NCBI RefSeq assembly: GCF_030144855.1
Contig: NC_082728.1
Span: 38,812,001-38,876,000, forward strand
Direction: 5' to 3'
Length of the DNA stretch: 64,000 nucleotides
Source of the DNA: Hypanus sabinus
Lineage: Eukaryota
Under the pieces are notes generated by a model. The model was given only the letters and a program-made list of their open reading frames with translations, was not told the DNA's origin and did no database searches. How positions within the stretch are numbered: position 1 is the stretch's first letter; every line of letters begins with the position of its first letter. Below, piece by piece: positions 1-64,000 of the stretch. The position numbers were made by a program, and so were the translations under genes.

Positions 1-157
1 TCTCTCTCCAATATTGTGACCAAGGATTTTTCAATGGAGACAAGTTGAACATTGACAAGCTATTGAAAATCATTGAATTAATGAAAAGATTGACCTGAAC
101 TGAATACAACAAATCTCCTCCATTATTTTTGAAACCATACTGGCAGGCTTAATACTG

Positions 158-1642
158 TATACCGATGCCAAAGAAGAACATGGTAACCTGCCTCGATAAC
201 CATCATCCAGCAGCACTTACAGTGACAGCGATGAAGAGCTTTGAGAGGCTGGTGATGAAATATAGCAACTCCTGCCTGAGAAGTGACTTGGATCTGCTCC
301 AATCTGCCTACCGTCTCAACAGGTCCACAGCAGATACCATCTCATTGATTCTTCACTTAATTTTGGACAGCAAAGGTGCATATATCGGGATGCTCTTTAT
401 TGACCACAGCTCAGCATTCAGTATCACCATTCCCTCAAAAGTAATCAATAAGCTTCAAGACCTTGGCATCAATATATCCTTGTGTAATTGGATCTTTGCT
501 TTCCTGACTTGCAGACCATAGTCAGTTCAGATTGGCAATAACATCTCCTCCATGACCTCCATCCACATAGGTACACTACAAGGCTGTGTGCTATGGCTCC
601 TGCTGCTTTACGCTTATGAATGTGTGGCTAAACATAACTCCAATGTCAGTCAAGTTTGCTGACAGAACTACTATTGTAGGCCAAATCAAACATAGTGATG
701 AATCAGCATATCGGGGGGGTGGGGGGGGAGATTGAAAATCTGGCTGAGTAGTGTCGTAACGCAATGTCAACAAGACCAAGGAGCTGACTATTGACCTCAG
801 GAGGAAGAAACCAGAGGTCCATGAACCAGTCCCCTGCAGAGGATCTGAGTTGGAGAGGGTCAGCAACTTTAAATTCCTCAGTGTTAATATTTCAGAAGAC
901 CTGCCCCGGGCCCAGCATGTCAGTGAAATTACAAAGAGACTACAGCAGTACCTCTACTTTTTTAGGAGTTTGCAAATATTCAGCATGACATCTAAAACTT
1001 GGACAAACTTCTACAGAGGTATGGTGGAGAGTTTATTGACTGGCTGCATCATAGTATGGAAACACCAATGTCCTTGAACAGAAAATCCTACAAAAAGTAG
1101 TTTATTTATGGTCCAGTTCATCATGGGTTAAAGCCCTCCCCACCATTGAGCATATCTAGAAGCGCTGTTGCAGGAAAGCAGAAATCATTATCAGGGATCC
1201 CACCACCCAAGTCATGTTGTCCTCTCTCTGCTATTATCAGTAAGCCGATGTAGGAGCCTCAGATCTCACACATTCGGGTTCAGCAACAGTTACTTCTCAA
1301 CCATCAGGCTCTTGAACCAGAGGGAATAACTTCACTTGTCCATCATTGAACTGTTCCCACAACCTATGGACTCACTGTCAAGGACTCTTCATCTCATGTT
1401 CTCAATAGTTAATGCTCATTTATTTTTTTATCATTATTTATTTCTTTTTGTATTTGCACGGTTTGTTACCTTTTGCACTCTGGTTGAATGCTCAAGTTGG
1501 GGTGGTCTTTCACTGATTCTATTATGATTATTATTCTATTATAGATTTATTGAGTATGCCCAAAAGAAAATGAATCTTGGTGATGTATATGGTGACATAT
1601 ACGTACTTTGATAATAAATTTATTTTGAAATTTGAACTTTGA
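158..1642 (+). mobile_element. Rex1/Babar-type LINE, 5'-truncated and decayed (RT domain to 3' tail)
   Basis: ORF 165-521 reads DLLQSAYRLNRSTADTI...LFIDHSSAFSITIP...LCNWIFAFLTCRP (Rex1 RT motifs); then QGCVL and KFAD-like motifs, ORF 850-1077, and a tail ...tactttgataataaattttattttgaaatttgaactttga shared with other copies in the window. Confidence 0.85.
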
Positions 1643-1747
1643 TCAGCTCGTTTTATTACAATTACATCCCCACAATTGAGAAAATCTGCAGAGCAATATG
1701 ATGTCAACAATTAAGCAGGAACCTCAAGTAAGATTTAGAAAGGAAAG

Positions 1748-1893
1748 TACACTTCGTGACCACTTTATTAGGTACCACATGTACCTAACAAAGTGGCCAC
1801 TGAGTGTATGTTCGTGGTCTTCTACTGCTGTAGCCCATCCACTTCAAGGTTTGACGTGTTGTGCGTTCAGAGATGCTCTTCTGCACACCCACT
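1748..1893. mobile_element. Tc1-like MITE fragment beginning with a TIR-TIR hairpin
   Basis: tacacttcgtgaccactttattaggtac (1748-1775) and gtacctaacaaagtggccactgagtgta (1781-1808) are imperfect inverted repeats flanked by TA; they resemble the CACTCAGTGGCCACTTTATTAGGTAC type of Tc1 terminus. Confidence 0.7.
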
Positions 1894-2157
1894 GAGACCA
1901 AAATCCTTGCGGGCAGGTTTTCTAGAGCTGCTTGGGAGGGTTTAAACCAATTTGGCAGGGGAATAGGAACCGGAGTGATAGAGCTGCGAATGGGGTATCA
2001 GTTTACAAACTGAGGCAATGTGTCGTGAGACCACCAGAAAGGACAGGCTGATGATGAGGTAAAATTGCTGTCACTGGGATGAGTTGCAATATAAAAGGGG
2101 GACAAAATCATGAAGAATGATGAATACAGGACTTAAAATATTATATTTGAATGCACA
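1894..2157 (+). mobile_element. CR1 LINE, 5' segment (end of ORF1 esterase and start of ORF2), split by the provirus
   Basis: TKILAGRF-like end of ORF1 (compare 51102-51130); ORF2 start LKILYLNA, whose frame resumes after 6850 as (H)SAQSTLDELVA. Confidence 0.8.
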
Positions 2158-2565
2158 TGATAGGGCATACTCTGGAGTTAGAGCATCGTGCAAACATTTA
2201 CTTCAGCAACCAGTCTTTAGACTGGAATATAGATTGTAAATTAAATTTAAAATGCAGCCCCAGACAAAAGTTTCCTGGAGCTGTGGACACCAGTTAATTG
2301 AAGACCAGACAATGCTGATTAACATTCATTTTGGGTGTCCAGAGTGTGAGAGCAAAGAAGGAGGTGTGAAAATTAAATGTAATTCAAAGCTTTGTAACTA
2401 TAGAATTGTCCTGCTCCAGGAAAATTTGATCCTTAGCTATAAAATATTGTGTAATATTGGGTCAAAAAGGCCTCTTCCTCCAAAAGTGTTTCATTTTGTT
2501 GAATAAAACATTTCTGTACCCACCAGCTTCAGTGTCTCTCTGGTGACTTTGTTCATATTACAACA
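2158..2565 (+). repeat. 5' LTR of the provirus (408 bp)
   Basis: Starts TGAT and ends ACAACA; TATAAAA at 2438-2444 and AATAAA at 2502-2507; aligns by eye with 6483-6845 (e.g. attaaatttaaaatgcagccc...cctggagctgtgga.accagttaattgaa). Confidence 0.88.
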
Positions 2566-2567
2566 TT

Positions 2568-2585
2568 TGGAGGATTGTCCGAGAT
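2568..2585 (+). promoter_or_regulatory. Primer binding site, decayed (tRNA-Pro-like or tRNA-Gln-like)
   Basis: TGGAGGATTGTCCGAGAT starts 2 nt after the LTR; 14/18 identity to the canonical Pro PBS TGGGGGCTCGTCCGGGAT and 14/18 to the Gln PBS TGGAGGTTCCACCGAGAT. Confidence 0.7.
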
Positions 2586-3269
2586 GTCTTGGTGACCCAT
2601 TGTGTGGCCAGCAATCTCAGCACTCTCAGTCTGGGAGTGTTTTTCAACTTAGCATTCATTTTTGGACCTATTCGGGTCACTGACTACGGGGTCAGGAGGT
2701 ATCAGGAAGATGGCAGAGAGCTGAACTAGTAGGTATATAAGTAGTGTGATGTGTGTTCATGAATATGTGTTTATGTAAGAGACTGAACATTTGTGTGTTC
2801 ACTTCGTGAGACGGACCCACCAGTTGCAAAGGGTGGCCACTGACAGTTTGCGATGCCAGTGGAGTGTGTGTACTCGTTCCGGGAACTGTATTTTGCAAAT
2901 GCTTTTGTTAAGAATACATCTGTAACCCTGGTGTAACAGTTTTAAATGCAAAGGAATACAACACACATTAGGAGTTCAGTTGCACATAAGTGGCAGATTG
3001 CAGAGTACGTACTCTGTGATTTAAAGTATCTAGTGTTTAGTTTTTGTCCACATTTATAGTTTGTGGGAGTAAGTGTGGCGATATTTGAGGGAGAGGTTAT
3101 ACCCGAATATATCTGTTGAGATGACACCTATCGAGGTCAGGGAATGACAGGCTGAGAACCCCGATGACCCAAGCCTGTCTTGGACTATAATTACAACCAT
3201 CCTTAAGCCCTTCACGCCAGAGAGAAGCAGAGCATTTTGTCAAAGTTGCCCTCACTCTTAATCACCTGC

Positions 3270-4240
3270 AGGAATGTAGAATTCTGGTTCCAGCTTAAGG
3301 AAATGATTGAAATTCACCAGAAGCACCCTGAAGATATACATGTCTTGGTTAGAGCGAAGTGCCCGAGGAAAATGTGGGACAATATTGCCAAGGGAGTGCA
3401 GGATGGCACATGAGCAACTACCAGGAACGCCAGCAATGAAGAGAGACATCGCTTCATTAAGGTGGAAGTGAGGCAGCGACTGGGGGGAGGTGAGAGCAAC
3501 TGGGGAACAGTAATGTCAGTGGTTCAGAGAGGGAAAGAGCCTACCATGGATTATGCAGAACGTATCGAGCATATGAAGGGTATTCAGGTTTGGATAATCC
3601 AGGGAGGGACAACCCAGTCTTCCTGAAGATGCTGAAGGAAGGCCTGAGCTCAGCTTAGCTGGAAGGTTCAGATTTGTGGACAGCGATGGGATGGACGAAC
3701 TCCACGATAATATCATGGGCTGGTAAGAAAGACCAGAGGAGGGGCAAGAGAAGTCATAAAGTGGCTGTAAGTGAATGTAGCTGCTGTGACCACACAGAGA
3801 ACTTGCTTTGTGTGCCAGCAGTCAGGGAACTGTTGGAATAGATGTGGGAGGGTAAAGGAGGTGATTTGTTACAGCTGTGACTTCTCACACCAAGATGTAA
3901 CACTCAGTGTCATAGGAAGTCATTCCTGCCTGTGGCCATCAAACTTTACAACTCCCCCCTTGGAATGTCGGACACCCTGAGCCAATAGGCTGGTCCGGGA
4001 CTTATTTCCACTTGTCATGATTAACTTATTATTATTTAATTATTTATGGTTTTATATTGCGATATTTCTACACTATTCTTGGTTGGTGTGGCTGTAATGA
4101 AACCCAGTTTCCCTCGGGATCAATAAAGTATGTCTGTCTGTCTGTCTGTCTGTCTGTCAGACCATGGTTAGAGGCAGTGTCCCGAAAAGAGGGCGACGTG
4201 TGTGAAGACCACTCACCTGCACAGCAGGATGCACAGTAGT
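3270..4240 (+). pseudogene. gag: Decayed gag (capsid-like region plus two zinc-knuckle-like motifs)
   Basis: NVEFWFQLKEMIEIHQKHPEDIHVLVRAKCP segment; CFVCQQSGNCWNRC from 3804; second knuckle CYSC...HG*RQC split by an insertion at about 3879-4158; frameshifts and stops. Confidence 0.7.
3879..4158 (+). mobile_element. Rex1-type LINE 3' fragment with (GTCT)n tail inserted in the second Gag knuckle
   Basis: RKSFLPVAIKLYNS-type C-terminus, then gggatcaataaagta followed by a (gtct)n microsatellite tail. Confidence 0.8.
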
Positions 4241-4241
4241 T

Positions 4242-5367
4242 GTGTCTCTTTCTGATATGACCGCTGACCAGATTGCAGAGCTGGTGAGGTCACACAAACA
4301 GCTAATGACAGTCCCTATTGCAAGTGGAGGTCAACCATGGATATACACAGGAGGTTTATTAGGGGACCAGCAATGTGAAGTGTTAGTGGACGCAGGATCC
4401 TCAGTATCAATAACTGATCTACCCTTGCCTATGATTGGAGAGGCAACTTACATTACCAGTACAGGAGGTGAAACAATGAGGGAGGAGAGGAGTCAGCCCA
4501 GGTACTTGAGATTGAGGGAGTGCAGCTTGCTGTAGATTTCTGGGTGTGCCCAGACAATGAAGGTACTGTCCTGGGTAAAGCCAGTGTGATTATAGACTCG
4601 GGAAAAGGAAAAATAACATGGGCAAGACAGGGAGAGCAAACATGGGTGACCTGCAAAGCAGCTAGCACGGGCCACAAAGAGACAGCAGCTCCAGGCAGGG
4701 AGGAGAGACAGGACACTCTGTAGGAATCATGCCAGGAGGTCCCGAGGGCAGGGGCCAAGCACAGCCAGGAGCTGTTTGAAGGAGTGCTGCTGCCTGAGGA
4801 AGTAGCACTGATTGAAGTAAAGGCTCGCCAGAAAGGGGATGGTAAGGAGCAGAAAAGGAACGAGTGGGAAGACGTCAGTGCGAGGAGGGCAGTGAAGCAA
4901 CAGAAATTACAAGTGTACAACTGCCAATTTAATAAGATTACACTGCAGTCAGGTTACCATTGAGGGATCGAGCGAAGCAGCGGCGACATATTGCAGATCA
5001 GAGAGAGCCAGAGGGGGAGAAGATAGTCCTCCCACAGCCAGGTGACCTAGTCAGGTAAGAGAGCTGGTTGAAAGGACGGGGTTCACTCCCAGGTGGATTG
5101 AACCACAGGTGGTGCTCCAGGCGTATTTGTTGGTGTACAGTCCCGACGAGATAGCCAGCAGAAACACCGGACTCGTATGACCTATACCCTCACGGACAGA
5201 GCAAGAGATCCAGTGTACCTGGTAACAAAGTCATTGCGAAGAACTCAAGAGATGAACTCCAGCTGGATGCATCAGACCTGAGCTCAGATGATGGAAGTAG
5301 ACCAACAGAAAACGCGAAGGCAGAGGACACTGGGAGAACGCAACAGCAAACCGAGAATAGCATGTGA
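4242..5367 (+). pseudogene. pol: Deleted pol: aspartic protease joined to RNase H C-terminus and integrase C-terminal domain
   Basis: PWIY...CEVLVDAGSSVSI (DAG codons 4389-4397, one transition from DTG); ELFEGVLLPEEVALIEVKARQKGDGKEQKRNEWEDVSARRA at about 4768-4894; PQPGDLV/ELVERTGFTPRWIEPQVVL at about 5030-5120; no YxDD or DDE core seen. Confidence 0.8.
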
Positions 5368-6086
5368 AGGTGCAATAGTAATGGTACTCTGTTAGCTGTG
5401 TAGTGCAGTACAGAAAAACATTCGGGAAAAACAGATTGAAAGGGATCCAAGTTACAGCAGAGACATCAAGTTCCACAACTTCGATGGCAGGAAGACCGAG
5501 AAAGAAAAGAAATTACATAGAGCATCTGAAGGTTACCCCAACCTGAATGGGGAGTGAGTACAAATGAGCAGGGCCCTTTCAGTGGTTGGGCCAGTGATCA
5601 AATGGACAGTCAGGAAGGGGGTGCCACTAGGCTGTGGGCCTTGCAATCATTCAAATAGGGATCGCCTCAATCTCTTCAGTACATTAATGAGAGGACTTGT
5701 AAGACTGATACATTTACCTTGCTGGTGCCCTGACCAGAGAGAAACCACTGAAAGCCACTGCCCAGTTTTAGATATCAGTAATTGAAGGGTTGAAGATAAA
5801 GAAGGGGATTAAACTGCAATCGGCCAGCAGGGAAGGAGGCAGCAGGCATACGGATGATGAAGCTGCATTTTAAAGACAGTTGGTCAAAGTTCTGGAAGAA
5901 TCTCTTTTTGGAGTCTTGCAGGCAACCATCAGGAATGATTTCATAGAAGTAGATGCACATAGAGTGATTGGGGAAAGGGTTCCGAAGCACGGGGCATTTT
6001 TGCTGTTCTATTTGGTTAGATCCTTGTTCAGGTTTCCTCTTTCCTCAAACAAATTTACTTCTGTCCAGGGCAGTAAAGAGGAGGGA

Positions 6087-6845
6087 TGGTAAGCAAATAG
6101 AAGATCAAAGGTTTCAAAGATACATTTAATGTCAGAGAACTGTATACAATATACATCCTGAAAGTCTTTTCCTTCGCAACCAACCACGAAAACAGAGGAG
6201 TGCCCCAAAGAATGAATGACAGTTAAATGTTAGAACCCCAAAGCCTCCCCAGCTCCCCCCTCCCACACGTAAGCAGCAATAAAGCAACGATCCCCCTCCC
6301 CCTCCAGCAAAAAAAGCATCGGCGCCCCCCCCCCACTGAGCATTCAAGTGTGCAACAAAGCATCAATACAGTCAGAGACTTACAGTTCCCTAAAGACTGC
6401 TCATTCACCTGGTATTCGACATTCCACGGGCTCTCTCTCTCCCTAATAGGGGAAAAAGAGGTGTCGCCATTTCATAGCGAGAGTATAGGGTATATAGCAA
6501 ATGTTTACTTAAGCAACCAAACTTTAGACCTGAACATGGATTGTAGATTAAATTTAAAATGCAGCCCTGGACAATAGTGTCCTGGAGCTGTGGAAACCAG
6601 TTAATTGAAAAACAGAAATGCTGATTAACATGCATTTTGGGTGTCTGGAGTGTGGGTACAAAGAAGGAGATGTAAAAATCATGTGTAATTCAAAGAAAGC
6701 ATTGTAGAAACATTGAGTTGTCCTGATGCTACCTTTGATCTTCAGTGTATAACATATTGGGTCAAACAGTCCTCTGCCTCCAAGAGATCAGTTTGTTGAA
6801 CAAAACACATCTGTATCCTCCGGTGTCTTTGTTCACATCACAACA
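6087..6845 (+). repeat. 3' LTR, interrupted by an insertion at about 6105-6482
   Basis: TG follows the PPT; homology to the 5' LTR resumes at about 6483; ends cacaaca followed by the TSD gcaca. Confidence 0.82.
6105..6482 (-). mobile_element. Non-autonomous retroelement 3' portion with Rex1-like tail, inserted in the 3' LTR
   Basis: tcaaaggtttcaaagatacatttaatgtcagaga...tatacaatatacatcctgaaa resembles the tail at 59225-59310 and the reverse complement of the Rex1 tails at 1560-1640 and 49590-49670. Confidence 0.7.
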
Positions 6846-8850
6846 GCACATAGTGCACAGAGTACGCTAGATGAACTGGTAGCATAGTTACAGAGTGGCA
6901 TGTATGACGCTGTAGGCATCACTGAATCATGGCTGAAAGAAGATTATAGCTGGGAGCTTAACACCCAAGGATACATGCTGTATCAAAAGGACAAGTAGGC
7001 AGAGGGGGTGGGTAGCTCTGCTGGTTAAAAAAAATAAATCAAATCCTTAGAAAGAGGTAGCACAGGATTGGAAGATGTAGATTCCTCATGGGTAGAGCTA
7101 AGAAAACCCTGATGGAAGTTATATACAGGTCCCCAAACAGTGGTAAAGAAATGGGCTACAAATTAGAATGGGAGATAGAAAATGCAATGTGACGACACTC
7201 ATAGGGAGTTTCAATATGCAGGTGGATTGTGAATATCAGATTAGAGCTGGAGCCCAAGAAGGGGAATCTGCAGAATGCCTATGAGATGGCTTTTTAGAGC
7301 AGCTCATGACTGAGCCCACTAGGGGACCAGCTATTCTGGGTTGGGTGTTATGGAATTAACTGGAATTGATCAGAGAGCATAAAGTAATGGAACCCTTCGG
7401 GGTCAGTGACCATAATATGACAGAAATCACCCTGCAATTTGAGAGGGACAAGTTAAAGTCAGATCTAACAGTATTACAGTGGGTAAAGGGAATTGCAGAG
7501 TCATGAGAGACGAACTCACCAAAATTGATTGGAAGTAAACGTTAGCAAGGATGATGGCGGAGCAGCAATGGCTGGAGTTGCTGGGAGCAATTCAGAAGGT
7601 GCAGGATAGACACATCCCAAAAACGAAGAAGAAGCATTCTAAAGGCAGGATACACACTATGACTGACAAGGGAAGTCAAGGCCAACATAAAAGACAAAGA
7701 GAGGGCATATAATAGAGAAAAAAATAGTGGATTCGGAATCTTCTATAAACCAACAGGACGCAACTAAAAAGTTATAAAGAAGGAATATGAAGGTAGCCAA
7801 TAAGAATAATGAGGATACCAAACACTTTTTCAGATATATAAAGTGTAAAAAGAGATACAGGACCAGGAAATGGCGGATGAACTGAATAAGTATTTTGCAT
7901 CAGTCTTCACTATGGAAGTCATTAGCAGTTTGCAGCAAGTTTGAGAGTGTCAGGGGCAGAAGTAAGTGAAGTTGCCAACTAGGGAAAAGAAGTTTGGGAA
8001 ACTGAAAGGTCTGAAGATAGATAAATCACCTGGTCTACCTCAGCTGAAGAGATTGTGGGGGCATAAGTAATGATCTTTCAAGAATCAATAAGTTCTGCCA
8101 TGGTTCCAGAGGACTGGAAAGTCACAAATGTCACTCCACTCTTCAAGAAGGGAGGGAGACAGAAGAAAGGACATCATAGGCCAATTAGCCTGACTTCACT
8201 GGTTGGGAAGATGTTGAATTCAATTGTTAATTGTGTGGTTTCAAGGTAGTTAATGGCTCATGATAAAATAGGTTGAAGTCAGCATGGTTTCCTTAAGGGA
8301 AAATCTTGTTTGACAAATCTGTTGGAATTCTTTGAAGAAATTACATACAGGATAGACAAAGGAGAATCGGTGAATGTTATGTGCTTAGATTTTCAAAAGA
8401 CTTTTGACAAGTTGCCACACATGAGACTGCTTAATAAATTAAGAGTCCATGGTATTGCAGGAAAGATAATAGCTTGGATAAAGCATTGGCTGATCAACAG
8501 GAGGCAAAGAGTGGGAATAAAGGGAGCCTTTTCTGGTTGGCTGCTGCTGACTAGTGGTGTTCCACAGGGGTCAATGTTGGGACCACTTCTTTTTACATTA
8601 TATGTCAATGATTTGGATGACAGAGTTGATGGCTTTGTGTTGAAATTTGTGGACAATACAAAGATAGGTTGAGAGGCAGTTAAATTTGAGGAAGTAGAAA
8701 GGCTACCAGATGATTTAGACAGATTAGGACAAAGAGCAAAAAAGTGACAGATGGAATATAGTGCCATGAGGTGTATGGTCATGCACTTTGGTAGAAGAAA
8801 TAGAAGTGTATACTGTTTTCTAAACAGAGAGAAAATACAAAAATTTGGGA
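6846..8850 (+). mobile_element. CR1 LINE ORF2 (APE endonuclease plus RT), decayed; continuation of 1894-2157
   Basis: VGITESWL, SDHN, PEDWKVTNVTPLFKKG, QHGF, LDFQKTFDKLPH, SGVPQGSMLGPLLF and KFVDNTKIG motifs (ORF 8310-8672). Confidence 0.92.
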
Positions 8851-9079
8851 CTTGGGATTTTCTTATTATGGTTTGCTTAATCCTAAACTAAATCAAGGTT
8901 GTCCGTGTTTTTACCTCCATATTCGTCTGAATAATCATGCAGTTTAGTAGCCTGTCATAGAGCTTAGAAAACACCCAGATAAAACATAATTCCCTCTCCG
9001 TTCCTTCTTCCCAGAGTTGGTTCTGTTTAGATTTGCACGTTGAGACAAAGGACACTGCAGACTAATTTTTGGAAACTTG

Positions 9080-9300
9080 AAACACACTTTGTCCTCCGCT
9101 GTTTCTAACCATAATCTCATCATAAGTTGGCCAGGGCTCCCAGATGTTCTGTCCCGGAGAGAAGATGACAGTTCACTATCTCAGACATCCAAAGGAAGTG
9201 TGAATTCCTGGAAAGGTTGTCAAACATAAGGGACCATTATCAGTACAGGCCAGTTCACATTCATGTAGACTACCTCTTACCATCATGAGTACCAGAACAG
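9080..9300 (+). mobile_element. Gypsy-type integrase C-terminal relic
   Basis: FCPGEKMTV...IPGKVVKHKGPLS...HVDYL resembles the F.PGD.V...WIPG.V....GP.SY...RHVDQL tail of Gypsy integrases. Confidence 0.5.
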
Positions 9301-11290
9301 CTAGCAGATGTTTTTTTTCTACAGGGAAGACTTGGCTTCTGCTCCTGAATCAGAGCACGTTCCACACATTGTAACCTCAACCACATGTGTATTTTCTGAA
9401 TGGAGAAACCCTAAATGGGATTCAGAAGGCACCAGCAAGACCTGATCCTTGAAATGAACATACCTGATTATCTTTGTTAGCTACAACAAATTCTGTCGTT
9501 GGGTAGGATAATCCCATATACTTGTTCTAGGGTTAAGCAGTCTACTTCAGCACAGGAGGAAATAATTTGATTCTGTATTGGGGCCAGTTATAAACTGTAT
9601 ACTTTTATTAACTTATAATCTCTTACTCTTGGTAAATGAAGTTCAATCTAAGTGGAAAGCGTGTAGTATGAACTGGTTGTATTTGTCTACCTTAGGTTGA
9701 CATAAAGTTGGCTTAGCAGCTGTTAGTCGGGAGGTGGAGGATAAATAAAGATTGATACACTCAGATGAACAACACTGAGTGCAACCTCCCTCTCAGTATC
9801 ATGTTATAAGGAAATATGCTATATAAAGAACATCATTACAATTAAACCACACTTATGATATTAACATGCCTCTAATAAAATGCACATATTATTCAACAAA
9901 AACATTTAATCAGATCTTTATACTAAAGAAAAACTTGCAAACAGCATGTGGAAGATCATTCTTCCTGTAAGCTCAGTATCTTCAGAGAGTTGTGACTATA
10001 TATTGTCTTCTGCCAGTGAGACAAGGAAAGCCAAAGGCAAAAGAGCCAAGAAAACCTGGAGCATAATGTTCACCCGGAGTCCGGATAATTGTAAATTACC
10101 AAACTCCAGTCAAACTGGGAAAGTTATTGCTCGCAGAAATAATTGCCCCAGAAGTGTTGAAATAATATGAACCTTTAAAAATAATTTTATTTTCTCTGCT
10201 TTTCTTTGCAATTATGCTTAATGGAAGTAATTCCTACTGCAGAATATTCTCTTCAACCCTTTGGGCTTCTACACTGCCAGGCCCCAAGGTGCTGGACACA
10301 CAATCCTCTTTAAATTTTTTGATTTGTTTCACTCCAGGCCCCTGTCTGCTCCCACAAATAACATGCATAATACCACATAGCTATTCGTACCGATCAAATC
10401 AAATTATAGTGCCTCTTCCTAAATGTAAATTCAATTAACTTAATGTCAAATTGAGTTGAAAATCTTGGAAGAGATGTCATTAGACTCTCCCTGTGGATTC
10501 CAGTCTACAAGCTGCTTTACAGAGGGAGCATCAAATCAATTTGGATAAAATGCGGTATATCTCGAAACAATACCATGATGCTCGTTTTGAAATCTGCAAA
10601 GTAGCATCCGCAGCTTGTTAAGCTCCTTTGTGCAATTCCAAAACATCTCCACGTGGAAACAATGGGTTCTGAGTCACTCAAGTGTTGTCCAGCAGCTATA
10701 CTGTGTGTCGGTTCAGCTTTAGCCAGTTCCTTCAAACTGCTTCAATGCCCTGTTTGGGCATAAATTTTGGCATGTGTACCAAAAGCAATTAGCTTTTAAG
10801 GTACAGAATCCAATGATTAGTTTTATTCTGTAAAGTTTGTCAGTATTTATTGTTTCATATTTTAACTATAGCTGTATTATCAAGTGGAGCATATTAAATC
10901 AGGTTTGCATGATCTAAAATAGACTGATGCCTGCGCAAATGCATATGAACACAAGCACAATGGAACAAAGTACACAGACACTATTTCAACCCAGCATGCC
11001 TGTTGGAAAAGTGATGGGATTATGTGGAACATTGATTTTATTCTCTGGTTAATTTTATTTTCCATTGATAGTGATATTGAATGGGTAGGAGGCCAAAAGT
11101 CTGCTCAATCCCATTGGTTTACATCTGGCAAGTTAGGTTAAATTGATCCTCAAAGACTCACATGGACTGCGAATGATCCCATGTTTGTATCGAGGGTTGC
11201 TGGGAAGCATGGGTCAAATGTTCAGAAGCATTCCACGCTGTATCTCAATAAAATAGAAAAAACTTAATATACAGATATATGAAAATAAGG

Positions 11291-11740
11291 GGAAACTACA
11301 GATACTGAAAATCCAAAATAAAAGAAAATACTGGAAATATACAGCAGCTCAGGCTTTATCTGTGGAAAGGGAAATAGAGTGAATATTTTAGATCAAAGAT
11401 CCTTCAATTGAACTGGGAAGGAGACAAAGGGAACTTGTTAAGCTGCAGGGAGAGTCGGTGGGGGGGGGGGGGGGGGATGTCTCTGAAAGGTTAAACTTGG
11501 GAGTAAGCAGAAGTGAAGGTTATCTGGTCAATGAGGCTAACCAGACTAAAGAATGTGGGAGTTGTGAAATGCAGTGTAAGCAGAGGAGGAGAGAGGTAGA
11601 TGTGTCTGGTGGTGAAATCTCTTTTGAAGGCCATGCAAATTGTGGAAAATCATCTGTTGAATACACAGGCTGGTGGGGTAAAAGGAGAATAGCAAGGGAA
11701 GTCTGTTCTTATTCTATACCAGAGGAGAGTTGGTGAAATA
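11291..11740 (-). mobile_element. Old Penelope-derived element 3' end (degenerate hammerhead region)
   Basis: ctacagatactgaaaatc...aaatactggaaatatacagcagctcagg...tctgtggaaag is a diverged version of the head seen at 18795, 44611 and 47316. Confidence 0.5.
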
Positions 11741-11784
11741 ATGGTTTAAAAGAAGATACATTTCAGGAAGAAGGGAGAGATTTA

Positions 11785-12790
11785 GAGTCAGACATGGCAT
11801 TGAAACAGGCTCCGTGGCCCAACCAAAGTGCCTAACGGAGCTGGTCCCTTTTCCTTGCACTAGGTCCAGAACCCTCTAAACCTTTCCGAGCTATGTAACT
11901 GTCTAAGTATCTTTAAGCATTGTAATTGCAACCACTTGTACTACTTCCTCTGGGATCTCATTCCTGATGCCCACCTATGTGAAAAGCTTGCCTCTCAAGA
12001 CCCTTTAGCAATTCTCCCCTCTCACTTTAAACCTCTACCTTCTAGTTCTATATTCCTCTATCCTGGGGAAAAAAGACTCATACCACCCACCTTATCTAAA
12101 CCTCTCATGATTTTATAAACCTCTGTAGGCTCACCCCTCAGCTTTCTACATTGCTAGGTAAACACCTCAGCCTATCTAATTAATCATTGTAACTTAGTTC
12201 CAGCAGCATCTTGTGAATCTTTTCTGCACCGTTTCCAGCTAAATGACATCTTTTCTATAGCTGGGTGACCAGATCAGCACACAATACTCCAAACGTGGTC
12301 TTACCGATGTCTTGCACAACTGTAGCAGGACATCTCAACTCAATGCCCTGACTAAGGAAATCATGCCAAACATTTTCACCATCCTATCTACCAGTGTTGC
12401 TACTTGCAGGGAGCTATGTCCTTGTACCCTTAGTGCTCACTGTTCTATAACAGTCACCCATTATTCGTTAGGTCGTACCGTGATTTAACTTCCCAAAATG
12501 CAACACTCGCCCTTACCCAAGTTAAATTCCATCTGCTGTTCCTTGACTTACTCTCTTAGTTGATACAGCTCCTGTTAGAACTTTAGATAACCGTCTTAAC
12601 TATCAACTAGTGGTGCCATCTGCAAACCCACTAACCATGGCAATTACATCATTATCCAAACCCTGAATATAGGTGATGGATAAGTGGATATCCTATGCCA
12701 CCCCATCTGGTCACAGATCTGCGATTTGAAAAATAACCTTCTACTACCTCTCTTTGACTGCCACCAATCCAATTCCAGAGGCATTTCAGA
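11785..12790 (-). mobile_element. CR1 LINE 3' portion
   Basis: Reverse-complement CR1 tail (gaaacaggctccgtggcccaacc) and RT C-terminal motifs (acaatactccaaacgtggtc, aaattccatctgc, catctgcaaac). Confidence 0.8.
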
Positions 12791-13149
12791 TTCCATACAT
12801 TAATGCAGACATAGAGATTTCCATTTACCCCCTTCCTCCAACAGCACAACTCCAAAAGAGCTGAATCAGTCAAAGTAACTGACCTAACCTTCAGTGTTGT
12901 TGACGAAAAGTTCAAGCCGTAAGCTAACATTAATCTGAAATCATCAATATTATAGGTACACATAATACTGAAGTGCAAACAATCTGCCTTGTATAAAATC
13001 AGCTGTGAATACAGATTTCACTCCCCAGAGGAGGCAGTAAACAGATCTTCATTATTATGTCCAGGTAATTATGTTCTCAGTTATTAATGATGTGTGTTCT
13101 TTAGTGTTCCTCAGTCTTAACATTTCAGAGGCTCATTCCTGGGCCTAGA

Positions 13150-14062
13150 CACAAGTGCAATTATGAAGACAGCATGGCAGTGCCTTTACTTTCGTGGAAG
13201 TTTGCAAAGATTCAGCATGACATCGAAAACTTTGACAAACTTGTAGATGTATGGTGGAAAGAATACTGACTGGCAGCATCACAGCCTGATATGGAAACAC
13301 TAATGCCCTTGAACATAAAATATTGCAAAAAATAGTAGATATGACCCAGTCCACCACATTAAAGCTGTTCCTCTACTGAGCACATCTACACAGAGCAGTG
13401 TCGCAGGAAAGCAGTATCCATCATCGGGGACCCCTCCACCCAGGTCACTGATGCACTATCAATAACTCCAAAAGACTGGAAGTAGAGTAAATACTAAAAG
13501 GATTTTATTAGCAGTAAAATGGAGCACGTCCATGCCGGATGACTGCCCTGGACTGTGGGAGGAGCAGTGATACAATCACCTTTATACAGGAGTCTGTGGG
13601 AGGAGCCACAGGAGCGGTCAGCAGAGGGGCGTGTCCAGACAGGTATACATGGTTTACCACACTCACAGCTGCCATCAGGAAGAAGGAGCAGGAGCCTCAG
13701 GACTTACACGGCCGATTCAAGAACAGTTATTGCTCCACTACCACCAGGATCTTGAACCAAAACGGTTAATTCCACTCAACTACACTTTCGTCATTACTGA
13801 CTGAATTGTTCCCACAATCTACAGACTCACTTTCAAGGACTCTTCATTTTATGCTCTTGATATTTGTTGTTTATTTATTTGTTTATTTTTATTATTGCCT
13901 GTTTTCTTGCACAGATTGTTGTCTTCTGCTCGTTGTCTGTCCGTCCTGTTAATCCTATTGATTCTATTATGGTTTTTGGATTTACGGAGGAAGCCTGCAA
14001 GAAAACATATCTCAGGCTGGTAGACGGTAACATGTATGTGCCTTGATAATAAATTTACTTCG
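13150..14062 (+). mobile_element. Rex1-type LINE 3' portion, interrupted by a solo LTR
   Basis: Homologous to 930-1640 (agcatgacatcgaaaactttgacaaactt..., tail ccttgataataaatttactt). Confidence 0.85.
13449..13661 (-). mobile_element. Gypsy-type solo LTR (213 bp)
   Basis: Minus strand reads TGTGGTAAAC...GTATAAAGG...AATAAAA...GTGCATCA; flanks gtcac (13444-13448) and ctcac (13662-13666) form a 5-bp TSD with one mismatch; the LINE sequence resumes after it. Confidence 0.8.
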
Positions 14063-14087
14063 AAGTACGAAATTTCTCTCCAGACAC

Positions 14088-14663
14088 GTGTGTGTGGCCT
14101 CCGTCGGTCGTGGTCGACCATGGGTACTGCGCCTCTGGTAGACACTGGGAGTGGCTTCTCCAGGGCGCAAGCCAGGGCAGAGTTGATATGGAGATCCGTC
14201 TGTTGCCCATGCAGTGGGACCCCCCCCCCCCATGCTGATGACAGGCGCAAAGGAAGGACTAAAGTCAATGCAGTTTGGTGCCAGCAGCATCGCGTGAGTT
14301 GCCGTGCCGGTGCCGGGTACAGCAGTCAGCCACCTTCGGGTCTCTGACTCCGGATTTTTCCCCGGGGTTTACTCCCAAAGCCTTTCCCGTGAGCGGGTAT
14401 AGCCACAAGGCAGCGGAGGTTTGAAATCGAAGTTTTCCCTCTCCTAGATGAGCTACCATACGTGGTTTTAAGGCGCCAGTGGTCCACCTTTGCCCCTTCT
14501 CCTGTCAGTGAGAACAGCTCCGCCAGGCATAAGAACTTTGCCACATGTGAAGGCCAGGAGTTGGGCTTGGTTGTCACAGGCTGTTGGAAACGCAAGGCAA
14601 GAAGAGCATTTGTTTAGCAGTGGGAGCTCATCCCCACTACCACCCTTCAGCTATGACTACCTT
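14088..14663 (-). mobile_element. Non-coding RTE-derived retroelement, copy 1 (GC- and CpG-rich)
   Basis: Homologous to 26113-26649 (shared gggtatagccacaaggcagcggaggtttga and cacctttgccccttctcctgtcagt); sense 3' end ccatggtcgaccacgaccgacggaggcc(ac)n resembles RTE-clade tails; no coding remnant seen. Confidence 0.65.
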
Positions 14664-15636
14664 TGGAGCCTGTCCAGATAAGGCAAATATTAAAATGGAA
14701 TGTTCATCAAAATTAATCAATATTCTTCATAACACTGATAGAAAGTTTTTGATGTGTGACTGGAGTGAATAGTAGCCCTTAAGTAAAACATATCCCCACA
14801 AGACTCACTGGTAGCTCTACGTTATTCATAATTGCCTCTAGCAGCCTTCTCACAAAGGCCAGCTCCAAAGAGTTCTGTGTTTTTCTAAGGGACGTCTTTA
14901 AAGAACTTGTCACAAAACTTCTCATTACTTCACCGCAAGGAACGTTATTGATACTCTCACCAGCTTTTACCAAGCACACAACTTGGCAGTCTGTGTGACA
15001 AGAATCAGTCACATTCCTGGAATAATCACAAAGCTAAACTTTGAAGGTTGCAAATCCCCTTAGATTGATAACAAGAGGCAACGAAGTCTCTAAAGAGACT
15101 TTAAAATGCCCTCTGTATTCTCATTTCTGATATTTGTTTTCCCTGACACAATTTATCAAAATACATCGTAAACCCAGGATTTCTTTTGACTCAGAATTGA
15201 AAGAGAACATTTGAGAATGAGATTCCTCATTTATAAACGAAGGATGGTCATGAGAAAAACATCTTTTAGAGTTACATGATCTGTCCTGTCTGCAAGAAAC
15301 AAACAGAAGCAGTTTTAATTGCAGTTTTGAATTTCGAGCAGCTATGATTAAACCTCATGTCTTGACACAGTTTTACTGTCAATTTGACACAATGCATAAC
15401 AGCATCTGTTTTGCAAATCATCCATTATTGGGGATATTTAAAATATAAGCTCTCTTCCTTGTGGCAATGTAGGCCTCAGGCACAATAGAATGTGGTCAAT
15501 CTATTACTCCCCTTTCTTATCAAACCATGCCACATTTTTCCTCTGGCTAAATTCTACTGTATTTTCTGCAAGGCTGAACCAAAATAAATTTTTTAACTGC
15601 ACCACAAACCCCTTTGGTGAGGAAAACCCTTAATCA

Positions 15637-15798
15637 NNNNNNNNNNNNNNNNNNNNNNNNNNNNNNNNNNNNNNNNNNNNNNNNNNNNNNNNNNNNNNNN
15701 NNNNNNNNNNNNNNNNNNNNNNNNNNNNNNNNNNNNNNNNNNNNNNNNNNNNNNNNNNNNNNNNNNNNNNNNNNNNNNNNNNNNNNNNNNNNNNNNNN
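15637..15798. other. Assembly gap (162 N)
   Basis: Run of N bases. Confidence 0.99.
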
Positions 15799-18069
15799 AA
15801 TTTCTCTGATCCAGAGTGAAAGGAGCAGAGTGATCGGTGAAATGGGTTCACTGTCCACAGACAGTGGCCACATGCCCAGTTGACACAGTTGATAGGATCC
15901 CATAAAGTCAAGCAGCCTGGAGAGTTTCATGTGGAATTTTGGAAAAAAAGAAGCAAATTCGTTGATAAGGAAACATTTTAATTTTATAGTATATCCATGT
16001 CACTTCCAGAAAACTGTAAGAACATTTTCTATATACACAAGTATAGGAAAACTTTGAATGCAAAGGCATATGTTTCTTTGGCTCTGTCCCAATCAAGAAA
16101 ATATTTAACCATGACCAAAGCTCCCAATATAGCCTCGACAGTGACCTTTAATAAAAAGTTGATTGATAAATAACTAGATGCTGAGTCGGTTATCAACCAT
16201 CAACTAAATTATGACCTAGACGGCACATTAGTGCATTCTTGAGTCATTGCAGAAGAGGACATCCCTGTCATCTGTGCATTTAACTTTTCAACTTAACCTT
16301 CCCATTAAAAAAGTGTTGAGTGCGCTAATGTCAGACTAACGGGGTTAAGTGCTTATCAGCGTATCAGTTTTGTTTCCATGCATTACCTCTTCAGATCTCT
16401 TCCTTTTCAGTTTCCCCCCTGAGCAGCCTGAAAACTCTCATTTTTTTCCACTGTAGTTTAAAGTAAGTGTATGCCGGTGACATTGTTTTTTTTTACATAC
16501 TGAAATAAAGGGACAAGTTTTATTCATGGGGTGAATTTCATTTTCCCTCCTCCAAATCAAATGAAATAGTGAGAGTTTGGATTCTTTGGAAAATAAGTCA
16601 AGTTTAGATTGGAGCCTTTCTCTGCGCAGATAGGAAGATTGTAATCCAAATCAAGAAGCATATAAATTATAAATTCAATCATTTCCAAAAAGCTGAACAT
16701 TTACAGGGCAAAACAAAGCATTTTGAATGAAGGGAAAAGTCTTACTTAACATCAGCACATCGGATAAGAACTCAGGGATGGATTACCTCAATAATATGGA
16801 AAAGATTATGACAAAGAATATCTTCAAAGGATTCATAAGATGATCAGTGCCTTACAGATGTCCTTTTAGGAAGAGCCTTCTGATTTCATTTTTGGGAGCT
16901 TAAATGCTTTAGGTACAGAGGGTCTCCTATCAGAAGAGCTCATTTAAACAGAAGATTACACTGACAGTCCAATCTATGCCTTCTAAATGTTAGAATTAAA
17001 TAAATTAATATGCATATATGACCATAATTTTCAATATCATACTGTCACAATATTTTATTTAGTTTCATTGTGACTTTATTTTCAAATATGCATGTGGACA
17101 GATGTTCCAATTCATGCACTTTGCAACCCTGTTATTATTTAATGTTGCACTATCCAATAAGACTTTTTGAAAGCCAACATTGAGAAGCCACTTTTAAATT
17201 TTTGACAATAATGGAACTGACTAATGTGCCAGACTTACTCTAGATAGTCTGAGCAATATTGCCTTATTTGTTTTGCTCCCTAAGGTGAATTTCCACCCTC
17301 AAGTGTTTTTGTAGGCAGCAGATTCAATAGCTATAATAATACCGCATAATTGTTATTCTTCACTTTCAGAACTAAATGATTTTAATTCAAAAAGATTAAA
17401 AAAGGGATGACATGTAAAAAAGACTATAATGTTCTAAAGATGACCCTGAAATTCAGTTAGCTGTATTATTGTCTGTCTCTTTGTTAGTGGTGTGTCTTTT
17501 TGATATAGATTTAATTAATTGCATAACCTATCATTCTCTATGTCTAAGAATCTTGCATGTTGTGAAGGTATCGACAATATCTTGAACATTACAATGAAAA
17601 TGAAGATGTGGAGGATGCAGTCATTCTAAACATTGTGTGTAGGCAGTCCATTATCTACATTGGGTGTGTATGTTGACCTTGTTCATTACTCTAAATGAAC
17701 ATTGAAAAAGAACAAAGAACATCTTCTGTTGATAACTATTAGGAACTAATACGCAGTTTTATAGTGCTGTACAGGTATTGGTAGTGTTCTACTTTGTTCT
17801 GTATTTCATATAAATACATAAATTATTGGTTAAACTAGTTTGTCTTTTTATACCTTTTTAACTATTTTCATGAAACTTCAGCTAATTGGTGCAGCTGCTT
17901 AATTAGGTTAAAATATACTGTTCCCAAAGTGTTTCTTCAATAAATTGGAATTCACTGTATTCTGTTTTACAAATGCAATAGAACTCATTACCATTTAATT
18001 CTATGGGATCATCGACTACAAACAGCCCTTGCTTAACAACAACCTGCTCCAACAATCCCTGACATTCAT

Positions 18070-18420
18070 TGGCAGTCCCATTACTGAATCCCGACGTACC
18101 ATTGACCAAGATTAAACTGCAGTATCCACATATACAATGTGGCTGCAAGAGCAGGTCAGAAGCTGGGAATCCTATGACAAGTAATTCACCTGCTAACTCT
18201 TTAAATCCTGTTCAACAAGGCTCAGGTCAGGAACGTAAGGGAATACTCTCCAATTGCACGGATAAGTTCAGCTTCAGCAGCACTCAAGAAGCTTAGAATC
18301 GTACAGGAAACAGCAGCCTGCTTAATAGTCACTGATCAAGAACCATTTATTCACTCTACCACTGACGCAAGGTTGCAGCAGCTCTATCATCAACAGAATA
18401 AACTACTGTAACTCACCAGT
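18070..18420 (+). mobile_element. Ancient CR1/L2-group LINE RT C-terminal fragment
   Basis: IDQ...VAARAGQKLGIL...VIHLL...KAQVRN..EYSP motif; the same family lies in opposite orientation at 58400-58975 (TGQRLGILWQVAHLL). Confidence 0.6.
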
Positions 18421-18794
18421 GAACTGCAGTAACTCAGAAGGTTGAAAACCAAGTTGCATGATTTCGGCCACTCAAATTCTAATCAACATTTTGTTTTGTA
18501 ACTATTGCTACCAGTAGGCTTACATGAGAATTCATCAAGCATCTGATCTGTTTAACCTTATTCATCTCTCACTCAGCAGTGAAATTTCTCCCAAACTATG
18601 GAACATAACCATAGGCTATACCCTCTCCAAAACATCAAAATACGGTAAGGCAAGAGCAGTCACTGCTTTGAACACAGCAGTGCCACTCATAAGTTTCTGA
18701 TTTGAATTAAACTTCAATGTGAGAGTTATATTGGAAGATTGAAAATAAAGGATCTACAATATTTTCCTCAAAAAGAGAATACCAAAAGGGAAGA

Positions 18795-18968
18795 GCAACA
18801 CACACAAAATGCTGGTGGAACACAGCGGGCCAAGCAGCATCTATAGGGAGAAGCACTGTCGACGTTTTGGGCCGAGACCCTTCGTCAGGACTAACTGAAA
18901 GAAAAGATGGTAAGAGATTTGAAAGTAGGAGGGGGAGGGGGAAATGCAAAATGATAGGAGAAGACCAG
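18795..18968 (-). mobile_element. Penelope-derived short element with hammerhead motif
   Basis: Sense strand reads agtc-CTGACGA-agggtctcggccc-AAAA-cgtc-gac at about 18857-18893 (GAAA decayed to AAAA). Confidence 0.8.
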
Positions 18969-19259
18969 AACCACTAAACCCCCACCACTAAAAGGGACGA
19001 GTTGGGCAGAATGGTTGGACTGTCAAAGCAATGTTGCTCTGTGTACCTTTTGTTGATACGTTTATCAGGGCATGGCAATGTCTGTCTTTAAGTTAGAAAG
19101 GAGTCCGTAGCTGCAGGTAGAAAGTGATTCCATTAGCAAAAGCAGGATTTCCAAGCAACGAATCATTAACATGCTTTAGCACCAGATCTACCTCTTGGAA
19201 TTCCCACCTCTCAGCACTGTGTGAGCACCTTCCCCAGAGGGACTGCAGTGGTCCATGAA

Positions 19260-19786
19260 GATAGAACATAGAACATTGAAGAGAACAGCACAGGAACAGG
19301 CCATAAGGCCCACAATGATGTACCATACCAAAAAAACAGTAAATCAAAAATATCCAGATATTAATCCCTCCAACCTGCGCTGTGTCGCACCCCCTCATCT
19401 TCCCCTACATCCATGTACCTATCCAATCATCTCTTAGAAGCCAGCAATGCATTTGCCTCTATCACCATGCCAGGCAGTGCATTCCAAGCCTCCATGATTC
19501 TGAATAAAAACCCTACCCATCGCATCCCCTCTCACCTTCAATGCATGGCCTCTGGTATTAGACATTTCAAGACTCTCTGTCCACTCCATCTATACCTCTA
19601 CAATGCTGTAAACTTCTAACAGATCAACCTTCAGCCTCCACCGCTCCGGAGAAAGCAACCCAAGTTGATTCGGCCTATAATGATAGCACATGTCTTGCAA
19701 ACCAGGTGGCTTCCTGGTAAACCTCTTCTGTACCCTTTCTAAAGACTAAACGTCCTTCCAAACGTGGCCTAACCAGAGTTTTATAC
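19260..19786 (-). mobile_element. CR1 LINE 3' fragment
   Basis: atagaacatagaaca tail, acaggccataaggcccac, and YKTLVRPRLE in ORF 19675-19863. Confidence 0.8.
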
Positions 19787-19910
19787 ACAAACAAGAGAAA
19801 ATCTATAGATGCTAAAGCACACACAAAATGGTGGAGGAAGTCAGCAGGCCAGGCAGCATCCATGGAAAAAAGTACAGTTGACGTTTCAGGTCTCAGCCTC
19901 TGGAGTTCCT
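19787..19910 (-). mobile_element. Truncated Penelope-derived element flanked by a 14-bp direct repeat
   Basis: Same head as 18795; ccagagttttatac at 19773-19786 and 19911-19924. Confidence 0.7.
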
Positions 19911-21554
19911 CCAGAGTTTTATACTCTGGTTAGGTGACTTGCTATAAACCTTCCCAAGGACAATTGAAGATGTGCATCAAAAGTTGGCTTTACCAACATC
20001 CCCAATCCCTCATGTTGCATAAGCATGAATAAAATTATGAGCTATTAATGAATAAGGAACTCAAGTAAAACATCATTATCCTTGGTGATGATAAAAAAAT
20101 ACAGACATTTCTATTATAATGAAATAATTGGAGTGAAGAGTTTGGATATGGTAAAATGTGAAATGGAAGGTAATGATGATTGGGTGAATTAAGTTAGGGA
20201 GGTAGGGAGCTTGTATGAAACAAGCTCTGGCAGACATTAACGAGTAACGCTCTCAAACCTACACAATTTTACATAATGACATTGGCTAAATTTGCACTTA
20301 GCTCTCTCAGACCTATTGACAGTCCAGCATTCAATTTGTTAACTAAGAACAGAACATACTGGAAACATTCAACAAGTCAAAACAACTGTTAAAGTCTCAG
20401 TTCCAGGACCTTTCATGAGAACGAAAAAAGAGAAAGTATGCAAGTTTTCAGTCACAGATGAGGTTGGTAAGAAAGAGGTTGAATGAAGGGAATACCTCTG
20501 AAATGTTAAGACCAAATGAGTTATTGTAGCAGTTAGAATTCAGTTCTCAACGTAAGTTCCAATCCCTCTGCACTTTTTGCTTCATTTTACCACTATTTTA
20601 ATCCGAAAATTAAAACAAATCAAATAGAAAACAGATATTCAAAAGCAAAATAGAGCAGTTGCTGGCTGGCATAAAAGAGGAAAAAGCTGCAAACATTTAA
20701 TCAATCTAGTTACGAAGAAACAGAGGGAACAGTGTCAGATTTCTGAATGTTATTAATAACCTCCAGCCACTTAAAATGTTCAAACTCTTAATATAGTAAG
20801 GCAAGGCAAGTTTATCTGTATAGCACTTTTCAAACACAAGGCATTTCAAAGAACAATCAGCAAAATAATGGAATAGTTGAAGATTGTACGAAGACAATAA
20901 TAGTGGAGGGCTTGTTCAGTTCTGCCCCAAGTGAGTCATCACAATCCTGTAACATAATAGTGCTTCGCTTCAATTCATAGTATCTATTATGAAATTCTTC
21001 AATGATGACTACCTCTAAAGTGTGAAATCATAAGGAGAATATTACAAAATTGGAGTGGTAAGGTTAAATTATACTTTGTTGCTTCCTGCAGAAGTATGGA
21101 AAATAATAAGCTATACTATATTGTTCTGATGCAATTCTGCACTCTGTGTACATGCAATACAGTAGCTTTAGAAACAAAGAACAATTATTTTCTTACAATG
21201 CATATATTAATTAATGCACTAAGTTTTTGTTAGGAGATAGGGGCATGGGCTTCCTGTAAAAAGGAATCTAAGCATGGATACTGCCAAGGATCAATACATT
21301 GAAACTGCAATAACCTTGGAACATTACATATATTAATAAACATATTTTAAAATGTGTTGATGCCTAAAGCGAAGTAACAATGGCAATTAAACTACTTTGT
21401 TTGAAACCTCTCAGCAGTGATGGATTTTGAAACAACAAAATAGACAGTGCTCAGCATGGAGCCACTTGACACAAGAGGTTTCAAAACTGATCACCATGTT
21501 TATACAATGAATGACTCATTAATGTTTATACTATGTACATTGGAGATTTTTAAA

Positions 21555-21790
21555 AACTGCAGATGTTGGGATCTGGAGCAAAACGCAAACTAAAGGAAGA
21601 ACTCAGCAGAATCTGTGAACAGAGGGACAGCTGACATTTCAGTTTGAGACCCTGCACCAGGACTGAGTATGTAAAGAGAAGACAGTTAGTATACCGGTCA
21701 GTGAGAGAGGTGGAGCATGAGCTTTTTAGGTGGATCCAGGAGAGGAGGGGACGACGGGCAGATGGATACAGATATATAGATATGGTTGAG
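21555..21790 (-). mobile_element. Old Penelope-derived element 3' end
   Basis: actgcagatgttggg...ggaagaactcagcag...ctgacatttcagtttgagaccctgcaccaggactga (degenerate hammerhead on the minus strand). Confidence 0.6.
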
Positions 21791-23344
21791 AAAGGGCCTC
21801 GGACCCATCTCACAAGTACATGGATCTGTAGTTAGCTAATCAGCAATAACTAGGTCTGGGTGAAGTTTCACAAATTCTGGCTATTAGTCGTTAAACCCAG
21901 TAATACTGTCACCAGGTCATTATTTTTTGAAGAATCTCATTGTATTTAAACCTCACAAATTAGATGATTGCTTCTATCAAGATAGACTTAATCCAACAGT
22001 CTGTGTCTCTTCCCACTCTTTGTTTGACTCCTTCACAACCTTATCAGAATGGGAGGCTCAATTTCAAATGTTTCTTGAAGACTCCTCTATTTCAAAGTCA
22101 GTAATTCTAAGGCTACTTAATATTCTGCAAATTGAGATGTAATAAGCTGGTTCAGCTGGTTGAACAACAGAACACCTGAGTTAATCAAAAATACAACAAC
22201 TTTCAAACTCTAGGTTAAGTAAACTACAAGCAGAAGGAATCTCAGAATGCTATACCTGCCCTGCACTTTCTTTGTGCCTCCAACACTATAAAGTGTATTC
22301 TGGAATTGTTTTACTCTTTTTCCATGTGATGCACTAATGTTTTGAAATATACTATATTACACACACACATATCTATATAGTATAGATGGCTTGCAAAACC
22401 ATGTTTTTCACTATATCTCTGCATATACAACAATATTAAATCAATTCCAATTAATCTCAAACAACCAGAATAAGAGGTGCTGATATTATTGATATTTAAC
22501 CCATGCTGTAAGTCCATTTGTCCCATATTACATGCTCCCAAATTTATGTTGTGCTGTTCTTCCAGATCAAACTATCTGGTGGAATTCACTGTTGAAAACA
22601 TGAAGAAGACATCTCTGATAGGGAACTGGTGGGTAACCTAGGACCTATTCCTCCCCACCTGCAGGTAGGAATCAATGCCTTTCTGATGGGAAGACATGGG
22701 AGAAAATTGGCAAGATAAGAAAGGGCCAGGATGGGTGAGTGATCCTGCATAAGTAGTTCATTCAGATCCAATCCCTTTAGGAACAATGGGAGGGAAGAAC
22801 TCTGGTGCATTAAATAGGGAAGAGTGAAGGGAGGGGAGGGGTGAAGCAGCATTCATTGCCGACAGCTGTTCCCTTTGGTATATAAGTTGCCCTGTTAAAT
22901 TATTCCTTCAGGCTAGGAAGCTGGTAACAGCTGGTGGGTTCAGTCATTGCTATCAGAGTTCTCAGGAAATCTGTCAGCATCATACTAATGATCAGAGCAA
23001 GTATCATGGAGATATGGGGGTGCTCATGGACACCAACCAGGTAACATGCCAGATGTCTGCATAGGAGATACAGGCAACGGCTGAGCTAATGGGTTATATC
23101 CAGAATACCTGCTGCACTGTGACAGAAACTATCATAATGAAAGATTTCTATCATAATGAAAGATATTGTACATACTACAGCAAGCGTAAGTGCTTTCGTG
23201 TAATATTTGCAACAAAATGCTAAGAAATGAAATCCTGCTAAAGGTGATTTGTTTCTTTCTGACATCATAAATTTGTTAGATCAAATTTATCTTCAAACTT
23301 GATGCAGTTTTAAGAACTGAAGTCATGTAATACCCCAATAAGTA

Positions 23345-23434
23345 ATATGAAATGTCTTGGCCCAAAACATCAACTGTGTACTGTTTTCCATAGATGCTGC
23401 TGGCCTGCTGAGTTCCTCGAGTGCTTTGTGTGTG
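23345..23434 (+). mobile_element. Penelope-derived short fragment
   Basis: tcttggcccaaaacatcaactgtgtactgttttccatagatgctgctggcctgctgagttcctc matches the family consensus seen elsewhere in the window. Confidence 0.7.
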
Positions 23435-24344
23435 AAAAGTAGTTTTTTATTGTCTCTAGATATAAAGTACTGAATGCAGTTTCCATTATTGCTGGAAGGT
23501 TCCCCATGATCTTTGACAAAAGCTCTGTAAACAGGATTAAGTTTTGTAAAATGTTTGACAGTAGTGTGTGAATGGGTGATGAATTAAGCAAATAAAATAC
23601 CTAACGCCTGCATGAAAGATTAGATGGGAACTGTTCTGCCCATTCTTAAGGTACAGAGGACTTTCTTGTAAATCAAGGAATGTCTTTCAATCTGTTTAAG
23701 AACTTTACATTAATTCATTCCTGAATTCTAAGAAACATCTATAAGATTCTTCTTGTTCATTGTTAGAGTAAAGCTTATTGCAGATTATGCTGAGAAGTAT
23801 GATGTTGCTAACAGAAACATAATATTCAAATATAAATAGGATGGTTACAGTTATAAGTAAGTCCATTCAAGCCCAAACAGGCCTGAACATGGCATGAATT
23901 CTTCATGCCTATTTCTAGAAAGGATATCTTGCAATTTCCTGTGCAGAGGAAAAGCAAAGTGATCTAATTACAAATGGAAGCAAAAAGAGAGGGTTACAAC
24001 ATCATGCAAGTGCTTAAACACACACCTTGAGTCTTGGGAATCCTGGAATAAACTGGAAAAGAAATTCATATAACTCCAAAGAAAGGCAGTAGAAAAGAAG
24101 GTGGATTTTGGACCACTGTTCAAATCAGCAACAACTCAGGCACAGGTACTTTAACATGGTATGCAGACTGTTTCTGGTACCCAATCTATCAGATACATAT
24201 GCTGGCATAAACAGATAGCCACTTCTCTTACTCAGTTGCCTTTCTTTCAAATCCTTTCTTAAGGCAAGTCTTGAAATTATCGCTTGTTCAGTTAACTACC
24301 AGATATTAAACTGATCAAGACCTTCATTTGAGTGGCAAAAACAT

Positions 24345-24580
24345 GCTGCAATGTATTACCTGTATGCTGTCTGGTATGGGAATTGCAGGACATCTGACCA
24401 AAAGACTCTGCAATAGATTGCAATGACTTCTGAGACAATCATCAGTCACATTCCACCCTACGCTGGAGATATACCAGAAGCACTAAGTTCTCAGAGCCCT
24501 CAGCATTGTCAAGGTCCCTCCCACCTGTCCCACAGTCTTGTTGATCTCCTACCATTAGACAACACATACCACAGTATAAA
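24345..24580 (+). mobile_element. Rex1-type LINE C-terminal fragment
   Basis: AVWYGNCRTSDQKTLQ...SIVKVPSHLSHSL.LLP-like reading. Confidence 0.6.
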
Positions 24581-24799
24581 CTTATGTTCTATTGATCAGA
24601 ACTTCAAGATCAAACAATCTGGTAGAATTCATAATATAACAAGGCTATAAGACCACAAAGGTATAGGAGTAGAATAAGGCCATTCAGCCTAACTGGTTGA
24701 TGGATTAATAAAGATATTTGAAATAGAGAAAAGAAGCAAAGGGGTATGTAAAAACTGTGAACTTCAAGTGAGAGCTTTATCAAAGAACGATAACCAAAG

Positions 24800-25720
24800 A
24801 AAGAGTGTTGAAAATGCCCAATAAATCAGGCAAGGACAATGGAGAGAAAACAACTGAGCTAAAATTACAAATGGATACCCTGAGAAGTAACCAGACCAAT
24901 TGTAAGATGGTGTTCCTCAGGCTTCAGCTGAGCCTCATTGGAACCATTTGGGGAACAACAGACAGATAGGTCATAGTGGGAGACCAAAGAAAAATTGAAG
25001 TAATGGTGCAGGTGTTGCATTTCCTGAAAATCCATTGGAAAAAAACCACTAAATAGAAAGAGGATGGTGGAAATCAGAAATTGTATCAAGAAATCATGTG
25101 GGAAATGGGTCCTTCAGGAAGAGATGTAGATGGTGGTAGAATCTCATTGAAGGTAGCAGATGTTGAGCAGGATCATCTGCTAATGGAATGGATGGTGAGG
25201 ACTCTTTATCCAGGAGCCAAGAGAATAAAACCAGAAGGGCTGAAGATAGATGACACATGGTCAAGGACTATCAAACAAGGGGGAAGGAAGCTTTAGATAA
25301 AGTAAAAGGAAAACATTTCAGGTGCAGTCATGTGAAATATTTTATTCTCAAAGCAGACACAATGGAGGCAGAGAAACTGAGAGAATGGAATGGAAGCCCG
25401 ACAGAGGCAAGGTGGGAGAAAGTATAGTCGAGATACCTGTGTGTATCTCTGTGCTTGTGATGGATTTTTCTCAGTAATGTATCACCTGGGAGAGCCAGGG
25501 GGAAGAGAAGAGACAAAAGATAGACCATGTAAAAATGAGAACAAAATAGAAATTGGCAGAAAAGTTAATGGCGGGTTTGGAGCTCTGTGAATGCACCAAT
25601 ACAGCCATCATATGACAGGGAAAATAGCTGAAGAACAGATCTCAAACAAAGAATTCTCCACATATTCCACAAAAAAGTCAGATAAAGCTTGAGGTTATAA
25701 AAGCTCCTTATCTGCTGCAT
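24800..25720 (-). mobile_element. Decayed Penelope-like element (RT thumb through GIY-YIG region)
   Basis: ORF 25328-25528 contains HKHRDTHRYLDYTFSH (PLE YKPTDSHSYLDY.SSH motif); degenerate family head at about 24810-24860. Confidence 0.65.
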
Positions 25721-26112
25721 TGACTTGAAGAAAGCAACTGAAGTTGAACGAGGACTTACCTAATATGGGAATGTGTTCTGGTGGATGAATAAGGAGAAAT
25801 GTTCATTTTCCACTTTTGGTAAAGAGTAAATTAACCTGAAACAATAACAACTTCTCACAAAACAGTCATTCCAACAGTTTTAGTTCATAATGCAGATTAT
25901 ATCTTTGAAATAGTGTCTTCCACCTTCTGCCATCACAGTGTCCATTTATCTTTCCTGGGAAAATGAGAGTTTGAGCTATCTTGATGAAATTTCAATTATA
26001 TTGTTTCAGCTGGCATTCAAAGGAACAAAATGTATTCCTTTATATCACAATCACAATCAAATTCACTGTATTTTTGTGCTACTCAAATAGCAAGCATAGA
26101 GCACTGAATTTA

Positions 26113-26649
26113 GAGGCCCTCTGTTGGTCAAGGTTGTCCATGGATGTTGCGTCCCAGCTGTCTGCATGACACACAAGCCAGGGCAGTACAATATGGAGAG
26201 CAAGCTGTTGCCCATGGAGCAGGCTTCCCCATTCCGCACAGCTGATGAGACCAAAGGATTAGCAGACCCTGATACCCTATGGCACCAGCAGTGTTGCAGG
26301 AGTTGCCAGCATTGAACTCAATATAGGACTGCCTCAGGGACTCCAGTTCCATAATTTTCCTCGGGGTTGACTCGTAAAGCCTTCCCCGTGAGTGGGTATA
26401 GCCACAAGGCAGCGGAGGTTTGAGATCAGAGTTTTTCTTTGGAGAGCTGCCAACAATGACTGGTTGTAAAGCATCAGTAACACACCTTTGCCCCTTCTCC
26501 TGTCAGTAGAAGCAGTTCCAGCACCTTAGTAGCTAAGCCACTCATGAAAGCCAGGAGCTGGAGTTGATTATCAGAGGCTATTTGAGACATATGCCATTGG
26601 AAGGTAGTGGGAGCTTATCCCCACTATCTTTCCCAGCTATGACAACCTT
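26113..26649 (-). mobile_element. Non-coding RTE-derived retroelement, copy 2 (diverged)
   Basis: Collinear homology with 14088-14663. Confidence 0.65.
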
Positions 26650-27410
26650 AAGGACGGCACTAAACTTATTTGAAGTAAATTATCCAGAAATAATCAATAT
26701 ACAATTGTAATATTATATATTGATGTGCAGTTCTCAATTTCAAATTAATTAAATCATTATTCAAGCAGAGAAATTTAAAGAAATACTCGTCCATATTGAT
26801 CTATCTGAGTATTTGCTTTTTAACAAAAAAGCCAAATATAGATGTTCCACAGGTACACCTGGCATTATGACTTTGACAGGAGATATACTTGACCTTACTG
26901 CATAACCTCATTCATCGCCACTTAAGTATCTCATTTGAGGAAGCACTTTAGAAACAGCTTTGCACTCCTACTGAGATCAGCTGATGTAGCCTGGGCAGAG
27001 ATTAAACCTGGAAGTCTCTGATATTAGTTACTCACTGGAGAAAATGGCAAATCCACCACAGAGTTAAAATTTATTTAAGAGGATTAATGGCAAGCTTAAA
27101 TATGAACGTTAGTAATGTGGTAGAATTACAGAATGTGTTAGAAAATCACCAGAGGCAGAAGAATTTAATTTTAGAAGCTTTATACAACTTTAGTTCATCT
27201 GGAGCTTTAGTGCCCTATCTTTATCTTTAATTTTTACTCATACTGCTGCAGTTATGCTACTTTAGGAACAGTTGATTCAGGATGATTATTGCCAGTTAAG
27301 CTAGATGATCCCATCTAAACATCGTATGTGATTTAGCATCAGTGTGGTGCAAAAATACAATTTCAGCTTAAGCTAAACTCCTTTCTTCACAAAGTTTGTA
27401 TATAATGGTA

Positions 27411-28317
27411 CAGATCATTCTCTGCAACTTCCGCCATCTCCGTGGGGGGGGGGGGGTGTCCTACCACCAAACACTTCTTTTCTTTCCCTTCCTCTGCTTT
27501 TCATAGGGATTGCTCACTCCCTGATTCCCTCGTCCAGGTCGTCCCGCCCCACTGATCTCCTTCTGGCTACTTATCCCTGTAAGCAGCGAAAGTGCTACAC
27601 TTGGCCTTTCACCTACCCCCTCATCTCCACTCAGGGCCCCAAACAGTCCTTCCATGTGAGGCAACACTTCACCTGTGAACCTGCTGGGGTCATCTGTGTC
27701 TGGTGCTCCTGATGCAGCTTCCTTTACACTGGTGAGACCCATCGTAAACTGGGAGACTGCTTCATTGAGCGCGTCCACTCCATCCGCCAAAAGCGGAACT
27801 TCCCAGTGGTTAAATGGTTTAATTCCCATTCCCATTCCGACATGTTGGTCTTTGGCCTCCTCTCTTGCTCCTCAGGGTGGAGGAGCAACATCTTATATTC
27901 CATCTGGGTAGCCTCCAACCTATATCCTGGTAAAAAATGTTTCCCTTTCCCTCCTGTCTTCTTCTATTTCCGACTCCAGACTCTTTCCTCTTCTCACTTG
28001 CCTATCATCTCCCAATAGTGCCCCTCCTTCTTCCCTTTCTCCTATGATCCACTCTCCTCTCCTATCAGATTCCTTCTTCTCCAGTACTTTACTTTTCCTG
28101 CCCACTTGGCATTACCTATGACCATCTTGATAGCCTCCTTCCCTTCCCCCACTTTTTTATTGCAGTGTCTTCCCCCTTCCTTTTGAGTCCTGAAGAAGGA
28201 TCTTGGCCTGAAATGTCAACTGTTTATTTCCATATTTGCTGCCCGACCTGCTGAGTTCCTCCAGCATTTTGTGTGTGTGTTGCTTTGAATTTCCAGCATC
28301 TGTGGAACTTCTAGTGT
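27411..28317 (+). mobile_element. Penelope-like element 3' part: GIY-YIG endonuclease remnant, pyrimidine-rich UTR and hammerhead-bearing terminal repeat
   Basis: TYPCKQRKCYT...GPKQSFHVRQHFTCE...GVI/CVWCS*CSFLYTGETHRKLGDCFIE (GIY-YIG-like); hammerhead motif agtc-CTGAAGA-aggatcttggcct-GAAA-tgtc at 28186-28221. Confidence 0.88.
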
Positions 28318-29039
28318 GCATTACAGAACTAATTCAATTTGCAGAAAGTAAGCGGAGCTATCTTCCACAACCAATGAGGAAAATATAATGGGCAGATTTA
28401 ATTGTTCATCAGTTATTACATAAATAATATAAAGATACTGCTTACACTATCCATTTTCACTTCCATTTTCTGGTATATTTATTCATAAATACGTAAGTGA
28501 GATGCATTTCCAGCATAAATGCTAGTTATTGTTAGTCAGTAATAATGTACATTATCATATTCTGAGACTCTTAGTGACTCCTAGAGATGAGTATAGTTTG
28601 TAATATTATTATTACAAGTCTGGCTCACAGACCAGCTCCAACCACTGCAATCTTTGACTAGGATACTTATAGCATTCAACATGCAGTATTTCAGCTCAAA
28701 AAAAAACAATGTTTTGAAGAATCTCTTCAAAGTACCTATTAAGCATCGCTGCTGGACGGCATTGAATACAGGTCTTCAAAACGGCATTAGCCAAGTTTTC
28801 TAGGTTCACAGAGGGTTGGTAAACCTGTATAGACTGTGGCAATTGGGAAAATGAGTTAACAGTCATAATTGGCAGGGAAAGGAATGCTGATAATGGGAGA
28901 ACTAAACAGACAAGAGTGACTATTGAGTAGAGAATTCCTCGGCACTGCAACATCATTCTTTAGGCAGGAAATAGGACATGCTCAGACGGCAGTATTGACA
29001 ACCTAGGCATGTGCAATTGAGCGTAGGAGTTCTTTATGC

Positions 29040-29400
29040 CCCTTACATTTGCGGATCTGGGAGCTGAAGAGGAAGTTGTTCAAATTCATGGAAATAGTAT
29101 CGGACTTACAGGATTATTGTAATCCACAGACAACTGAAATAGAAGGATTTACAAGTTCAGCACAAGCAGTAAAAATGCATGAGAAACAGTCAGCGAGTAT
29201 TTAGCGGTTTTCATCAGTTCAGCTAAGCATCGCTGCAAGGTGAATTCTTAAACCACGCATTGTGAAATAGATGATAATGTGGTTTAAGTAACAAACTGAT
29301 TTAGGTGGCAAGAGTCTCAACTTTGACCAGGATTGCAACACTGCAACCTTAATAGTGATGGCAACAAAAATCACCAAGAAATTGCCGCGAACAATCATGG
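29040..29400 (+). mobile_element. Highly decayed Gypsy Gag relic
   Basis: Across frameshifts: LQDYCNPQTTEI, ETVSEYLAV, GEFLNHAL*NR**CGLSN; matches the Gypsy Gag pattern P.P..IAERF.F...ETVSEY...L...LRDRLVCGL. Confidence 0.6.
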
Positions 29401-32400
29401 CAGCCACATAAGCCCCACATGAGAGCAAGTGGCACAAGTCCTTCCTATAGTTGGAAGATTAATTATTCTTCACAACACTCTTGCAATAATAATACATAAT
29501 ATCACATCCAGCAACTCCCAAGGCCAATTATAGGTTCAAACCCAGAGCATCTGGAGTAATGGTACCAGGGCCAATCGGTCTCCCAGAGAGGGAAAGTATG
29601 TAGCATTGATTCTGGTACCACCCAAAGAAACAGAAATGACTGTATGATCCATGATAAGAATGGAAATAGTTGTAATCAACAATATTTCATGAAGATTTCA
29701 AATCAGTAATTACGTTATATAAATGAATATTCGCAGAGCAGCAAATTACTTGATCACTGGCAGTCCTTCAACTTTTGTTTTAAAATACAATTCCTCTCAA
29801 GACGTACTCATACTTCAGTAGGACTGAAGATACCAAGTCAAATTTAAAGCATTATAATAGCAGATAATTTGGAATAGTTGTAGCTGGCCTACACAGAGCA
29901 GCTGATAATGTTGGACAAGATACAAGATTGGAAATGTTGAAAGAACTCAGCCAGTAAAACAGTTTGTGCGGAAAGAGAAATTAGTCAATATTTTGGTTAG
30001 CAACCCTCCCATATGTTTGTATAATTTCATTCTTGTTTCAGATTCCAGTATCTGCAGATTAATTTGTTTTCCATTACTGGACACGAACTAGTTAAGAAAA
30101 CTAATTATTTGTCACACAGATGAGCTTAAAGTTAAAACTGATGATCTACCCGGGAAGCAATACGAAGGTTCTGGTGCAGACAGTGATAACATGATCTCTA
30201 CTTTGTAACTAACAGAGTTGGCAATAAGAGAAATAGTTGAGAGAGAAGGGCGTGACTCTGAAACGTATAATCTCCTTTCACAACTAGATGTTCCAGTGAT
30301 CTACTGATCAAAGATGTCAGAAATGAGGTAGAAGACAATCATTATCATTTGTCCAGAGAAGATGAACAATCTACCATTGTAAATAGTAAGACTGTAGGTA
30401 TTCATCATAGTGTGATTTCATGGCTTGACATTATTGATCATGTCTATATTGTCATGAGCATTCAATCAGTCTAATGACACGGAATAAATAAGGCATAGAT
30501 TTTAGAAATCTGTGATTCTCATGCAGTGTTCTGCTTCCTGTTTCTCCTTTTCACTATTGACTTAAAATCCACATTACACTGGTTATGAGGATCATAAAGA
30601 ACTGAAACTTCCTGCAATAATGAAACAGTCAAATATCCTGAACACTCATATACTCAACAGGGTAGGAAATCTGAAAACTCACAATTAGTCATTGTGCAGT
30701 CTTGATGTGATGGGACTTGAGATAAAACGGTTTTCAGGAAATAAAGGGGTTATGAATATAAGTGCAAACACAATAAATGTTAAAACCAGACAAAGCATGA
30801 TATACTGCTATATCATGATGTTCTTCAAGGTAAGCAAAATATTTGAAATTGAGAAGCAGATACAGGTGTGATGGTTCAAAATGAAGCCACATAGATCATA
30901 GGATATTTTCCTTTTATCATTCCTCACGACAATGTTGTCCAGGTACAATTGCTGATTGTTGGATTATTTTGGTGTAGCACCTTTCTGAAAATCTAAAATT
31001 CAGAATCAGAAGCCAAAGGAGAGGGAAGGCAGTTTTCAAGAATTTGTCACAACACCAGTGTCTTCCCTGATCTGGCCATGTGGAATAAGTTTGTGTCATT
31101 TATCAGATAAGCAAATTGAATCACAATTATTAAATATATGAGATTTAAATCTTAATAATGCATGTAAAATTTCCAGAGATATTATTTCCTAAAATGATTT
31201 TAAAAATTTATAGTAATAATAACAATGTGCATGGAGAAATGGCATTAACAAAGGCAATTTTAAGGCTGAATTATCTAAGTAAGTTCGGCATGCATGCTAG
31301 ACTGCAAGTAAGTGCTTCTGCCAATGTGAAGGCAAGCTATCCATCATGGGTGAAGGGCAGTGAATGATTCAACTGCAAAACAAAGGCTCAGCAAGAAAAA
31401 TATCAGCGAATTGTTTTCAAAGGCAAGACATGACTGGAAGCCTCATAACAGAAGCCTCTATGATATTAAGGCTGTTGAGCACAGTGCCAGCAACGGTAAA
31501 TTATTCTAAAGTGGAAGTTTCTGACCAGTATATCGATATGAACCAATAAGGCTGCTGACTGCTCACTCACTATGAGCAGAGATACACACATCCTGGAGTT
31601 CATCAAGAGGGACATTGAAGACATATCCTGTGGAGACACAGAAAACTCAAGGTCAAATACTAATTGTTGTCTTCCATAATGGTCAAAAAATGAACCTACC
31701 AATTGTAGTAGCCACATAAATAAACAAACCAATACTAAAAGAAGTAAAAATAATCAGGAAGAATTTTGTCCCGGTGGAATATTACCTCTATTTTCATCCT
31801 TCTGTTTGATCTACCTTTATTACAGAAATCAAAAAAAGAATCAACAGCTCCTGTTGTTTCAGCATTTTGATGAAACAAAATGGTACCTCACCACTTGCTA
31901 AAGGAAGATTTTGAGGCCAGGAAGGGAGAGAATTAGAAATGGTAAGCAAATATTTTGGTAGAGATGTAAATTAAGAAATTCTTAAGCAGTGGGTAGAGTG
32001 ATCAAGATTCATTGGCAATTTTGCTGCATCAAAATTTCCCTCAGCTGATCCAAAGGGAAGAGAGGTCAGAGGCCTTTTTGAAACTTGATTTCACCAAAAT
32101 AAAAGAAAACAAGATGGTTGCTTTCCAATGAATGGCGTAAATGAATCCCCCCCCCCCTTTCCCCTCCACCCCACCATCCTCATTTTTTCCTCAGCACAAT
32201 GGATGTGTCAGTCTTAACAGATTAAACCAACCGTGAAATAGGGACTTTTCACTGATTAAGATCAAGCTTGGTTTCCTGAAGAATTCTTAAAGTTTCTTAA
32301 GAGGTCATCTTCCATTACAGAAACTAATCACATTAGCCCACTTGAGATTAAATCCCTTCTAGGCCTAGCAGCAACAAAAGGTGTCAGGTACCTTGTTCAC

Positions 32401-33279
32401 ATCTGGATCCAACAGCAACACTTGAATAGAGTGAATTACGCATGGTTTTACATTTAAAGAAATAGATGTTTTATTACACTTGTTCCTCATCCCACAGATA
32501 ATTCTAAAACCTGTGTAATGTAAATTTCCAAACCTGAACTCAAACAAAACCTCTCAATTCTAATTGTTTTGGCCATTTTTGAAGGAATAATCCGACACAA
32601 AACATAAATAACACACAAGTCTTCCACATAAAGATATGCCATTCCCTTATTTGATTTTCAAATTCTTACAATGTATCTTTACCAATTCTAACATAATTAC
32701 CATCAAAAATTTGACCTCAGTTTCTCTTTAAATGGTTGACTGCCTAAAAACAGTAAGATTAAGACCTGACTGTTCAGCCTGTTGAACATCAACAATAATG
32801 CTCTGTGAGTTGCCTTTTTTAGCATTAGTGCAATGAACAATCAGAATGTGGTGTCTTATTCTACTGCCAACAAAATCTCCAAAATAGCCAAACTGATGAA
32901 TTGCTTCAGGCTAAATAGGAAGAAAGACAGGCAAATGCACATGAGCCCAATGGTGGCACTCTGCGTGTCGGATGTCTATGTGCGTACTGCTTAGTGCCCT
33001 CAGTAAAGCACCTTTAACATGGTATAAGAATTTCTCACCTGGGATCAATAAAGTACTTATTGTTACTATTATTATTAATATCCCAAGGTTATTGGAGAAA
33101 AAACAAGCTGGATGTGTTGCCATCCTTCATAAGGAGGTTATGATAAAACTGGTGCAGAGATGTAGGCACAAGGCTGCACATTAACTTGCATAATATCATC
33201 CATAGCAGGACAGTCCTGATCTATACTGCACTGCACTGTCCTCCAAAACATTAGAAAACATGGACAACTGTGAGTGATG

Positions 33280-33890
33280 AAATTGTTCCGTGACTTCAAA
33301 GGTTTGAAGATTGAGACATCAGATCTAGCACAAACCACGTGGCATACTGGGAAATAATGATCCCTGCCCTCTTGTACGCTTCCGAGACCTGTACTACCTA
33401 CAGCAGGCGCCTCAGGGCACCAGAAAAAGATTGTCAATTCTTTGTCTTCAAAATCCTCTTAGTTCATAGCAAACCACATCAATGCCCTCTCCCAGGTCAT
33501 AATTCCCAACAAAAGCATTCAATCAGTTGCTTTTGGGATGGTTATATTGTTTGCATTCCTGACTCCAGATTCCCAAAAACAGATCATTTATTTTGTCTCT
33601 GTTAGTGTGAGGTGGAGAGAGGAATAGAAAAAAAGGATGTGTTCAAAGTTTCCTTGAAGAAATTCGGTGTTCCGACTGACTGGTCCAAAATAGCCTAAAG
33701 TTCAGAAGAAGCATTCGGGATTGGAATTGAAGATCTCAACTATGCATTGGGTATCTGGTTGTTCTCAGTGTAAGCTATGGAGGGAATAGACCACCTCACA
33801 AACTATTTAAAAACTCACCCAACCTATCTTTAGTTCTGACATAGACTCATTAGTCATCTCAGAACCCACAAGACCAGATAAACTGCCCAA
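33280..33890 (+). mobile_element. RTE-clade LINE 3' fragment
   Basis: ORF 33339-33605 YWEIMIPALLYASETCTTYSRRLRA...WDGYIVCIPDSRFPK matches the RTE motifs LLYGSETWT and WLGHV.RM.D.R.PK. Confidence 0.75.
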
Positions 33891-34160
33891 GAACAGCATC
33901 AATATTCAAAACGATATACAACCATCAACCAACAATATTAGGAAAGGAGTTGTGGGCCTCTTGGACTGGATTTTCTTTCAGGAGATTGTTTTGTGAAAAA
34001 TAGGACCTTTGAAAAAGTGACTGACTTCAGAAATTCATTAGCTTTGAGAGGATTTGAGGTTGTGAACAGCAGAATCTAAACATTAACCTTTCCACTGTTA
34101 CTGATTGCAGGCAGATCAGGAGAAGAACTTATACGTACTTAATACGTTTCCGTATATTGA

Positions 34161-34364
34161 ACACAAGAAATTCTGCAGATGCTGGAACTTCAAAGCAACA
34201 CTCTCAAAATTGTGGAGGAACTCAGGAGGCCAGGCTGCATCTACGGAAAGGAATACACAGTTGACGTTCATCAGATGAAGGGTCTTGGTCTGAAATGTCA
34301 ACTCTTCATCCCTTTCCATGGACGCTGCCTGAGCTGTTGAGTTCCTCACACACACTTTGTTGCT
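34161..34364. mobile_element. Penelope-derived inverted-repeat element
   Basis: Family head (34161-34268) followed by its reverse complement (about 34274-34364), which includes gatgaagggtcttggtctgaaatgtcaact. Confidence 0.75.
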
Positions 34365-35020
34365 CTTTCTCACTCTTTCCACATGAATAAGAGCACTAAG
34401 ATGTGTGTGAAGCACTTAGGAAACAGTAAATTTCCGCACAGGAAAATTCCACACATAGCAATCAGTTAAGTGAGCAAACACCTTCTACTATTAATATTGA
34501 AATAACTTTTCGTCTGAACATCAGCAGGATTTTCTTGTTCACTGTTGAACAATTCACAGAGCTCTTACCATCTTCCAGAGGAAGTATTCAATGGATTGCA
34601 TCTTTAAAACACATGCTTTTAGTACTACAGTAAGTGTCATTTCTGATTATGTATTTAACTTGAAATCCATGGAAAGGAAAATCAGAAGAAATCAGGTGAC
34701 TGATATGATATTGGCCATTTTAGATTCAAACCAAAATTTCAAATCATGCTGGCAAATTCCTAGCCATGATTGGGCCATCAAGTGCTACTGAGCAGATTTA
34801 AACATCTCCATATGGAATCAGGGAAGCAGATATAAAGTTAGATTTGCCTATGCTGACTCAGATTAAGTTTGAAATAAATAGCTCTAAACAGTGTATTAGT
34901 CACATTAGTGTGGGATTTGGTAGGAAAAAAATGATATTTCTAAAATTCCTATTTGGCTTTTATATTCTAACATATTGAAGTTGATTGTGTCCTTTTAATT
35001 TGGCACTTGATTGATTGATA

Positions 35021-35497
35021 GAAAAGTCTTAGGCACATATATGTATATATAGCTAGAGTGCCTAAGACTTTTGTACTGTACTGTATTTGTCGACATGGAG
35101 CAGAGTGAATCAGTAAATCTGCAGAGAAGGAATGCTAGGAGCGGAGAGTGGCATGGGTCCAGACACCCCCAGCCCTGAGATACCTGGCAAGGTCATTTGA
35201 TTCCAAATTTTCGGTTTAATGATCGTTGTGGAACATCTCTCTGGTGCTTCCTGCTCGCTCCACTCTAACTTCTTTTCCCAACCACGATTCCCTCTCCTTG
35301 CCCCTTCACACTCTCAATCCGCAGTACACAACCCTATCAGAGTCAGTTTATTATCACTCATATATGTCAAGAAATTTGATTTTGTCTTTGTAGCAGCAGC
35401 AGTACAGTGCAATACTTCAAATTACTGCAGGACTATGCAAAAATCTTAGCCACCCTAGCTATATTTTACACACTTGAGTCTTTTGCTCAGTACTGTA
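35021..35497. mobile_element. Composite Tc1-type MITE: two mini TIR-TIR units enclosing about 340 bp of cargo
   Basis: aaaagtcttaggcac...gtgcctaagacttttgtactgtactgta (35022-35085) and caggactatgcaaaaatcttagccac...gagtcttttgctcagtactgta (35428-35497). Confidence 0.65.
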
Positions 35498-35879
35498 TAT
35501 CAATTTGTCCATTTTTTTTACATTTGACTTTTAATGTTAATCCTTAAATATATGAAATTTGAGGATGATTCCATTTCAGAAGTAACTATTTTAAAATGTG
35601 TATTACTCTATGCACAGCTTGAAAAAAATTCAAGAGGATCCAAATTTCCCTATGGAGAATGAAAGATGGAAAGAAGCAGGAATTTTTCATCAAAGATGCA
35701 ATATATCAGTGCTTCTAATCATCACCACAAATCCTTCTTACATGCAAAGGCTGTGAAGAAAAGAACATCATTATTAAAGTTTACATTGCAAAATTAGTGT
35801 GGCTCAGTGGATACATTTTTGCTTCTCATGAAAAATTCCTACCCATTCCATCTTTGATTCTCCACAGGGAAATCTGCTT

Positions 35880-36225
35880 TCTTTTGCATTCTTGGCTCTC
35901 AATAAAGGTTTATAAGTACAAGACGTGTTTCAGAAGCCTGAATGCAAGGTCAATATAGGTCTGTGAGAGACCTATAGTATTGGAGGTCTGTCTTTTGGAT
36001 AAATCATTACACCAGGTCTCCATCTGTATTCCTAAGTGGCTGCAAATTATCCCCCAGAAAAGAAAAGCAGGTGAGGTTTCCTGGCCTCTTTTTGTCCTTC
36101 AACGTCCTGTATGTCCCTGAAATTAATTGACAGGTTTTAATTATTTAGCTGCTTGTGGGAGCTTGCTATGTGCAAATTGGCTGCCACACTTCATAAATTA
36201 CAACACTAACCATAATTTAAAAGCA
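35880..36225 (+). mobile_element. Ancient DeuSINE-type SINE (SacSINE1/AmnSINE1-like)
   Basis: ggaggtctgtcttttggataa...gctgcttgtgggagcttgctatgtgcaaattggctgcc...attacaaca matches the Deu domain as I recall it. Confidence 0.7.
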
Positions 36226-37309
36226 ATGTTTTTTCTTTTTGTTTCTTAGCTGCATCTTCTCTGTGATTATTGTAACTGTGAAGGTATGGGAATCTCGAGG
36301 AAAAATCCTTGCCACACAGTACTTTCTGTCCATTCTACGGTTAACTTCTTGGAGAATCATTTAACGTCTTTCTTTCAAAAGTTACTGAAGAATTAACTAA
36401 TGAATACCACTCTTTCTCTGTGATCCATAGGGAAAAATCTGGTGGAAGGAACACACATGCTTTTAAGCCATTTGATTTCAAATACAATACAAAAAGACCA
36501 AATGGCTGAGTGATGGCAATTAGAGGTGGAGGATATTGGGTGCTACATGTGGAAAGTGGAAATCTATCAGTAGATATTTAGTTTAGTTTCATATTAAGTG
36601 GCAGAAAGAAAACTCTTATTGTTATATGTCAAGTCATACATTGTGGATCACATTACAAAGCTTTATGGTTTATTTAAAAATATTATCTGCAAATGGCCTT
36701 TCTCTCCCCTAAAGCAGTCCTCTAGTGTGATTGTCTCACGGGCAGGGTATTAGTAACCAGTGAAATTAGTTTCAAACTGGGATGAAATAATTGGCTTGTT
36801 TCCAGGAAAATGGGCCCAATGTAAACAAGGTTAAAAATGAGTTAGACTATTTGACATTAATCTGCACTGAATTATCTGCTCTGTGGGAATGATGTGTAAC
36901 GGTAATTACCACACAGGAGATACAGTCTGCATATAATTACCTCAGAGGAGATAAGGGGGAGGGAGTGTTGAAGGAATTACCACTTAGCTAAACTTGAAAT
37001 GGGGCCAGTTGTTTTTTCCCAGGTAGGTATAGTCGATCTGGAGCAATGAAACATTGGCTTAATCAAATTAAGGACAGCAGAAAGCAAACTTATTTTGTTT
37101 CTACATTTGTCTGCTTTACATAGGCAGCTGTAAATCATGTGACACAAAGTAAAACAAAATGTCTTGACAGCGACACCACAGCCTAATACCTAATTACTGA
37201 AAGGTGTTGTGCATTCTAGGTTCACCTATCACTTACTAAAAACAAAGCACTCTTAATATTAAACAGACATCAATAGCAAAATGGCCTCCTGTTATGGGTA
37301 CACAAGCAA

Positions 37310-37610
37310 ATATGCTGCACGGTGTGCTGAACCATTCAAATCCAAGAAATCTTAAGTGCGGCCTGTAGTCTTTTGCTGAACTTTGCAATAACAGTGCAAC
37401 CACGTGGGTGCCACAATAACCCCCTGTCCCCCTGGATTAGGCAAGAGAAAAATAAACTGCAGTTCACGCTCCTGATTAATATTTAATCAACCCTGCAGGA
37501 AAAGTGCGTGCTGGGGCTCAGCTGTGACAGTCTCTATATTTGAAAATCTTGCTAACTACCAGAGTTAGCACAGCAGAATAATCTTCTGGGTAAAATGCCA
37601 GGAAATAACC
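37310..37610 (+). mobile_element. Ancient tRNA-derived SINE relic (AmnSINE2-like, from memory)
   Basis: cccctggattagg...gctcctgat...accctgcaggaaaagtgcgtg...gggctcagctgtga collinear motifs. Confidence 0.45.
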
Positions 37611-38729
37611 AAAAACCTGATGAACACTGCCCAATGTGATCTGTCACTTTAAGGAAAGGTGTGGTTAAAAAAAATAGGCACTAATTGCATCTGTGTGATT
37701 GTCATATCACTATGTTGAATACTTTTGAAATTTAACTACCTATCATAATCATTACCGTTTTCGGCCTCAGTCTTCATGTGCTGCTCATGTTGTGTTCCTG
37801 CAAAGCTGCAAATGTACCCCGGCCGCACAACAATGCTCGAAGCTTTCTGGAAAGAATTATGCTCCACTTTGGAGATAAGTCCATTGAAAACTTAACTTGT
37901 AATCTTAAAATTCCTTTTACTGAAAATAACACAAGACTTTTGCAAGTACTGGAGAATAAACTTAAGGGAAACATTCCCGTTTAATATTTCCAGTCTGACT
38001 GAAATCAGAACCAAAACTAGCCTCTTATAAATGTAACCAAGACCGTTATGCTTTATCAGACTGAAATGAGTGATTCAAACAAAAATTGCTGAGGTTTGGC
38101 CATTAAAGCATGTGACTTACTAACCAAGGACATTAAAATTTCTCTTTATCTAAGTACCTTATTGCACAGATGGGTTGATAAAAAAAATCCCTCTCAAAAG
38201 TTTAAATAACTCAACTATTCACTTGGGTTCTTTGGCCTGCAGACAGTTAGGCTGGAAAGGTTTACTGGCTTAAAACCAAACACCTTGACTTACACTGGTT
38301 CTAACTATACAAAGGTACTGTAACCTGCTGATCTGGGGTTTCAGAATGTGTGGCCATTCTACAACAGTTACATACATCATTTTGTAGTTTGCACAGTAGG
38401 TTAAAGATCATTTTTCTTTTATTGTCTCCTTAAGTTTACAATAAAAAGAAATCCATCTCCAGAACATAAGTTACTTTTCACATAAATGATGCCATATAAA
38501 AAAATCACTGTCCAACTATTTTGTCACCCTGTTAGATATGATCAGGATCACTGCACAGGGGACCTGTGCCCATAATTGCCAGGTATGGTTCAAACCTGAA
38601 ATCCCGTCTGTCCGCTAATTGCAGCAATTAATCACTGTCAACGTGGGGCTTAATGCCCATTACCAGGTCAGCATTCGAATTGATAAACGGAACCAATGCT
38701 GAACGAAGTCATGATTGGACCTCAGAGTG

Positions 38730-38992
38730 ATAGATACAGCATGGAAACGGGTCTTTCATCCTACCCAATCCATGCCAACCATCAACCACCATTAACCAGT
38801 TACCCTCCACTAATGGTACAATAATCCCATCTTCTATTCTTCCCACATTGTCATCAGTCTCCACCTACCCCCACATGCCCCCATCACCCCAGATTCTATT
38901 ACTCATGTACATATTAGCAACAAATTACAGTAGCCTGATGACCTACCAATCTGCAGGTCTTCATGATCTGGGAGGAAACCAGAGCACCCAGT
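38730..38992 (-). mobile_element. SINE with CR1-type 3' tail (HE1-like)
   Basis: acagcatggaaacgggtcttt...tccatgccaaccatc...tgggaggaaaccagagcaccca. Confidence 0.6.
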
Positions 38993-39490
38993 TCAAAAGG
39001 GATATTCGAGGGATGATTTTTTTTCCCCCTACAGATAGTGATGAGTGCCTGGAATGCATTGCCAAGGGTAGTGACGATACAACAGAGGCATTTAAAATGC
39101 TCACAGGCACATGGAGAGATAGGGACCATGCACCGGCAGAAAGGATTGGTTTCAATAGGCGTAATTTGCCTGATTGTTTTGGCACATCATTGTGGGCTGA
39201 CGGGCCTGTTCCTACCCTCGTCGATGTTCTGAAAACTCGCTAGGTTCCACTTCTTCTGCTACTTTAATGCCACCAGCTCCCTGTTTCCTGCTCCTCTTTT
39301 AAACTAATTGAGGTTCTGTTTCCCACATTCTCTACCATCCAGGCCATGCTCTTTCTCACTGCTGCCATTAGGAAGGAGGTACAGGAGTCTTAGGTCCCAT
39401 ACCACCAGGTTCAGGACAGTTATTACCCTTCAACCATCAGGCTCCTCACCCAGCAGGGAAACCTCACTCACCTCAACTCTGAACAAAGTT
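38993..39490 (+). mobile_element. CR1 3' fragment (38993-39230) followed by a Rex1 3' fragment (39335-39490)
   Basis: AWNALP motif with a tgtgggctgacgggcctgtt tail; then ccaggccatgctctttctcactgctgccattaggaaggaggtacaggag. Confidence 0.75.
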
Positions 39491-39864
39491 CTGTTTCCCA
39501 CTATCTATTTCAATTTAAACATTTAATAAACTACTATATATTTATTTACTTACTTACTTACTATATAAGATGTTAAATGAAATGAATGCAAGTGTTTAGA
39601 GTTGTTGAATTTAAGTAGCATTCAGTATTCCAGAAAATTTGCTGTGCTTGCATCACCAAAGCATTGAGGGTGTTAGATTATTGGATTTCTACTGATGAGG
39701 TTTTAGGTTTCCCTTTATTCTAGATGACCCGCAGTATTGCTGGCTGAATGTCCTGAAGAAAATGAAGTGAGTTGCAAGCAGCCCTCGCCACAGCTCGGAA
39801 AAATTCTGCACTCTCCAGCTCCACTGAATACAGTTGTGTCTCCTTTCAACTCAAGCACTCCGAA

Positions 39865-42046
39865 CAGAGGACAGGAAAACTTTTAATTTGGGAAGGGCAA
39901 ATTATGAGGCTATAAGGCTAGAACTTGCGGGTGTGAATTGGGATGACGTGCTTGCAGGGAAAAGTACTATGGACATGTGGTCGATGTTTAAGGATCTCTT
40001 GCAGGATGTTAGGGATAAATTTGCCCAGTGAGGAAGATAAAGAATGGTAGGGTGAAGGAAGCATGGGTGACAAGTGAAGTGGAAAATCTAGTCAGGTGGA
40101 AGAAGGCAGCATACATGAGGTTTAGGAAGCAAGGATCAGATGGGTCTATTGAGTAATATAGGGTAGCAAGAAAGGAGCTTAAGAAGGGGCTGAGAAGAGC
40201 AAGAAGGAGGCATGAGAAGGCCTTGGCGAGTAGGGTAAAGGAAAACCCCAAGGCATTCTTCAATTATGTGAAGAACAAAAGGATGACAGGAGTGAAGGTA
40301 GGACCTATTAGAGATAAAAGTGGGAAGATGTGCCTGGAGGCTGTGGAAGTGAGCGAGGTCCTCAATGAATACTTCTCTTCGGTATTCACCACTGAGAGGG
40401 AACTTGAAGACAGTGAGGACAATATGAGTGAGGTTGATGTTCTGGAGCATGTTGGTATTAAGGAGAGGAGATGTTGGAGTTATTAAAATACATTAGGACG
40501 GATAAGTCCCCGGGGCCTGACGGAATATTCCCCAGACTGCTCCATGAGGTGAGGGAAGAGATTGCTGAACCTCTGGCTAGGATCTTTATGTCCTCGTTGT
40601 CCACGGGAATGGTACCGGGTGATTGGAGGGAGGCGAATGTGGTCCCCTTGTTCAAAAAAGGTAGTAGGGATAGTCCAGGTAATTATAGACCAGTGAGCCT
40701 TACGTCTGTGGTGGGAAAGCTGTTGGAAAAGATTCTTAGAGATAGGATCTAATGGCATTTAGAGGATCATGGTCTGATCAGGGACAGTCAGCATGGCTTT
40801 GTACAGGGCAGATCATGCCTAACAAGCCTGATAGAGTTCTTTGAGGAGCCAACCAGGCATATAGATGAGGGTAGTGCAGTGGATGTGACCTACATGGATT
40901 TTAGTAAGGCATTTGACAAGGTTCCACACTGTAAGCTTATTCAGAAAGTCAGAAGGCATGGGATCCAGGGAAGTCTGGCCAGGTGGATTCAGAATTGGCT
41001 TGCCTGCAGCAGACAGAGGGTCGTGGTGGAGGGAGTACATTCAGATTGGAGGGTTGTGACTAGTGGTGTCCCACAAGGATCTGTTCTGGGACCTCTACTT
41101 TTTGTGATTTTTCTTAACGACCTGAATGTGGGGGTAGAAGGGTGGCAAGTTTGCAGACGACTCAAAAGTTGGTGGTGTTGTAGATAGTGTAGAAGATTGT
41201 CCAAGATTGCAGAGAGACATTGATAGGATGCAGAAGTGGGCTGAGAAGTGGCAGATGGAGTTCAACCCAGAGAAGTGTGAGGTGGTACACTTTGGAAAGA
41301 CAAACTCCAAGGCAGTGTACAAAGTAAATGGCAGGATACTTGGTAGTGTGGAGGAGCAGAGGGATCTGGGGGTACACGTCCACAGATCCCTGAAAGTTGC
41401 CTCACAGGTAGATAGGGTAGTTAGGAAAGCTTATGGGGTGTTAGCTTTCATAAGTCGAAGGATAGAGTTTAAGAGACGCGATATAATGATGCAGCTGTAT
41501 AAAACTCCAGTTAGGCCACACTTGGAGTAGTGTGTATAGTTCTGGTTGCCTCAGTATAGGGAGGATGTGGAAGCATTGGAAAGGGTACAGAGGAGATTTA
41601 CCAGGATGCTGCCTGGTTTAGAGAATATGGATTACGATCAGAGATTAAGGGAGCTAGGGCTTTACTCTTTGGAGAGAAGGAGGATGAGAGGAGAAATGAT
41701 ATAGGTGTACAAGATATTAAGAGGAATAGACAGAGTGGACAGCCAGCACCTCTTTCCCAGGGCACCACTGCTCAGTTCAAGAGGACATGGCTTTAAGGTA
41801 AGGGGAGGGAAGTTCAATGGGGATATTAGAGGAAGGTTTTTCACTCAGAGAATGATTGGTGCCTGGAATGCACTGCCTGAGTCAGTGGTGGAGGCAGATA
41901 CACTGGTAAAGTTGAAGAGGCTACCAGACAGGTATATGGAGGAATTTAAGGTGGGGGGTTATATGGGAGACATGGTTTGAGGGTCAGCACAACATTGTGG
42001 GCCGAAGGGCCTGTAATGTGCTGTACTATTCTATGTTCTATGTTCC
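39865..42046 (+). mobile_element. CR1 (HER1-like) LINE, 5'-truncated and relatively well preserved
   Basis: [76 protein letters not shown]; tail gggccgaagggcctgt...ctatgttctatgttc. Confidence 0.95.
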
Positions 42047-42457
42047 TTGAAAGCACAAAGTTTACCAATCCCTTTAAAGAGCTGAGGTGGTGATGGTGTC
42101 GCCACCTGCTGGACTTATTGAGACTGAGGCGCACATTATGTTGTCCAATGTCAAATCAACATTTCACCTCAACTAATTTCACACTTGTGTACTCTTACAC
42201 ATTTGGATTATGTACAGAGAATGCACGAAGGAGGACATGATTGCTGCTCAGCACAGACTATACTATGTTGATGTAATTATGGATCAAGGGCAAGATGTTG
42301 TTTCTCTCTGGACCCTAGATGCAGAAGGAAATGATGTTCTGAAATTCTTTTCAAACATTGTTCCATTCTACCAATAGGTTTAACAATTGATTTTTAAACT
42401 AAAAACTAAATCATAAATCAATTTGTAATGAACCTCCCTCAACTGAAAATACATTTA

Positions 42458-44016
42458 CAGTGCCTATAAAAAGTAGTCATCCCCCTCCCCCTTGGAAATT
42501 TTCATATTTAATTGTTTTACAACATTGAATCATAGTGGATTTAATCTGGCTTCTTTGACACTGATCAACAGAAAAAGATTCTTTCATATCAAAGTGAAAA
42601 CAGATCTCTACAAAGTGATCTAAGTAAATCACAAATATAAAACACAAAATAATTGATTGCACAGTTATTCACCACCTTTAATATGACACACCAAATCCTC
42701 ACTGGTGCAGCCAATTGGGTTTAGAAGTCACATAATTAGTTAAATGGAGATCACCTGTGTGGAGTCAAGGTGTTTCAATTGATTGTAGTGAAAACACACC
42801 TGTATCTGGAAGGTCCAACATCCTGACAAAAACTGTACTGTGAAGACAAAGGAACACTCCAAGCAACTCTGAAAAAAGGATATTGAAGAGTCCAAGTCAG
42901 GATATGGAGACAAGAAAATTTCCAAGTCAGTAAATATATTCTGAAAGTATAGTTAAGTCAAACATCAAGAAATGGAAAGAATATGACACAGCTGTAAATC
43001 TGCCTAGAGCAGGCCATCCTCAGAAAGTGAGTGATTGTGCAAGAAGAGGATGAGTGACAGAGGCTACTAAGATACCTATGACAACTCAGGAGGAGTTACA
43101 AGCTTCAGTGGCTGAGATGGGAGAGAATGCACATACAACAACTGTTGCCCGGGTGCTTCACCAGTTGCAGCTTTATGGGAGAGTGGCAAAGAGAAAGCCA
43201 CTGTTGAAAAAAACTCATATGAAATCTGGCTGGAGTTTGCTAGAAGGCATATGGGAGACTCTGAAGTCTGCTGTTAGAAATTTCTATGACCTGATGAAAC
43301 CAAAATCAAGCTTTTTGGCCATTGGACTAAATGCTATGTCTGGTATAAGCCAAGCACTACATATCAAAAGCACACCTTCCCTACCATGAAGCATGGTGGT
43401 GGCTGCATCATGCTGTGGGGATGCTTCACCACTGTAGGAAGGCTTGTGAAGATAGAGGGAAAAATTAATGCAGCAAAATACAGGGAAAGCCTGCAAGAGA
43501 ACTGTGACTTGGGAGAAGATTTGTTTTCCAGCAAGACAATGACCCAAGCATAGAGACAAAGCTGCACAGGAATGGCTTAAAAACAACAAAGGTGATGTCC
43601 TGGAGTGGCCATCAGAGTCTAGACCTTAATCCAATTGAGAATTTGTGGCTGGACTTGAAAAGGGCTGTTCACTCATGATCCCCATGCAATCTGACAGAGC
43701 TTGAACAGTTTTGTAAAGAAGGATGGGGGAAAATTGCAGAATCCAGATGTGCAAACCTGGTTGAGACCTGTCGACACAGGCTCAATGCTGTAACTGCTGC
43801 CAAAGGTGCTTCTATAACATACTGACTTGAAGGGAGTGTATACTCAGTTATTCTGTGTTTTATTTTTGTAATTATTTTGGATCACTTTGTGGAGATTTAT
43901 TTTCACTTTGACACAAAAGAGTCATTTTCTGTTGATCAATGTCAAAAAAGCCAAATTAAATCCATTGTGATTCAATGTTGTAAAACAATAAAACATGAAA
44001 ATTTCCAAGGGGGTTG
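42458..44016 (+). mobile_element. Tc1-family DNA transposon, near full length, with decayed DD34E transposase (about 42838-43830)
   Basis: TA+cagtgcctataaaaagta start; long TIRs (about 42490-42660 vs 43850-44012); DETKI (about 43290), TMKHGGGCIMLWGCF, FQQDNDPKH (about 43526) and LDLNPIENLW (about 43620) motifs; the outermost right TIR is lost. Confidence 0.92.
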
Positions 44017-44610
44017 CATATGTTTTCTTTGCACAGGGTTCTTCTGTCTTAGGTAACACCTATTCCTCTAGGAATTCATTGTCTTCTTGTGGAAAGATCT
44101 GGCACAAAGCCTTTCTACACAGATGTCAAATGATCCATAGTGCAAGACACCAAAGGACAGAGTTTTAATTTTTTCAGACTGTTTATTAGACTGAGCAAAT
44201 CATATGGAGTGAACAGTGTTGCTTCTGCAGTGATAGAGCAAATATCATCTGTAAGGCATAAATGGAATTTATTTGTTTACTAATAATTAAAGTAGAAACA
44301 GAACAGGTGTCAATGATTTTCAATATATTAGGAGTACACTGATCAAAGTGAGAATACTGTTAATACTGTTGATTTTGTTCCAAGAAATCTACAAACATGA
44401 ATATATTCTCATTCTGAGCCTTCAACTCTAACTCATCCTGTGAACATTCATCAATCATTCTTGTGTCTCCAGAATGAGTAACACATTAGTAGCAGAGTTC
44501 TTTTGCTCACGCTCAGATCTCTCCATGTAGTTGCCTCTCTCTTCCACTGTAGCCTATAGTTGTTTTTCTCCATCTAGAGGTTTGATTCAACTTTCACTCT
44601 TAAATTACGT

Positions 44611-44857
44611 AAACATGAGGAAATCTGCAGATGCTGGAAATTCAAGCAACACACACAAAATGCTGGTGGAACGCAGCAGGCCAGGCAACATCTGTAGGAA
44701 GAAGCACTGTCGACATTTCGGGCCGAGACCCTTCGTCAGGACTAACGAATGTCCAGTTAGTCCTGACGAAGGGTCTCCACCTGAAACATTGACTGCACTT
44801 CTTCCTACAGATGCTGCCTGGCCTGCTGCGTTCCACCAGCATTTTGTGTGTATTGCT
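44611..44857. mobile_element. Penelope-derived palindromic element with two opposed hammerhead motifs
   Basis: Arms 44645-44746 and 44756-44857 are reverse complements around a 9-nt spacer; each carries agtc-CTGACGA-aggg...-GAAA-Y.T(C/T)-gac. Confidence 0.88.
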
Positions 44858-45029
44858 GCACTCTTACATTATCAGTTTAACTCAGAGAGTGGCACATTAA
44901 AGACAATAAGTAAAATGATGTCTAAGGCAAGCAATGCAATAAAAGAACATCAAACGTTTTTGATTTTCCAGCATACTTATCACTCTGTCCACAGCAATGT
45001 TCCCTGTTTACCTTCTGTACCTCCCTCAA

Positions 45030-45436
45030 TCACAGGACTCTGCAGAGAGTGGTGCAGACAGCCCAGCGCATCTGTAGATTTGAACTTCCCACGATTCAGA
45101 AAACCTACAAAGACAGGTGCATAAAAAGGGCCCGATGGATCACTGGGGACCCAGGTCACCCCAACCACAAACTGTTCCAGCAGCTACTATCTGAGAAACA
45201 GTACCGCAGCATAAAAGGCAGGACCCTCAGGCTCCAGGATAGCTTCTTCCACCAAGCCATCAGACTGCTTAATTCATGCTGGCACAACTGTACTTCCATG
45301 TTATATTGACTATCCTGTTGTACCTACTACTTATTATAAGTTACTATAAATTGCACATTTAGACAGAGACATAACGTAAAGTTTTTACTCATGTACGTAT
45401 ATGAAGGATGTAAGTAACAAAGTCAATTCAATTCAA
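45030..45436 (+). mobile_element. Rex1-type LINE 3' fragment
   Basis: LQRVVQTAQRI...ITGDPGHPNHKLFQQL...LQDSFFHQAIRLLN; tail caattcaattcaa. Confidence 0.85.
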
Positions 45437-47315
45437 TGTTTAAAACATATGCCACCAAACTATGAAATATTTGAAATGTAATTAAACATTTAACTGTTTC
45501 AGAAACTGTGTTTCCTAATAATAATAATAACTACATAAGTCAATGTTGGTCTTGGATCATGCAGAATATTTTTATTCTTTAAATGGTCTGGTTTTACTTA
45601 AGCATCAAGGCAAAACCCTGTTAAGTAGGACCTCTGAGTATATTTTTCACTTGTGGTTCTAATTTCAATGACCAGTGCCAAGTTCTGCCAATTGACCTTA
45701 ATTGCCCCTGCCAACCTTTATGTATATTACGTAGCCATCAATCAGTTTTGGCAATGTATACCCAATAGTACTCAGCATAATGTTTACCCCCAACCTGCCC
45801 ACATTCATCAGCTGGCATAGCCATTATTGACAACTGGTTCCCAAATTACTCACTTCTCATAAGTTAGAAACAGTTCACAAAAGTTTGGGTGAATTCTAAC
45901 ATGAAAGGTAAGCAGAAAGCAAGCAGGTGATTAACGTAAACTACAGGATAACATGTTTTGTGTCAGGAAACACTTAATTCTTGGCAGATATAAGCAGTTG
46001 AAAAGGTATTTCCAATCATGTAAATTATCTCTAACTAATAGACTTCACACTACAGGTGAAGATTGTTATATGATAAACTTCTTTTTAAGTTACTTTTAAA
46101 CAGATCATTTTAGCCAGGCACAGTTCTTTAAATGGATCATAAAACTGAACTCTTTCACTCTGGTACCCTAAATAACACGAATAGCAGATTTAATTATAAA
46201 CAGGGGATATAAAAATCGCGACTGATGCTGTTAATTAGGGGGCAGCTGGAAGCAATTGTTTACTCGTCATTTTTTGTTTTAGTTATTACCTTTTCCTTGC
46301 ATTCTGCACATGGTTATAAACTCACTACACTTGAACACCATTAAATTTATTATACACCTTATGGGGATCAGAGCTGCAGCATGAATTCCCCAGGATTTTG
46401 GCTTCTTTGCTTAAAAACATCAGCCAGCTGGGAGACATCCACTGAAATTCTACAGTTACATTCTGTGCTCTGCTCTCTATACGCAATACTGTGAGGTCTG
46501 AGTTGCTTTTAAGAAGAATGTGCATTTAGGTGCATTTAGCTAGTAAAGATGGGGTCTTTAATAAAGTGTGTCTTTATTTTGTGCTAAAATAAAACCTTAG
46601 TTCATTTATCCCCTCTCTGTCCTCTGCCTGGGTATAATTGAGATTTTGGTTGTGTCTGTACCTTTATATCTATGATGCTGCTCTACATTTTTCATTGTAC
46701 CCCACCATTCATTCAACATGACAATAAATTTACTTTGAACTTTGAACCCTGTGCACGTGACAATAAACTTGACTCAATTTCTCTTGAGTGCTGGTAGAGA
46801 GAACTTATAATAGGTAGGGCCTCTCCCTCACAAGTTTTGTCAGTGTGGAATATGCCAAGGAAATTTGACTTGCAGTAGAAGGAGCCTGGTCAATGAGGTG
46901 AGGGTTTTTGGGGGGTGGATGAAGACCAGAGAGCAAGGGAAAAGTTGGGCATTGTGCTGTTAAATAGAGAGGATTGCCTGTTGGGCAGCAATAATGGGGA
47001 GAGATGTGGAGGGGGAGTTGTCAGGGTGGTCATCAGCCTGTGACCATTGTCAGCTGGTACAGTCATCATTTGTTGGTTGCAGGTTAGTAATGACATGACT
47101 TGGGGCATGTCAGAGGGAGAGGTACAGCTTGATGGTCAAGATATTGGGTGCTGTCAGTGGGTGGGTGGAATTGTATACTATGAAGGTCACAAGCTTGCAG
47201 TTGTTGAGGGGATTGTTACAGTGCGGGGGTGCTTAATTAAAGGATTTTTTTTCGGTACTGGTTTGGGGCCTCCATGGAGAAGACTCCTTTATCCATCCAA
47301 TGACTGGTTTCATTG

Positions 47316-48020
47316 GCAACACACACAAAATGCTGGAGGAACTCAGCAGGCCAGGCAGCATCTGTGGAAGAAAGCAAACAGTCAGTGTTTCAGTCCAAAG
47401 CCCTTCATCAGGACTGGCCAAATGAGATGAGAAGTCAGAGTAAGATGGTGGGTAAGGGGAGAAATAAGTACAAGCTGGTAAGTGATAGGTGAAACCAGGA
47501 GAGGGGGAGGGGTGAAATAAAGAGCGCAGAAGTCCATTGATGAAAAAGATAAACGGCTGGAGAAAGGGGAACCTGATAGAAGACAGAAGGCCATGGAGAA
47601 GCACTGAGGGAGGTAATAGGCAGGCGAGGAGATAGGTCAGAGAGGGAAATGGGAATGGGGAACAGTGAAGGAGGGGAGTAATTACTAGAAAAGTAGTGCG
47701 GGTAGGAGATGTAGGGGCAGGTCTTCTCCTATCCCATTCCTCCTTCTCTAATTCTTTATCTCTTTCACTGTTTGATATCCCAGCTCCTTACTTCACCCCT
47801 CCTCGTTTCACTTGCCATCTACTATCTTTTACTTCTTCCTTCCTCACCATACCTTTTTACTCAGACTTCTTTATTTTTTTTTCCAGTCCTGATGAGGGAT
47901 TTTGGCCCGCATTGCCAACTGTTTACTCTTTTCCATAGATGCTGCCTGGCCTGCTGAGTTCCTCCAACATTTTATGTGTGTTGCTTTGATTTCCAGCATC
48001 TGCAGATCTTCTCTCGTTTG
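47316..48020. mobile_element. Inverted pair of Penelope-derived 3' ends
   Basis: Minus copy 47316-47690 and plus copy 47720-48020; each has a hammerhead-like core (sense agtcctgatgaagggctttggactgaaacac and agtcctgatgagggattttggcccg). Confidence 0.8.
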
Positions 48021-49274
48021 TGACGGATTCCATTAGCGGGTTGAAAATTTATTTCTGCAGATATGGCTCAACAGGTGACAAAAGTGTTGTTGGGCCCAAG
48101 TTTGACTGGGATCCCCTGTATCTTACAGAAGCAGGACGAATGCTGGTATAGAAATCACAGTTCTGTCACTACGTAATGTAATGTCTGTCGTTGACTCTAC
48201 AGACTTCCACACATCTCTCAATTGTCAGACTTTTAAATAATCAGTCACCAGTGGAAAATGTTGGAAATACACAGCAGGTTTAAAGGTTCAAAAATGTTCT
48301 AAGATTCATTTATTATCGAAGTAAGTATGTAGTATACAACTCTGAGATTCTTCTTCTCCAGATAGCCATGAAACAATGAAAAACGATGGAAATCAGATCA
48401 GGCAGCATCTGTGAAAAGAGAACAGAGTTAATGTTTCAATTCATCTAAAACATTGATTCTATTTCTTTATCTTTCTGAATATTCAAGTACCTACTGTTTT
48501 AATTTTAGATTTCAATAATTATTAGGATTTTTATTTAAATATTTTTCAGTTGTCTCCAGGGTTCTTAATGAAACCTTTATTATCTTGCTTCAATTGCCTC
48601 CTCCACTAATGTCACTTCCTTACCCTGTTGCAACAAATAGACATTCAAAATAAGAATTATGCAAAAAGTGATAGTAAATGCACTTATGTGAGAACCAACA
48701 AGGAACTTAAATACCCTAAACTACCAATCCCTGGGGTTCTGGAGATGTATGAAGGTGGTCAAAGGTTACCTGTAGTTAACTGATTAATTGTTCCCGTAAT
48801 AGAACCAGAACCATGACAATATTGGGCATCACCCTTTCACCTCATTGTCAGTTAAACTCCATATTGACTTCAGCCAGCACTATCAAGATAAAAGCAATAA
48901 ACCACAGCCCTGTTAGTCTGGCTCACCCATGATGGCCTGGTTTTAAATCTAGCTTTGAAAAAGGACACATGTGTTTTCTCACAGATATGTGTAACAACTA
49001 GTGGACGAGTTCTTCCACAACATTAAATCACTTATTGAAATGTATTGTGTCTGCAGCTTTTACCTGTCAGTGCTTTGCCTGGAATAGGAATGGCGATAAA
49101 AGATCTGCTGCAGAGGGCATTTGAACCTTGTCTGCAATTGCTTAGTCTTATCCTGATGTGAGACCATCCAATAGTCACAATTAGAACCCAGAGGAGAAAT
49201 CCAGTCCTCAATGTAGCTATGCTTCATGCAGTGAACATTACAAGGGAATAAAAAGATTACCATGGACAGAACCT

Positions 49275-49669
49275 GGAGGACTCACACCACCCGGTTCAGG
49301 AACAGGTATTAACCCCTCAGCCATCAGGCTCCTGAACCAAAGGGGATAATTTCACTCAGCTTCACCTGCCCCATTACTGAAATGTTCCCACAACCAATGC
49401 ATCCACTTTCAAGGGCTCCTTATCTCACGTTATTGATATTCATTGCTTATTTATTGATTACTATTATTTCTCTCTTTTTGTATTTGCAGTTTGTTGTCTT
49501 TTGCACACTGGTTGAAGGCTCAAATTGGTGTGCTTTTTCATTGATTCTGTTAGGGTTATTATTCTATAGAATTATTGAGTATGTTTGGAAGGAAATTAAT
49601 CTCAGGGTTGTATATGGTGACATATATGTGCTTTGCTGATAAATTTACTTTGAACTTTTTGAACTTTGA
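49275..49669 (+). mobile_element. Rex1-type LINE 3' end
   Basis: Close match to 1260-1642, including the tail gataaatttactttgaactttttgaactttga. Confidence 0.85.
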
Positions 49670-50880
49670 GATGCCATTAGTATAAGGGAAAAATAAAGAA
49701 TCTTAATAAATGAAGAAGGAAACTATTATGTTGCTTTCAATTAACTGCCAAACATTTGGGTATAATAACATGTTTATACTTTGTTACTGATTCTTGTTAA
49801 AAAGCAGCTGTAAAATTACAGTGCACTTTCACATATTACATGCACAACTGAAATTCATTTACATTTTGATGAAAACTTTCATTTAGCATCTTACCTTCCA
49901 TGTATATTTCTATGACATGTATCTAAAGTTAATCTAGGAAAAAAGAAACTGGCAAAATGCTATCTTATTTACCCAAAAACAAAGTCTCATTATCCATTTA
50001 AGACAGGGTTTACCCTTGGAATGTCATCAAACTGATGAGAACTTTTAGTTGCATAATCTTAAGCAGTTCTGTGTATTATTTAGATTTAAGACTTCTTTGC
50101 AGGTCTACTCAGATAAGCCTCAATACTCCAAGTCATTAATCTTCAGTAAGTACTATTTCTGGTTTAAGATTGCACAGGTGAATCTCAGTGGCTTCTGGGT
50201 GGTTGCTGATGAATCAAGGTAAACAACTAAATACTTTGTTAATCACTCTCTCTGGCAAACAATTATTGCAAGCAATAGTCTGTCACTTCACCTTGGACTT
50301 GGAGATGTTTGGACTGGTGTTGTTTGGGAGAGTGCGAGAGGGCGAGGAAAAGATTTGGTCTGTAGCATCCTTTTGTTCTGTTTTAAATTTTCAATGTAGC
50401 GGTTTATATAACCTTACAGGGGCTGCAAAGGATTTTTTTCTGGTCTATCCCTTGCTTTGGGCGACCAGTTTTTTCATCTTTGCATAAGCAGTGTACTAGC
50501 ACTCACGGAAAAAGAGGCACTTTGCGTGTTTTCAACAAGAAAGCTAGCCGATAATTAGACAGTGGTGAAGTTGTGGGCCGAATGAGGTGGGACCAAAGTC
50601 ACTTTGAGTTATAGTTTACCAGTGCAGAAAGTGAATTGATCAGAAAACGCAAATCTAGAAACTCCAGCAAAGTTTCAAGCACACGTTAGACATTAAGCGT
50701 TACCTGGTATATTGGGAGCAAAGCAGGGATAGTAGTATAAATAGTAGTTTACTTTTAAGAATTTAAATAAATACAATCACATAATCTTGAATAGTTCAGT
50801 AATTCTTCCCCCCCTAAAAGTATAATAATGCAGCCTCTGCAATGTGAGTCTTATTTGTTGAAAACAGACTACCAAGATTC

Positions 50881-53800
50881 AGGAAGAAAGTTGAGAAGCA
50901 GGACCTCAAAAGGTAGTAATCTCAGGATTACTGTCTGTGCCACGTGACAGTGAGTATAGGAGTAGAGTGAGGTGGAGGACAAATGTATGGCTGAGGGATT
51001 GGAGCAGCGGGCAGGGATTCAGATTTCTGGATCTTTGGGACCTCTTTTGGGGCAGGAGTGACCTGTACAAAAAGGGTGGGTTTCACTTGAATCCCAGGGG
51101 GACCAATATCCTGGCGGGAAGGTTTGCTAAGGCTATGGAGTAGAGTTTAAACTAGAATTGCTGGGGGGTGGGAACCGAACTGAAGAGATGGAGGAAGAGG
51201 CGGTTGGCTCACAAATAGAGAAAGCTTGGAGACAGTGCGAGAGGGAGGATAGGCAGGTGATAGAGAAGGGATGTGCTCAGACCGATGTTTGAGATGTGTC
51301 TGTTTTAGTGCAAGAAGCATCATGAACAAAGCAGATGAGCTTAGAGCGTGGATCAGGACTTGGAGCTATGATGTTATGACCATCACAGAGGCTTGGATGG
51401 CTCAGGGGCAGGAAGAGCTACTTCAAGCACCAGGCTTTAGATGTTTCAGAAAAGACAGGGATGGAAGCAAAAGAGACAGGGGCATAGCATAGAGGGATCA
51501 GAGATAGTGTCACGGCTGCAGAAAAGGAGGAAGTCATGGAGGGATTGTCTACCGATTCTCTGTGGGTGGTAGTTAGGAACAGGAAGGGGTCAATAATTCT
51601 ACTGGGTGTTTTTTATAGACCACCCAATAGTAACAGGGACATTGAGGAGCAGATAGGGAGACAGATTCTGGAAAGGTGTAATAATAACGTGGTGGGAGAT
51701 TTTAATTTCCCAAATATTGATTGGTATCTCTCTAGAGCAAGGGGTTTAGATGGAGTGGAGTTTGTTAGGTGTATTCAGGAAAATTTCCTGACACAATATG
51801 TAGATAAGCCTACAAGAGGAGAGGCTGTACTTGATCTGGTATTGGGAAATGAACCTGGTCAGGTGTTGGATCTGTCAGTGGGAGAGCATTTTGAAGATAA
51901 TGATGACAATTCTATCTCCTTTACCATAGCATTGGAGAGGGATAGGAACAGACAAGTCAGGAAAGCGTTTAATTGGAGTAAGGGGAAATATGAAGCTATC
52001 AAGCAGGAACTTGGAAGCATAAATTGGGAACAGATGTTCTCTGGGAAATGTGCGGCAGAAATGTGGCAAATGTTCAGGGCATATTTGCATGTTGTTCTGC
52101 ATTGGTATGTTCCACTGAGACAAGGAAAGGACGGTAGGGTACAGGAACTGTGGTGTACAAAGGCTGTTGAAAATCTAGTCAAGAAGGAAAGAAAAGCTTA
52201 CAAAACGTTGAAAAAAATAAGGTAATGATAGAGATCTAGAAGATTATAAGGCTAGCAGGAAGGAGCTTAAGAATGAAATTAGGAGAGCCAGAAGGGGCCA
52301 TGAGAAGGCTTTGGTGAGCAGGATTAAGGAAAACCTCAAGGCATTCTACAAGTATGTGAAGAGCAAGAGGATAAGACATGAGAGAATAAGACCAATCAAG
52401 TATGACAGAGAAGTATGTATGGAACGGGAAGAGATAGCAGAGGTACTTATTGAATTTTGCTTCAGTGCTCACTATGGAAAAGGATTTTGGCAATTGTAGG
52501 GATGACTTACAGTGGATTGAAAAGCTTGAACATATAGACTTTAAGAAGAGGATGTGCTGAAGCTTTTGGAAAGCATCAAGTTGGATAAGTCACCGGGACC
52601 AGACGAGATGTACCCTAGATGACTGTGGAAGGCGAAGGAGGAGACTGCTGAGCCTCTGGCAATGATATTTGCATCATCAATGGGGAAAGGAGAGGTTCCA
52701 GAGGATTGGAGGGTTGCAGATGTTGTTCCCTTCTTCAAGAAAGGGAGGAGAGATAGCTTGGGAAATTACAGACCAGTGAGTCTTACTTCAGTGGTTGGTA
52801 AACTGATGGAAAAGATCCTGAGAGGTAGGATTTATGAACATTTGGAGAGGCATAATATGATTAGGAATAGTCAGCATGGCTTTGTCAAAGGCAACTTGTG
52901 CCTTACGAGCCTGATTGAATATTTTGAAGATGTGACTAACCACATTGATCAAGGTAGAGCAGTAGTGTATATGGATTTCAGCAAGGCATTTGATGAGGTA
53001 CCCCATGCAAGGCTTATTGAGAGAGTAAGGAGGCATGGGATCCATGGGGACATTGCTCTGTGGATTCAGAAGGCAAAGAGCGGTTGTAGACAGGTCATAT
53101 TCTGCATGGAGGTCGGTGACCAGTGGTGTGCCTCATGGATCTGTTCTGGGACCCCTTCTCTTTGTGATTTTTTTAAATGACCTGGATGAGGAAGTGGTGG
53201 AATGGGTTAGTAAATTTGCTGATGACGTAAAGGTTGGAGGTGTTGTGAATAGTGCGGAGGGCTGTCAAAGGTTACAGTGAGACATTGATAGCAAAAATGG
53301 GCTGAGAAGTGGTAGATGGTTCACCCCAGATAAGTGTGAAGTGGTTCATTTTGGTAAGTCAAATATCATGGCAGAATATAGAATTAATGTCAAGACTCTT
53401 GGCAGTGTGGAGGATCAGAGGGATCTTGGGGTCCGTGTCCATAGGACACTCAAAGCTACTGCGCATGTTGACTCTGTGGTTAGGAAGGCATATGGTGCAT
53501 TGGCCTTCATCAAGTATTGGAATTGAGTTTAAGAACCAAAAGGTAATGTTACAACTGTGTAGGACCCTGGCTGGACCCCACTTGGAGTATTGTGCTCAGT
53601 TCTGGTCACCTCACTACAGGAAGGATGTGGAAGCTATAGAAAGGGTGCAGAGGAGATTTACAAAGATGTTGCCTGGATTGGGGAGCATGCCTTATGAGAA
53701 TAGGTTGAGTGAACTTGGCCTTTTCTGCTTGGAGTGACAGAGGATGAGAGGTGTATAAGATGATGAGAGGCATTGACCATGTGGATAGTCTGAGGGTTTT

Positions 53801-54022
53801 TCCCAGGGCTGAAATGGCTAGAGTGCATAGAATAGGCTGCCATTGACAGTGGTGGAGGAGGATACAATAGGGTCTTTTAAGAGACCCCTGAACAGGTACA
53901 TGGAGCTCAGAAAAATAGAGGGATATGGGTAACCCTAGGTAATTTCCAAAGTAAGCATGTGTTTGGCACAGCATTGTGGGCTGAAAGACTTGTATTGCGC
54001 TGTAGGTTTTCTATGTTTCTAT
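50881..54022 (+). mobile_element. CR1 (HER1-like) LINE, near full length: ORF1 esterase C-terminus plus ORF2 APE-RT, decayed
   Basis: FRFLDLWDLFWG..LYKKGGFHLNPRGT (ORF1); [67 protein letters not shown] and KFADD motifs; tail ttctatgtttctat. Confidence 0.95.
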
Positions 54023-54059
54023 ATTTTATATTCAGATTCATGGAAACTTGCTCCCTGGA

Positions 54060-57000
54060 GAGTTCATATGCGAGAAATTCCAGCTAATCCAACTCCACAG
54101 AAACAAGGTGGCTGACCTTGAAGAGGAGATAGCTGACCTGCAATGTTGTGGAGAATTGCCAGATGTCCTTTACAGAGACAGTGTGCACCCTCAGAGAGCC
54201 ACAGGTTAATACTCCAGACCAGAAAGGAAGAAACAGGTGGGTAACTGTAGGAAGGAAACACAGGGTAAGAGGCTCACACTTTCCAGGAGCATCAACCCCA
54301 GAGTTCTGAGTGTCTAGCAATGTTCGACAATGACCGTGAAAGTTCTGAAGTGGTAGGCAGAAGAGAAGAGTCCCACAGGACCCTCTCTAATCCTAAACTT
54401 AAACCCCATAAAAAGGAAGTAGCGATAGTAGAGGACTCAATTATCAGGGGAGTTGAGGATAATGCATGTAAGGACAAGGAGATTCATACGGTGTGTTACC
54501 TACCAGGAACACCTCCCTGGACAAGTAGATAAGCTCCTGACCAGAGCTGGGGTGGATCCAGTAGTCACTGCCCACATTGGAACAAATGACCTAGGTATGG
54601 GCAGGCATTCAGTTCTGCAAGACAAATTTAAAGAGTTACGTGGAAAGTTTAGGGCATAACTGACAAAGTGGTCTTATTGGAAGTTCTGCCTGTGCCACAT
54701 GCCAGTCCAGGTAAGGTGGAGGAAATTAGAAGATATAATGCGTGGCTCAAATCACGGTGTAGGTTAGACGGGCATAGGTTTGTGGGGCATTGGGGTGCCT
54801 GCTGGGGCAGATGAATCTGTACTGCCAGGATGGGTTGCATTTGAACCAGAGGGGCACCGGTGTACTGGGCAGGCATATGAATCAATTAGTTGAGGACTGT
54901 TTGAACCAGGGAATGGGGGGAGGGGCAGGGGTCAGGGAACTTAGAATAGGTTGGGCCCAACTGTTTGAACACCTTAATAGTGAATAACATATTAGGACAT
55001 AAAGTGATTATAGGCTTCAAAAATATAGAAGTAGGAATAGGATGAAAAACATCAGTAATAGACTAAGCATGGCCTGTGTAAATGCAAGTATTGAGAATAA
55101 ACTAAACCAGTTGGAATTATATGCAAGTGCATGTAACATGATATAATAGCGATAACAGAAATCTGGCTGGCCTCAAAGGATGGTGATGAATATAGGATTA
55201 AAGGATATACTTTACTTAGGAAAGATAGACAAGATTGTAAAGCTGGATGAGTGGTCATATACACGAGAGAATGTAAATGTGAGGTTGCTTATGGAAAGGA
55301 TGAATCGAGACTTAGTGAAGAAATCTGGGTGAGAATCAAAAGCTATAAGGATAAAGGAATAATCTGGGTGTGTGTTATAGACCCCACCCCCACCCCCCAT
55401 GCTGATAGTGATTTTATCGAACAACTCTATCAGAATATCTAAAAAAGCAAGTTCTGAGGGTTATGTTATAGTTATGGGTGACTTTACTTACCCAAATATT
55501 GAGTGGGAGAACCCAGTGACTAATGGTTACAGGAAAGTGAATTCACTGAGTGATTGAGTAATTGTTTTTTGACTCAGTGTGTTAATGCACCAACAAGAGA
55601 AGAGGCCTGTCTAGATCTGATAGTCTTCAACAATCAGGACAGAATTTTGAGTACAGAAATTGTTGAGCCTTTAGGAACAAGTGATCATAACATTGCTAGT
55701 CTCAGTTTTTTTTTGGGAGAGTATGTCAGTAAAAAACTGAATTTGAATTGAATCTCAGAAAGGCAAAGTTTGTGCAGATGTGCCAAAGACCTCAGCAGGT
55801 AAACTGGAAGTAACTACTTGACGTTGAATCAATTGAGGAACAATAGGGTCAATTAAGGAGGTAATACACTGAGTGCAGGAATTGTTCATACCCAAGGTTG
55901 GAAGAAGCAATAAAAAATCGATCAACTGCATGGATGAAGGAACATATACATAAAAACATTGCAGAAAAGACAGCTATATAAGGAATACAGAAGAAATAGT
56001 AATGATGTTAACCACATAGCATATGAAAATATAAGAGCTATAGTCAAGAGGGAAATTCAGATTGCCAAAAGGCAGGTTGGGAAGGATTTTGCTGATGATG
56101 CTAAGATTTCAATATTTTAGAGATAAAAGAAAAAGTCAAGGAGGAAGTTAAGTGTATTAGGAATAATAATGTGGGGTTAAATTATGCAGAGAAGGACATA
56201 GCAGACACTCTTAACTCATATTTTGCTTAACTGTTCACCTGCGAAGATGCTAGCAAAATGCCAGTAAGTGTAGAGAAAAAAAAAGTTGTTTTAAGTGACT
56301 TAGAGATCTAAGAAAGTGAAGTCCTGCTTCAGCTGAAAAGACTGAAAGTTAATAAATCTCCAGGGCCAGACAATATATATCCAAGAGTACTTAAAGAGGT
56401 CTGTGATTATATATACAAAGCTCTAACATGTTATTTTCAAAAGTCCGTGAAGACTAGTGAAATCCCTAAGGACTGGAAATGGGTTAATGTTGTCCAAGTA
56501 TATAAAATGGTTGACAGTACTAATCCTGCTAACTCTAGATCAGTAAGCTTAACATGTATCGTAGGCAAGATGATGGAAACAATAACAAAAACTGAGATGT
56601 TAATGTAGATGATAAGAACAAGCCTGTTTTCAGAAAGCCAGCATGGGTTCAGAAAGGAGAAATCATGTTTTACTAATATGCTGGAGTCCTGTGAAGAGGC
56701 AACTAAAATTTATGATAACAATAGAGCGGTTGATAACATTTACTTGGACTTTCAGAAGGCTTTTGACAAGATACCCCACTAGAGACTAATAACTAAATTA
56801 CAGGAGATGTGCAAATGGGCGCTGAATTAGCTCAAAAACAGAAAATAAGTCATGGTGGGAGGATTATTTTCACACCTAGAAGATGTTAAAAGTGGGGTTC
56901 TGCAGGGATCGGTTTTGGGGCCACTATTGTTTTTAATTTACATTAATGATTTGGATAAGCACATAACAAATAAACTAGTAAGTTTGCTGATGACACAAAA

Positions 57001-57823
57001 TAGGCGGGGGGCAGACTAATAGCATTCAGGCAGCAGAATCAATACAATTAATCTAAACAAAATCCAGATGTGGGCAGATAAATGGCAGACGTACAGTATT
57101 TAAATCTAATATTTCTACTTCCTATGTGTAAAGTATACACTGGGGTCTTGAGCTACAAAGTGCACTGTGTGAGAAGGGTTTGGGTGTCCTGCTGGATGCA
57201 TCACTATCAACATCCAGGCAATGCACGGAAGTGATTAGGAAGGCTAATAGAATGTTGGGCTATATAATACACTCAGTAAAGTTCACATCAAGAACTCCTT
57301 AAGCTGTATAATGCACTTGTGAGGCCTCACCTTGAATACCATGTGCGATTTTCATCTCCATATTTTGTGTGGGATGCAAAGGCACTGGAGCAAGTCCAGT
57401 GAAGGAATTAGACTCAATTCAGGTCTGCAGGGTATGAGCTATGGAGAAAGATTGAAGGAATTAAACCTTTTTAGCTTAAGTAGACATAGAATGAGAGGAG
57501 ACATGAAAGAAGTGTTCAAAATCATTAAGGATATAAGTAAAGCGGATGCCAGATGCTACTTCAAAGTTAATCCATCATCAAGGACATGGGGCCATAGGTG
57601 GAGACTGGTTAAAAGATTTCAGACTAACATCAGGAAGCAATTCTTTACACAGCAAGTTATGGTCACATGGAACAAACTACCTAGTTGTGTAGTTGAGAAT
57701 AGTACCTTACAGACTTTCAAATCTAAACTAGATAGTTACTTCAATACACTATGTGAATAGGAATTAACAAGCTTTGTTGAGCTGAATGGCCTGTTCTTGT
57801 CAATAACTTTCTAAGGTTCTAAT
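54060..57823 (+). mobile_element. Second, distinct CR1 LINE family, near full length, with SGNH-esterase ORF1
   Basis: IVEDSIIRG, HIGTNDLG and DGLHLNQRG (SGNH blocks); ITEIWL, GDF, PTREEACLDL, GTSDHN, KSPGPDNIYP, QHGFR, YLDFQKAFDK and [10 protein letters not shown] motifs; different tail gctgaatggcctgttcttgtc...tctaaggttctaat. Confidence 0.92.
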
Positions 57824-58292
57824 CCGATGTGGCAGAACCGAGACAAGGCGAGGCAGCGGGCCCATTGACGAGAGTGAAGAAGACTGGAAGTTCAATCAAT
57901 TTAAATGCGAGAGGTCAAATTGAGATAGTGGGGTCCAGGAGCAAGGTGAATCGAAGCGACTGAACCCAACGTTTGGATGGTGATTTGGGCACTGGCTGAG
58001 ATTGGAAAGGACAGGATGTTGAGGCCTGAGGCAGGAGAAGGCCGGTTCAGCTCACTACACTGTGACATTTCCTCAGCTCTTCGCTGAACCATGGACCTCA
58101 CTCAGACTCTGTTTGTGGACTTCAGTTCAGAACACAGTTTGCTTGTAGTTATTGTTTGCATGATTTATTCTTTTTTTTCTTTCCTCTACGCATTAGGGTG
58201 TTTGACAGACTTTTTTTACGGGTTCTTTTGGGTTTCTTTGCCTTATGGCTGCTCTTAGGAGACAAATCTCAAGGTTCATAATGTATACATAC
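57824..58292 (+). mobile_element. Non-autonomous retroelement with Rex1-like tail
   Basis: Ends ...gggttcttttgggtttctttg...aatctcaaggtt...tactttgataacaaatttactt, similar to the Rex1 tails in the window. Confidence 0.6.
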
Positions 58293-58399
58293 TTTGATAA
58301 CAAATTTACTTCGGAATTTTTCCTCTCCATTAACATAAATTGGGTTAATTTGGTGACTTTATCAAATAAAAACTATACTGTAACTATGATCAAAGGTAG

Positions 58400-58975
58400 T
58401 TCAATAAAAAGTCATATATATGAGGTCAGCACATTTTGCCCCTCGTTAATTGAGAAGACAGTGTTCTTCTTGAATGAAGGCACCTTCTTGAACAGTTGCC
58501 TTCTTTCTGATGAAGATACTCCTACAGTATTGAGGGGCAGATCATTCCAGGATTTAGACCCAGAGACAATGAAGGATTAATGATACACTTCCAAGTCAGA
58601 ATGGTGTGTGGAATTGGAAGAGAATCTGTAGATGAAGATGTTACTATGCACATGTTACCTTCATCTCTTTCTTTGGTAGAAGTCATGGGCTTGGGATGTG
58701 CTGCTGGAATGAACTAGATAAGAAACCGTTCTGCCATTTCTGTGGTTTAGAGGATGAATGTTGGGGATATTGGGTGAGATACCACTTAAGCAAACTGCTT
58801 TGTTCTGGATGGTGACAAACTCCTCGACAGTCACGGCGCTCATGACGACAATGAAAGATATTCTATCACGTTGTTCACAGTGACTTGTAAAGTTAGAAAG
58901 GCATAAGGGCATCAGGAGATGAGCCACTTGCCACAGGATACCCAGCCTCTGACCTGTTCTTATCGAAGGACACAT
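58400..58975 (-). mobile_element. Ancient CR1/L2-group LINE 3' fragment
   Basis: TGQRLGILWQVAHLL in ORF 58661-58975; same family as 18070-18420. Confidence 0.6.
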
Positions 58976-59221
58976 TTAACTGAGAGAAGAAATTTGGTGC
59001 CAACCCTCTACCTATATTTTGCAGTTACAGAGTGCTCAAAATGAACAAGGTTGCAAACAAAATGAAACTAAATTCTCAAATATACACACTGATAGCCCTA
59101 ATATTTCTCATGGCTTATTGGAGAATTACAACAAAAAGAAAAGAAAAATTTGCATTAATATAGCAATTTCCATCTTGCTTTCAGAACATCCCGAAGCACT
59201 TTCCAACCAATTATAATCATC

Positions 59222-60200
59222 AATAGTATTCAAAGATTCATTTATTATCAAAGCATGTATCCATATACAACTCTGAAATGTTTATTTTTCCAGATGCCCA
59301 CGAAACAGAGAAAGAACATGAAATACGTTCAAAGAGAAACATCAAAACCAACCCCCCAGATGACCCCCCCCGGTCATCAACCCTCCCCAAAATCCCCCCT
59401 ATGCAAAACGAACAGGAAAATAGGCCCCCCAAAAAAAACCCTCCCCCGCACAAAAAGTAACAGAACATCAACCCCCAAACACTCTTCCCCTTGCACAATT
59501 TATAATTCTTATAAGTGACTTGGATAGATGCAAAGCTTAGAAAAATAGAAGGCAATGGGTAACCCTAGGTAATTTCTAAAGTACGTACATGTTCGACACA
59601 GCATTGTGGGCCAAAGGGCCTGTATTGTGCTGTAGATTTTCTATGTTTCTATGTTAACAAAACAGAAAAGGAACGGGCGATAAGAAAACAGAATATAAAA
59701 ACCAAAGGACTGAAAAAGTCCAGAACATAAACACAGGAACATCCTACAATATCATAGAGATTCATCGAAAGAGAGGGTTACCACACAAGGCAGAGAGGCC
59801 TACCCACGAACCACACAGCATTAGACCACTTACGGACTCCTCCGGCAACGATCTAAAGAAAGCCAGTCAGCACTGAAGCTCTCACCTCGATGGTTTAATT
59901 GGCAATTCATGGACGCTTTAAGCAGCGAAATGGAGTCAAACATTGGCTTGCATCGCGGCTTGAAATTTCTTTGCATTGAGGTCATCCAAGTATGCGGTCA
60001 CTTCCCGGAATCTTCCAGGAGACAGCAAAGTGCTGAATCCCTCAAAAAATCTCCAAACCATAAACTGCAGGCTCTAACAGTCCCAGGAACACATTTAAGG
60101 TGAAAATCAGATGAAAAAGAAGTGATAAAGACACTTTCATAACCTATCTGGAAGATATCGACTGAGGGAGCATTGTACGCTGCCAGCATCTTGACCGGAA
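59222..60200 (-). mobile_element. Non-autonomous retroelement, probably full length (TTCCGGTCAAGATG start, Rex1-like tail), with a nested CR1 tail
   Basis: Sense start ttccggtcaagatgctggc at 60200; tail gctttgataataaatgaatctttgaatac; plus-strand CR1 3' end inserted at about 59508-59655, matching 53880-54020. Confidence 0.65.
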
Positions 60201-60254
60201 ATTTTTATGGTTGGAACAAATCTAGCTTTGTATGCTATTTGAAAGGGCTAACAT

Positions 60255-60540
60255 AAGAGAAGATCATTTTAAGGTGATTGGAGAACTGACTGTGGGGGAT
60301 GTCAGAAGTAAGTTCTTTTCACAGAGTGGTGGGTGCGTGGGATGATCTACCAGGGGTGGTGATAGAGGCAGATATAATAGGGGCATTTAAGAAACTCTTA
60401 GATAGATGCAAGTCTGATAGAAAACTGGAGGATTATGTAAGAAAGAATGGATATATTGATATTCGAGTAGGCTATAAGGTCGACACAACATTGTGGGCTG
60501 AAGGGCCTGTCCTGTGCTGTACTGTTGTACGTTTTATGAA
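60255..60540 (+). mobile_element. CR1 3' fragment
   Basis: RVVGAWDDLPGVVIEADIIGAFKKLLDR; tail tgtgggctgaagggcctgtcctgtgctgtac. Confidence 0.85.
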
Positions 60541-60864
60541 CTCCAGTAAAAGTGAGCAGTTTCTAGATTTGTCATAATTTTGGGTGGAAGTGAACCAAAT
60601 CACAAGCACTGAAGTGTGGTGAGATAGAATTTTCACATGATGATGTGGATCCTGAACTGACAGAACATACTAGGACATGCTGTCTACCCTTAAGGTTTAA
60701 TTGGATAGAGTTTCAGGTTGCTTCTGTAAGGAATGGTAAACTAGTCCTCCACATTATTGTCACTGGTCTGCATAATAGATCTCTGCTCGTTATGTAAGAA
60801 ATGCCAGTTCAGGATATCACATTTACCCTCAAAACTGACACTGCCTTCAATATGCTGACATTAG

Positions 60865-61330
60865 AGACAGGCCAAAAGAGATTCTTACTGAAAACTGGTC
60901 ATCCTGCCCTGAGTAGCTAAGACATTGGATCTATTTTTTTGAGAGTTTAGAAGACGGAGGGATGATCTTATTTAAACAAGATTGTGGGGGTGGAACAAGA
61001 TAAGGTATATCTTCAGATGTTCCTACCTATTGGAGAATTTTCAGAGAAAAAATGACACGGTTTCAAGATTAGGTAGCAGGCAATTGAAACTGACATGCAT
61101 AGGAACAAATTCTCACAAGGATGCTGAATGTCTGGAATTCTGTAACCTCCTTGTCGAAGCTGAATCATTGGCAGTATTTAAAGTGAAAGCAGATACATTT
61201 TGAAAAATCAGGAAATTGGGTTCTTTGGCACAGAAGAAGAGATAGAGACAGGGTCAAACAAGATCATAATTAATGGCAGGGAAAGCTTGAGGAGCTGGGG
61301 AGCTCACTCCTTTTCTATTTGCTAATGTTC
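60865..61330 (+). mobile_element. Older CR1 3' fragment
   Basis: gtttagaagacggagggatgatctta...gaatgtctggaattc...gtatttaaag...ctcactcctt. Confidence 0.6.
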
Positions 61331-61599
61331 GTTCAAGTTACTGTATTTTCAGACCGTTCATTATTTCCTCACACAACTTGCCAACTGCTTTAATTCCAGT
61401 CTGGTGTTTCTTTAAAACCCAAATCAGATGTTTTGCAACACCTTAAGAGACCACCTAATAACACCTCAAGGAACCACATATTTTTCTCCGAGGCAAAGAG
61501 TTTTGAAAAGATAAACATGGCAGCCATTTTGGACAATTCCAGATTACCTAAGCAGCCCTGAGTTAATTAACCTGTTTTTATCAAGTAAACAAGATTCTT

Positions 61600-61800
61600 A
61601 AACTCACTCCACTTGACTATTATCATCAACATCCTTAACACTAAAGAGCAAGCAACCAATACAGATCCTTGTCCTTGGATGGAATCTGCAGCATTACAAT
61701 ACAGACACTGCTTCTGTTCTACACACAGGAATCAGCCTAGATTTTGCATTTAAACCTCGGAATGCAATGAAACCACAACATCAGATTAAGAGTTGAGTAT
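61600..61800 (-). mobile_element. DeuSINE-type SINE relic
   Basis: tcagcctagattttgcatttaaacctcggaatgcaatgaaaccacaac resembles the reverse complement of the SacSINE1-type 5' region. Confidence 0.4.
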
Positions 61801-61928
61801 GATCCAGACTTACATAATAAAAGCACTCATTTAAGCATTAGCCTCAGTTTTATGTGAAAATAATGGCATTTGTCCTAGAACTTGCTGGCCTAGATTTAGG
61901 AGCTCTTGTGTGAGTGTACAAATCCTAA

Positions 61929-62408
61929 AAGCTAATTTATACTTGTGCATCACATCTACACCGTAGGCACCATGTACCCTACGCCATACCTACACTGCGC
62001 CCTTTCGCCGTAGGGTGATGTGCACCTCTCCAAAAAAGTTACTTATCCATGGCGGCAATGCAGACCACAACAATTGTGATTGGTCCACTTGTTAGCATTG
62101 CAATTCCTCCTACGCATTTCCAGTTGCTTCTTCTCCGCCATGTTTGCAGGCTGTGAGTACATGGATGCGAAATAGACGAACCAAATCGTCAAACCTACCT
62201 GCCGACATGTGCAAATGTTTGAAATGCATTGCCTCATCCATGTCTCTCATGAAGAAACTCAACACAGTGGCATAGAAACCCCACCGCCAACTGGCGTTTT
62301 GGCGCACATCAACGCATGCTCGTTACGTTGTAGAGCAACGAAGAAGTGAAAATCAAAGCTACAGCGTAGGCTGCGGTGTAGCCCATACATACAGGTATAA
62401 ATCAGCCT
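61929..62408 (-). mobile_element. PIF/Harbinger non-autonomous element (480 bp) with transposase N-terminal remnant
   Basis: TIRs aagctaatttatac and gtataaatcagcct; TAA TSD at 61926-61928 and 62409-62411; minus-strand MRDMDEAMHFKHLHMSAGRFDDLVRL resembles the Harbinger F..YFRMS...F..L motif. Confidence 0.8.
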
Positions 62409-64000
62409 TAAAGCTACTATCAGCTATTAGTGGTTTGTTTCACAGATGCATTCTAATATTGGGCTGCTGAAGGAATCCAAGAAGCATGATGTGGAGCCTG
62501 TTCCTCATCCCTAAGTCAAGGGTTCAAAGTGATCATTTTGCACCTGGCAAGAAATGGCATAGATGAGTTTGCCCATTGATTTCAATCGAGGAGAATGGCA
62601 GCAAGAACAAGATTAGTTAAACTCATTGATGTTTTGAGAACTTTCCCGGTCCTTTCTAAGTACTGAAAGAACTAATCACTTTTCATACTTTTTAAATGTT
62701 TCAAAAACATTCGGAGATTTGACAGCTTTAACTAACTGGGCCTAACATTGCCCCATCTGTGCCAGTTGTCAATTCTTCTCTCTGGCAATCTTGTTCTCCT
62801 CCAAACAAGTGATCCTCATATTTCACCAAGGATTTGGGTGCAAGACAAAGGCCTCGCTGCTGGCTGTTTGAGTCAGCTGCAGTCTACATTTTCCTAAGTG
62901 GGTGAAGTGCAATAGGAAATTCTGAAACCTCTTTGGAACTTTGCAACAAGGGAAAGCTGCTCAGATCAGACCAAATAGTCTTTGACTCTGCCTCATGGAT
63001 TCTCAGTGCAAAAATATGCCTGGAAACTGACTTCAGTTAAGATTCTAAGAAAGCTGTAGTCACCCCAGTGCACTAGAGCTGCTAAAAAAAACATTCCACT
63101 CAAGCAGGATAATGAATGCTTTAGAACACTTTCAGCAATTTGGTAGGTATTTTATAATATGTTTTTATAAGCGCACTATTTGCAATAAAACTACACTTAC
63201 CTCAACAGTGAATGAAAAGTTAATGCAGCAATATATTTCCTCTTAATACACTGAAGTTATGGAAAGCTTCTTCATGCAACTATTAACCTAGCAGTCTTTT
63301 AAAAGCACAGATGTCCCTGTCAGTATAATACTTCGACAGAGCCTTGAATCAATCTTGTTTATTCAACATCAAGACTGAATTACATTGGAAAATTGCAAGT
63401 TTAATTTTAGCATTCCAAACCTTAAATAATATTCCCGATCTTCCAGTTGAAGTTCTTGTTTTAGTGGAGAGTTCCATAGCATAACTCATATTCCTCACCT
63501 CTAGCTCGGTGTCATGTTCATAGTTTGTTAACAATTAGAACTGGAGTCAATTCACTAATTTACTCAATGAGAAACTAACCCGTAGTTTTTGTTGGCCTAT
63601 CAGATCCATCATAAGTACATTGAAGATGATATTGTTCTACGCTGCGGGGGTTAACATTTGTCGGACTACTCTGTTTCGAAGTAGAGGGGAGTCCCTTGAA
63701 CTGGAGGGAGTGGAGGTCCTGAAATATATTGAATTAGGATACGTGTAGAGCAAAACAAATGGCCTTCTGTTTATGATACCCAGCAGAAACAAGATATCTT
63801 TCTCAGTTGGTTTTTCGATAAATGCAGTTACTTGTTCAGTATTAATCAATCTCCCACTCTCCTCTTCCACCCCCACCCCAGCCTTCCAGATCTAAATGAA
63901 CATTAATCCAAACAAAACTGAAGCCAGCTTTATTCTGAATTTTTTTTGCTAATTTAAAAAAGGTGTTTAACCACAACATTCAGGGACACTTAGTTGGTGT

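Follow-up and report, generated by a model that had tools for sequence, protein, structure and literature searches.

A decayed provirus with a 5-bp target duplication in a CR1 LINE, likely of a lineage related to snakehead retrovirus

The insertion and its boundaries

The window analysed here is a 64-kb stretch of DNA in which a decayed provirus sits inside a LINE of CR1 type. Its layout reads LTR-PBS-gag-protease-truncated pol-PPT-LTR, with two deletions in pol and two repeats nested later; features lie on the forward strand unless stated otherwise. The target site duplication (TSD), GCACA, is a direct repeat of 2153-2157 at 6846-6850, perfect as the initial annotation had it. It measures 5 bp exactly, no direct repeat being seen at 4, 6 or 7 bp, and the probability that two random 5-mers of the window coincide is P=0.0014. 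As a value for the lineage, this length is a single observation (n=1), taken from the window copy alone.

The host LINE continues on both sides. Its left part covers 1890-2152 (tblastx E=0.002 against a LINE copy near 51.1 kb), while its right part, at 6851-8400, belongs to ORF2 and aligns with the ORF2 start of another LINE copy of the window (tblastx E=4e-48). Pfam finds both an endonuclease and an RT in that copy. The flanks of the provirus translate as LKILYLNAH on the left and AHSAQSTLDELVA on the right, and insert-free CR1 copies appear in sequencing-run contigs, with joints 2153>6868 and 2155>6879. Flank translation, tblastx alignment and joints together uphold the view that taking the provirus away restores the CR1 reading.

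The 5′ LTR spans 2158-2565 (TG...CA, 408 bp, with AATAAA at 2502) and the 3′ LTR 6087-6845. The start of the latter is uncertain: it lies either at 6087, the LTR then including a nested repeat, or at 6462, and clear homology to the 5′ LTR begins at about 6482. Sequence comparison gave 7/17 matches for either candidate, a score equalled by 32% of TG-starting 17-mers; a further comparison gave 17/28. What had been described as intact boundaries with paired LTRs thus stands for the outer ends, with TG at 2158 and ACAACA terminating both LTRs (2565, 6845), but less well for the pair itself, which is 83% identical over 352 gap-free columns.

Behind the 5′ LTR, the 18-mer at 2568-2585 is identical by eye at 14/18 positions to the primer binding site (PBS) of the elephant shark element CmiERV scaffold 324, so that the PBS reported earlier is present, in decayed form. 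We take its type to be tRNA-Gln; no tRNA gene occurs in the 64-kb window. The polypurine tract (PPT), also claimed earlier, is likely the purine run at 6075-6086, immediately 5′ of TG. A second run, 6448-6461, likely belongs not to the PPT but to a high-copy repeat of approximate ends nested at 6104-6481 (no strand assigned), because the depth bin 6093-6283 reaches about 1000-2900x the preceding bin in 4/4 runs and contig joints (6243>6432 and 6258>6431) connect 6432-6466 with this repeat. The other nested repeat, at 3888-4158, is a high-copy 3′ tail of LINE-like type that closes with (TGTC)7, recognized from its depth, from loose ends at 3888 and from a match to P0008.

The divergence of the two LTRs (K2P 0.195) invites a date, and here a different history has to be weighed: the LTRs may be of different subtypes, brought together by gene conversion or template switching, in an element younger than 0.195 implies. 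The pair shows 43 gap columns and a transition to transversion ratio near 1 (32:28), and the depth of bin 6666-6856 lies about 7-11x below that of the matching 5′ LTR bin in 4/4 runs. Furthermore, the shark rate of 2.2e-10 assumed by Han (2015, PMC4422223) would give about 440 My, which is too old. Yet the perfect TSD and the continuous CR1 favour a single insertion, real age is favoured by the two nested repeats and by reading frames that are all heavily decayed, and orthologue-like contigs exist in other organisms. We regard the mixed origin of the LTRs as doubtful, while giving it some room. Dating by LTR divergence was dropped as unreliable.

Remnants of gag and pol

The capsid region of gag (3201-3781) is broken up: it contains stop codons and shifts frame near 3560. 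By blastx it matches P0003 (35%, E=1e-25) and P0002 (59%, E=4e-24), and P0004 as well. A first Cys-His knuckle follows at 3804-3845, its His position substituted, then a second at 3867-4180, split around the nested repeat into 3867-3878 and about 4163-4180 (P0002 125-168, E=0.003). The two Gag knuckles of the initial annotation are therefore present as remnants, both damaged; only the relatives P0002 and P0003 show an intact pair. The aspartic protease (4341-4630), with a frame change near 4500 and an altered active-site triad, is 55% identical to P0002 over 60 aa and 52% to P0087 over 40 aa, the range across relatives being 29-55%. Against 60 Pol rows P0002 came top (71 bits) and P0087 next (51), with SnRV at 23 and the MLV type at 20.

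Of pol little survives. An RT N-terminal stub (4631-4756) aligns continuously with P0090 24-126 and stops at a deletion junction near 4756, where RT, tether and most of RNase H are gone. The C-terminal tail of an RNase H of class I type (4757-4915) resumes beyond it, with a best blastx match to retroviral RNase H at E=6e-6 among 181 proteins; this agrees with the RNase H tree and with the gamma/epsilon type first proposed. As a query alone, the RNase H piece retrieved 0/50 candidates. A probable integrase C-terminal tail, its core deleted, lies at 5010-5130. It sits where an integrase tail would be expected, though the retroviral match claimed for it is weak (to P0092/P0090, best E=0.13) and the GPY/F motif is absent from the tail. 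The earlier description did not say outright that RT and the integrase core are missing.

The 3′ internal region (5131-6074) has no assigned product, being without match in Pfam and blastx; env was not found there (0 Pfam families in 3/3 frames, no blastx match to virus ORFs). More generally, no retroviral Pfam family was recognized in 17/17 stop-free pieces, in P0001 or in 9 element and flank items, because the copy is too decayed.

Relatives and the likely spread of deleted copies

A phmmer search over 1.84 billion proteins returned 7 matches, 6/7 being Gag or Gag-Pol of the same kind. Those named come from Mobula (E=6e-23), Heterodontus and Caretta, and the best relative, a protein of Mobula hypostoma, makes the proposed elasmobranch host likely; the genome is likely that of a ray. 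The Gag and protease of the window match proteins of devil ray, horn shark, smooth-hound and turtle. With P0090 as query, no relative was found among viral contigs, and metagenomes yielded one distant locus (26%). The relatives encode RT, tether and a second RNase H (Pfam), and their RT scores 216 bits to gamma RT vs 115 to Ty3.

Among 32 pieces listed, two contigs that are paralogous and about 84% alike (X1 record 6 and X4 record 23) read through the 4756 junction with nothing of RT size in between. Non-autonomous spread is likely, since divergent paralogues share the RT deletion. Dozens of related contigs occur in other sequencing runs, orthologue-like ones in other organisms among them; X3 record 16, from another organism, spans the junction of 3′ LTR and CR1 with 10 differing letters in 303.

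The lineage has a counterpart among catalogued elements. Rh_ty_ERV4, a published whale shark consensus, is listed in the clade Huo block of S2 Fig of a genome survey (Xu et al. 2018, PMC6001957), a placement that we take from the tip order of the figure, without branches. Compared by eye, its protease start is identical at 23/26 positions to P0002 and at 15/26 to the window, and its RT core at 75/98 to P0087; translation of its first 400 bases gives the end of one knuckle and a complete second one, and it shares the two knuckles and the short helix before the protease. It differs in host and family, and the window copy lacks RT and integrase core. Rh_ty_ERV4 is likely of the same lineage as the relatives of the window, as far as inspection by eye can tell, and this match, with the listing in the Huo block, makes a new lineage, one of the options initially offered, unlikely. 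At lineage level the family would thus already be catalogued. In the portion of Xu et al. (2018, PMC6001957) consulted, the text does not treat knuckles or TSD.

Position among retroviruses

Having no RT, the window was placed through its relatives, along a chain made of Gag (35% to P0003) and protease (29-55%). The trees were built without ERV-L, ERV-S and Rh_ty_ERV4; rows were left out of the integrase tree (16), the RT+tether tree (20) and the RNase H tree (8 partial or duplicate, 5 without match), and the loki rows were identified as such from their host, lamprey, and from where they fall in the tree. In the RT tree of 58 rows the shark trio (99/96) falls within a 9-row fish clade (95/91) lying outside gamma, epsilon, class II, foamy, loki and Gypsy, and the gamma clade (99/93 on RT, 100/100 on RT+tether) contains no shark row. 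The RT and RT+tether trees thus bear out the basal position outside gamma and epsilon. The relatives fall away from Gypsy in the RT phylogeny; their RT goes with retroviruses, they have tether and second RNase H, and the window keeps its retroviral RNase H tail, all of which sustains a retroviral rather than Gypsy nature.

Reference L002 is, we presume from its 10,688-nt length and its layout, snakehead retrovirus (SnRV). The family Gag profile meets SnRV Gag in hhalign at 91.5% (E=8e-7), and Gag blastp gives E=2e-8 to SnRV vs 0.26 or worse to gamma Gag; for Gag and RT of the relatives SnRV is the best exogenous match. It differs by its one knuckle, its other PBS, its env and 3′ ORFs and the branches taken by its RNase H and integrase. 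Union with SnRV was not recovered in the RT tree, where the fork around the shark clade is open, and AU tests of union with the SnRV group did not reject it on RT (p=0.208) or RT+tether (p=0.276).

A rival, which we hold plausible without leaning to it, makes the lineage the sister of class I (gamma, epsilon and ZFERV/SSSV-like fish ERVs), outside a monophyletic Huo: SnRV-like Gag, two knuckles and 5-bp TSD would have been kept, with class I-type RNase H and integrase already present. It is compatible with Rh_ty_ERV4 as the same lineage. A 7-row clade is sister to the class I side on RT+tether (93/95), the lineage goes with class I on RNase H (99/96) and near it on integrase (95/92 and 96/95), where SnRV is placed elsewhere, and the best BLAST matches of RNase H and integrase are gamma, against SnRV for Gag and RT. 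On integrase, moreover, union with the SnRV group and loki has an AU p=0.036, but the shark pair with SnRV alone is not rejected (p=0.148), nor is union on RT. Sampling is sparse, and the RT+tether tree shows instability, the loki rows having shifted into the SnRV group. Nor does a gamma-like RNase H serve as a diagnostic trait, as RNase H group III spans nearly all non-foamy, non-lenti retroviruses (PMC7947760).

The lineage resembles class I (ERV1) in RNase H and integrase type, and differs in an RT outside the clade, a SnRV-like Gag and a TSD of 5 bp, not 4 bp. The initial contrast with gamma-type proviruses of one knuckle and 4-bp TSD holds for the TSD, usually 4 bp in ERV1, yet not for the knuckles, as ERV1 may carry 1-2 zinc fingers (PMC4299795). 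That latitude, the class I-type RNase H tail and the Gln-type PBS shared with the epsilon-like scaffold 324 would suit an epsilon-like element (clade Mu, ERV1) of atypical TSD. We find this improbable: the Gag is SnRV-like, the WDSV-type reference has one knuckle, and union with WDSV-type rows is rejected (AU p=0.0001), which largely refutes an epsilon-like identity for the relatives. Gypsy elements can also show a 5-bp TSD and two knuckles, and no env was found, but a lokiretrovirus or an ordinary Gypsy element is ruled out for practical purposes, given the protease and Gag link to the relatives, by their RT, tether and second RNase H, by the RT tree, which places them away from both, by the AU test against loki (p=0.02) and by the loki RNase H, which groups with foamy as that of the shark lineage does not. 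Lokiretroviruses are further marked by an RT that is sister to those of all other retroviruses and by an Env resembling the Mononegavirales fusion protein; the decayed 3′ region yielded no env of whatever type.

Other known systems share isolated traits. In the elephant shark (Han 2015, PMC4422223), CmiERV lineage I is related to SnRV and resembles the present lineage in its RT motifs, its RNase H being like that of frog and coelacanth rows, and lineage II (PMC4422223) shares the Gln-type PBS while its RT is epsilon-like; each has one knuckle by eye, with no evident LTR likeness. In the ERV3/ERV4 group (ERV-L, XtERV-S, crocodilian ERV4) a 5-bp TSD is typical, here seen once, and XtERV-S likewise has many internally deleted copies; those elements are without zinc fingers and GPY/F, in contrast to the two knuckles of the lineage and the GPY/F-like motif of the relatives. 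Foamy-like viruses (clade Tu) are separated by RT position, by the Cys-His box present here and by a TSD that is not 4 bp. Zinc-finger ERVs related to SnRV and Ovex1 have been noted earlier as unclassified (PMC4299795).

What the provirus means

We conclude, with a probability of roughly 0.7, that the locus holds a decayed provirus with a 5-bp TSD in a CR1 LINE, likely of a SnRV-related lineage that includes Rh_ty_ERV4 and likely spread non-autonomously. Of the first reading, the basal, non-Gypsy position holds, but none of the three labels suggested for it (epsilon-like, loki-like, new) does. An RNA with deletions, still bearing its LTRs, PBS, PPT and packaging region, would have been reverse-transcribed from a tRNA-Gln primer and integrated. 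A complete relative would have provided the RT and the integrase in trans, the latter cutting with a stagger of 5 bp. The copy would have reached fixation before several of the host species diverged and have decayed neutrally since, with no sign of present function.

As it stands, this is one more decayed ERV from a lineage sampled by an earlier genome survey, and it brings further detail, not a lineage that is new. Its contribution is a copy with defined boundaries, together with TSD length, PBS type and evidence for a non-autonomous subfamily in rays, for none of which did we find a description for this lineage in the portions of the literature searched. The shared insertion is a possible phylogenetic marker among host species.

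A further thought must stay tentative, and we judge it unlikely. The shark-ray-teleost-turtle lineage could be the sister of class I, with the 4-bp stagger arising from a 5-bp ancestor without replacement of the integrase and with clade Huo a grade; if it branches at the base of class I, the 4-bp duplication seen in gamma-type viruses would be a derived state. Were this so, the lineage would settle in which order knuckle number, TSD length and Gag type changed as gamma and epsilon arose, and it would offer a natural comparison for the determinants of integrase stagger.

Insertion boundaries and host sequence

The direct repeat GCACA borders the element at 2153-2157 and 6846-6850 (a single copy, as regards duplication length). 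Lengths of 4, 6 and 7 bp, tried at the same ends, give no repeat, and the probability that two 5-mers are identical by chance is 0.0014: the perfect duplication of the initial annotation is indeed present. The 5′ LTR (2158-2565, + strand) runs from TG to CA, and its 3′ homologue terminates at 6845 with a hexamer identical to the 5′ LTR end. The 18-mer at 2568-2585 shares, by eye, 14 of 18 positions with the PBS of elephant shark CmiERV scaffold 324, and presumably pairs with tRNA-Gln. The element sits in a CR1-type LINE: its left and right flanks each align to another copy of a LINE within the window, where endonuclease and RT domains are present, and insert-free contigs of the host LINE show the joints 2153>6868 and 2155>6879, which bears out the proposed continuity of CR1 once the element is removed. 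Repeat, LTR ends, PBS-like 18-mer, CR1 flanks and insert-free contigs together make the element a single genuine integration event.

A second, less decayed CR1-type LINE occupies 50800-56800 (endonuclease frame 51488-52225, RT frame 52623-53180), a region with strong GC skew. Immediately left of the host LINE lies a very high-copy repeat (1502-1889) that recurs at 13965-14075, 49530-49669 and 58284-58319; opposite-strand joints near 1780-1821 suggest that it has terminal inverted repeats. An assembly gap of 162 N spans 15637-15798.

Decay and spread of the element

The two LTRs are 83% identical over 352 columns (K2P 0.195, 43 gap columns). Stops and frame changes interrupt both the gag capsid (3201-3781, + strand) and the protease (4341-4630, + strand). 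Downstream of the protease, the frame tracks the Pol protein P0090 into the first RT residues, then shifts near 4756 to the RNase H tail. The integrase core is absent, the putative integrase tail matching weakly (E=0.13), and no env was detected in 5131-6074 by Pfam on all three frames or by blastx against virus ORFs.

Contig depth, joints and loose ends reveal two high-copy repeats nested in the element, at about 3888-4158 and 6104-6481. Of the two Gag knuckles initially described, the second is split in the window by the former repeat, but the pair is intact in the related proteins P0002 and P0003. The purine run 6448-6461 likely belongs to the latter repeat, and the PPT is therefore more likely 6075-6086. 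This repeat is nested at the 3′ LTR start, and contigs with the joint 6179>1814 connect its initial portion with the repeat around 1814.

Copies were surveyed in four runs, from 20 runs of 11 organisms containing part of the window. The LTR and internal region are represented by many different contigs (at 3510, for example, 42-66 contigs in three runs carry a different letter). Of the 32 pieces listed, two (about 84% alike) read through the junction at 4756 with no insert of RT size; the RT deletion is thus common to paralogues, so that the element likely spread as a non-autonomous ERV. Record 1 of sequencing run X1 spans the left junction with 0 differences, and record 16 of run X3, from another organism, the right one, with 10 other letters in 303: the insertion is therefore likely older than a species split.

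Relatives and phylogenetic placement

Used as a phmmer query, the one-frame gag-protease reading of the element matched seven proteins among 1.84 billion: a Gag-protease of Mobula hypostoma (P0002), a Gag-RT of Heterodontus francisci (P0003), a Caretta Gag (P0004), three further Gag pieces and one protein matching the nested LINE. For the window protease, P0002 and the Pol protein P0087 rank best of 60 rows. The RT of P0003 retrieves Pol proteins at 55-56%, those of Mustelus (P0085 cluster) among them, as well as teleost ERVs (37-45%). These relatives make a batoid the likely host.

Placement was run on the RT, RNase H and integrase of these relatives, in trees without ERV-L and ERV-S, with exogenous references drawn from viral contigs (from length and layout, we take L002 to be SnRV and L030 WDSV). 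In the RT tree (58 rows), the shark trio (99/96) is nested in a nine-row fish clade (95/91); this clade, the SnRV group and class I + II meet in an open fork, with loki, foamy and Gypsy outside. The epsilon-like and lokiretrovirus-like affinities first proposed are rejected on RT by AU tests (p=0.0001 and p=0.02). The Gag of the lineage resembles that of SnRV. A position as sister of class I is possible, if rather doubtful: the clade adjoins class I in the RT+tether tree (93/95), RNase H is class I-type (99/96) and the integrase branch is basal to those of class I (95/92), but union with the SnRV group is unrejected on RT (p=0.208) and RT+tether (p=0.276). For integrase, AU gives p=0.036 for union with the SnRV group and loki, and p=0.148 for the shark pair with SnRV.

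In all trees (RT, integrase, RT+tether), a cluster of fish ERV Pol (P0028; 3937 NCBI members, near Danio Gag-Pol P0276) branches off on its own below class I. An additional domain separates RNase H from integrase in SnRV-type Pol (L002 2194-6390), and another separates protease from RT in Sparus Pol (P0050); from their HxT/S motifs, we take both to be putative 2H phosphoesterase-like domains.

Comparison with published ERVs

Wang and Han (2021, PMC7947760) describe repeated replacement of RNase H and integrase, with RNase H group III common to most retroviruses. The suggestion of a possibly new lineage is unlikely to hold: it has probably been sampled already. Whale shark Rh_ty_ERV4, listed in the Huo block next to ERVs of turtle and cyprinids (tip order, not branches; Xu et al., 2018, PMC6001957), is identical by eye to P0002 at 23/26 positions of the protease start and to P0087 at 75/98 of the RT core, and shows two knuckles, as do P0002 and P0003. 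The SnRV-like and epsilon-like shark ERVs of Han (2015, PMC4422223) are, by eye, of other families. The family may already be named in published supplements or Repbase. Inspection by eye also finds a short acidic motif, 'DW..L..EA..Y', upstream of the capsid in P0003, SnRV Gag, CmiERV lineage I and Rh_ty_ERV2; SnRV-related Gag may be recognisable by it.

The initial annotation contrasted gamma-type proviruses (4-bp TSD, one knuckle) with ERV-L (5 bp). Both lengths are on record (4 nt for foamy and gamma, PMC5210030; 5 bp for ERV-L and XtERV-S, PMC8278194), but the single knuckle is too narrow, ERV1 being tabulated with 4 bp and one to two zinc fingers (Chong et al., 2014, PMC4299795). The same paper gives ERV3/4 5 bp and zero zinc fingers, and leaves SnRV/Ovex1-related ERVs, some with a zinc finger or GPY/F, unclassified. 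A 5-bp TSD with two knuckles matches none of ERV1-4 as tabulated there, and fits the unclassified SnRV-related grade.

The element is a real, old and dead, likely non-autonomous ERV of a lineage that has probably been sampled already.
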